Assembly (NCBI GenBank): GCA_024679065.1
Contig: JAGIQG010000020.1
Span: 33,852,001-33,916,000, forward strand
Direction: 5' to 3'
Source of the DNA: Sphyrna mokarran
Lineage: Eukaryota
DNA: 64,000 nucleotides
Shown here: piece after piece, positions 1-64,000 of the stretch
Layout of the letters: each line of letters starts with the position of its first letter
How positions within the stretch are numbered: position 1 is the first letter of the stretch
Notes under the pieces: generated by a model
Databases searched by the model: none
Seen by the model: only the letters and a program-made list of their open reading frames with translations
Told to the model about the DNA's origin: nothing
Translations under genes and position numbers: made by a program

Positions 1-2394
1 TGCTGTTCACTGCAGCTTCTGGCACTGCAAGGAGTAGAGAACTGCCAACCAATCAGTTTGGTGTGATTGGATAGCAGTTCACTAAGTCAGGGCTTCCTCC
101 TAACAAAGAGGATGAAGTTCTGTCTCCTGCCAATTAACAGTCATTATAGTGTGAAATGATTGCAGGGCAGTCAATATAGGCAGAAATACTTTTGCCGCCA
201 ATGGCGGGAAGGGAAACTCTAACATCCAAAATATCCTGGCTTTGAGAGTATCTCAAAACAGAGACACTCAGATGGTTGCAGAACATCTTCAAAGAAAAGT
301 CCAGAGCTGATGGGGCTATCAGTATAAAGGGGGAGCCAGTTCACAGAAATGACTATGGCTACACCTATGCATATTTTAGTTTTGAGGGTCCATCACTGGG
401 GATTTGAGAAGAGGCTCCGAACTGCCACAGGTGGTTACCTAACTCAGGACTCAGCGTGAAGTCCAGAAAAGTTCAGTGGGGGTGATATAATGGCCCTTGA
501 TTGGGGCCGGAATTGGATCAATTGATTGCTCATCTCTGTGAGCAGGCTGCTGATTCTCACAGGCAGTCCACACCAGAAAACCTACCTGGAGGCAAAAAGC
601 ATTATATTGCTTTCCTACTGATTCCCTTCCTGCAATTCTTGCTCCAAGGCCACTTCAATAGGGGTGCAGGGAAATTCAACACTTGATCTTAACAGGGAAG
701 GTCTATTTATTTGTATTAGCTTTGTATGTAGCAGATAACTTATCTCTCCGCCCCTTTTAAAAAAATCTACTTTATTGGAAAGTGGACAGACCAGTGCCTC
801 AACCACATAAAATGATTTCAAAGGTCTCAGCTTTACTTCTTGATTTGTCATTCAGGACTGCGGTTGGGAGAATCATAATGGGATTCCTTGTCCTAGGAGA
901 AGTAAATCTAACCTCCGTTTTCATTCCCAATTACTATGTCATGACTTGATATGAGTTTATGTGGATAATGGATGAAGATCAGAAGAGGTTCTGTTGGGAA
1001 GCTTTCCAACAGCACTAACAGGTAATGTCCATGAAAGCCATACACAATATCAGCAGTTTTCAGGAAAGAAATAGAAAACTGGAGGCAAATTAATTTTCTG
1101 TTGTCATGTATCATTTTAAAGTATATCGCCCAAGACAAGGAAAAAGCTGAATTTTGTCAATAACACTATATGCTGTTCAAACAGAGAGGTGATTCACCTT
1201 TCACTTTGGCCGACTATCCATTTGAGGTGTGTGGCGTATGGGGAAGTCTCTCCCTTTCTACAGAATCATAGAAACTTACAGCACAAAAAGAGGCCAGCAA
1301 TGTTTAATCCCACAGCTTTTCATCCATAAATTGCAAATTCCTCATCCTAAAGTATGTGTCTAACTTCCCTTTTAAATTATTTAGTTTAATCACATTTTCA
1401 GTTGCATCTTAACAACCAACAGTGTGAAAAAAGTTTCATTTCATCTCTTGAATTGCTTTCCCAGTGATTTTGAATCCATGACCTTCAGTTACTATCTCAG
1501 ATTTTGATAGAGTAAATCCAGTAGAAAATCTCTATTATATCAACTGATTGGGTCAGAATCTGAATTTATGTTCCATAATGTAGTGTTTATGTTTACTATC
1601 ATATTGTAATATCAGACATTTTCAGTCACACATAAAGAGAAAATTATACAGGTTCCCATTCAAAAAACAATGTTTTGGGTGAGATTGCACTGTTAATTAG
1701 AAGGAATGACAGTGCTGGGGAAATGTGATATTGTTAGCTTACTGTTATCTGATCTTGAGGCCAGATTGAAGAGGTGGAATGAAAGCATCTTAAATGATTT
1801 ACTATCAAGAGAAATTAGAAGAATATAATCATGTAGCACTGGAACCAAATGCAAGAGTATTTTCTGTCATGTTGGCACCCAGTCATTCAAGTCTGAACAA
1901 TTCCAAAGATTCTGGACAGGTGACACTAATTTAGTCAGAATTAGATATAGGATGGAATTTAGAGTCAGTGAGGAACACACCCTTGTCATCTACAGAAGCC
2001 CCTATTACACTCTGAAGAGTACTGATTGAAGCAGGACTTCCGCACTCACTTGGGAGGAAGTCCCACTTTGGACAGTCTCTCCAGGCATAAAACTGCAGTG
2101 AATGGAAGCGGAAGGAGGCTGTCTGGAACGATGTCCAGGGACTCAGGGGGCAAGAAATTGGCAGGGGGCTCAGGGTCAGGGACAGGGGTGGTCCATTGGT
2201 CACCAGGCCTTAAGGGGAGTGAGACTGTCCCAGTCAGAGGGACCTCCCCCTCCCCACCCCAACCATCCAAGATCAAACTTGTTTTCCAGCTGTAATTATT
2301 TACATAAATGAGCTTACTAATATTTTCACCAGTGCCAAATACAAAAATGGACCATCTTCTACAAACAACAATGCAAAATTGCATCTGAACTCAC

Positions 2395-2494
2395 CCCAGT
2401 GCTGACCAATGACAACATAATCCGTTCATTAAGGGCTAACGTTTCTCCCTGTTTCATCTTGATTCGCTTTTTATCTAAACACTTCATGGCATAC
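2395..2494 (-). CDS. GRK3: GRK3 coding exon (equivalent to exon 9), catalytic lysine
   Basis: 100-bp exon, tag/gtgagt. Translates (M)[33 protein letters not shown]. Phases of all seven exons are compatible. Confidence 0.97.
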
Positions 2495-3211
2495 CTATAA
2501 GTTGCAAACAAAAAAAAAGATAATTACACACACTGCCACACTACAGAGCATTATGATTCACTAGGATAAAAAGCACAGGCAGCCAGGTACAGATTCAAAG
2601 CAAAAGGAGGTGAGAAACTTGATCACAGTCAATTCCTTCACTATTCATACTCACACCTGAACATGCAACACAACAAAGTGCAAATTGCTTTCAACTATAA
2701 GCCAAAAATGACCCTCCCAGAACAAAATAATAAATTATTAAAACTATATTGATTTCTCCTCAGGGTGAGAAAAGCAAGGAAGGAAATGACATCTTTTTGG
2801 GATTGCGTCGGCTTTTACCATGGGAGGTTAGAACAGAGTAACCCTCCAAAGCAGGCTGCTGAACTCTGAAAGTACTAAGTACTACACGAGTCTGAGATTA
2901 TTATGCTGAAGCTGTATAGTGCTTTGATCAGGTTCCACTTGGAATAATGCTTACAGTTTCAGTCAATAAGGCACAATGGAAACACTGAAGATATGGATAC
3001 GGTGCAGAGAAGCACGTGATCAGACTTATTGCTAGTTTCAGAGCAACAACTTACAAAGCCAAAAAGCTCTGACTCTTCAGCTTTAAATGTGTATCTGAGA
3101 GGTGACAATATAAAGATGTATTTTAAATAGTAGGCAATCCTGAGCACTTTTTTAAAGTCAACCACAAATGCAAGACAAAAGAATATTAATTAAAAAATAT
3201 ACAAACTTTCA

Positions 3212-3507
3212 TTTTTTTTTCTTTTGTTTTTATTCCAATTCAATCCAATCAAGTCCAATTCAGTTGAGACACTCCCAATCCAAGCTGACAAGACAGGGCT
3301 CTCATCTTCTGTCTTAGGCTTGATCTACATGATTGAAGTAGGTATAGCTCCTCCTCCAAGGCTTGATCTTATTTGCATCTTAGTCAAAAGACTAAATGCT
3401 GCTTTTAAAAATTGCTTCAAATGAAGCTGAAACGTGACCTAATGACTTCAACCAAGCACAGCATGTTGAAACTACACTTGATCTTAGCCAAAAGGCCGAG
3501 AAGTGAC
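3212..3507 (-). mobile_element. U2 snRNA-headed short retroelement, copy 1
   Basis: 3471-3507 is the reverse complement of U2 nt 1-37 (35/37 match). It is followed by a ~260-bp non-U2 body, AATAAA and an A-rich tail. The body is shared with 7721-8015. Confidence 0.85.
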
Positions 3508-4902
3508 AATTATTACCAGTAGCACAAAGAATGATTAAAACCTGGAATGTTAGTTAAAGGAAATACTGGTTTCTAAGTCTTCTGCTCTCCCCCTAAGATC
3601 ATGCTGATCAGTTTTGTTGCCTAATTATGGGATGGAAGTATCACAAGATTATGAAATCAAAGTCCATGATTTTCCAAATTGTAACATTTCTACACGTATG
3701 GTTCATCACACAAAAGCTGAATTAGACATGCATTTTTTTAAACCATCAACTCTGGTGCAGTTAAATTGGATGGTAGAGGTACTAACTCTGATATTATGGG
3801 TGGATTATAGACTTTTTTTGTAAGCATCAGTTAGATTGACTGAATGGCATTCCTCATCTTTACTTAAGTTTCCAATCTTCTTAATTGGAGAAAAAGTTAC
3901 TATCTACAAATCTATAAAACATTTGTTTTTAAAAACTAGATTTTAAAAGCTAGTTTTCAATGTCTATATAGTTAGTGTTTATTTATTGATTTATTCTATT
4001 ACTGCAATTTTAATTGAATGCCAGGTAGCTATTTAAGCTCTTGTTCTGTTAGGAAAAGTCATACAATTTGACTGTACCAGAGTTGATGGTTTAAAAAAGA
4101 TGCAGTGTCTAATTCAGCTTTCATGTCATGAACCATACATGCAGAAGGGTAGAGGGTTTTAATGCAGTAGGGCAGCGAGGTCAGTGCAGGCTTGGAGGAT
4201 TGAAGGGCCTGTTCCTGTGCTATAATTTTCTTTGTTCTTTGTTTGTAAGAATGTTATAGTCTGAAAAGTTATGGACTTTGATTTCTTGTGATATTTCCAT
4301 CCCATAATTAGGCAGTAAGAACTGATCAGCATGATTTTAAGGGGAGAAGCAGAAAACTTAGAAACCAGTTTTTCCTTTAACCAAGATGAATCCTTGTGAC
4401 CCTTCTCTGCTCAGTAGACTGGAGTCATAACTGGCAAAACCTCTTTCCTCAGCCAAAAGACATGACGATACAGAGTTTCTAACCGCTACATGACCTTCCA
4501 ACTAAAAACACAGGGTAATCCATGTTACAGCAACCCCAACAGCAGTTAGTTTAAATCTCTGGGCACCAAATAGAGGAATGCTTGTTTGTCTGTAATTGTT
4601 TTCAATTTTCTCTTCCCTGCCCTCTCTCCAAATTAACTTCCCACAATTACACTCTTTGTTATACAATTGGACATTTCATTGATTGCAATCAGTGGTATAG
4701 TGGGAAATTTTGAGGTGCAGGAGCTTTAAGAACATGCATTGAGCATATCATTTCTAAATGTACTATCACATTATTTTCCTTAATATTAATCATTTCAGGT
4801 CCCATAAATCAGTAACCTGTGCTTTTAAGTGAAAAATATTAGTGTTGGTAAGTATAGGCATTTTATTTTGAATCATTAGTCTTTGGCGTTTAAGCAGTGT
4901 TT

Positions 4903-5990
4903 TACAGGCTGAGCATCGATTATGCGAAATCCTCAGGGCTGACTGTATTTCAGATCATTTTGGTTTTTGGATAGTACAGATAGGAGTAAGCCTAATAACA
5001 TTACAATAGCCTAAGCCTAGGCTGACTATAGTTCAAAATTAATAAAATTGCTGGAAAAGTAAGATGCATCACAGAATAATAAATGCAGGATATCTGTATT
5101 AGGTCCCCACCTATGGCATCATCTTTGATTCTGTTTGTAGGAGAGGGTTCAGAGTCAATTTACTCTGATGGGAGACTTATTGGATAGTTCTTTCAGCTTC
5201 ATCTGCACCAACATTGTATTTTGTTTCATAACATTGGATTTTATTTTTTGGATTGACATTTCTAACTCACTTTTGAATGCACATTGTTCCAATGCATCTA
5301 TTAACCCATTACACATCTTAATGATATGGACTTAGCTACTTTCTCCACCAGATTCACCATGTCATCCTTATCATTACTGTTTTTGTAACTTACATTTAAT
5401 GACCTAAAAATTGCCTTGATCCATTGGCTGAATTAATACCTTTATGTTGGACAGGGTGTGTAGGCACAGTAAACAGCAAAAACATTGTTCTTCAAGAAGG
5501 GTTTGGCAGGGCAACATGCTTAACAGTTGTTCAAGAGCAACATAATATAACTGATTTTAATTACTTTGCATCTCTATGTACAGTCAAACTTCATCTTCAA
5601 GCACACATTCAGGCCTTGGGCCACGTTCAGCAGAACATCACTGCTGCAAAGACAGTAAGGAGTCACCAATTTTCAGCTACCTCCTCAGATCTTCACAGCT
5701 TCTTTCAAGCCCACTTTGCAGCTCTCTTTAACGTTAGAACTACTTCTAAATATTCTGGGACCCATCTCTTCTCCGCCATGCTGCGTCCTGCTCTGTGGGC
5801 CATCTCTGAGCTTCTGCTCAGGTAACCTGACCTGTACTTTCACAATGTTTGGGCCCTTCAATTCTTTATATTGTGCAAGCATAAGGCTATCCCCTGGCCC
5901 AAGGAACAACAAAAGATAAACTGTGCCAGCCAATGCATGTGCAAAAGACCTAACAATCACAAACTGCCAGAAGAATTGTGGTTCCATGGC
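4903..5990 (-). mobile_element. Fossil Tigger/pogo DNA transposon
   Basis: TA followed by CAGGCTGAGCATCGATTATGCGAAAT resembles Tigger4/MER46-type TIRs. DDE_1 motifs on the minus strand: LIQPMDQG (5413-5436) and LLL(N)NC (5523-5540). Right boundary approximate. Confidence 0.7.
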
Positions 5991-7067
5991 AGCTGTGCCA
6001 AGTTCTGGGTGTGATCCCTGAGCTCAAGGTCCATTGAGTCTGTTCAGAGTGAGGTGGACTGACTTCTGGGCTGTTCACTGTGGGAGTGAGTGAGGAAGAG
6101 GAGTGGGAGTGAGTGAGGAGAAGGAGTAGGAGTGAGTGAGTACCTCCATCTGGGGTTGAGAAGAGTCAAGACTGTCTGAAAGGTGAGATTGAGTCTAGGC
6201 TGTCTGGGGTGATTCTTAGCTGTCCAAGGTAGGGGCGAGTCAGGGTTGTCTGGGGTTTTTTCAGGGGGAGGAGAGTTAGGATTGTTTGGGGTTTGTAGGA
6301 GGATGGGCTTTGTGGGGTTGGCGATGAGAAACTGGGATTATCCAGGAGGAATTGGGCTGTCATCCGTTGGAAGATAAGGTGCAGGAGAAACACTCCAGCA
6401 TGCTCCAGCAGCATTACACCACTGATTGCAGTCAAGAAGCTAGTGAGGAAACAAATGTGTCACCCTAAAGAACACAGAAGTTTCTAACAAATCATTTTTT
6501 TGGTCGACAGAATCTATTGTGCAGGGATCAATGAAATACCATCTTTCCTGTGCAAAAGGTCTACAATTAGGTAAATATAACAATATATTTACAATGTTAG
6601 ACTATTTTTCCTTAGATACCTGTATATAAATTTCAGGCCTCTAACTTGAAACAAACGTTCAGCTAACAACCTAAACCACAAACTTAAAGTATATCATCCG
6701 ATAGTATTGGCTGCTTATTGATAGCTTCAGCTTCCTACCATACAGCTACATAAAATTTTCACTCATAGATGTTCAAACACTGCTGGTTCTCAATCTCTGC
6801 TGAGTTGTCAAATGCAAAATGTAGAACCAATATGAAGGTGGAAGAGCAGCAAGGGATAATTCTAAAATTGTAACCATGGCACCATTTATGCTTTTGTTCA
6901 TGCTGCGGCAGATGGTGAAACAGTGGTAGCCACAGGTCTGTGAGCAGATTATTTTTTGACTCCTCAAATGGGAATCAGAAAAGACTGCTTGTAGAGAGAA
7001 GAAATGTTTCAAAGCTTGTCCACAACAGCTTCAGGGTATGTTCTAATCTATGTATTATTTTTGATAG

Positions 7068-7322
7068 ACGGCACAGTGGCAGGGACCCGGGTTCGATTCT
7101 TACCTTCAGTGACCGTCTGCGTAGTACGTGCAGATTTTCCCAGTGTTTATGTGGGGTTCCTCTGGGTATACCAGTTTCTTCCCACATTCCAAAGATGCGC
7201 AAGGTATATGGATTAGCTATGGTAAATACGAGGTAACACAGATATGGCAGAGGGTTGGATCAACCTGAGTTGCTCTTTTGGAGAGGCCGGATGGCCTCCT
7301 TCTGCACTGTTGGGATTCTATG
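7068..7322 (+). mobile_element. HE1-like tRNA-derived V-SINE
   Basis: Box B GGTTCGATTC, V-domain (gtttcttcccacattccaaagatg) and CR1-type tail ending ttctatg. Confidence 0.75.
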
Positions 7323-7566
7323 GACACTCGAGCCCATACATTACTTTTTAAGCAACGCAGTTCCACTTGTATATTATTCTGTATTTAATGCAGGGCAACC
7401 TGTATTTTAATCTTCTGTAATAACTTCAGCCTAGATATTATTCAGTCACACACTACTGTCCCCCTATATTCCTCCATGTAATACACCACAATTACTGTGC
7501 TATACTGTTATGTCAGCATACAGAAGTAAACGTGGAACTAAATAGTGAAAGTAGGAATAAAATTAC

Positions 7567-7658
7567 ATTTTTCCAGTATCAGCTTTCCTGCATCCATATA
7601 CTTCGCCGAATCCTCCCCTTCCGATTATTCGATGTACACTGAAGTCATTCATTGTTAG
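7567..7658 (-). CDS. GRK3: GRK3 coding exon (equivalent to exon 8), start of kinase domain with P-loop
   Basis: 92-bp exon, cag/gtaatt. Translates [30 protein letters not shown](M), containing GxGxxG. Confidence 0.97.
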
Positions 7659-7720
7659 CTGCAAAGTAAATGAAATATCATTATTCCTATATACTGAATG
7701 GCCAAAACACACTGGCATGC

Positions 7721-8015
7721 TTTTTTAAAATTTTTATTCCAATTCAATCAAGTCCAATTCGGAATTGAGGCATTCTAGATCCAAGCTGACAAGACAGGAT
7801 TCTCACCTCCTGTCTTGGGCTTGATCTATATGATCCAAGCAGATTGGAATAGGCATTGCTCCTCCTCAAACGTGATCTCATTTGCATCTTAGTCAAAGGG
7901 CCAAGATACCACTTTTAAAAATTGCTTCAAATGAAGCTAAAATGTAACTAATGAATTCAACCAAATGCAGCATGTTGATATACAGTTGAGCTTAGCCAAA
8001 AGGCTGGCAGGCTAT
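7721..8015 (-). mobile_element. U2 snRNA-headed short retroelement, copy 2
   Basis: Collinear with 3212-3507 over its whole length. U2 head is degenerate (tacagttgagcttagccaaaaggc on +); AATAAA and A tail present. Confidence 0.8.
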
Positions 8016-9824
8016 TAAATAGGTACAATCCCAGCAACAATCGTAGTCAGAAAATGTTCATAAATTTGTTTGTTTTGCTCAGACGTTCTTTTAAAGTGAA
8101 CTTGCACTTACTCTCTCAGAACATACTACTGCAATATGTAATCTAAGACAGAAGTTGTTACTTTATGAGCTAATGCAAAAAAGAAAGATTAACACTGGAA
8201 GTTATACAAGGCAGGGTATTACTTCCTACGTAGCGCAAATGGTACGACTTCAAGAAATGTCATGGGGCACAAAATATAACTTTGGAAGAGAAAGTAGAAT
8301 AGAAGCTGATATTACGAGGGAAGCAAGTAAAACAATGTGAAAGGCAACAAATTAATTGTTGATTCAGATAAGTTGGTGATTCTTGCTGATTTGCTGTCGC
8401 TACCTCAGCAATAAGACCAAAGATATGGCAGAGGGAAGCATAAATTATGGCAGACCATTGTCCAATTACAACATTACTTGAATACACTTCCACTTCCTAA
8501 ACGCTTCAATAAATACAAATATTATTCCCTGCAGCTGCAATCAATGGGCAAGGTTTACAGCAACATCAAAAAATCTGGCTTTATGCTAAATTCAATTAAA
8601 GGTGTAGCTTAGTTGTGTGCATCTAATGTGACTCCCTCCCACAGGCTGGGACAGGCATAAGTAATTACAATTTCATGCAAAAAAAATCTGAATCCACATT
8701 GTCGTAATTTTGTTATGGTAGCTTTTTATTTACCTGCCCGACGGGAGAAATATTCATTTGGATCACACAATATGAGATTTAATTTCAGGGCGCAGGTCGG
8801 TATGGCCATGAGCTGCAAATAGCAATTTAATCAACTTCAAGGACAGTGTTGCAGTGAACTTCACATCCAGAACAGGGCATTCTGAATTAGCTTACCAGCT
8901 CTAGGCTTGTACAACAGCAGACAACTTTAATCTTAAAGAATAAGGAAGAGCATTCTTGCTTCTTTTGGCCTATGTGAATAATTTTTAGCACTTATTAGAA
9001 CTGATTGTGACTGATTAAATGAGTAGAGTTGCTATGATAAATTCTCTTCCCTATAGTCTGTTACAATGTTATTGCTGTGTTACATACATCATTGGACCCC
9101 ATTTTATACAAGATTTAGGTGAACCCTCAGCTGCCTACAAAAACGTTAAGTGTTAATCAGGGAGCAGAGGGGAAGTAAAGTGAGTCAGTTCATCATTGAG
9201 ATTTGCCTCAGTTACAATCTGGTTTCAGTTGGGTAAAATTGGTCTCATATAGCTGCTTGCTATTGCAATTATTTAAATCAAATATTAATGCTTGTGAGAC
9301 TTTCTGATTGTATTATTTAGGTTGTAACTAATTGCTAAACCTCTGTGCTTGCATGTTGTGAAATAAAGTACATCATAGAAAAGATATTTTATTTGAGGGA
9401 AACATAAATTACATTTATCACAGATTAACAGGAAGCAGTTATTACAGGGTCAATCTTTTATATTTTTTAGTGATAGCAGTTATAAGCAATAAGTATTCTG
9501 TTTCAGTGTAATACTGAGATAATTATTTGAAAAGATTACTTATGTAATCAATAATGGAATAATCATAACCCATGTGTCATTAGAAACTGGTATTAAAAAC
9601 TTGTATTTATATATAGAAAAGTATAGAAAAGTACATTGAAGTATATGGAATATTAGTGAATGATAGAAGTAATTATAGTATAATAGAGCAATTCGGTGAT
9701 CCAAGCCAAGTTGTTCATGCACTTACGTAGATATTTACACATGCTTAATTGACAGATTTACACAGTTAACAAAACCTGCACCTCTTGTGTCAGAGGGATA
9801 TATTTTCAAGCCCAGCGAATTGGA

Positions 9825-10135
9825 TATATAATTTAGGCTGAAATTTTTGAGTAGTACTGAAGAAGCGTTAGCATTGTTAGAAGTTCCAATCCTTTAATTT
9901 GAGACAAGATTCTGGAGTTTTGGAGCAGACATTAAAGATCCATTAAAGATGAGCAGGAAGTTCTCTTGATGACCTAACATTCTTACATTAAGCAGTATCA
10001 TAAAAAAACTCATTCATCTTATTATTTCTTATGGGATCTTGCTGTGCACCTAAGGCTACTTTGTTTCCCCATTTAAGGTAACACATTAAATGTAAACTGC
10101 TTTCAAATATTTCTTAAATATACAATAATAACTAC
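9825..10135 (+). mobile_element. Degenerate DeuSINE (SacSINE/AmnSINE-like)
   Basis: Deu-domain-like motifs attaaagatcc and tgggatcttgctgtgc. Confidence 0.5.
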
Positions 10136-10814
10136 AATCCTTTCTTTCATAAAATGTTTAACCAAACTTTATAGCATCTTGGTCTTGATATGCCTTGGGT
10201 GCTCTCTTGATTCAGTGGTATCTTGGCTAATACAATCATCAGCACTGGACACCCATTTCATAACATTCTTTGAGCACTACCATTCTGTTGTGGGATCAGA
10301 TGTGCATTAACAATTGCGTTTACAAGTGTTTTGGCCTTATTGCAAAATACTCATGAAAATGGCCAGATCTCTTCTCTAGGAGTAAACTAATGAACAAAGT
10401 CTCAGCAAAGGTACATTTCATCCTGGGAAAAATGATTAGCTCTAAGACTAGGAACAGTCCAATGGCAAACACATTAATTCAAGAATGTTTTCAAATGAGT
10501 GAATTCAAAATCGTGTTCCTGCAGGACAATGGGTTGTCAAATCTTTTTCCAGAAAAGGCTATAATCCCACAGAAATTTTATAGGTTGCCATTCAATCCGT
10601 CATTTCTGTGCTGACTCTCCAAATGTACAATTCACTTTACGCCATTCCCCTGCCATCTCCCTGTAACCCAGAACACTCTTCCATTTCCGATAACAATCCA
10701 ATTTCCTCTTGAATCCCTTGATCAAACTTGCCTCCTTCACAGGTTCAGATAGTGCATTCCAGATCCTACACATTTCCTGCATGAAAAGGTTTTTCCTCAA
10801 GTTTCCACTACTTC

Positions 10815-11475
10815 TTTTATCATTAATTGCAGGGCATCTTGTACACAGTACACACTATTGCCTCTGTTTATCAGTGGTGGAGGGAGTGAGCGAGCGCCAA
10901 AGGTTGTGGATTGGGTGCCAATAAAGCAGACTGCTTTGTTCTGGATGGTGTTGAGTTCCTTGAGTATAGGTGAAGCCACAATAACCCAGGCAAGTAGAGG
11001 CTATTACATCACAATCCTGACTTTTTCTGCCTTGAGATGGTGAATAGGCTTTGGGGAGTCAAAAGGAATAATTTATTTACCACAAAATTCCCAGCTTCTT
11101 ACCTACTCTTCTAGTCACAATATATATGTGGCTGGTCCAGTTCAGTGTCTGGTCAATGGCAATCCCCAGAATACTGATAGAAGGGTATTCAACAATGGTG
11201 ATGCCAGAGAATATCAAGGGCAGTGATTAGATTTTCTCTTATTGAAAACAGTCATTGCCTGGCACTTCGTTGCACAAATGTTACTTGCAATTTATCTTAC
11301 CAAGCTTGAATATTGTCCAAGTCTTGCTATGTATAGACACAAACTGCTTCAGTTTCTGAGGAGTCATAAAATATGCAGAATATTGTGCAATCATGCATAA
11401 ACATTCCCACTTCTGACTTTATGAGGAACAGAAAGTTATTGATAAAGTAGTTGAGGATAGTTGGGCTAATGTCAA
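10815..11475 (-). mobile_element. LINE (CR1/L2 group) RT 3' fragment
   Basis: Remnant translation ELNTIQNKAVCFIG; homologous to 24670-26030. Confidence 0.65.
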
Positions 11476-12660
11476 GAAAGCCCAAGAAACAGTAATATTT
11501 TTCTGCTGACAATATTCTTGTCATCTTTTGAACTGTTGGGTATGTGCGACTGGTGATTGAAGCAACAGACAGCTTGACTGTGAGAATCTGAAACAACAAT
11601 GTGTGTTTTATATGGTAATGAGCATGGAAGGACTTCGAACAGGTGTTTATATAAGGCAGCAAGGTAGATTTGAACAGATTGTGGTTCAAAGAAGAACATA
11701 CACAGGTTGTAAAAAAAAGTGTCAATAAGTGAAAGTCAGTACAGAGTGAGTGAGAAATACTACGTATGCTTATCTCTGCTTCAGTCTATGCAACGACTTC
11801 ATTTTAAGATGTTGCTGCCTTTGCAATTACATTTAAATGCTATACAGTAGGGGTTAACTAACGCTGGCTTCACTACATTTTAAAACTCAAAAGGAATGCT
11901 GGGTTAGCTAAAAATTGACTGCACTCTTGAAGCGTACACAGCGGGCAAACTGCAACAGCAAGGACTTGTTCCTCTAGACAGAGACAGCTTGTGGAAAACA
12001 TTTCCAATAACGAGATATCTGTTGAGATATGCTGTTGATTTTGGTGTATGTTTGTGCGGTGTGTTTGAGAAATCAGTGTGTTCAAGTCTCAGTACAGTGG
12101 CTGGCTGTAAAAGCTAGCCCCAAGTTTGTTTTTCTCCCCCACTTTTGTCATGTTAATTTTAATTTCTATTCAATAAAAGAAAACCATTTCAAAACCATGT
12201 ACCAGTGCTGTCCCTTGTCTCTTCAAGGGAGTGAATGGACGCAAGAGAGAGTTTACTTTTCTTCAGGCAATAAAAAAAAACGTATGTTATGTGACACTGA
12301 AAGCTTTGTGGGTAACTGTTTTAAATCTTAGCAGACAGCCGTAATAGCTGGTCAACTAAACAGTGTGAACAAAGTCAGATCTGAAGAACCAGCTCTGTAA
12401 ACATCAGAAGACACCCCAAGAGAAATTAAAGGTCCTGTGTGGTAGAAATTACTGGATTTTCATTAATTTTGAAATCTACAACAAGTTGCTAGACAGGTAA
12501 GGGGGAGGTTAGCTCTGAAGGTAATTAAATTAAGATTGTCTGGGAATGTTTTAAGATATCATTACTATATGAAACAATTATTGTTTTTAAGTGTAATTCC
12601 CTTTTTATTTAATATCATCACAATATATCACTATAAAATCATCAAATAGTCAGATGCATT

Positions 12661-13311
12661 GGCTGCAATTCTCCCAGCCCAACCTCTTAGTTTTGGCAGG
12701 TCAGGCCGGGAAGATTGACACTCGTGCCAATGCATAGAACTTGCATATGCGTTCCAGATGCACATGCATCTCCCAGTGACAGATATCCAGCGCAGTCAGG
12801 ACCACGCTGGAAACCAGCCCGGGACTGAAGTCTCCAGGCCCCATAGCATCTCCAATCCTGCCAGTACAATTTCACTCTGGCGGGGTTTAGAGTAGCTCCC
12901 CACTTTTGGGAAACTAGCAGGAGACCCTGCTTGGGGCGGGGTGGGGCGGGGGTGGAGGAGGAGCACTGGGGCCATGCCAGGTGGTTGGGCAGCTGGGGGT
13001 GCCCCCCTGGCCATAGCCACCCGGCCAATGCCCAAGAATGCTCTGAAGGGGCAACACTGCAGGGGTCCCAGGTGGGCCAGTGATCAAGCTGGACAGCAAA
13101 ATGCAAGCTGACAGCGCAGGCGCAGAAACTTGGAACTATCAAGACTCTGGCATGAATAGGCCCCGCTCTCAAGCTTTTGGTGATATTTTACAATTGTGGC
13201 CTCTGCGTTGCACACAATGTGGGAGATTTGAGTCTGAACTCCTACAATAGTGATTTACACCAGTTTTCCCACAAATTCAACGCTTAAGATTTTTTTTTGG
13301 AGAATCGCCCC
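12661..13311. mobile_element. GC-rich MITE-like non-autonomous DNA element
   Basis: Imperfect terminal inverted repeats ggctgcaattctccc and ggagaatcgcccc; GC-rich block in AT-rich flanks. Confidence 0.5.
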
Positions 13312-14959
13312 CTCCCCCTCATTTTTCAGATTTCAGAACCTCTTCTTATGTAATACAAATCGAGAAACAAACATGTTGATTGCTATTTCAAATTTCCCTT
13401 CTGGGATTCAAGCAGCTTGACATTTACCATCACGTGTACTATCACATTTAGGACATTACCCCCAAAAAAAATCCTGCAGCAATATTCCAGAATTGAAATG
13501 ATTGACTTCCAACAATCACAATCATCTTTCTTTGTGCAAGGTATGAATCCAAACAGTTGAGAGGTCCCCCCTGCTTCATACTGACTTTAGTTTTTCTACG
13601 GCACCTTTACATCATGCTCAGTCAAAGTCACTAATGGGTAACGGAGTGGATGAAAACTTAATCATTAGCCATGAGTATAGATTGTCCTTTTGCTTATCTC
13701 AAAACTGTATCAGCCATAATGCTTGATGTACTTCAACAATCATTTCATCATGGAGGTACATGCATTTCTCTCAAAAGAGTTAGCAGGATCCCTCTGCAGC
13801 TGGAGTTGAGAAAGACTGATGATCCTTGAATATTTCCTAGCTTGTGAGATCCATACATATAGCCACAAAATCTGCATTTGCTGAGTATTAAGATTCTGTA
13901 ACATTATAGGTATAATTCTAATAATTTTCTAGAATTATTCCTTGACTGCTTACTCTCCAGTTAAGTGACTGGAAAATGTCACCACCTTGAGCATCAAAGG
14001 CAATGCATATTCCTTTATAAGTGGTGTTCCCTGCTTCATTTCCAAAATTTACCAATTATGCATAATCAAAATAGGCCTTAAAGTGACATTACAATTGACC
14101 ATGAAAGACTTTGCACGCTCTTTATTGTCCATTATTGCCAGGAAATTACCATTTATTTGATTAGAATTCTTAGGTGTCATGCCATCACATTGCCAGGACA
14201 AAGAGAATATCATTATTCAACCAAGTTACATTTGAGCAGGCAGTATTAGACCTTCTTCTGAACCATTAGACCACAAAGCCTAGGACCAGGTTTGTGAGCC
14301 TGCCAAGTGTATGAAGGGAGTAGCCTATCATGTGACTATTAACTATCCAATCTCTACATCAAAAATCATAAACAAGCAGAATCTGTTGGCCAATTGTCCA
14401 TTAAGTAGGTTCTTGCTGTGGGTATTGTAAAAGGAACTGGAGTTGTTTGGTGGATGGAAAAAGGCTCCAAATAAAATTGAAAGCTCTTCACAGCATTGAA
14501 GAGCTACTGTGAAAGTAGATTATGATTCAATGTTTTGTTTGGCTAAGAGGATCATTAGGGAGATGAAACAGGATCAGTGGATTTCATTTACCTGCAAGGC
14601 TGGGCAATTACACAGAAATTATCTGAAATTATTTTTCAATTGGATAAAGCTGTCTTCATTTGTGGTTTACCGAGTCCCTTCAGGCTAATCAATGGCATAC
14701 AAGCCCAGTAATCTTGAAACAATAATCTGTAAAGTCAGTTTCTGAGTCTGGAACAAGCACTATTACATGGCATTCAGTTAAATAGGTTAGGACTCATCTA
14801 TGAGAGGTTAAACGGTCAGTGGAATGAGTTATGTAGGTTAAAAGTATTTAACCAATCCACTTAGAAGTTGTAGGCTCCATAATATCGATCAGAGACAGTA
14901 TTCATAGTCTCATACATTTTATGGAGAGTTTTGCTGCTGGTATCTATTATACCTCACAA

Positions 14960-15868
14960 AGACATATGAGTTAGGAACAGAGGAAGGCCACTTAGCCCTT
15001 CGAACCTGCTTGACCATTCAATAAGATCTTGACTGATCTGATTTTAACCTCAACACCACATTCCTACCTACCCTGATACTGCCTACCTTTCAGCCTTTGC
15101 TTATCAAGAATCTACCTATCTTTGCTTGAAAAGCATTCAAAGATTATGTCTCACCACTTTTGAGGATGAATTCTAAAGACTCAGTCTTCACAGAAAAATA
15201 ATTTCATCATTCCTATCATAAGTGGGTGACCCCTTATTTTTGAACAGTGATCTATAGTTCCAGATTCTCCCATAAGAGGAACAATCCTTTTCACATTCAC
15301 TTACATCCTTCAAGATCTTACCTGTTTCAATCAAGTCACCTCTCACTTTTCTAAACTGTAACGGATATAAGCCTAGCCTGTCTAGACGTTCCTCAGAAGA
15401 CAACCCATCCATTCCAGTTAGTAGCCGAGTAAACCTTCCCTAAACTGCTTCTAACATATTTATACCTTTCCTTAAATAAGGAGACCAATATTGTACACAG
15501 TGTTCTGGTTATAATCTGTGTAATGACTTTAATCAGGCAATTGAGATGGGCCTATTAGAATATGAAGTCCCTGATTAAGGGGCCAAATTGATGGGCCAAT
15601 TGGGGAGCCTCTTGCTTTGTATTTAACTGGGAGTGTCAGTTCCTTTGGGACTCCTAGTATGGATTGCAAACTGAAAGCACTCAGTACGCTGTTGTCAGAC
15701 TTGTAAATAGAGATTTTGCAGAAGGGACTTCTGCTTTTGAAGACTTACCACAGTCTTACTAAGCCCTATATAACTGAACCATAACTGTCCACTCTTGCTT
15801 TCAATTCCGTTCAAAATAAATGACAATATTCTATTCGTTTTCCGAATTGCTGTACCTGCATATTAGCC
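14960..15868 (-). mobile_element. CR1 LINE 3' fragment, interrupted by a solo LTR
   Basis: Remnant GLSSEERLDRLGLYPLQFRKVRGDLIET; CR1 3' tail near 14965. Confidence 0.8.
15519..15752 (+). mobile_element. Probable solo LTR
   Basis: TGTAAT...ACCACA termini, TATA-like and polyA-like signals; interrupts the CR1. No clear TSD. Confidence 0.5.
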
Positions 15869-16305
15869 TGTGATACAGTTGCAAAGAGTTAAAACACATA
15901 CTTGTTAGCTGTCTAACAAGTGACTAGTGCCCATCCTCCTTGAGGATGGGTTTAGATGATAAGCAGAATTGGCTTTAGGTATGCTAACAAATGATGAAAC
16001 ATTGATGAAAAGTGAACTCGGTGGCAAACTCAGAAATGGTACCTAGTAATGGGCAGGAAATAGCATGCTATTAATGACTGACCAGCCAGTGGATATAAGA
16101 AATCAATGTGCCTGCAGACAGTAAAAACATGGATATCAGTACTGGTTAAAGATAAAATTGCCACAGAATTAGGATGCTAAACTTAAAACAACCCCGGGAA
16201 TTCCAAGAACTTGATGAGTCTGACACTTCATATAAACAGTACGAAGTTGTGTCTTGAAGGTGTTTATACGCTTACAACAAATAAACTCAAATTCATCCTG
16301 CAACA
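15869..16305 (+). mobile_element. Probable solo LTR
   Basis: TGTGATA...CAACA termini, TATAAA near 16231 and AATAAA just before the end. Confidence 0.45.
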
Positions 16306-16409
16306 GTTTTCTGAAGACAATACCCAAAATTAATAATCACAGTTTTACAGCACAAAATGAAACCTTTCCGTACAACCTGCACAAATGGAATGCAATTAAA
16401 TAATCACTA

Positions 16410-16730
16410 ATGTAATGACTTGCATTTTATAGACCATGTCATGTCAGACAATGTCCTAAATTATTGTACATACAATGAATTACTTTGATGTATAGTCACT
16501 AATGCTATATAGACAAACATAAATCAGTTATTTTATGCACAGTAGGATCCTGTATGTGGAAATGAGATAAATAACCTATTAATCTGTTTTTGATAGTGTT
16601 GCTTCAATAGGAATTTTGATCACATTTCCTTGCTCCTTCCTGGCATTTGGTTTAATATCCAAATGAACAAGTAGACCAGGGCTCAGGTTAGCACATTATC
16701 TGAAAGATGACAGCACAAAACTGCATTTAA
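16410..16730 (-). mobile_element. Degenerate DeuSINE
   Basis: Shares motifs with 40960-41120 and 51870-52310 (ctgaaagatgacagc; tagtcact). Confidence 0.5.
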
Positions 16731-16898
16731 TATAAAAATGTACATCCATGAATTTTACGCTGGACAGCAAAATAACATTGCCACGAGTTCACAGGTCAAA
16801 CGTTCAGAGTTGCAGATCATGAACTCGATGTAAAATGCAACTTGCACATTATATTTTGATTATACTATAAATGATTCAAAAGAAAACAATATACTTAC

Positions 16899-16950
16899 AT
16901 GGATATTTAATTCTACATTCTTCCACTGGCAGAACCTAGTGAACCTGTCA
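16899..16950 (-). CDS. GRK3: GRK3 coding exon (equivalent to exon 7)
   Basis: 52-bp exon, cag/gtaagt. Translates (S)[17 protein letters not shown]. Confidence 0.96.
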
Positions 16951-17450
16951 CTGCAAAAAAAATCAAAGACAAAAACTGGTGAGAAGTCCTTGGATCGTTG
17001 TCGAACTTGACATACGGAGGCAGTAAACTCAAAGGTCTGTTGCAGCTCAGATTAAAGATAGTTGACACTTGCTTGAGAACAACATGACATTTGTGTGTGA
17101 ACTAGACACAAATGAATGGCACTAGATGTCACCCATGGAGGGCATACTGGCAAAGCTCAATATTTCTCTTCTCTACTGCCAATACACAATGTCCAGCAGG
17201 TTTATCGCATTGCAATCTGGGGCCAGAACTTAGTTCTTGTTTTAGCCTTACTAGCTTAAGCAGCACTGAAGGTGGCCCATAACACAACGGCTGCTCCAAG
17301 AGACATCAGACCACTGACCACAGAGTGGAAATCAAATATAAAGCTTTCTTTGCCTTTTTTTTTTAATCTAAAACACACCAGCAAGAATTTTCATTCATGA
17401 AATCAATTCAAGCAGTTAACTGAAAAATATTGCTCCAGCACTCAAGTGTT

Positions 17451-17774
17451 AGAACAAAGAACAAAGAACAAAATAGCATGGGAAACAGGCCCTTCGGCCC
17501 AACGAGCCCGCACCGCCACCCTGATGTTCCCATCTCTACCCGCGATCCCTGTCCATGTTTATAGATCAGTGGGATTTAAAACCAAATTTGAGACAATTTA
17601 GGAAGAATTTGTTTTGCCAATTAGCCTAAGAGCACATCTTTGGGATGTGGGAGGAAACTGGAGCACCCGGAGAAAACACACGCAAGCACGGGGAGAATGC
17701 GCAAACTCCCACAGACACAGGCCCAAATCCATGTATCTGCACAGCACAGCGATAGTCACTGAGCTGTCGTGTTG
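17451..17774 (-). mobile_element. V-SINE-derived segment homologous to the CR1 3' UTR at 51185-51498
   Basis: Nearly collinear with 48702-49021 and with the reverse complement of 51185-51498; (TTCTTTG)n tail. Confidence 0.9.
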
Positions 17775-18029
17775 GAAGCAAAGATCTGAAAAATTGCCTT
17801 GAATCTAATATCATCAGATTTGTGTGTGTTTTGCATAATTCCTCAGCGATTTTCTATCACTATCCTTTCTTTCCTTAAGTAGATATCTCAAATTGGATTA
17901 CTTAACATCATCCTCTGCTATTTTCCTCATGTGATCTTGGGCAATAACTGACAGTGGATAACAGCAGTCAAATCTCATCCTTATATTTTATAAACCACAA
18001 TCATTTGTGCATACCCTGCATAAGTAACA

Positions 18030-18520
18030 CTCACACAATATCTACACTGTTAAAACCAAGAGTCATATAGCACATACTCTGAAATAAATAGCATTGGTAC
18101 AACATGGGCACAATACCTATCCTGTTATAGCACAGCACATGCCCTAACAAATAGCAATTGCGTAGCACATGCTATGTTATAAACAGTTCTTGCACAGCAA
18201 ATAGTCAGTTATAAGCAGCATTTGCACAGTGTGTACCCTGTTATAAGGAGCATTTGCTCAGCATATATCCTTTTATAAACAGTATTTGCATAGGATATAG
18301 CTTTTTGTAAGCAGCATTCATACAGGTGCATTTCCAGAAAAAACATTTAAATTACAAGTAGCATTTTATCAATGACATTTGGACAGTGCACAACTCGCCA
18401 TAAACAGCATTCAAACAGCATGTACCTTTCCCTAAAGAATATTTGCACGGCACATAACATTCCCTAAACAGCAACTGCACAGCACACAGCCTTCATAAAC
18501 ACCATATACTCAGCTGCTAG
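18030..18520. repeat. Degenerate minisatellite with a ~32-bp period
   Basis: Consecutive 32-mers tgcacagcaaatagtcagttataagcagcatt, tgcacagtgtgtaccctgttataaggagcatt and tgctcagcatatatccttttataaacagtatt; roughly 14 units. Confidence 0.8.
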
Positions 18521-18555
18521 CCATGTAAGAACCAGTACACTTGAACTGAACCTAC

Positions 18556-18617
18556 CTCTCTATAAATTTCTGAAAAATTTTTCCCCGTAGACTGTCACAG
18601 ATCTCTTCTATGTATGG
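18556..18617 (-). CDS. GRK3: GRK3 coding exon (equivalent to exon 6)
   Basis: 62-bp exon, cag/gtaggt. Translates PYIEEICDSLRGKIFQKFIE(S). Confidence 0.95.
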
Positions 18618-19424
18618 CTGGTAGAAAGAAATAACAATTACAAATCGATAATGAACAGGTTGTTGGTGCTGGAATGTCCACAGACTGAACTAATGTTATA
18701 GGAGATGGCTGTTCATTTGTGAAAACTTCATAATGAACCACAGTACTCTACTCTCACACTTTTTTTTAAGGAAAACAAGAAGTTGGGACCTCAAGACATG
18801 TTCCTTTAGTTTAGCGACAAATCTTTATATAGTTGATGGACACTGCATAGCAGTTAAAAGCAAAAAAGAATGCATAGTGCTTTAAAACACAGTAGAGAAG
18901 TGAGAATTTGGACTGAAAGTTCTGCCCACTGTAGAGTAGGAGGATATGAGTGGGGAAAAAAAGGACAGTACTGCACTATAAGGAGGAAAAGTGGCAATCC
19001 AGATGGAAACGTTTATTATTAGATGCTCCCTGAACTGGGATTTTTCCAGAAACTGATTCCACTTTTCAAGCACTTTGAATAGTGAATGTTGTATGGCATG
19101 AGAGAAGGAAGAAGCAAAGATAACAAAACATACGCGAACTAAAGATGAGACAGTGATGTAAATATGAACAAATGAAGGTTGTAGTCCATTTATACAGGAC
19201 TTTTTTGCCATTCATAGGACTACTGTAACATTATAAGAATGTATGCATTATTAAAAAATTAAAACTATGAGGAATAGGAGTAAACTCAACAAATCTGTCC
19301 CTCTTTGACATAATGTGATTACTTTGACTTTTGATATTTGTTAGCACATAACCAATGGCTTGACTTTGATTGTCCTAGTACACAATACTGACCTGCCAGA
19401 TGTTACCGCATTGCAATCCCAAGG

Positions 19425-19975
19425 AAACATAGGAGGCAGAGTAAACCAATTAGTCCTTTGAACCTGTTTAACCATTCATTAAATTCTGAAAGAGCTTTAC
19501 ATCAAAATGCATTTGACTCCTTTTGCTCCAGGTTCCTCGGTACATTTATCTAACAAAAATCTACTGACCTCAAGTCTTAAAAATTCCAAGTTATCCCAAA
19601 TCTACAGCCTTTGGGGTCAGAATTCCATATTTCCTTAATCCTTTGTATGAAAAGCTGATTGTTCAATTCATTCTTAAATGGTTTCTGTCTTAAGATTATG
19701 CTCTCTTGTTCTTAATTTCCAACTGGAGGAAATAGTGTATGTATGAAATCTGTCCCTTCATCATTTAAAACTACTCCACTAGATTACCACTTAACCTTCT
19801 AAATTCAAGGGAATAAAAGTCAAGATTATGCAACCTGTTTTCACAATTGAACCATTTAAGGTTTTGTATAATTCTTTACACTGAATCTCTTTCCTAAGAT
19901 TGATGGTGTGCCGAAGTTGAATGCGGTAATTCAGTTACGATCTGACCAAGGTTCCACACAACTATGGTAGCATTT
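19425..19975 (-). mobile_element. Old CR1 3' fragment
   Basis: CR1 3' end layout similar to 14960-15500. Confidence 0.6.
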
Positions 19976-21194
19976 CTTTTTATCAGGTCCTGTTTACACA
20001 GAAGACAGTGGAAGAATGGATTGTAACTCAATAGCTAATACCTTGTTGCATTAAGATTGTATATAGAGAAGCCTGCTAAAATACCCCTATAGGCATCAAA
20101 CACTGAAATAAAAATTCAGTAAAATAAAGAGCAATTCCAGATCGACTGCAGCATTAAAAGGTGGCATTACACTTGTCTCAATTCAAAACATCTAGACAGC
20201 ATAAAAGCACCAGAATGAATGGAAAAATTAGATACAGCAAACATGTAGTGAGCCCAAGTGAATTTGATTACTTTCAAAGTTAAGGTCCAAAATTAAGGAA
20301 GAGCTCCCTGTAAAAATGTTTACATGGGATGCAGGCATTTTAAGTGCTACTCCTATTCTGACTGCCTTTGAAGTCCAGCTCAGTTGGGTCCTTAATGAGA
20401 TCAGGGTTCACAATCTATGCAGGTTCTTTGTGTTGTACTGCATTGAGCATTGTGCATTGAATTGGTTGCAGCAATCCATAACCAGGTCCTAAGACTAAGT
20501 ACTGCATTATAAGTTCCAACATCACCTAGTCTAAATGCAGCATCTTAGATCAGTAGGTCATTAAATCTGGTCTTAAGGATGAGACATGCAACATAGTTTT
20601 GAATAAAACATCAAATATTAACTCAGAGTGGTTAGCGTAGGAACTAATGAATGTATTTGCAGGCATTTGTAGCTCTTGTAAGTTGCCTTTTGCTTTTAAC
20701 CAAATGGACCATATAAATCTTCATTACTCGTGTCCTAACTTGCACAAGTTCCTGCTCACAAGAGTCTATGCTCACTGACCAACATTCAAGTAAATTTCTC
20801 ATCCTCATTTTCAAATCTCTTCATGATGCCACTCGTCCTTATCTCTGTGATTTCCTCCAGTCCCACAACACTTAAGATCTCTGTATCACCTAACCTTTGT
20901 CTCTTGAGCACCCTTGATATTAATTCCTCCATCACTGGTGTCTGTGCATCCAGTTGTCTGAGCTCTAAACTCTGGAATTTCTTCCCTACACCTTACCCCT
21001 GCTACCTTGCTTGCCTCCTTTAAAACACTCCTTAAAACTCTGGCTGAGCTTTACATGAACTGAATTACATATCTTCTTTTGTGGCTTGATATTATATTTT
21101 ACTCTGTATTGTTCTCGAGAAGAACCTTGGGATGTTTATTACTTTAAAAATACTATATAAAATAAATTGTGTTCTTATTATATTCAGAACATAC

Positions 21195-21269
21195 CTGGAA
21201 GAGACTGGGTGGCACTTGCTTCTTGGCCAAATGGGTTTGCACATGATCCACAGCATGCTTGGAGAAAGG
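21195..21269 (-). CDS. GRK3: GRK3 coding exon (equivalent to exon 5)
   Basis: 75-bp exon, cag/gtatgt. Translates [25 protein letters not shown]. Confidence 0.95.
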
Positions 21270-21479
21270 CTGCAACAGGATCAAATCTACATTAGAACCT
21301 TATCCAACTATTAACTGTTCAATTGTATTCAAGTAGTGAATCAGTGATTCATTTGTGCTCCTATATATAGGAATACACGAAACTGTGATGGTTGGGTTTG
21401 TACATGCATGTTTGTGACAAGTATTTTTGCAAATAAAAGCTTTTAATGTGTAAAAAAATAGGCTCCAGTTCTATTCTTC

Positions 21480-21678
21480 ACCACCTGCATGGGTTTTCTC
21501 CAGATGCTCCAGTTTTCTCCCATAGTCCAAAGATATGCAGGTTAGTTGAATTGGCCATGCTAAATTCTCCCTCAGTGTACCCGAACAGGTGCCAGAGTGT
21601 GGCAACTAGGCGATTTTCATTGCAGTATAAATGTAAGGCTATTTGTGACTAATAAATAAATAAACTTAAAAAAAAAAA
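21480..21678 (+). mobile_element. 5'-truncated V-SINE
   Basis: V-domain gatgctccagttttctcccatagtccaaagat and an (aata)n tail; same subfamily as 53397 and 54105. Confidence 0.7.
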
Positions 21679-21932
21679 TTCGGGATTGGGAAGGGGCCAG
21701 AGTTAAGGATGGATTCTTGAATCCGTGTAAAGAATTATAGGAGTCTGTGTTAAGGATCATGGCAGTCTTGAGGATGGCTCAAAAGTTTACCCTCCAATGA
21801 ATGGCTCCTTACATCCCATTGTATAAATGGCATTACATATCCCATATCTGATACAAATGCAATATTCAAATCCTGATATATGATGTTAACAAAGTTTATA
21901 AGTCTGTACTTTTTAAAATAAAGCAAACTCAC

Positions 21933-22034
21933 ATGCGAACAGGACAGTAATTCTTTCATTATATATTTGTCATAGATCTGTCGACTTCTACACAAACGAT
22001 CTTCTTCAGAGTCTAGTTTCTCATAGTCTTTGAT
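21933..22034 (-). CDS. GRK3: GRK3 coding exon (equivalent to exon 4)
   Basis: 102-bp exon, cag/gtgagt. Translates [34 protein letters not shown]. Confidence 0.96.
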
Positions 22035-22548
22035 CTGTAATGGAAAAATATTGCTAATTATTATAATGATACCCTGTTATTGCAACATTATTTGAAGTTG
22101 CAGTAAGGAAACCTTTCTAACCTAGCGTACAATTTAGTTTCTCTTGCATCTGAGTATTTTCACAGGAATGCTGCAGGTTACATTCTTCTTCTGGAGTTCC
22201 CTGCCTAATGGCAGGTCTAAGTCATGGCACTACAACTTCCATAATGGATAGGTCAAGGAACAAATCCACGCCAATTCGAACAGGGATTAAGCTCCATGCT
22301 GTTAACACCAATCTGGTCCACTCTGGCCATCCAGCCAAATGCCACACGTCCAAACTCTCACACAGAGTCAAGAGTTACTGTGCTATCTCACATGCATGTC
22401 GTAGTCCTGAAGCTATGGTTATAATGGACAGGATCCAATTTCTTTCCATCACAAGGCAGACTGGGAATCTCTCCCACTCTTACCACATGCCATCTGAGTA
22501 TGTTGGGAGGATTTACAAATTGATACTCAACCTGTTTGGACACATTGT

Positions 22549-22802
22549 GATTTGATTCAATTTATTATTGTCACATGTATTAACATACAGTGAAAAGTAT
22601 TACTTCTTGCATGCTATACAGACAAAGCATACTGTTCACAGAGAAGGAAAGGAGAGAGTGCAGAATGCAATGTTACAGTCGTAGCTAGGGTGTAGAGAAA
22701 GATCAATTTAATGCAAGATAGGTCTATTCAAAAATCAGATGGCAGCAGGGAAGAAACTGTTCTTGAGTCAGTTGGCACGTGACTCAGATTTTTATATCTT
22801 TT
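22549..22802 (-). mobile_element. Rex1/Babar LINE 3' tail
   Basis: Homologous to the 33407-33910 tail of the Rex-like element. Confidence 0.7.
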
Positions 22803-24669
22803 GAATACATCTTCCTTGGCCATCATGATTTGAAATCAGATTTTAACCCAGAGTTTCTGGCTCAATGACAGGGTCTCCACTCACCATACCACATGACCTC
22901 CAAGGTTACATTACTTTGCATAAAATAATTAGCAACCTGAAGGGACTAAGGATTTGGACATCTTTCTGATTCTCATTGTTCATATTTAACCAATTTAGGT
23001 TTTCGCTAAATGACTTATTTTTTCCATAATTTCAGGTATCTGCAACATTTTGAATGAAAACCAATGGAAACACCGAGCAACTTAAACTCAAGTTCTTACA
23101 GCATTAGCACTTTGTGACATGGATAATGGGATCCATTCAACCTGAGTGCAACAGAGGCCATGTCGCATAGAGGAACAATCAGATGGATGACATAATCTGG
23201 GCAAGAAAAATATAGCCTATGCTGCAAAAGAAAACGGCCCTAGGAGCCAATTGAGAGCAGTCTCCACGCAACCCAGTAATGACCTGCAATAACATTACAG
23301 CTAACAGCACTGTCAAAGTGAAATATGCTCACTTCTAATATAAATTCAACACTCAGGGTAAATTCACATAACTATCTAATGGGCAATGATCTGCTGGACT
23401 GGATCATTTGCTCATTGTAAAATTTGTCCAGTTTTCATTTCACTGATAACAGTAGAACAAAAATGGGCAGGTTTGACAATGGAACAGTCAACCACACTGG
23501 CAGATTAAGACCGACATGGTGACACTAACAATTCACTTATACAAAAAACACTAATTTTAAGAGCCCAAGTTATATTTGCTCCCAAAGTGCCTCAAATACT
23601 TCATAAATTAGTTGCAACAAAATCAATGAAGGATGACAAGAGAATGGCAGATCTCACATCACATTCAGAATTATACAATATCAGTCAGTGACCAAGGACA
23701 ACTGCCTGTTTTCTGTTGGTCAACAGGGTACCAGCTACAGATCTCTGCCATCTAGATCAAATAATATAGATGTGGTATCGCTTTCAATGTTTTGCTTTTA
23801 AGTCATTGCCAGCCAGTACTGCAATTTCAGTTAATGTACTACTCACAGATCAAAGCTTTGTCTGATCCATTAGCAACATGGTCAATGCTTTTATCTCCTT
23901 TCTTCCTGAACTGCATGACACAGCTCATTATATGCACCACTGCACATCCTGAAGTATAAGAAGTCAACAATGGTCTGTCATGTACCTAATCTGAAGTGCA
24001 TTCTGTGTGTCAATAAGGAATCATAGTTGTGTTGCAATGATTTGATGTGTGAAGCCCTTGGGAAACGCAACTTTGGCAAGATTTATTAATATGAGTTGCT
24101 TCTTGTGTTTGCACCCTGAAGTATAGGTAGGCATCAAATGCAACGGAAGATTGTGTTTGAGATTAACACAGATAAGAAATACATACAAGGCTGGTTAAAA
24201 AGCAACAGTTTGTCACATATAATCTTGCAGTAACAATCTGGTACATGGTTGTATTGGGAAGCTTTTTGCCAAGTTACTCATAATAATGGGATTGAGAGTT
24301 ATAGATAGGCCTGGTAGGTATGGATATGATCAGTGCAACTTGTGGGCCGAAGGGCCTGTTTGTGCTGTAGTGTTCTATGTTCTACATACTCCATTTTCTT
24401 CCTACATTTGTTCTTAGCTTACACAAATATAAACACAATATTAAAGCTGCCAGCAACTTCTGCTAGGGGTGGGTGAAGGGAGAGGGTGCTTTAAAAGCCT
24501 TACTTGTATTCATCTCATGTTTCAGCACATACAACCAGAAAGCAGGTCAGTACAACCATAACATTTGACAAAAGACCCTACTTTTTGCCTCAATTTCTTT
24601 GGACGATAATTCCCTTTTTTTGCTTTTAATGCAATCTATAACCAGACTGACAAGTTTTTAAAAACTTCA

Positions 24670-26030
24670 TTTTTGGAATGTGAGCATCTCTGGCTAGGCC
24701 TGCATTTATTGCTTTCGAGAGGGTGGTAACGGCTTTCTTGAACCACTACAATTCAGCTGGTATAGGCGTATTTGCGGTGTTGTTAGGGAGGGAATTCCAG
24801 GATTTTGACCCAGCAACAATAAAGGAACAGGATACATTTCCAAGTCAGGATGGTGAATGACTGGAGGGAACTTCCAGGTGTTGGTATTCCCATCTGTTTG
24901 CTGCCCTTGTCCTTTTAGATGGTAGCAGTCGTGGGTTTGGAAGGTTCTGTCCTTGATGAGTTTCTAATGTGCAGTATGTAGATAGCAAGCACTGCTGCAG
25001 GTGATGGAGGGAGTTAACGTTAGTGGATGAGGTGCCAATCAAATGGGCTGCATGGTCCTGAACGTCGTCAAGCTTCTCCAGCATTGTTGGAGCTTCACTC
25101 GTCCAGGTAAGTGACTTGTGCACGATAGACAGGCTTTAGGGAGACAGGACGTAAGTTACTCACTGCAAACTTCCCAGTCTTAGTCCTGCTCATGTAGCCA
25201 CACTATTTATATGGCCAATCCAGCACCATTTCTGATCAACCCTGAGGCTGTTAATAGTGGGAGATTCAGGAATTGAATATCGTGGTGCAATGCTTAGATT
25301 CCTTTTGTTGGACATAGTCATGGTCATTGCCTGGTATTTGTGTGGCATGAATGTTACTTGCTTCTTGTCAGCCTTCCTTGAATACTGGCCAGGTCTTGCT
25401 GCATTTGCAAGTATATCTTGAGTCTCAAATGATGCTGAGCATTGTGTGTTCTTTGGCAAACATTCCTCCTACTTTTGACCTTATAATAGTAAGAATATCA
25501 GTGAAAAAGCAGCTGAAGATGTTTGGGCCTGGGGCATTGCCCTGAAGAATTCCTGCAGTGATGTCCTGGAACTAAGATGATTGACCACAACCATTTCCAT
25601 TTGTGCTAGTTATGACTCCAATCAATGGAGATCTTTGCTCCAATTCCCAGTTGCTCCAAATTGGCTGAAGACTGATATCTGTGATGCTAAGGACCTCCAC
25701 AAGAAGCAGCGATGGATCATTCACTCAGAAGATTATTGCAAATGCTTCAGCTTTATCTTTCACATTAATGTGTTGGGCTCCCCCATCATTGAGGATGGGG
25801 ATATTTGTGGAGCTACCGCCTCCAGTGAGTTTTTTTTAATTGTCCACAGCATTCATAGTTCATGAAGGCAGAACTTATATTTGATCCACCGGTTGTGGAA
25901 TCACTTTGCTCTGTCTATTATTACTCATGCTGTTTGGCACACATGTAATCCTGTTTTATATATTTACCAGGTTGACACTTCGTTTTTAGGTTTCCATGGT
26001 GCTGCTCCTGGAATGCCCTCCTGCACTCTT
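24670..26030 (-). mobile_element. LINE (CR1/L2 group) fossil RT region
   Basis: Remnants KLDDVQDHAAHLIG and KQVTFMPHKYQAMT; many stops. Confidence 0.7.
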
Positions 26031-27509
26031 AATTTTTTCAATACTTCAATGAAGTATTAAAGTTAAAAAGAAAATCAAAAGAAATGCAAAGATTTATCTC
26101 CCTAATGCAGCCAATTATTTTTACTACTTAATTGTTTCTCTCAATAGCCCTTAAGAGCTCTATTAATGCATTTGCAACGCATGGTATATGAAGCCAAGAA
26201 AGTATACTAAATTAAATCAGCTCTTTGCCCTACAGATACAACCAAAACCTGCTGCATATTACTTTAGACATTGCTGCAGTGAAACATTTTGTCATTGCTT
26301 CAGTGCACTGCACCACTCAATCTGTATTTTTCCAGAGATTTTGAAAACCTCCAGTATCATTAGAAATTGTGGCTGAAGCAGCCATACACTGAGCACTTCT
26401 TCACTGTGCCTATCTTATCAATGTGCCTACTCAAATACATCCTTCTCTAAAAGTACAGACAGATAGCAAAAGGGGAGATTGATACCAAATCACAAAGCAC
26501 GGATGCGCAGGAACAGTGGTGGAAGCTGGAATAAAAGCCAGTAGTCCTGTACGAAAGGATGTGTTAGTCATTTCCTTATCCCTTTCCCCACTGCTACATA
26601 CCCTCAGATTTCCAGCTCAGCTCTCTGAGCATAATATATTTATTTCTAGAATCCTTCATGGATGTTCCTAGAAGCTTCCAAAAATTTGCATGAAATAAAG
26701 AAGAATCCTACATCTTCATGCATCAAGTTTTGAGCGACCTTCACGCAGCCTTGGAAAGAATGACAAGGCTGCAGCAATTTTGTCAAAGAGGCCTCACTGA
26801 TCACTCAAGTAGTTGCTATCAGGCTTTAACACTTTTCTCTCATCATTGAGCATGGTTATGATTAGATAGTTCAAACAAAGACCGTATGGTAACAGGGATT
26901 TCAAAGGTGTATTCTGCCTTTTTTCAAGATAGCTGCATTTGCCCATAATGACTACCTAAGAGCTTCAAGGCTGTCCTGACACTAACACTGACCATCTGGG
27001 GTCTGGGTTCATAATGTTTGAGGATCATCCTATTGACAATATCATGTAACAGATACAGTTTAGCTCTTTCTGTGGAGTTCACTTGGAAAGCACAATACAT
27101 GTTATATATCTCAAACACCTTGGTGGTATTAGTTGTATAAATTGAGGTTGATTTCAGGTCACTCCATTCAGCAACTGGTTGTGAGAGGTTTAACATAAGT
27201 TTAACCATCAGAATGTATGGAATAGGGTCAGGGATTAAATTGAAAATTAATCAAAGCTCAACTCTACCTGCTGTGAACACAGATAACTTCTGTTTTAAAC
27301 ATGGAATTTTATTTTGGGAACACAAATAACCAACCTGCTCTGGAAAAGTTGATCCAGGGTTACAAAATGCCAACCTGACTCTGTTCTTCAGGTTTTAATA
27401 ACCAATTTAATTGAACACTGTTGGACCGGGTTTCCTAGGGCTCAGAAAACCAACCAGCCTAAAGGGGGCAGGTGGCAGGGTCCAATAGGTAAATTCTTTT
27501 TCAGCACTG

Positions 27510-27990
27510 ATAGAACATAGAACATAGATCATTACAGCGCAGTACATGCCCTTCGGCTCTTAATGTTGTGCCGACCAATGTAACCAATTTTATGGCCCTC
27601 TAACCTAAACTATTCCAATGCTATCCATATATGTCTATCCATTGCCCATTTGAACGCCCTTAAACTTGACGAGTCCACAACTGCTGCAGGCAGGGCATTC
27701 CACGCCCTTATTACCCTCTGAGTAAAGAACCCACCTCTAGCATCTGTCCTATAACTACCACCCCTTAATTTAAAGCTATGTCCCCTCATGCTATCCATCT
27801 CCATCCGAGGAAAAAGGCTCTCACTATCCACCCTATCTAACCCTCTGATCATCTTATATGTCTCAATTAAGTCACCTCTTAGCCTTCTTCTCTCTAATGA
27901 AAATAACTTCAAGTCCCTTAGCCTTTTCTCATAAGACCTACCCATCATACCGGGCAACATCTTGGTAAACCTCCTCTGCACCCTTTCCAA
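27510..27990 (-). mobile_element. Young CR1 3' fragment
   Basis: Open frame LERVQRRFTKMLPG...RGDLIETYKMIRG...AFKWAMD and a (TTCTATG)n tail. Confidence 0.92.
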
Positions 27991-28039
27991 GGATGGTAGG
28001 TCAGAAGAGATTGATAGCTTCCTTGGCCTCCCCAATAAA

Positions 28040-28425
28040 CATTATGCATATCTAGTCACAACATTGTAGGAAGGAAGTGCTTGCACTGGAGGGGTGCAGA
28101 GGAGATTCACGAGGATGTTGCCAAGGATGGAACATTTAAGTTATAAAGAGAGCTTAGATAGGCTTGGGTTGTTTTCTCTGGAGCAAGAAAGGCTGAGGGG
28201 GTGACTTGATTGCGGGGTGTATGTGTGTGTAAAATTCACTGCCTGGGAGGGTGGAGAAGGTGGGATGCCTCACATCCTTTAAAGAAGTTCCTGGATGAAT
28301 ACTTGGCACGCCGTGACATTCAAGGCTATTGTTCAAGTGCTGGCAAGTAGAATTAATGGGCAGGTCAGGATCTTTCATGCGTCGGTGCAAATTCAATGGG
28401 CTGAAAGACCTCTCCTGTGATTCTG
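28040..28425 (+). mobile_element. CR1 3' fragment
   Basis: gtgcagaggagattcacgaggatgttgcc (VQRRFTRML) and a CR1 tail. Confidence 0.8.
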
Positions 28426-31400
28426 CCATGATTGGCTGATTCACCTTCCCCCCCACAAATTCATTATCTATCCCAGCTCACCTGCAGTTCCTTCCAATTG
28501 ACTGTCCAATTCCCTCTCAACCAAATCCACAGTTTTCAGGTACCCCTTCCTCCTGCCCCCTCCCAATTATCTGACTAACTCCACCAGTTCCTTGCCTCCC
28601 CCAGCCTGAAACATTTCCTGGTTGTTGAAGATTGATGTCAACAATCTCCAGCTAATTTTTTTTTTACTATGTTTGAGTGTCTGGTCAGGTGAGAAAATGA
28701 TAAAGTCCTGTCATTAAATTCACTAGTATATCTGCATTACTGGTATTTCTGTGTTTCTTGCTCACAAACACAACCTCCTGCTCCCTCCCTACCACATGCT
28801 GGGGCCTTATGTTGCCAGAAGAGAAATACTGTAGTGAGGAGGAGTGGACTGTCATTTTTTTGTAATCACTGTTAGAGTGCTATCAACATACTTTGAATAT
28901 ATTTTTAACATAACAGAACATGGAAAGCAGGTGTGGGTGCATTTGCTAATGGTTTGGGAACAGAAGAAGATGACTGAGGACTTTTTTTAAAATCTGTGTG
29001 GGATGGAGCTATGGACAGATGAAAAGAGGGTTTCTGCTCTTTTGTAAGGAACCAGTTGATGCTGAAGACCAGATAAAATCTTTGTTTATTCTTTACAGGA
29101 TGTGAGTTTCACTGTCAAGGCCAGTATTTACTTCCTATCCCTAACTGCCTTTGAACTAAGTCATTTCAGAGAGTAATTAAAATTCATCCACATTACAGTG
29201 CATCTGGAGTCACGTGTAGGCCAGCCAGGTAGCAATGGCAGATTTACTTCAAAGAACGTTAGTGAATTAGATGAGCTTTTACAACATTCAACAATAGTTC
29301 CATGGTTACATTACCTAGACTGGCTTTATATTCCAGATTTATTAACAGAATTCCAAATCATTAGCCTGCTCCTCTGGATTACTAATCCCATGACGTTACC
29401 ACTATGGCACTGTCTCCCTCCCTTCAACAGCTATTATGGGTTTTTAGTTGATGCTCCTCTCTCACTTCAAATAAACTTCCAAAAGGCAGAGATCCATTGT
29501 ATTGAAAGTGCCTCCTTCAGTTACCCAAAAAAGTGAACTACATTTTCCAGTAAGTACAGGGACAGCAAACTCATTTTTAATTTCTAAAGTTTCTTAACAG
29601 TATTAATCTGGCCCTTTACCACATCATCTAAACAGTGGATTTTGAAACAGTAATACTGGGCTTTAATAACCTGCACCAGCTACTATTTACAGGCAATCTG
29701 TATAGATCAGCAGTAGATTTGCTTCATTCCAAGTAGGTTTGAGGAAGATTAAAATGTGTGAGAAAATGTCAGGGAGGTTATGGATTGCACAGCTTGAGCT
29801 AATGACAGTAGAGACAACAACCAGAGCTTTATATCTTCCCCATCGAGTGGGCTGTCCCTTCTGCTGAGTACTCTGGGCCCCTGTTGGAATGCTTCTACAT
29901 CCTTTCTCCGGGGCTTGACTGACTTATCTCGAACTGCAGCCGTCAGCTCCTGCTCTGGGGAATGAATTTAATTTCCACAGCAGCCTCAGTCCTGGGTAGG
30001 ACTGCTGAGACTGAGAGCTAGTGGTCTTCTAGAACATCCTACCTCCTGGGGGCTGGGGCAGCAATATTATTATATTATTATAATGTATGCTCCAAATGCT
30101 TGAATTTTGTAGTAGGGACAAATGGCTTCCTCATCCTGACATGTCTATCTCCCCATTGCTCACAGCTTTATTGTTCAAATTGTGGATCTCATGTTTCTAG
30201 ACTATAAATCAACCGCAGTTAAAACTTTGCTTGGTAGATTTTTTTTTAGTGAAATTCCAAAATGAACCTAGAAGAGCAGAATCAATGTAGGCAAAAATAA
30301 GAACCTTCCTTTCAATATTAGCTTTGGAGAATGAATCATTTCAGAATCAATTAAATGGTATTTTTAAGTGTTGGTACCACTTCTTTGTCAAGTAATAGCA
30401 AAAACCATTCTCTGCCATGGAAACCAGTTAAAAAAACAAATGTCATTAAGAAGCAACGTCCACAAGAGGCACTGGAGACACTGTTGTTGCTAAATCTGCC
30501 AATAGATTAAATTGGGGCAATTCATCTCCAGGATACTACACCACCCGTGCAACTCTGAGAGGTAGAATATTATGTTGCTGAGCAACAGTAAGCTTTTCCA
30601 AACTCAAAATTTATACACATTAATCCTGCTACTTAGCATGTGTTACTTCAACTGCTCTTGACCCTGATGGAAAATTGAGCAAAGAGACTGTATACAAATG
30701 AGCCTCATTTTTCTGAAGAGAACAGTTTTGGGAAATAGTTTGTCTGTTTTCAAACTATGTTTTATGTTGATAGATTCTCATTGCACGTATGAAAATACAA
30801 GCATTAGATAAGAAATAATAATGTTGATAAATAAGATATTAATATCAAATAGATATGGAATAAAACAACTCGCCATTCAATACGCAAGGACAACTGAGCA
30901 CTTCACAAATAGAACTGAAGGCAAACGAACAGGAAATGATGGGATTTGGGATGGAGAAGGGGAGACCAAAGACACAGTCAAAAGGATAAGTGTGTAGGAG
31001 GTATGGGGCCTAATTTTCCAATGGCACTGGACTGGGATATGAGCCAGATGGGCCTGAAATTTCCTACCAGCAGCAAGTCTTCTGCCATGATCCTGCTTCC
31101 GGGCCATTTTCATCCTGGGAGGCTTACAGAGGTTTTGGCTATTGACCTGCAAGGGGCAGGTAGCTTATTAAGCCAGCTAAATGGTTTAAGGCCACTCAGC
31201 AGAAGCCAACTGGAATATTTCAGTTGAAATTCAGGCTTCTCATCGAGGGCAAAGCATGGCCATGGGATCGAAATGGACTCCTAACATGATGTCGTGGATG
31301 ATTCAAGGGGCAATGAGAAGGAAGGAGGCCAGCATTCCATCTGCCTATCCACTCCACCATAGTCCATCGGGCCACAGCTTTAGGCATTGATCAGTGGAGA

Positions 31401-31462
31401 AGTTACCCCTCCACAATGACAGCATAGTAAACTGTGGCTTTTATATTGTTCAGAATATTTTT

Positions 31463-31960
31463 ATAGAATCCCTACAGTGCAGAAAAAGGCCATTCGACCC
31501 AGAACCTGCACTAACAACAATGCCATCCAGGTCCTATCCCTATAACCCTAAGTATTTATTCTATTAATCCCTCTGAAAGTAAATGGCAATATAGTATGGC
31601 CAATTCACCTAACTTGCACATCTTTGGACTGTGGGAGGAAATCCAAACAGACATGGGGACAGCATGCAAATTCCACAGTCATCTGAAGCCGGAATTGAAT
31701 GATGTAGAGATGCCGGCGTTGGACTGGGGTAAACACAGTAAGAAGTCTGACAACACCAGGTTTAAATCCAACCAATTTATTTGATAGTTACTATTTGATA
31801 GTAAACTATCAAATTTGATAGTTCATTATCAAATAGTTTGCGAGTTTACAGTCAAATAAATCGGTTGGATTTAAACTTGATGTTGTCAGACTTCTTACTG
31901 CCGGAATTGAACCCAGGTCCCTGGTATTGAGAGGCAGCAGCGCTAACTACTCTGCCACCC
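31463..31960 (-). mobile_element. HE1-like V-SINE split by a Penelope-derived insertion
   Basis: tRNA-like head at 31900-31960; V-domain and tail at 31463-31699. Confidence 0.8.
31700..31899. mobile_element. Penelope-derived foldback element
   Basis: Inverted arms (cagtaagaagtctgacaacaccagg.../...tgttgtcagacttcttactg) and a perfect 12-bp TSD gccggaattgaa at 31688-31699 and 31900-31911. Confidence 0.85.
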
Positions 31961-33161
31961 ATAAAATTTTAAAATATCCATCTTAAAATGTTCTTTGATA
32001 TTCCACCCCTAAATTAGCAGTTTCTATCTCCAATTGTGGGATTGCGATGCGGTGTTGCCCTTCAACCTCAGGTGCTCGCCTGCCATTTTTGATTCGTCTG
32101 TTCTTTAAAAATCACATCTGGTGCCAAAAATCACACCTGGTGTTGGGTGCTATCACAATGCAGAATCAGAAACTAGAATTCATCAAATTCTACAAAAATT
32201 CTTGACCACAGAACAAAATTTCAGCCCATGGAATCATGTAACACAGCAGCCATGATTTCACTGAATGGCAGCAGAACAGGCTCAACAGGCTTAAGTAGCT
32301 GAAGTGCCCTACCTTGTGTTCCTATACGAAAAACATCACTGTCTTTTTAAGGGGAGCTCTGTAGGAAGATAACTTGAGAGGGAAAAAAAAGCAGACTCAT
32401 TCCATTAATGGATTTTGTGGCTCAATATGTCTGAGCCATACAAACCAAAAGAATTCCAGCTTCTGTGCGGTGTATTTAGCACTGATCTCTTAGTGCCTCC
32501 TGTTAACAGTGGGAAAAAAAAAATCAGCGTGGGTTGCCATGATATTCAGTGGCTCTTGTTGCAATGTGCACAAGTGTGGGCAGCACAGGGCTTAGCTTTA
32601 ATATCGCTGCTGGTCAGATGTGTTTAGATTTTTATTTAAATTTCAATGAATTATTTGTTTTCATCAAGTGAAGGATATTAAAGCTGAGGAGTAGACCCTA
32701 TTCCATTTCAGACTTCCAGCACTCCTGCCAATCACATTGTTCCTAATGGTGTCACGTATTTCCTGGGAGAGTAAAAAGTCCATTATTGGCACCTGCCTTA
32801 GAAGGTACTACCTTTATTACTCCACTGTCCACTTCAGATAGCTAATGGTATTTCTGAGTAGGATTGCAAAACTCATACAAAATTAGGACGTATGTTGAAG
32901 ATTAGGTGGAGACTGACCAAGTTTTGTTGACACAAAATTCTTATGGACAACACACACTAAGTTCCCTTTGTGCCCAAAATCATTTACTCTCAATTCTGAG
33001 TATACTCAATAACCAAATACCCATCATCTCCTGAGATACACTTCAAAAATTCATATAATCTTCTGACAGAAGGATATTTCCCTCATTCTCAGCTCTAAAT
33101 GGTCAATACCTTATTCTGAGATTTGAACCCCTAGTTTACATTGGCCAGCCAGATGTCTTAC

Positions 33162-33235
33162 CTCTTCATAAAACTTCAGCTGGGGAACGGCTTCATCAAT
33201 TTCATTCAGACAGAAATCTTTAAAGAGCAAAAATC
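33162..33235 (-). CDS. GRK3: GRK3 coding exon (equivalent to human exon 3), RH/RGS-homology domain
   Basis: 74-bp exon, cag/gtaaga sites. Translates (G)[24 protein letters not shown]; the residues resemble GRK3 rather than GRK2. Confidence 0.95.
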
Positions 33236-33532
33236 CTGAAAAACAAAATGCAAGAAGCATTGTTATTTGAAAAATAATAAAAACACCTGTAAGCCGCACA
33301 TCGCCATTGCTGATGTCACACAACTGTTCAATACACTCATTACATAATGTGCCACCATGCCGCCCAACCCTCATTTATTTTAAGGTGTTATTGAGTTTAC
33401 ATTAAAAGATTTGAAATGTTATTGTCACATATATCAGTATACAGTGAAATGAACTGTTTTTTGCGTGCTAAGAACTCAGTAAGAATTTAGCAATACCAAT
33501 TTTTAATCCAACCGATTTATTTGATAGTAAAA

Positions 33533-33569
33533 TTGCGAGCTTTCAACACTCCATGTCTTCCTCAGGCAA
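33533..33569 (-). ncRNA. Minimal type I hammerhead ribozyme motif (mirror copy, sense in GRK3 pre-mRNA)
   Basis: Minus strand reads TTGC-CTGAGGA-A-GACAT gga GTGTT-GAAA-GC-TC-GCAA. Confidence 0.75.
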
Positions 33570-33597
33570 ATGCAGTGTTGCATTTGCAGTGTTGCAT

Positions 33598-33634
33598 TTG
33601 CCTGAGGAAGACACGGAGTGTTGAAAGCTCGCAA
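33598..33634 (+). ncRNA. Minimal type I hammerhead ribozyme motif
   Basis: TTGC-CTGAGGA-A-GACAC gga GTGTT-GAAA-GC-TC-GCAA: stem I, conserved core, stem II, AGCT palindromic stem III and CUC cleavage triplet. Confidence 0.8.
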
Positions 33635-34254
33635 TTTTACTATCAAATAAATCGGTTGGATTAAAAATTGGTGTTGCTAAATTCTTACTGAGTTCTTACC
33701 ACCCCAATCCAACGCCGGCATCTTTACATCTTGCGTGCTTTACAGACAAACATACTGTTCATACAGAAGGAAATGAGAGAGTGCACAATGTAGTGTTACG
33801 GTCATGGCTGGGGAGCAGAGAAAGATCAATTTAATGCAAGGTACGTCCATTCAAAAGTCTGATGGCAGCAGGGAAGTTAGTTTGTGCATGACCTCAAGTT
33901 TTTGTATCTTTTTTCCGACATAAGAAGGTGGAAGAGAGAATGTCCAAAATGTGTGGGGTCCTTAATCATGCTGGCTGTTTTGCCAAGGCAGCAGGAAATG
34001 TAGATAGTTAATGGATGGGAGGCTGCTTTACGTGATGGATTGGGCTACATTCGTGACCTTTTGTAGTTCCTTACGGTCTTGTGCAGAGCAAGAACCATAC
34101 TAAGTTGTGATACAACCGGAAAGAATGCTTTCTATGATGCATCTTAAAATTTGGAGAGTTGTACTGACATATCGAATTTCCTTAGTCTTCTCAGAAATAG
34201 AAGTGTTGGTGGGCTTTCTTAACTATAGTGTTGGCATGAGGGGACCAGGACAGA

Positions 34255-34570
34255 TCATAGATTCCTACAGTACAAAATGCCATTCAGCCCATCGAGTCTA
34301 CACCGACCACAATTCCACCCAGACCCTATCCCCATAACTCTATGCATTTACCCTAGCTAGTCTCCCCAATACTAAGGGGCAACGTTAGCATGGCTAATCC
34401 ACCTAAACCACACATCTTTGAACTGTGGGAGGAAACTGAGCACCTGGACGAAATCCACACAGTCACAGGGAGAATGTGCAGACTCCACACAGACAGTTAC
34501 CCAAGCTGAGAAGCGAACCCGGGTCTCTGGTGCTGAGAGACAGCAATGCTAAACATTGTGTCACCGTGCT
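34255..34570 (-). mobile_element. HE1-like V-SINE
   Basis: tRNA-like head with box B, V-domain and CR1-type tail. Confidence 0.85.
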
Positions 34571-36970
34571 GCAGGTTGTTGGTTATCTGGACACTTAAAA
34601 ACTTGAAAATTTCGACTATTTCTACTTCATCCCCATTGATGTAGACAGGGGCATGTTCTCCACCAAGCCTTCTGAAGTCGAAGACAATTTCCTTTTTTTG
34701 ATAATTAGGGAGAGATTATTATCATCGCACCAATTCACCAGATTCTCTATCTCATTCCTGTACTCTGTCTTTGTCATTGTTTGAGATCTGACTCACTATA
34801 TTGGGGCCAGCAGCAAACTTGAAAATTCAGTCGGAGGGGAATTTGACCACACAGTCATAGGTGTATATGGAGTATAGTGGGGTGGGGGGGCGGTGCTGAG
34901 AACACAGCCTTGTGGGGGTACCGGTGTTGAGGATGATATAAATGAGTTAGTGCCTCTGCACATCCCAGAATTTTGTTCGCTCCACCAAAAGCAGATAGAT
35001 GGATGTCTTTTCAGCTGCCTAGATCTTATGTTCTAGAACTATCTTCCTGAAACCTTCCACCTCTACTCCTTTTAGGATACTCTTTAAAACCTCTAGCTTT
35101 GATCAAGTATTTGGTCACCCATCGTAACATTTGATCTGTGACCAGTTGTCAAATGTTGTCTGATTAACACTTCTGTCAAGTATAGATACATTTTACTGCA
35201 TTAAAGATGTAATATAGATGCCAGGTTATTTCTGTTATAATGATTCATGCTGAGTTTGGTACGTGCAGAGTAAGTAACTCCATGGAAAGCTCACTAATGT
35301 AACTTCCTCCCTTGTGCTTCTAAAAAAAAGTTTTAAATGCATCACACTTCTCTGCCTTATTCTATCAATAAATGCCAAAACGTTTGTGTTGGGAATCTGC
35401 CCCAAATGTGATAGATGCAAGGCCAGTTCAGAGACAATCAGAACAATAGTTTTTCTGCCTCACTTCTGAATTGACTAACTTGCCAGTTTCCTTGCATAAC
35501 ATTAACACACCATGAAGCAAGAATAGAAAAGATAATTTTGATTGGATAAGTCACAAGTGTGGATTCGGTTCAAACAGAAACAATAAGAATTCCATTACTA
35601 TAGCAATTAAAAGAAAGGAAGTGGAAAGAACAATCTTATCAGACAAAAACTCTTAAAGCACAAAGTTACGACGAGTATATCACTATAATTACTGGTGCAA
35701 GCCCAACTTAGTGTTTAAAGTCAAATTGTGGGAAAATGAAATTTGAAGGAAAACTTCACCTGGGTCCTGTGTTCAACCAGGCGATAGATGGTGTAACTGT
35801 TCATAAGGTGTGAGCTGGTTTAAAAAAATTTTGCCCTCATTCTTTGATTATAGTTCACAAACAATTCTATGCATGTTACTGCATTTCCTCTTACACATGA
35901 AGCATCGTGTGCTTGTTGGATCACATGCTGTGTTTCTTATGAACACTACCGCCTTTCAGTCTTGTCACAAAGAAGGAGGAAAATCAAAAATAATCAGCTT
36001 CACAGCATCCCACTCACTCTCCCAAGCCTCAACCAACAAACATACACTACTCAATCTTCAGAAATCCTGAAACAGAACTGCAAAGGCCTGAGAACAGTTT
36101 GCACACCTGCTGCCAATAGGACACAGTACAAGGTTAGCTAAGAGGAAATACCATAGCAAAAAAAAAGTATGAAAATCTACCATGTTGGAATATAATTAAG
36201 TAGGCAGGTTAAGCCATCACAAAGCAAAATCACAAGAAAGTACAACGTTGTTCCCTGTTTTCACAGTAAGTGGACTGAATCAGGCACCGAAAGTTATTCT
36301 GGGTTTAACCAGAATATTCAAAATTGGAGAAGTTTATTTGTGGTAGAAGGAAGCACCAGAACAGCTATAAGAACGTTACCACAAATAAATAGAAAGAACA
36401 ACAAAACAAGTTGATTTCAGTACAAACCTGCTGTCAATGTTTCTGTCCTTAGTTTCTGATCATAAGCTGCTTTTGACTATTATTTTTGAACTTTACAACC
36501 GAACAACAAAGGAACAAAAATATTATGATGTTGACGTTCACTACAAATATGAGGATTATTCAGCACGTCGATACCAACATGTCATAGCAAAAAAACTCAG
36601 TTGAGTGCAGACTGACGTTCATAAACTCAAATCTTTCTCACTACAGGTAATGAAATTGGGCTAACACTACATTACCCTCGCATTATATCATTCTAGATAA
36701 TTTCAACTGGATACAACGGGCAGGAATTTCCAGCTGCGCTTGCCCCAAGATCAGAAAATTCCGCCTCAGGTCAACAGATCTCTGCGTGGTCTGCTCCCTC
36801 CCCCCCCCTCCCCCCAACTATGATTTCCTTGGTGTTGGGACAGGAAGATTCTACATAAATTCTCAAAATGTAAAATGGTTAATAATTTTGGTTGCTGTTT
36901 TTAATATTTCAAATCTGTATAATATGAAAATTTCACATGTCCACCATGTTATTATTTGGTGGTAGAGAAT

Positions 36971-37310
36971 TTGACTATTGTTGAAACACAAACTTTTTTT
37001 TTCAGTTTTTTGTCCTGATTTATCAGGAAAGTTTGCAAGAATGCGAATGAGAGAGGAAATAAATGTATTCTGCATGAGAGTGCTGATTGGTTAGCAAGTA
37101 TACTCTGATTGATAGAAGCATGCTTTCAACTGTTGCATTATCCATAGCAACATCTGTACCAAACTGAGCTCACTTGTCAACCAATCAGCATTCTCTTCTC
37201 ATACAGTATAAATGTGTTGTTTCTCCTGATAATGGAACTCCTGCAAACTGGCCTGATGTGTGCAATAGAAAAAGTTCTGATAAAAAAGTTTTTGTTTTCA
37301 GAAATTATCA
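36971..37310. repeat. Old degenerate palindrome with ~150-bp arms
   Basis: tgctgattggttagcaagt pairs with acttgtcaaccaatcagca; atcaggaaagtttgcaag pairs with cctgcaaactggcctgat. Confidence 0.7.
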
Positions 37311-38149
37311 TTGATGACCAAGTATGGAACCAAGTATTGGTGGATACTATCTATATTGTATAGGCAGGCAGATCAAAGGTAGGAAATTTGTTCTGAGTCA
37401 GGATTTCATTTCTAAGAAACAGTCCATAAAAATTACATTGTTAATGATTATAAATCAAAACTGCAGAAAATGCATGATCCAATAAAAAGGATGCCGTTTT
37501 TTGTGTGATAATCTCTAGAAGCGGCACAGCACAGGAAGGAGGTCATGTAATGCTAAGTGACTGAAGAATGCATTACAGATTCTGGTTTCAGTGTGTGACG
37601 GGTTTCACTGTGACAGATTAATGTAATATTATCAGCACTAGAAAATCCCACAACTGAGAACAGAGTGATTTCATTCTCCCGCAGGCCTATACTTGCCTTT
37701 ACTGTTGAGTTGATCAGTAGGGACTCCACTTCTGAAATAATTATGTGAACAGTGTGAAGATGGGCATATTCCCAACTGGATATTCTTCAACTCAATGTGT
37801 TGGCATTGGGATTACTAATTAAATGATGAGCACACTGAACGTGCAACATAGGGAGAAAGATTTCCCCAATGTGTGTGTGTGCCATTTCCCTACACAGTCA
37901 GAGATGGCAGGTACTCTGGCATGGGCCAAGCAGTCACAGACACAAATAACTTGCCTAGTTCAAATAGAGACAAAACTGGTAAGCAAACAGGTGAGCAGGT
38001 ACAATCATGGACACTGACATAGGCAGAAACATTCTGACAACCTGCCTGATTAATCTTTGCAATCAATGAAAACAGCTCCTCTGATTCACGTAATACTACT
38101 CTGGCTTCTTCCAGCACATGATGCACAACTTGCCAAATTCAAACACCTC

Positions 38150-39381
38150 ATTGCTAGCATAATACTTTTGCCCTGAGAGCTTATGAAATGAAGAATAGAG
38201 TGCTTTTGAAAAATGAGGTGACTGCATCTCTGGAAGGGAACATATGAAACTTGAAAAAATATTATACACTATGGTAGTAAGAATAAAGGAACTGAATATT
38301 ATTTAAATGAAGAAATATGCATAAAGCTGCAGCTCAGAGGGATTTGGGGATTTTCATGCATAAATCAGAAAAGGCTAACATGCAAATTCAGCAGTTAGTA
38401 GGGAAGGCAAATGGAATATTGTCCTTTATTTCAAAATAATTGAAGTACATAAATAGGGAAGTCTTGCTAAAACTGTACAAAATACTAGTTGGACTACACC
38501 TGGAATATTATGAACAGTTCTGATCCTCTTATCCAAGAAAAAATATACTGGCATTGGATGCAGTCCAGAGAATGTTCACTATGTTGATCCTGAGTATGGA
38601 AGGATTTTTTTTAAATGAGAAGTTGAGTAGTTTAGGGCTGTACTCATAGGTGTTTAGGGGTATACAGAAATCTTATTGAGACATAGATTCTCTGAGGGCT
38701 TGATAGATAGAGAGATTATTTCCCCTTGTGGGACAGTCCACAATTAGAGGGTGTTATCTCAAAGTAAGGGGTTACTCATTTAAGACAGAGCTGAGGAGAA
38801 ATTTCTTCTCTCAGTAGGTAGTGAGTCTGTGGATTTTTTTTTTATAGAGGGCTGGGTTAAATATTTTAATCAGCAAGGATTATGGGGAGAAGGCAAGAAA
38901 GTGGAGTTGAGAATATCGTATCAGATCAGTTATGATCTCATCAAATGGTACTACAGACTCGGTGAGCCAAATGGTCTACTTGTGCTCTCACGTCTTATGA
39001 TCTTACCTACCAACAGTTAAAGAATCAAGGGATATGGGCATAGGGCAGGAAAGTGGAGTTGAGGTATCAGATCAGCCATGATTTTATTAGAAGTCTCACA
39101 ACACCAGGTTAAAGTCCCAACAGGTTATTTGGAATCACGAGCTTTCAGTGCACTGTTCTTTCAACAAGGGAGTAGCTCACTTACTTATTGAAGGAGCAGT
39201 GCTCCAAAAGCTCGTGATTCCAAATAATCCTGTGGGGGCTTTAACCTGATGTTGTGAGACTTCTAACCATGCTCACCACAGTCCAATGCTGGCATTGCCA
39301 CATCATGCTTTTATTAAGTAGCAGAGCAGACTCAGGGGGCTTTTTGAGCTAATTCTGCTCCCATATCTTATGTTCTTTATG
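38150..39381 (+). mobile_element. CR1 3' fragment(s)
   Basis: Decayed PHLEY, VQRxFT and RRNFFSQ regions; tcttatg tails. Confidence 0.8.
39090..39303. mobile_element. Penelope-derived foldback element with decayed hammerhead cores
   Basis: Arms aagtctcacaacaccaggttaaag and ctttaacctgatgttgtgagactt; 13-bp TSD catg(a/c)ttttatta; core remnant TGA-A-GGAGC agt GCTCC-aAAA-GC-TC-gtga. Confidence 0.8.
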
Positions 39382-40451
39382 AGTTACCTATTGAAACTTA
39401 AATAATGACATTAAGTGCAGCAGGAACTGTGAAAAGTCTGTTTTGTTTTATTTGGCCTTTTGAAATTCTCTTCTCACTGGTTTCCTGAACATCCTAATTA
39501 ATTGAAGTCATGATCCTGGGTCATTGCAACCCTATAGGTGGCCACAAGGTGGTGTGTGAAGCTTAGCTTGCTGAGGCCTCTATTTTCTCATCAGGCAGCT
39601 TCCAGCTCGACCAAAGTAGGTCAGGAAGCATTGTATGTCCACTCAAGCAATAAGAGTAAACCCAATTGAAATCTAAAGACCTCTAGCTTAAAGAGGCATG
39701 AAAATTATTGTTGTTTTATAGAAAGGTCATGTCTATAAGAAAATATAGAACCCACAGGTAGTTACTGGATCAGTGGCAGAGAAGGTAGGCCTCCTCCAGC
39801 ATCACAGGATCTCAAAGACATCTACCCAGATTCAAAATAAAGTGGTAACCAGAGGGAAAAAAATGCCAATTCTACCAACTTAGGTGCAGCCAGGGAGTGT
39901 AGGATAAAGTTTAATGACCTTACCAAAACAGACAGACAGAGGAGGCACCCAATATGCACTGAACTAAGCATGCCTGACAATTGCAACAACTTCTCATAGT
40001 GTGCTATAAACATTTCATTTTTTTTTACACTGATGCCCACTGTGTACTTTAATCCATTAGATGAAATCATTGGAGAGCTACTGTAGAGGGGAAGCCTGAT
40101 CTTGCTGAAAAAGCAATATTTCAAATCTTGGGAATGCTTGGAGACAGCAAAGTACCACAAGGGTCCACAAGTTAGTTTTGGATTTTAGTACAGAATGAAC
40201 CTGATCATTTTGTTTTCCAAAGATGCCTGGGTACTTCAAGTTATGTGCTGTCACTCATTCAATCTGACACGCGCATGGGTCTGTCACATCGCTCTTAAGT
40301 GAATTAATTAGCAAGTCAGTAGGATTGTGTAGGTGAACACAAAAGAAAGCATAGGAAGGGCTGCTGGTGATACATGAGGCAGGAGATGCTGACACCTTCA
40401 AGGTATGCAGAAATCCTAGATATGCATTTGTATGGAGGAGAAAACTCCCAC

Positions 40452-40540
40452 CCACCTGACGAAGGAACATCCAGTTCCAAAAGCTAGCGGCATTTGCTAC
40501 AAATAAATCTGTCGGACTTTAACTTAGTGTTGTGAGACGT
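40452..40540 (+). mobile_element. Single Penelope terminus with hammerhead motif
   Basis: cac-CTGACGA-A-GGAAC atcca GTTCC-aAAA-GC-TA, then aaataaa...ggactttaac...tgttgtgagac. Confidence 0.75.
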
Positions 40541-40959
40541 TTAACGGAGAAAAGGAAATGCAGCAATAGAATGAATGATGTGTTAAAGAGCAGGCCTTAT
40601 CTGCAGTTGCTATGAGTGAAAAACAGGACAATTACATATTGGAGAGATCCAGCTGAATGGATATCAGCTTTGCATTTTAAGCTATTGGACTTGTGCCCAT
40701 AAATCAAAAACCTCAATAACAACAAGGAGGTTTTCCTGTCCTCATGTTCTTCCTCTCCACCTGCAAAGTTGTTTTTACAGTATGACTTATATCCAAGTTC
40801 CATCAACACTTGGTGGGCGTCTCTGTAGGAGAAATCTCACCTGAGAATTGCTATCCCCTGAATGTATGTACTAGCCAATAATTTCCTGGCACAGCAATAA
40901 CAAACAACAGATTGCTTTGGATAAAAGGATAATGAAGAGAAAAAAAGAAAATAAAGATA

Positions 40960-41120
40960 AGTCCTCTGTTTATCTTCAAAGTAGTGCTGTGGAACTTTTT
41001 ACCTCTCGCCTGAAAGACAGCACCTCTGAGAGTGCTGCAGTCCCTCAGTACTGCATTCGAACATCAGCTTAGACTGCGTGCCTCTGACTCAAAAGGCAAG
41101 AATGCTACCAACAAAGCCCT
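40960..41120 (-). mobile_element. DeuSINE fragment (SacSINE/AmnSINE-like)
   Basis: gaaagacagcacctctgagagtgctgcagtccctcagtactgca matches the recalled head and Deu-domain region. Confidence 0.65.
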
Positions 41121-42268
41121 GGGTGATACAGGATGATAAGGGGGAAGGATTATCCCTTGATTGTTTCCTGTACCCAGTAATAAATACAGCTTTCCATCTC
41201 CAGATATAATTATGTATTTAGTAACAGTGGATATGGTAAAAGATCTAAAATCTCATAGCAAGGATCTGTCCATTGTAATGAAATTATGCAGCTACAACCA
41301 GACAGAAATTCAAATCCTGTTCCTGTGGCACAACATGCAAGAACTTCAGCACCAACCTCACACCTCACCCTAATGTTTCATACCAGTAATATTGAGCTGC
41401 ATCTCTAATTACAAAATCCAATGCATGTCCCTACAGTTCTCGACTTCTATTTGTGTCCCCATCCTTATTTACATTACTTACGTTCAATCAATAAAATATC
41501 ACATCTGTGTAATATTCTGCCAGCGAAATGTGAATAAAAACAGATGGAATTCAACAAGGCATACAGATCGGCAGCCACCCAGGAGAACATCATGAAGTTC
41601 ACTTGTGAATGCTGCCAAGGCAGGATATAGTGTTAGACACTTGAAAACATTTGAATAAACTCTGTGTTGTGAAAAATAAACCCATACAGCAATGTGAACA
41701 GGCTATATTATAGAGCCATACAAAGCAGGATTTCAATGTAAATGCTCCCTCCTCCCACACACAATCTCAGCACTCAGTTTTATATAACAGGATGTAATCG
41801 TGAACAACATAGAGGGTATTGGCATTGAATGAAGGGGCGTGTGATACATCAAACTGTTACACTGAGCGATGGAGTGTCACAGTTTGGGACCAGAGATTGT
41901 CGCAATGAGGAAATTTTTTTCATCAAGAAGGTATTTTACACAGTTTATGTAGCAATGAGGAAAAGACATTACAATACTTAAGACTTTGGAGACGCAGAGG
42001 GGCTTAAGGCAGTCAAAGAGAGTGCGAAAGATACCAGAGCCATAGTTGGGCTTAAAGGAGCGAGTATGTTTGGAGACGAGTCCCCTATTGACCATCTGTG
42101 AGTTCAGTGCCAACACTTGGAAAGAAACAAATTATCACCAGTATGATATCATAGTTCTTTGTATAGTAGCTCAGCTCGGAGAGTCACGTGATCAACAAGG
42201 ACCCTGGTGGAAAGCTAAGCCAACCGGTAGGAGGGCACATGTCATGGTGAGGGGGGATTCACAGTTGA

Positions 42269-43010
42269 ATTATTAATCTGTTTCTACCACAGACTATTCT
42301 GCCCCTTAAAGATGGGCCGAATTGCAGTGTTCTACCACTCCCCTCACTCATGCCACGAAGCTTCTCTCCCCGGCTCACAAATTAACATATGAAATTTATA
42401 CCTCAGCATAATGATTGAGGGATGGGGCTAAAATGATTTTTGACAACTCCAAAATCTAGTCAAAAGACTCTGTGTCTGATGCAACTGCTGATGTTAATGT
42501 TCTGTCGGCACAGCAGTCGTGGTTGTAATCTAGTCTGACTTTGTTGAACATATATACTTTTGTTAACAATAAAATTTCATTGTTAAAACCGCATCGAGTC
42601 TCCCTAATCTGTTAGTGAAGATAAAGCAAAATATCAAGTTGTCAGGGCTTGTAATGTCCAGACTGCGGACAATACATAGAAAGGCTGTGTTTCATCTTCA
42701 TTACAAACAAAATATTGGCAAAGAGCAAAGTTACTTTGCTCTCAGTCTATGGCACACAGACTTACAGCTTTGACAAAACATTAACATTAGCAGTTGCACC
42801 AGACACAAAGTCTTTTGACCAGATTTCGGAGCTAGTCAAAAATCATTTTAGCCCATCCCTCAATCATTATGCTGAGGTATAAATTTCATCTGGCAATCTG
42901 TGAGCCGGGGAGAGGAGCTTCGTGGCATGAGTGAGGGGAGTGGCAGAACCCTGCAATTCGGCCCAGCTTTAAAGGGGCAGAATAGTCTGTGGTAGAAACA
43001 GTTTAATAAT
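42269..43010. repeat. Long inverted repeat with ~238-bp arms
   Basis: 42269-42506 is the reverse complement of 42772-43010, with about 16 substitutions and 3 indels counted by eye. Confidence 0.92.
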
Positions 43011-43110
43011 ACAAAAAAGCTTTCTGGTGGAGGCCAAAAGCACACTCAAAAATCTATGAGCTGGCTCAGGTGACTGAATACATGCAGCACAGGTAATAAA
43101 GTTGCAAGGT
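42690..43110 (+). mobile_element. Gypsy gag remnant
   Basis: Frame-broken peptides LLSVYGTQTYS, APDTKSFDQISELVKNHFSP and IVCGRNSLIIQKSFLVEA. Confidence 0.7.
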
Positions 43111-43129
43111 TAAGCCTTATATAGGCCTA

Positions 43130-45030
43130 TAAACAATAAGAATCATAAATAGAAGAGTAGGGTTGATTAGGAACCAAAAAGGGGATTTATAAATAGAAGC
43201 AGAGGGTATAACTGAGCTATTAAATGAATACTTTGCATCTATCATTACCAAGGAAGAACATGCTACCCCTGATGGGTTAAACAGGGGGTAAGTCAGGCAT
43301 TGGAAGGTTTAAAATGAATAAGGAACAGGTATTAGATTGGCTGTCTGTAATTAAAACTTGATCAGGCATCAGAAATGGATGAGTTGCAACCAACGATACT
43401 GAACGAAATGACAACTGTGGAGGCAGAGGCCGTAATTTTTCAGTCTTCCTTAGTGGTGATACCAGAGGATTGGAAAATTGAATATGTTACAACCTTATTC
43501 AAAAAAAGGTTTAAAGATAGCCCAGCTACAACAGGCCTGTCAGTTCAATTTCGATAGTGGGTGGGGAAAGCTTTCAGAAAAAAACTTTGGGACAAAATTG
43601 ATAGTCACATGGACAAGTACAGGTTAATTAAAAAAGGCATCATGAATTTAAGGAAAATCATGTTTAACTTGCTGGCATTTCTTCAAGAGATCTCCAAGAC
43701 GGTTTAATGAGGGCAATGCTGTTAATGTGTTATATACAGACTTCCAAAAGACATTTTATCTAGTGTCACACGGCAGATTTGTAAGTATAGCACATGGAAT
43801 TAAAGGGATAGTAGCAACACAAATATGAAATCTGCTAACTGGCTCAAATTAGTTGTGGTTAATGGGTTGAAGGAAGATTTGTAGTGGAGCTCACTAGGGA
43901 TTGGTGTCTTGTTTCTCTTGACATAGAGTTGGGAGGAACTGAGGTACTGTTTCGAAGTTTGCAGATGATACAGAGATATGTGGAGGGACAGGTAGTATTG
44001 AGGAAATGGGGGGCTGCAGAAAGACTTGGACAGGTTAGGAGAGAGAGAGAAAGAGAGCAAAGAAGTGGCAGATGGAACACAATGAGGAAAATGTGAGGTT
44101 ATGCACTTTGGAAGGAGGAATGGAGACACAGACTATTTTCTAAATGCAAAAATGCTTAGGAGATCAGAAACACAAAGGGACTTGGGAGTCATTATTCAAG
44201 ATTCTCTTAAGGTTAATGCGCAGGTTTAGTCGGCTGTTAGGAAGGCAAATGTTAGCATTCATATCAAGAGGGCTAGAATACAACAGCAAGGATATACTTC
44301 TGTGGCTGTTTAAGGTCTGATGTAGAGATGCTGGTGTTGGACTGGGGTAGTAAGAACTCAGTAAGAATTTAGCAACACCAATTTTAAATCCAACCGATTT
44401 ATTTGACAGTAAATTTGCAAGCTTTCGACACTCTGTGTCTTTGTCAGGCAAATGCAGTGTTCTGATCTAAGGTCTGATCAGACCCCATTTGCAGCACTGT
44501 CAGCAGTTTTGGGCCCCATATCCAAGGAAGATATGCTGGCCTTGGAAAGGGTCCAGAAAGGTTTACAAAAATAATCCCTGGAATGAAGAGTTTGTCATAC
44601 GAGGAACGATTGCGTACTCTGGGTCTGTTCAGAAGTTCAGAAAGATGAGGCGGAATCTTAATGAAACTTACAGGATAGTGCGAGGCCTGAATAGAGTGGA
44701 TATGGAGAGGATGTTCCCACTAGTAAGAAATACTAGAACCAGAAGCTCAACCTCAAGCTAAAGGGACAATCCTTTAAAACAGAGATGGGGAGAAATTTCT
44801 TCAGCCAGAAAATGGTGAATCTGTAAAACTCTTTGCCACAGAAGCTGTCATTGAGGCCAGGTCATTGAATATCTTTAAGACAGAGATAGATAGGTTCTTG
44901 ATTAATAAGGGGATCAGGGGTTATGGGAAAATAGTAGGAGAATGGGATGAGAAAAATATCTGCCATGTTTGAATGGTTGAATAGACTCAATGAGTCAAGT
45001 GGCCTAATTCTGCTCCGATGTCTTATGGTC
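43130..45030 (+). mobile_element. CR1 ORF2 fossil
   Basis: Remnants IPEDWKIEYVTTLFKK, DFQKTF and RRNLNETYRIVRGL; tcttatg tail. Confidence 0.85.
44319..44467 (-). mobile_element. Single-arm Penelope-derived element with hammerhead motif
   Basis: Same subfamily as 33470; TSD taaggtctgat. Minus strand reads ATTTGC-CTGACaA-A-GACAC aga GTGTC-GAAA-GC-TT-GCAAAT. Confidence 0.82.
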
Positions 45031-47574
45031 TAGTAGCACTAAATGATTTGTTCATTTGGAGATTTGATGTCAACATCATGGGCTGAATGGGGTCCTTCTG
45101 CACAATAACAATTCTGTGACTCTGTAATGTATTTTTACAGGATATTTGTTTCCATGTGTACAGTTAATTTTTGTGAAGCAAGAATAACAATTCATGGCTC
45201 TAGTGTGGACATCAGACATATGAATTAGGGAAAGGATCACCATTAGACTATACTTTTAGTCAGACTAAGAAATGGGATATGCATGATGGCTACTAGGATT
45301 TTATCTGAAGGACTTGGACAGTGTGGATAATGAAGGAAACTGGGCTGGAAGTGGAGTTAAAAGTCTTATGGAAATTTTTATTTGGGTAAATGGGGAGAAA
45401 TTAAAATGGATAAACACATATGTTGTAAGTGACAAGTTGATTTTCAAGCGAAATGATGACCAATGAGGCATTAACTGTGGCTAAATTGGAATTATCTGGT
45501 TAATTAATTAAATTATGAGATACCCACACAAGTAATGCACTGAGAGAAAAATACTTTGCATAAAAAACCTAAAACTGTCCTAACTAATAGCAGGAAAGCA
45601 AAAAAGAAATCACACCAGTATATCACACTAGTCAGGTCAAACAAATTCAGGCTGACTTAAAGTAAGTTACATTGATAGGTGTAAGTTACACTGATAGTTC
45701 TAAGTTATGTTACATTGATATGTAGGACACGAATGTATCTGAAACATTTCGCAAAATTATTTCACTGTGACTAACTAATCAGTCATACTATTGTGTCATC
45801 TGAGCCCTTTGCCTCTCTTAAAGGGGTCTGCTTAGAATGAAGAAATCTTGCATACAAAGAAGACCTGTCAGTCAGTGTCACTGAAATGCCCTAAAGGATG
45901 TCAGGTGGTAGTTTAGGCACAGCAAACATGTTCACAGATTGCTTGAAAACAAATATCCAGGTGAGTCAAAGCCACCTATCATTTATTGATTTGTTCTGTA
46001 GCATGCTCTAAACATAAAGGGCATATCACTAAGTCTGGTAAATGATGTAACTGACAATCTTAGTGTGTCGATAATGATATAACTATCAGTGCAACAGCAG
46101 ATATTGCAGGTATAAATTTCATTCTCTGTATTGACACGGAGATAGCAGCCACCGACACAGACCTGAAAAATCAGGATTATAATAGATCACCATCTACAAG
46201 TAGCTTCATCTGTCTGCTTAAACATGGATCATAACAGATGGTGTTGGGTGTTCAGGAGATATAAAGCAATTCCAGTTGCTGCAGGCAACTGAAAAGGCTG
46301 GAACTCACAACTGAAGGTTTATTACCATGTTCATGCCATCTGGTATGGAGGATATACGAAGGGGGGTAGGCTGAAGAGCAGGGCCTCCAGGGTGGCGATC
46401 TCAGGGCTGCTACCAGGGCCGAGTAATAGCAGAGCCAGGAGAAATGAGATCCTACAGCAGAATGCGTGGCTGAAGGACTGGTGTAGGGCAGAGGGTTTCA
46501 TATTTGTGGATAACTGGGAAGTGAAAGAAGGGCACCTGTATAGAAGGGACGCGGAACACTTAAATGGGAAGGGTGTGAATATCTTAGCTGGGATGTTAGC
46601 TGGAGTGTTTCGGCAGGATTTAAACTAATATGGAGGGGGCGAGGGGCTGAAACCGATAGCTTGGTAGAGAGCAAGATGGGAGATAGAGTAAGCTTGGACG
46701 AGAAGAAATACACCGGGGAGAAGGAGGTTCCGAGTGGGCTTGGAGGTCTGGAGTGTGTCTGTTTCAATGCAAGGAGCGTAACAGGAAAAACGGATGAACT
46801 TAGGGCCTTAATGTTTGCGAGGAACTTGGATGTGGTTGCGGTGATGGAGACGTGGTTAAAGGAAGGGGAGCAGTGGCAACTGAACATTCCTGGGTATAAG
46901 TGTTTCAGGCGTGACAGAGGAAGGTCCAGAAGAGGTGGAGGAGTAGCGTTGTTAGTTAAGGAGAGCATCACGGCGGTGCAGAGGGAGGACAATACAGAGG
47001 AATTAGGAGCAGAGTCGCTGCGGGTGGAGTTGAGGAATAGAAAGGGGGCAATTACTATGCTAGGGGTGTATTATAGGCCACCCAACAGCCCGCGGGTAGT
47101 TGAAGAAGGCATATGTAAAGATATTTTGGATAGGTGCAGAAAGAACAGAGTCGTTATAGTGGGAGATTTTAATCTCCCTAGGGTGGATTGGAAAAGTACC
47201 CAGAGCTGGGGGTTTGGATGGGCAGGAATTTGTAAAATGTGCACTGGAAGGATCATTGGAGCAGTATGTGGCTAGCCCGACTAGAGAAGGGGCTATATTG
47301 GATTTAGTTCTGAGTAATGAGCCAGGGCAGGTTGTTGATGTTGTAGTGGGGGAACATGTGGCTAACAGTGACCACAATTCTGTCTACTTTAGGATACAGA
47401 TGGAAAAGGATGCTTGTTACCCTAGGGGCAGGGTGCTGAATCGGGGGAAGGCTAAGTACGGTCGGATTAGGCAGGAACTTATGGAAACTGATTGGGAACG
47501 GTTGTTTGAGGGTAAGTCCATGCGAGGCATGTGGGACTCTTTCAAGGGAATACTGAAAACGTTGCAAGATAGAT

Positions 47575-48472
47575 ATAGAACATAGAACACTACAGCACAA
47601 ATAGGACCTTCGGCCCATGAGTTGCGCCGATCACATCTATACCTACCAAGCCGTAGACCTATCTATAACCCCCTATCCCATTAGTTCCCATATACTCATC
47701 CAGAAGTCTTTTAAAAGACCCCAGCGAGTTTGCCTCTACCACCACCGACGGCAGCCGATTCCATTCACTCATCAGTCTCTGAGAGAAAAACATACCCCTA
47801 ACATCCCCTCTGTATTTGCTTCCCTACACCTTAAATCTGTGTCCTCTCATAGCGACCATTTCAGTCCGGGGAAATAGCCTCTGAGAATCCCCCCTGTCTA
47901 TTCCTCTCAACATTTTTTAAACCTCTATCAGGTCGCCTCTCAACCTGTGTCTCTCCAGGGAGAAGAGTCCCAGCTCCCTCAACCTATCTTCATAAGGCAT
48001 GCCTCCCAATCCAGGCAGCATCCTTGTAAATCTCCTCTGCACTCTTTCAATAGCTTCCACATCCTTCCTATAGTGAGGCGACTAGAACTGCGCACAGTAC
48101 TCCAAGTGGGGTCTGACAAGGGTCTTATAAAGCTGCATCATTACCTCCTGACTCCTAAACTCAATCCCTCGATTAATGAAGGCCAGTACACCATACGCCT
48201 TCTTGACCACATCCTCCACCTGCGAGGCCGATTTAAGAGTCCTATGGACCCAGATCCCAAGATCCTTCTGCTCTACAACACAGCTAAGACTCCTACCCTT
48301 GATATTGTACTCTTTCATCCCATTATTCTTGCCAAAATGGACCACTACACATTTATCCGCGTTGAAGTCCATCTGCCACTTCTCCAACCAGTCTTGCATC
48401 CTGTCTATGTCCCGCTGCAACTTTTGACATCCCTCCAGACCATCCACAACACCACCAGCCTTTGTATCGTCG
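47575..48472 (-). mobile_element. Nested antisense CR1 3' fragment (different subfamily)
   Basis: Runs from DDTKAGG through VRPHLEYCAQF to a (TTCTATG)n tail. Host ORF2 reads QDRY before the insertion and MPAKRK after it. Confidence 0.92.
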
Positions 48473-48701
48473 ATGCCAGCTAAGAGGAAAGATGGGAAAA
48501 GTAGGATTAGACGGCCGGGGATTACTAGCGATATTGAGGACTTGGTTAGGAAGAAAAGAGCGGCATATGATAGGTCAAAGCAGCTGGGAACGGAGACAGC
48601 GTTGGAGGAATATAGAGAGAGTAGGAGGGAGCTCAAACGGGGAGTTAGAAGGGCAAAAAGGGGGCATGAAATGATTTTGGCGGATAGGATTAAGGAAAAT
48701 C

Positions 48702-49237
48702 CAAAGAACAAAGAACAAAAGCAGCAGGGGAAACAGGCCCTTCAGCCCAACGAGCCCGCGCCGCCACCCCGATGTTCCCACCTCTACCCATGATCCCTGT
48801 CTATGTTTATAGATCTATGGATTAAAAACCAAATTTGAGACAATTTAGGGAGAGTTTGTTTTGCCAATTTGCCTAAGAGCACATCTTTGGGACGTGGGAG
48901 GAAACCAGAGCACCCGGAGAAAACCCACGCAAGCATGGGGAGAACGCGCAAACTCCTACAGACACAGGCCCAAATCCATGTATCTGTACAGCACAGCGAT
49001 AGTCACTGAGCTGTCGTGTTGCCCATCAAATGGTCCAGGTCAAGCGTACACTAACGACGTGAAGCACTAGGATACTCTCGGAAAAAAATCCAAGAGCAGC
49101 CCTCTCACGACCCATCGCGTGTATGCCCCTTTTTAGACAACAAGGTGGACCAAAGCACCTGTAGGATAAAAACAAGTACATCAATATCATCATCTATTTA
49201 CACACTTCCCAGGGACTCCCAAGGCTCATGATCCCTA
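48702..49237 (-). mobile_element. Nested antisense copy of the host family's own 3' UTR
   Basis: Reverse complement of 50969-51498. Host ORF2 reads KENP before the insertion and KAFYSYV after it. Confidence 0.92.
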
Positions 49238-51869
49238 AAGCTTTTTACTCCTATGTTAGGAATAAAAGGGTGGTTAGAGGAAAAATCGGACCTCTTAGGG
49301 ACAGAGGAGACGAACTGTGCTTAGAGCCCGAGGGAATGGCGGAGATCCTGAATGAATACTTTGCGTCGGTATTCACGAAGGAGAGGGGCTTGTTGACAGC
49401 TCCTGTCTCTGAGGGAGCTGTGGACCAGTTGAGGGAAATATCCATACCGAGGGAGGAAGTGTTAGAGCTTCTAGATAACATTAAAACTGATAAATCTCCG
49501 GGGCCTGATGGCATTTATCCCAGGCTGCTTAGGGAGGTGTGAGGTGAAATTGTTGGACCTCTGATGTAAATCTTTGTCTCTTCTTTGGACACAGGTGAGG
49601 TCCCAGAGGACTGGAGAATAGCTAATGTTGTACCGTTGTTTAAAAAGGGTAGTAGGGATAACCCTGGAAATTATAGACCGATGAGTTTGACATCAGTGTT
49701 AGGGAAGCTGTTGGAGGGGATTCTTAGAGAAAGGACGCAAAGGCACTTAGAGCTTTGCGATCTGATTATGGATATGCAGCATGGATTTGTTAAGGGGAGG
49801 TCATACCTTACAAATCTGGGAGAATTTTTTGAGGAGGTGACAAAAACGGTGGACGAAGGGCGAGCCGTTGATGTTGTTTATATGGATTGTAGTAAGGCGT
49901 TTGACAAAGTCCCTCATGGGAGGTTAGTTGAGAAGGTCAAGGCTAATGGGATACAAGGACGGGTAGCTAGATGGATAAGTTACTGGCTTAGTAATAGGAG
50001 AAAGAGAGTAATAGTGGAAGGGTGTTTTTCTAGCTGGAGGTTGGTCACTAGTGGTGTGCCGCAGGGCTCGTTACTGGGACCTCTTCTATTTGGAATACAT
50101 ATAAATGACTTGGAAGAGGGAGTAAGTGGAGTGATCAGCAAGTTTGCAGACGATACAAAGATTGCTGGACTTGCGGATAGTGAGGAACATTGTCAGGCGA
50201 TGCAGCAGGACATAGATAGGCTGGTAGCTTGGGCAGATAGATGGCAGATGGAATTCAATCCTGATAAATGTGAGGTGATGCATTTCGGGAGAAAGAATGT
50301 AGGGGGGAGGTAATATGATAAAGGGTAGACCTATTCAGAGTATAGAAACGCAGAGGGACCTTGGGGTGCAGGTGAACAAGTCTCAGAAGGTGGCAGAGCA
50401 AGTGGAGAAGATTGTGAAGAAATTATATAGTATGCTAGCCTTTATAGGAAGGGATATAGAGTACAAGAGCTGGCCTTTAATGTCGCAGTTGTATAAAACG
50501 TTCGTTAGACCTCATTTGGAATACTGTGTCCAGTTCTGGTCGCCTTACTACCGGAAGGACGTGGAGACTCTGGAGAGAGTGCAGAGGAGGTTTACCAGGA
50601 TGCTGCCTGGTAATGGAAGGTCTGAGTTATGAGGAGAGGTTAGGCAAATTGGGGCTGTTTTCCTTAGAAAGACGTAGACTTAGAGGAGATCTAATAGAGG
50701 TGTACAAGATTATGAAGGGTATAGATACAGTAAACAGGGTTAAGCTTTTTCTAGGATGATCTCGAATAGCACGAGGGGTCACGGGCTTAGGGTGAGGAGG
50801 GTAAGGTATAATTTGGATGCTGGGGGAGTTTTTTCACACAGAGGGTGGTGGGGGTATGGAATGTGCTGCCAAGTAAATTGGTGGAGGCAGGTACTCTGGA
50901 GTTATTTAAGAAATACTTAGATAGGCACATGAACAGAATGGGAATGGGTATGGAAAACTGATTTAAAATAGGGATCATGAGCCTTGGGAGTCCCGGGGAA
51001 GTGTGTACATAGATGATGATATTGATGTACTTGTTTTTATCCTACAGGTGCTTTGGTCTACCTTGTTGTCTAACAAGGCGCATACACGCGATGGGTCGTG
51101 AGAGGGCTGCTCTTAGATTTTTTTTCCAGAGTATCCTAGTGCTTCATGTCATTAGTGTACGCTTGACCTGGACCATTTGATGGGCAACACGACAGCTCAG
51201 TGACTATCGCTGTGCTGTGCATATACATGGATTTGGGCCTGTGTCTGTGGGAGTTTGCGCATTCTCCCCGTGCTTGTGTGGGTTTTCTCCGGGTGCTCCG
51301 GTTTTCTCCCACATCCCAAAGATGTGCTCTTAGGCTAATTGGAAAAACAAATTCTCCCTAAATTGTCTCAAATTTGGTTTTTAATCCATAGATCTATAAA
51401 CATAGACAGGGATCACAGGTAGAGGTGGGAACATCGGGGTGGCGGTGTGGGCTTGTTGGGCCGAAGGGCCTGTTTCCCATGCTGTTTTGTTCTTTGTTAT
51501 CACTGCCATACATGAGGCAGAAAATAGAAGAAAGATAGTCAATTTTGAAATTTTCTGCTTATGTAAGTTAATTAAAATACAAAAATGATTAAGCAAGGAC
51601 AGCTTGAAACAAATCCATTATAGAAAAAACTATAGAACAGAAAAAACACAAAACAAGTACAATATTTTGCACACACTCAATAAATGCCCCACAAATTGAC
51701 CGTCTGTGCCTATAAAATGCAAACCTATGACAATGGGACCAGAAATCACCAAACATATCCAGTTGTTCAGATGTTGCTGAACCTGCCCCATTGTACAAAT
51801 GAGTTGAATGTGAGACTAAGGCAAGATATATAATCAGACTGTAAATATTTAGTAAGAGATTATTTGTAC

Positions 51870-52310
51870 TTATACAAGACCTTATCATGTCACTCAAAAT
51901 AGTTCATGTTAGTTATTTTGAAGTGCAGTCACTGTTGTTATCCAAGGAAATAAATAAGCCATTTTGCATACAGCTAAATCATTCAAATAGCAATCTGATG
52001 GATGGCCAGCTAACCTACTTGGCTAATGTGACGTATGGGAGGAATGTAGGTCAGGGAAGTGTGAATTCCCACTCTTTTTTGAATATTGTTTAGGATATTT
52101 AACACCTAGATGAACAGGAAGACATGCCAGCTAAAGGTAGCCATTTTGAACAATGCAACAAATCGTTATTCCTATTTTTGAATAAATCAAACAGCAAATC
52201 CTGATTTATTTTGATAGCAAATATTTACTGTTGCACTGAACTACCAATACTGATTATGTGCTCTCAACTTCTTTAAGTGTAACTTCCTTACTCAGAAACC
52301 AAACTGGTTG
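51870..52310 (-). mobile_element. Degenerate DeuSINE
   Basis: ttttgaagtgcagtcactgttgt and ctgattatgtgctc motifs shared with the other copies. Confidence 0.5.
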
Positions 52311-53396
52311 ATGATATTAGCTCAGACCAAATTGCTGACTGGAGGTGGGGGGTACTGAAACTGCTGCTTGTAAAATAAGCCAAGGCCAGGATTGCTGCTT
52401 AAGGTGGGTGGCGATGGGAGTTGAATTAACTTTGGGAGAAATGGTTTGTTGTTTGCTAAGACATAGCCACAAACATTACATTTAGTCTTTTGTGATTGGT
52501 GTATATTTCCTCGTCTTTTCTCATTGATGTATATTTCCATCTCTTCAGCTCTCACTCACTTCACTCGCAGGTGTCAATAATTATACAGTTTACGTTTTCT
52601 AACCATCAATAAAACACAAGCAGCAATTAGGTGATAACAAGGGGTTGTTTGCTCACAAAAAAATTAAATTAGAATGAGGAAAGATACTCCTTTATTGAGT
52701 TTACCAGAAAGATATTATACATTGCCTGCAAACAGTACATCAAAAAAAAAACTTGGCAGAGGGAATCACATATCCCTCACATAAGCTCTTCATTTTTTTC
52801 CATTAATTTTGCAACAAAATCCTGAAACTGCCCTAACCAGTGGGAAGACAAGAAAAATAAATCATACTAATGACTCCTCAGCTTGGCTTCATATCCACAC
52901 ACTTGCTTATCTGTAATATAGCTTTTTACACCTCTAGTGTTAATGTAAGCCAACTTATGACACAAAAAATAAATAAACTTGCACCTATGCTAATTCTCTT
53001 CTCTCTATGAAGCTATGAATATTTCTTGATGATTGAGGTATGCATCACTTTAGTTTTGCCAATGTTCATTTTTATTCCAAAGTTCAGGTCCGCTGTTGCT
53101 AGTCTATCTACTAGCCCCTGTAATCCTCCTGTTTTGCTTGCCACGCCTGCAAATCTAGCTGATAATGATTCATTTTCTCTCTCCTCCCATCCCCCCGACA
53201 CACACACACACAAGCAGATTGTGTCTTCAAATGCTTTTTTGATCATTGCTTCTGCATAGACATTGAAGAAATTCAGTGATAAAACAACATCTTTGTCTTT
53301 CCTCTTCCAATTACACATGGCTCAATACCCCACTGGCAATTCTCACTATTGCTGTTTGTCCAACAAATATTTTTTACGAGTTGTTTATCTCTGAAG

Positions 53397-53651
53397 TCAA
53401 AATTTATTTATTAGTCATAAGTAAGGCTTACATTAACAGTGCAATGAAGTTACTGTGAAATTCCCCTAGTCGCCACACTCCAGTCAATGGACCTAACTAG
53501 CACATCTTTCAGATTGTGGGAAGTGAGCACCTGGAGGAAACCCACGCAGACACAGGGAGAACACGCAAACTCCACAGACAGTGACCCAAGCCAGGAATCG
53601 AATCCAGGTCCCTGGTGCTGTGAAGCAGCAGCACTAACATTTTGCCGCCCC
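53397..53651 (-). mobile_element. V-SINE
   Basis: tRNA-like head with GATTCGATTCC, V-domain and aataaa tail. Confidence 0.85.
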
Positions 53652-54104
53652 TATAGACTACTTTAATGTATTTCATCAATGTCAACCCAATTGTATGCTT
53701 CTTCAAAACTGACAAAACGAATATATAATTCCTGTCCAAATTTTAAACTGCATTAGTCTTATGATCTTAATCTTCTAGCGCCGATTGTTCCTCTTGTCCC
53801 TCTTTCTCCCTGGAATTCAAATGGTCATCTCTAATGTAGTTCTTGTGTCGTCCTACCCACAACTTGTAACAAAACCATCGATGCATAAACAACTTTAGTT
53901 ATCTGAAAGTCAGAACATCAGTCCTTCTGATGGTGATCAGCATTATCTGCATAAACAACTTCTGATAAGTAAATTTCTTAACATTAATGTTTACTAAAGT
54001 TCTTTTCTACGTTCCAACTTTGTAGGCATGTCATTTATTCTATCCACTTTTCAAGTTTTTATCTCATTTATTGCTACTCTTATCTCACTTATCTAGTTTT
54101 TTTT

Positions 54105-54382
54105 AAGTTTATTTATTTATGTTACAAGTAGGCTTATATTAACACTGCAATGAAGTTACTGTGAAAATCTCCTCGTAGTCACACTCCAGCGCTTGAGGGA
54201 GAATTTAACATGGCCAATGCACCCAGCCTACACATCTTTCAGACTATGGAAGGAAATCAGAGAATACAGAGGAAACCCATACAAGACATGAGTGCAAACT
54301 CCGCAAGATACTGACCCAAGCTGGGAGTCGAATGCAAGTCACTGGCGCTGTGAGGCAGCAGTGCTAATCACTCTGCCACTGT
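54105..54382 (-). mobile_element. V-SINE
   Basis: Same layout as 53397-53651. Confidence 0.8.
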
Positions 54383-55199
54383 ATTTCCAGCCCAATTAAA
54401 TCAATGCCAACATTGTTTGCTTCTTTCATCTAGCTCAATAATTTCAGGTTTTTCATTTTTTTTTTGCATAGTTCTTAAATACACTCCTTCCTTTTTTTCT
54501 TATTTCATCAGAGTTTGTTAATAAAACACCTTTCTTAATCTCTATTGCTGTTGTTTTCAGACCTTTATACTGAGCACCACTAAATTTCCTTTGCTATTGC
54601 ACACATAAGGTCTATCCTTCTAAGTCGATTAAATTTTTAGTGTACATTACACTGCTCAGATTCTAACCATTGTTCTCATCCTTTTTCAATTTCTTTTAAC
54701 TCATTCTTCCATGACTATATTGCTTTCATCAGCGTTGGTATTCTTCCATTTTCCTATTTCTTCCATCTTTTGCAACAGTGCAAAAGTTTCCATATATATT
54801 GTTTCCTCTTCTGATGTCTAAACCTTGTGTTTATAATCATGATTCCCATTCTAAAAGAATCTACCAGTTTCTGGCTAGGCACATTTCTTTTTCTAAATCC
54901 ATATGTCCTACTTCTTTATTATCTTTTCCTTCTCCAATACTGTTCCAGTCTTCCATAACTATTCAGTAACTCTTTCCGCTGTTGTGTTCCTCTTTCAACT
55001 CTCCTGCTGGATCCTCTTCATGTTTACATCGTCAAAAAAGTTCTAATAAATTTGCCAAATTGGATTTCCCTTTCATGTATCACATAGGCAAAGTATGATC
55101 ATACCATTGTTTTCTAAGTGCATTGTTAAGACTTCATTAATAAAAAATCCGAAATTTTCCTGATGACTAATTTTCCCGATAAGCTAACAGTTTTGAGGG

Positions 55200-57510
55200 T
55201 AGAGCTGGTAAACAGTCATCTATTGAAACTGGGAATGCTAATGGAAAGCAGACACATGATCATCTCCAAATTGGTCTTCAACTGCTGAATTTAAAAGACA
55301 CCTATATAGAGGAACCATTATGAATAAGGCACACCATGAAGATCCCACTGACTTACTCACAGGCAACAGTCAGCCCAACTCTCATGTATCTTTGTACAGA
55401 GGCAAGGACCAAGCCTTATGGGAAGAGACTAGCTCCAGTGGAACAGGCTGTAAATTGCATATGAGCCATGCTTGTCTCCAACCTGTATTAGACAAGTCTT
55501 CTCAACAGTTAGTTACAATCAACGTGTAGAAGAACCGATACAAGTACACTCGTTTGTCCTTTGGAGTGTCGTCAGCATGTGCCATATTCCAATAGGTCAT
55601 GGAGAACATACTACAAGGGTTACCTAAAGTAATAGTGTACTTGGATGATGTTCTGGTTACGGGACTTCAGAGAGAGCACCTTGTAAAGAGATCTTGCAGA
55701 AATTCTCGAGAGCCGGCACATGCCTGAAGAGGGAAAATGTGTTTTCAAGCAAATGAGGTAAACTACCTAGGCTATTGGGTAGATGGCAAGAGTTTACATC
55801 CAGTAGAGGACAAAGGCCATAAGGACGCACCAGCTGCAAGGAACACCACATAATTAAAATCTTTCCTGGGACTAGTAAATTATTACAGATAGTATATCCC
55901 GAATTGTGCATCCTTACTGACCGCCCTTGTATATGCTACTATGGAAGTACGAAAGATGGTCTTAGGAGGATGGAGGCATTTCATAAAGTTAAACAGCTAT
56001 TGTCATCCAACTTGTTGGCCCATTTTGACCCCAAGAAAGAACTCATCCTGACATGTGATGCCTCTCCTTATGGGGCTGGGGCAATATTCTCACTCTGCTG
56101 GAAGAATGGTGTGAAAGGTCCATCACATATATATTCAGGAGCCTTATCTGAAACCTTGTCTGACAGAAAAACATAAAGCTTAATATTGAGGATGGTATCA
56201 TCCTCTGGGGGTCCAAAGTTGTCCATCACTTATGGCAGCATCTAATACATATTGGAAGTACATAGTGGCCATCCTGAAGTATCAAAAATCAAAATGCTGG
56301 CCAGGAACTATGTCTGGTGACCCAAACTTGACTCAGACATTACAGATTTAGTGAGATGATGTGATTTGTCATCAGGAAAAATCAAACTCCCTCCTACAGC
56401 TTCCATACTTTGCTGGATCTTTTCTGGGTTCCATGTTCCTGAACCTAATGGGTACATACTTCAAATAGTTGAGATACGGTGCGTGAACTCCATTATCTTC
56501 CAAGCTACAATGAAGACATTATGACAGAATTTCTGTATGTGTAGAATACCAAATATTCTGGATTCCAATAATGGCATCTTCACGAGTAATGAGTTCCAAA
56601 ACATTGTGCTTTTCAACAGCATCAGACACCAGAATAGCACCCCATCATGCATCATCAAATGGGCTGGAGGATTGGGCGGTGCAGCCACCTGAAAAATCTA
56701 GGCATAAGGCCTGTGCAAGTTGCAGAATGGGCCATGCCTGTCATCCATGTCCTTAAACTGGCAGAGACAGTCAATTGGGTTTTTAAATTTGATAGATACC
56801 CTTGCCCCAAATCGAAGACCTGTACGCTAATGCAGCATTGGTGCCAACATAGATCTTAGCTTCAGCCCTTCTTATTTTTCTATTGCTAAACTTAGCAGGG
56901 AAGACAGAGTCCCAACAAGTAAACCAGAAAAAAAAAAATGATGATTCTGCAAAGACAGAAAGAGAATTTGGAATGGGCAACTTGGTTCATGTAAGAAACT
57001 TTGGAGATGGTCCCAGTTGGGTCTTTGGAATTATAATGGAGAAAAAAGGAAAAGTCTGGAGCAAAATCTTAAGGAAACATTTGGATTACTTTTCAGGTAG
57101 CGAGTCCATTCCAGAGAAAACCTTAAGCATTGACCACGGAGATGGCTGCAATAACTTGAAGCTGATCCCACACCTGCCCCTCTGATGACAAGAATGCAGA
57201 CTCTGTGATGGAAGCTGATAAAGCGGGTGATTCTACTGAAGCAGCACCAGAGGTGGAATTCACATCAGTAGCTTTGCGATGTTCCCTCTGGAAACAAAAG
57301 ATCCCTAATTCCATTCACACCAGCAGATCTGGTGCTATCTTTAACTGGCATCAGACTGATTGCCAAGTATCGAATGGGAGGAGATGTAGCTATTGGGAGA
57401 AAAATGAACATGGTGGGGGGAAGCACACATTATGGTGTCCATGAAGGACATGGGGAGTCATCAATAAATCTCCGCATGAGCTTTGTGGAATATGAACTCC
57501 CCTGTTGAGC
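55200..57510 (+). mobile_element. Gypsy LTR retrotransposon pol fossil with PPT and start of the 3' LTR
   Basis: RT YLDD at 55638-55649; RNase H LTCDASPYG; integrase remnants HSGHPE, SSNGL and VHVRNFGDGPSW; purine tract 57376-57384 followed by TGT. Confidence 0.85.
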
Positions 57511-57619
57511 ATCATGGCCTCACCTAATGGAAAACAGGCAGAGGGGTTTAAAACCTACTGTCTCAATCCGGATCCCGAATTGCCGAAGACAGTGCAGTCA
57601 GTCCCCGGGTTTGGGCTTC

Positions 57620-58780
57620 AGAATCACAGAAACCTACAGTGCAGAAGAGACCCTTTGGTCCATCAAGTCTGCACTGACACATGAAAGGCTCTGACCTGGC
57701 CATCTAATCGCACTTGCCAGTGCTTGGTCCATAGCCTTGAATGTTATGGCATGCCAAATACTCATCCAGATACTTTTTAAAGGATGTAAGGCATTCCACC
57801 TCCACCACCTCCCAGGTAGTGCATTCCAGACTGTCACCACTCTGAGTAAAAAAGGTTTTTCCTCAAATGCCCCCTAAACCTCCCACTCCTCACTTATAAC
57901 TTTTGTCCCCTTGTAACTGATCCTTCAACTAAAGGAAGCAGCTGCTTTCTTTCCATCCTATCATAGGATGAGCATCCTATTCCATGCTCCTCATAATCTT
58001 AAGCAACTTAATTGGATCACCCCTCAGTCTTCTTTGCTCCAGAGAAAACAACCCAAGTCTATCCAACTTCTCTTTATAAATTAAATGTTCATCCCAGGCA
58101 ACATCCTGGTGAATCTCGTCTGCACTCCCTCAAGTGTGTTCACATCCTTCCTATAACGTGGCAACTGAACTGCACACAGTTATCCAGCTGTGGTCTCACC
58201 AAAGCTCTATACAATTCCATTATGGCCTCTCTGCTTTTGTAATCTATATCACAATTGATAAAGGTGAGTATGCTATATGCCTTTTAGACTACCCTATTAA
58301 TCTGCTTTTCGACCTTCAGAGATCCAGAAACACACATGCCAAGGTTCCTTGTTCTTCAGAACTTCCCAGTATCAGACCTTTCATAGTATACTTCCTTGTC
58401 AAATTACCCCTTCCAAAGTGCATCACCTCACACTTTTCAGGATTAAACTCCGCCTCCAGTCATCCACCCATTTGACCATTTCGTCTATATCTTCCTGCAA
58501 CCCAAGACACCCAACCTCACTTTTAAACACCTGGTCAATCTTTGTGTCATCGGCAAACTTATTGATCCTACCCGCCACATAGTCATTTATGTCATTTATT
58601 TAAAAGATGAACAGTAGGGGGCCCAACACAGATCCCTGTGGTATGCCACTGGTCACTAGTCTCCAGTCACAAACAGCTGTCTGTCACCATCCTCTGTCTT
58701 CTTTTGCTAAGCCAATTATGAATCCACCTTATCAGATGACCTATATCCTGTGTGCATTAGCCTTCCAAATAACTCTCCCA
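57620..58780 (-). mobile_element. CR1 RT/3' fragment
   Basis: Minus-strand remnants SGIPQGSVLGPLLF, KFADDTK and VTVWNALP. Confidence 0.85.
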
Positions 58781-58794
58781 TGTGAAGAGTTATT

Positions 58795-58860
58795 TGGAAG
58801 AGCTACGTCCATGCTTACCGCACACTTGTATGCAGTAAGCATGGATGCAGCTCTTTTCCA
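58795..58860. repeat. 66-nt hairpin inside an LTR-like fragment
   Basis: aagagctacgtccatgcttaccgcacac pairs with tgtatgcagtaagcatggatgcagctctt. Confidence 0.8.
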
Positions 58861-61800
58861 TTTTGTGAATAAAGGGTTATGGTGATGAAAGACTGAGCTT
58901 GGGAAAATATTAATTAGTTTAAATTCCTCAGTCTTATTACCTTGGCCATCCTCTAATTCTGGTATGTAATTTGTGTTTCTTACTGAGAAAGCAGAAAAGT
59001 CTTTGTTTAATTTTTTATCATTTTCTCATTCTCTGTGATAATGTCCACTGTATCCAACATTTACTTTGTATGTTCTTTTTTATATATTTTTTTCACCTAT
59101 TTATCAACTTCTTGGTCACGCTTTGTTGGTTTCTAAAGCAGTCCAAATTCCCATTGTTTACAACAGTCTAATAATTTTTTTCTATTAATCTTACACAATC
59201 CTTAATTTCCTGAGTATCCAGATGGATATTTCTTGGTCAGTTTTAGTTCAGGAATAATGTTTTTGTTGAATATTTGGAATTGTATCTTAAAATATTCCTC
59301 ACTTTTTATCTCCCATAACATATTTTAATTTATTTAGCCACCAAACCTTGGCCAGATCTCCCCTCATAGCTATGTAATTGGTTTAAGATTCTTCTTTAGT
59401 ATTGCAAGTGAATGAGGAACTCAATTTTATTGTGATCAATTTTTTTCTCAGAGTAACTTTCACTATAGCCAGATTTTATGACTCCAACCCCCAATCCTGG
59501 ATGGGTTGGCAGATTGGGAAGGTGTAAAATCAAGTGGAATGACAGAGGGCATTGAGGCACTTTGTGACTCAGGGACCCCAGGCACCTCCAATCCACAGCC
59601 ACTCCTTGGTGAGGTCTCAGCGAAACGCCATTACTTCTCCAGCCTCCATTGCTGTATTGGTCAGGAACTGGTTGCACCCTTAGTAAATGATCCGGTGACA
59701 CTGCTGGGTCTGAAGAGCAGCCAGCCTTTTGAAGGGGGGCAACAGCCGCAACTTCAGCTAACTGCCAAACCACACAAAGTTGTGTTTTGGCTTCCAGGGC
59801 TGGTGGAGGCAGGCTTGCTGCTAACATTCCAGCTATGGGTAAGACTACCAGCTCTTCATTAAATCTGTTGACTATGAATTCCATTATTCCAGCAGAATTC
59901 TTTGTGAAACTCAGTTTCCACAGTAGCTGCAATTTAAACTATAGTGACAAGGTCTGTATGTTGTAAATTTGATGCAAATAACTTCAAGCCCTAACCTACT
60001 CTCCTGATTTGAAGTCTTTGGTCCCCTTTGTATGTCAGTCAGTGATAAGTCTCATTAGATTGTAATCACACACTAGTTCATTATTTACATAGATAACAAT
60101 ACTTACATTCTGCACACACCCATTTATAGTTTTGAATTATTATTTATAGTTTACACAACATAAATACCACAGGATATTTTAAATATTATAACTTAACACT
60201 GGTCTCAACTGGTAATGTTCTACAATTGATGGGTTTTTGAAACCCAAGATTACTCTCATCTATTGTTATTTCATGGGCTGCCTCATCTTCTCTCTTGTTC
60301 AGTTTAACTTTCCTGCACCTAAATTTCTTATTTTTTTCATGGTGTTCTGCCATGCAGGCCCAGGAAAGGAAACACAGGCTTCCCAAATGTAACACTGCTT
60401 TAATTACTAAACCTTGCTTCTCTCTATGCTGATGCCTATTACAGACCAGAACTCCTGTGTGGTGAGTACAGTGCACTTAAATTAGTGTCTGAGCAAACTG
60501 CTGTTTTTGACTCTTGATGAAGGGGTCAGGACTGTAGGTCATGAAGACACAGTAACAAGAAATAATGTCACAAAAAACTGTCAAATAGTTCAGTTCTTTT
60601 TTATTCTTCCTCCAACAGTCTGCAGTGTTGTTTCAATTACATCAAAGCCCTTGGTTTATCAGACTGCCAGGAATGTAGTAGGGTCAGTCACGATTTGCTT
60701 CTTCACGTCTCCTCTGCTACTGCTTTTGCACATTCTTAATATAGCCCAGTGCGGTTCACTTTATTAAGCCAACAAACAGAAGATTCATGTGTTAGCCTTC
60801 AGGAGGTGTGGTAATGAAATTGCTCCAAACCTCAGCCAGTTTTTTTTTTAAAAAAGATACTTCTTAAGCCCAATCACCTCCATTTCTGTGTGGCTGAAAA
60901 CAACCCCAATTTTGCAATTCTAGTGCAGGAATGAGGCTGCAAACCAAATCTTATTCGAGGAGTCTGTTCGAAGACCTGATTGGATCATATACTCATCAGG
61001 ACAATGCTAAATAACTGCTATTACAGAGGTGGTAGCAGAAAATAACCAACTTTGCACAATGATATAATGGACAATACTGCCCTTTATGATGCTGCATAAG
61101 ATGCACCAAAGGAGGCTGTTCTATTTAGGTCCGAAGATTATTCTTCAGTAAAAATAAGAGTAGCTACCATATGGAAGGAAGTTGCTAACACAGTCGTGTA
61201 ATTATCCCGATGGCTCAAACCTATCCAGTTAGGGAGTTCCCAACTTAGATATGGTTGCTGTTGCTCACACAAATTATGTGCGAAGTTCAAATATCCATTT
61301 ACTTTCAATCTGTTTGTATCAGAAAAGTCAAGTTATTGGAAAGGCCTGCAACCACTGGAAGTTGCCATTTAAAACACAGTGCAGAACCATTGCTTGTTTC
61401 CGCACACGTGTTTAAGCTGCACCACATGCCATTCTTAAAAAAAAGTGTGAAGTAGTCAAGAAACAGGATGTCAGGGAATAAAAATAGAAAATGCTGGAAA
61501 TATTCAGTGGACCTGGCAGCAACTGGGAGAGACAAAATGTTTCAGGTCAATGACATTTTGTCACAAGTTAGAATTTGCAGGAACCCTGGAATATCATGCA
61601 ACCTATACATGTTGTGTAGAAGATGCTTTCTTTCCACAGGAGAAATGAAAGTATTTCTTCTCGCACACACAGCAGTTACTGCTTGCTTGATGCATGTGTG
61701 TAGCGTAAACTATGCGATAAGGCTAGATGGACTTTACTGGCTTGGAGAAATACAGCAGCACAAAGGTTTCATGTTATGATCAGCTTTATTTCTATGGGAA

Positions 61801-64000
61801 CTGTCATTCCTTATCCACCTGTCTGCAGATGATCGCCCTGAAGGTGTTACAACCTTGTGGCAGCCTGTCTTGAAGCAAAGTGGCAAGGACAGTTCTAGCA
61901 TGATATACAGCTTTATGCAAAGCAGTCTGTAAAGACATGCTTCAAGGAAGTGACAGAGAGAGGGTTATAGTATTTATTGTTGTTGGCTTTGTCCAGGCCT
62001 TGCAAATACTTACAAGTTCTGCACTTGCCAGTAACACAATCGCCATTCCTGACTTCAAGCTATCCATTCGCAAATGGAGTGCCCCACATATTTTTGGCAC
62101 AGAATTATGCCCTTAATTTTCTGACTCATGCCCACTTTCTAAACTCTGTAGGTGATTAAAACATATTTTCACCTCAGAGGAACAGAAAGTACAAAGCAGC
62201 AGCTGTGTCTGTTTGGCAATTCAGTCATGCATTTAACAATTGTGGAGCTGTAACTACATCATCTGAATTGCCTGCAGACAAGATAAGTCTGAGCAACTGA
62301 TGCACACACATTTTCTTAGCACGAGATCTAGGGACTATCACTGATACAAACTGCTCTCTGTAACTCTAGAAATTCAGGACAGACCAAACTAGACAGGACA
62401 AATAATGCTTCAGGTGAGAGTAGGGTGGTTGTCAAAATTCTAAACGTTGCTTTTACTGTTACTTAGAGGTGCCAACTTTACCACAGAATTGTGCATCTAT
62501 GGTTTCCCAGAAAATGAACTCTAAAATCTCTATGACATTGAAGTACCCATCCCAAGTCTTTGTACAACTCCGAACAGACCAGTGTTAGAGTATCACTTTT
62601 GTTGTCAACTCTCCTGCTCTCAGCCTTCTCCAACTGCAAACTGTAATCAGCCATTCCCAGCTCTTCAGGAGATGAGGAGGAGGATTAGGGGGAAGGATTC
62701 AATTTTTTTTAGCATGTTTTATCAGTTGGGAAATGACTGGCTTCCATTCAGAACATGTATACTACAGTCCACAATTTCAAGAGGAAAGATATTGTGCAAG
62801 GTAGCAACACATTCTTCATCAAAATATCACCTTTTGTTCTGAAGCAGATAATAGATACAATAGTAAATTCTGCAAGATTCCACAATACAAGAGCCTCATA
62901 CACAACCAATGCACACTGGACACTCTGTCACAGGTGGTATGCCTTTCATTTTCTGCCGTGAGCTGGCAGAAACAAGGCCCGTTTGAGCACCAAGTCTCAG
63001 AGTTTTGGTAGCAATGAGAACATTTCATGAGTTTGAATACAGCAGAGAAATTGTGGCATTTTGAAGACCCAACTCCTCCTCTGGTCTTACAAGGGTGAAG
63101 TACGTCTGAGAAATTACAATAGAATCAACACAAGCCTTTTTCCTTTTTTCCCTATTCTGATGGGTCGCCATTCAGGAATGTGAGGAAACCATTGAGTGTA
63201 ACCATGGTCACTCTCTTACATTAAAGAAGGCAAAATGAGTTGGTGCTACTGTTCTGACTTTCAGGTTCATTTCAAAATGATTAACTTACTAAAAGTAATG
63301 TAGCAAAGGAGAGGAAAAGCTCTTAAAAGGCCTTTGATAAAAGATGCTTAAACACACTAATATTTGCATTGTGAGTACAGAAACAAAATAAAGCCATTAC
63401 TTTCAATGTATCTTACTCTTTTTAATTGAGCTAAAGTTAATTGAATACCTCCCTAACTTTTCCCGACATTTCATCTCTTCCCTCTCCAGAAACGCATCTG
63501 ATAACCCAGTGTTCTGAAGAAGAGGAGCACGTATCGAGTGCAGCTACAGAATCATGGGTTCGCAGTCCACATTCCAATCATTCATTTTAATTAACAAAAA
63601 ATAATCATGGGCTGCGTCACCCAATGGTTTCCTGACCTGGGCTCTTAGGAAACGTTTAATACCATTCAGTCTTCGATTCGTCCCTTTTGTTCTCTCTTAT
63701 TACCCAAATAATATTTCGCAACTTTATTACTTTCTGGGTGGGAAAAAAAACATGGAATCATCCAAAGTCATTTAACACCTTGAGGGAAATTAATTCCCAA
63801 AAAAAGAAAACTTTGAAGAATATGGTCCCATCAATGTCTCACCACCCTTTATAAATGTCATCTAGAGAAACTCCCATGTATCACTTTGTACATAAGCAAA
63901 ATAATTATATTTAATTGATTGCATTTCACTGACATCCTTCACTTCTTCTTAAATAGGCTTTTGGAGGTCAAGAATGACTAGGTTCCACTTCATTCTATGA

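Follow-up and report, generated by a model that had tools for sequence, protein, structure and literature searches.

A SINE family of Sphyrna mokarran built mostly from U2 snRNA, probably copied by a Keno-like LINE and transcribed from copies lodged in U2 genes

The genome of Sphyrna mokarran contains a SINE family, here called family A, that begins with the 5' part of U2 snRNA and ends in an A tail. It was probably copied by a Keno-like LINE and transcribed from master copies lodged in U2 genes, a cycle that we infer from sequence comparisons. Two of its copies lie in the window, i.e., the whole 64-kb stretch of contig JAGIQG010000020.1 (assembly GCA_024679065.1) that was analysed (Table 1). 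In the proposed cycle, the LINE machinery would insert the SINE RNA at U2 nt 38, mobilisation proceeding through the A tail, and the upstream Pol II snRNA promoter of the interrupted gene would make an RNA beginning at U2 +1, so that the first 37-40 nt of the host gene would become the new head. Retrotransposition would then carry this headed RNA to sites that are mostly random; having no promoter there, the copies would be dead unless they landed in a U2 gene again, and repeated rounds would leave nested relic heads.

Table 1. Features of the two window copies and of related loci elsewhere in the genome.
Feature	Location	Strand	Remarks
Copy 1, SINE family A, main subfamily	window 3212..3507	-	near full length; 10 and 12 nt deleted internally
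Head of copy 1, U2 snRNA nt 1-40	window 3468..3507	-	37/40 against the genome's U2 gene
Fold-back arm of copy 1 (majority 44-72)	window 3436..3464	-	predicted pairing with head, U2 nt 11-39
Linker of copy 1, with T5 run	window 3400..3435	-	Rfam aligns U2 Sm-site region, match not significant
Relic second head of copy 1, U2 nt 4-27	window 3377..3399	-	degenerate here; majority 109-132 is 23/24 to U2
Diverged-U2 part of copy 1, homologous to older family B	window 3235..3369	-	two tandem hairpin units and 3' end
AATAAA (3234-3229) and A-rich tail of copy 1	window 3212..3234	-	
Copy 2, SINE family A	window 7721..8015	-	90% identical to majority where aligned; more decayed than copy 1
L073, family-A copy in a U2 gene	C949:17.390 Mb, 40 kb from the four-gene array		upstream promoter homology, U2 4-37, body, U2 40-191, downstream flank
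Family-B copies	L118-L147, e.g. G000:C938:17599104-17599233		~215 nt, A tail

The head of copy 1, read on the minus strand from position 3507, had been described in the first-pass annotation as matching U2 nt 1-37 at 35 of 37 positions, and the same 35/37 was obtained against the genome's own U2 gene. An Rfam scan of the window gave a single U2 match, over copy 1; this full-length match (46.5 bits) rests on the head, and copy 1 as an ordinary U2 pseudogene was rejected. Over aligned bases, copy 1 is 94.5% identical to the family-A majority sequence (313 nt, built from 31 aligned copies). Its AATAAA and A tail are present as annotated, and a target-site duplication was looked for at this copy and not found. 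Copy 2, annotated as repeating the same head, body and tail in unrelated flanks, is 80% identical to copy 1 over 283 nt and does lie in unrelated flanks, but its head is degenerate, a clean alignment starting only at about U2 nt 12. As had also been noted, neither window copy is followed by the U2 3' half. Local duplication, which the annotation had named as the alternative origin of the pair, is ruled out by the unrelated flanks and the thousands of dispersed copies.

Those copies bear out the suggestion of a genome-wide U2-headed family. With copy 1 as genome query, 3,404 first-look candidates were obtained; the 40 that were scored all matched, giving 41 matches on many contigs with 79-87% identity (self excepted). 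An internal family-A 20-mer had 894 exact genome matches, against 0 for a control, and was exact in 3 of the 10 incidentally fetched copies spanning it (one being the window copy), which leads to an estimate of ~3,000 copies. Moreover, 40 fixed 10-kb stretches (400 kb) held 1 family-A copy, corresponding to ~7,000, though the margin is very wide. Family A is a multicopy unit of several thousand decayed, dispersed copies. The 31 best matches average 94.2% identity to the majority, 60 distinct copies range from 77 to 96%, and the family is apparently old and inactive. Junctions are identical among the 31 aligned copies, which have an A-rich tail, and subfamilies exist. Clear target-site duplications were found for 2 of 30 copies, versus 0 of 300 mismatched controls. 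The flanks of 59 copies have no element in common besides U2 3' parts and LINE tails, and a transposon target preference was not seen in this comparison. Tandem family-A pairs were encountered at L014, L024, L228, L234, and G000:C805:39212406-39213013. That thousands of U2-like matches in this genome are transposon heads is in itself a warning.

Majority positions 1-40 are identical to nt 1-40 of the genome's U2 genes (40/40), and the ATC at 38-40 is kept in 22 of 31 aligned copies, placing the end of the family head at U2 nt 40. The annotation had the head stop inside the branch-point sequence, which we take to be U2 nt 33-38. This is correct for copy 1, which ends at nt 37 as do only the members of a minor subfamily, A2, but the head of the family passes beyond that sequence. 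The remainder of the element, annotated as a non-U2 body, in fact holds a second U2 piece (Table 1), an arm complementary to U2, and ~170 nt of diverged U2. For the arm, an ungapped pairing of majority 44-72 with U2 11-39 is predicted at 25 of 29 positions, 9 of them by G.U. As stable a fold was reached by 5 of 2000 shuffles of majority 41-108, and the whole RNA has a z of -4.8. Local alignment of majority 41-108 with antisense U2 was not significant (54/1000 shuffles), and the arm thus rests on the folding test; frequent variants at old CpG sites were not counted as evidence of covariation. Speculatively, the fold-back arm might make the head's U6-pairing and branch-point sequences inaccessible, at the positions that we assume for these regions within it. 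Comparison with sense U2, family B, and the LINE 5' UTR gave no significant origin for majority 41-108, nor a match for the 36-nt linker within it (73-108). A scan of family A for internal Pol III promoters by sequence pattern yielded three T4-5 runs, zero A-box matches, and two loose B-box matches.

The 3' two-thirds of family A is linked to U2 only transitively, since majority 133-300 matches the older family B (76/96, 0/1000 shuffles) and does not match U2 directly (536/1000 shuffles). A family-B profile likewise matches window positions 3329-3235 (E 9.8e-9) and 3395-3339 (E 5.5e-5). The two tandem hairpin units of this part correspond to majority 140-188 and 193-245, the internal duplicate being identical at 35 of 47 positions (0/1000 shuffles). 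Family B was first met through a chance match near a LINE and has 118 candidates, of which the 30 that were fetched are 86% identical to their own majority. It comprises an entire diverged U2, locally duplicated in places, followed by an A tail: it is identical to U2 41-191 at 101 of 124 positions (0/1000 shuffles), is colinear with U2 1-160, and is recognised by the Rfam U2 model in L126 (32.9 bits, E 0.004). Because majority 133-300 resembles family B and family B is diverged U2, most of the body that had been taken for non-U2 goes back to U2 indirectly. On these alignments, family A is built mostly from U2 snRNA sequence, of which ~170 nt descend via the older SINE. Double heads occur at L048 and L025. 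Among the 30 family-B copies, 2 carry a U1 5' piece, like SINEU-2, and 3 are preceded by LINE tails. A U6 snRNA copy (L130:1630-1736, minus strand; Rfam 80.7 bits) stands directly 5' of a family-B copy, and the two likely form a template-switch chimera.

Insertion at the Keno site, put in the annotation at about nt 37-38, is supported by nine loci at which the A tail of family A is joined to U2 from about nt 38-46 onward, and the junction of the head (nt 37-40) coincides with this 3' insertion junction and with the published 3' target of Keno (PMC6136364). The intact U2 genes form an array of four units (C949, 17.33-17.35 Mb). The surrounding region (G000:C949:17326000-17394000) has units of ~8 kb with broken units on its flanks, one of them 5'-deleted, one with the SINE, and one with a LINE 3' end. 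The annotation had also anticipated master copies with an upstream promoter and downstream U2. Such U2-embedded loci do exist, L073 being the most complete, but L073 is decayed: its identity to the majority is 84%, and another insertion interrupts its promoter. It is a member of subfamily A2 and not of the subfamily of the window copies. A search with the U2 promoter gave 8 matches, which fall in the array, at two further U2 genes, and at a locus on C557; it missed L073 and is therefore insensitive. The C557 locus has the U2 promoter, the head, and 15 nt of the body, followed by a LINE fragment, and is broken. No intact family-A master was found, both promoter-bearing loci (L073 and C557) being decayed.

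The location of some copies inside real U2 genes nevertheless makes borrowing of the U2 promoter likely. As to that part of the earlier proposal, the five diagnostic bases of L073 that lie outside the search query all recur in 4 dispersed promoterless copies, whereas 80 of 88 family-A copies reach neither A2 diagnostic threshold; L073 and these four copies support the borrowing, and the cycle as a whole is our reconstruction. With promoter plus head as the query, all 39 other matches start close to U2 +1, a few bases away at most, and none of them has the promoter; likewise 56 of the 88 family-A copies start within 6 nt of U2 +1. Eight dispersed promoterless copies run into U2 nt 38+, 3 of them reaching the 3' flank of the gene. 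Five of the eight have a non-CpG transversion at U2 nt 67, to A in 2 copies and to G in 3, and a transversion at nt 86 is shared by two of these five; neither change was present in 5 control U2 sequences without family A. The shared transversions suggest that read-through RNAs came from common interrupted genes, a modest signal from 8 copies. Direct insertion is seen at L048, where U2 6-47 is followed by a complete element and then by U2 38+, with a 10-bp duplication at the target. In one read-through copy (L050, G000:C113:68260000-68260600), a different repeat of ~150 bp has inserted directly behind the U2 head.

Eight matches were obtained for the pattern of an A tail followed by U2 38+, 5 of which are family A and 3 are LINE 3' ends (L082-L084, on U2 38-60). 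A fourth LINE 3' end, on U2 46-191, lies in the U2 cluster at C949:17.393 Mb. This LINE has 2,223 first-look candidates, is ~5.3 kb long, and encodes a CCHC ORF1, an AP endonuclease, an RT (RVT_1), and a zf-RVT; the AP endonuclease (PF03372) was detected with an E of 5.6e-6 in 1 of 4 LINE pieces and weakly in another. The ESM Atlas returned only generic RT clusters, and from the domain layout and target site we take it to belong to the Tx1 clade. Since the LINE identified at this U2 position encodes an AP endonuclease, Utopia, with its restriction-like endonuclease, is disfavoured as the partner. Among 12 aligned full-length 5' ends, 5 begin with U2 1-35/47/58; the other 7 have U2 about 33-50/54, in 3 cases together with a U1 piece that was confirmed against the genome's U1. 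An arm complementary to U2 11-31 is present in the 5' UTR of the LINE as well (1 to 68/500 shuffles across five copies). Full-length LINEs with U2 or U1+U2 heads were seen at L150, L155, L156, L159, L162-L165, and L167, some with target duplications of ~15 bp by eye. Of 36 sampled LINE 3' ends, none is followed by U2 38+, so targeting is weak and the LINE is not strictly U2-specific; 4 of the 36 have a same-orientation family-A copy within 100 bp after them, versus 1 copy in the 400-kb fixed-position sample. SINE and LINE have no 3' tail in common, and the partnership therefore rests on the shared site and on adjacency, from which family A was likely copied by this Keno-like Tx1 LINE.

The main rival to transcription from masters in U2 genes holds that the element acquired its U2 head on a single occasion, by a template switch onto U2 snRNA during reverse transcription as in Kojima's SINEU model, that the masters used unrelated upstream promoters, and that the U2-gene copies are dead-end insertions. 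Switching does happen in this genome, as the U1 and U6 pieces at the 5' ends of family B and the U1 pieces of the LINE show; L048 demonstrates that an already-headed RNA can enter U2, and the decay of both promoter-bearing loci also suits this explanation. We consider it unlikely, however, because the head ends exactly where the element inserts, the dispersed copies begin at U2 +1 with no 5' extension, and the read-through copies have U2 3' sequence and flank, in which changes are shared.

The origin proposed in the first-pass annotation, a non-autonomous Keno/Utopia derivative with a body from the LINE's own ends, has the same insertion site in its favour, as well as the U2-complementary arm in the LINE 5' UTR and the linker that matches no tested source. 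Against this, family-A body and tail have no significant similarity to six full-length U2-site LINE copies (best E 0.19), the body has none to five LINE 5' ends (34 to 449/500 shuffles), and the 3' two-thirds trace to U2. Such a derivation is very improbable and largely refuted for the LINE found here. Hardly credible, finally, is the idea that neither family is a self-propagating SINE and that both arose as processed pseudogenes from one or two host genes for variant U2. Family B is indeed colinear with U2, and promoter capture itself would make only gene-embedded copies active, but family A interrupts a U2 gene that is complete apart from it, and it has an A tail of its own, nested heads, subfamilies, and thousands of copies.

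A SINE made from a rearranged housekeeping RNA has a parallel in Alu/FAM, which derives from 7SL RNA and later became dimer-like. Alu has an internal Pol III promoter, unlike U2, the promoter of which lies upstream, so that dispersed family-A copies would be promoterless. Alu/FAM has been likened to SINEU-3 (PMC4494074), and family B resembles SINEU-3 in being essentially rearranged U2. According to the available sections of Kojima 2015 (PMC4494074), SINEU-1, -2, and -3 are reported only from crocodilians and target Mariner-N4_AMi, and their transcription was left as a question. As described there, they share with family A a U2 head, a poly-A tail, a length of <500 nt, and recurrent addition of U1/U2 pieces; both lack a tail common with the partner, and the Keno-related Tx1 partner of SINEU (Tx1-Mar) has U1/U2 heads, as does the probable partner of family A. 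Family A differs from that description in having no shared transposon flank in 59 copies, in its recurring targets (U2 nt 38 and LINE tails), and in having copies in promoter-bearing U2 genes. Given that the Mariner preference is not seen here and that the comparison covers the published description of SINEU, family A is filed as a SINEU-type variant and not as a member of SINEU-1/2/3.

Keno belongs to the Tx1 clade, has an AP endonuclease, and inserts at U2 nt 37/38, and the LINE described here resembles it in the same 3' junction in U2, the AP endonuclease, the RT, and the zf-RVT (PMC4640811 and PMC6136364, in the parts available). Unlike Keno, family A encodes nothing and is not LINE-derived, and SINE and LINE are mostly at non-U2 sites. 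The Repbase entry Keno-1_SSa masks U2 sequence, so a U2-bearing Keno may be known in Repbase (PMC6136364, in part). The nearest precedent for promoter borrowing is, by analogy, that of the R2 SIDEs and R2/R1 hybrid SIDEs, which are non-autonomous and depend on the transcription of the RNA gene in which they insert (Eickbush 2012, PMC3414825, abstract). SIDEs are composed of LINE ends, are freed by a ribozyme of their own, and reside in 28S genes, whereas family A is made of host RNA, the 5' part of which it retains as its head, and is dispersed genome-wide.

Transcription of snRNA-headed SINEs was still called undemonstrated in 2018 (PMC5786205, in part), and the portions available of PMC5786205, PMC4758252, PMC7245038, and PMC8143547 name no SINEU host besides crocodilians. 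A repeat survey of fish has a generic 'SINE/U' class, with a value of 0 for Callorhinchus milii in the accessible Table S5 (PMC6817897), and a search of part of the whale-shark supplements was without result. In the open literature that was searched, no snRNA-headed SINE from cartilaginous fish was found; Repbase or Dfam may contain this family.

Family A would extend SINEU-type elements to another vertebrate lineage, with promoter-bearing U2-gene copies, read-through copies, and nested heads as fossil intermediates for one answer to how they are transcribed. A broader reading is possible though distinctly more tentative: an snRNA-derived SINE lineage may home to U2 at the Keno site, recapture the promoter, and renew its head, the LINE doing likewise and both folding the head away from the spliceosome. 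If true, this would explain in general how SINEU elements come to be transcribed, by a solution that arose outside crocodilians, and the same search for U2-embedded copies can be applied directly in crocodilians.

Two other structures were observed in the window. Inverted arms of ~225 bp with 83-88% identity (3547-3772 and 4060-4387) lie 40 bp upstream of copy 1 and did not recur among the fetched loci. Positions 46300-51500 hold a decayed LINE, presumably of the CR1/L2 type, with endonuclease- and RT-like ORF pieces, in which 48707-49237 is repeated inverted at 50969-51498 (94%).
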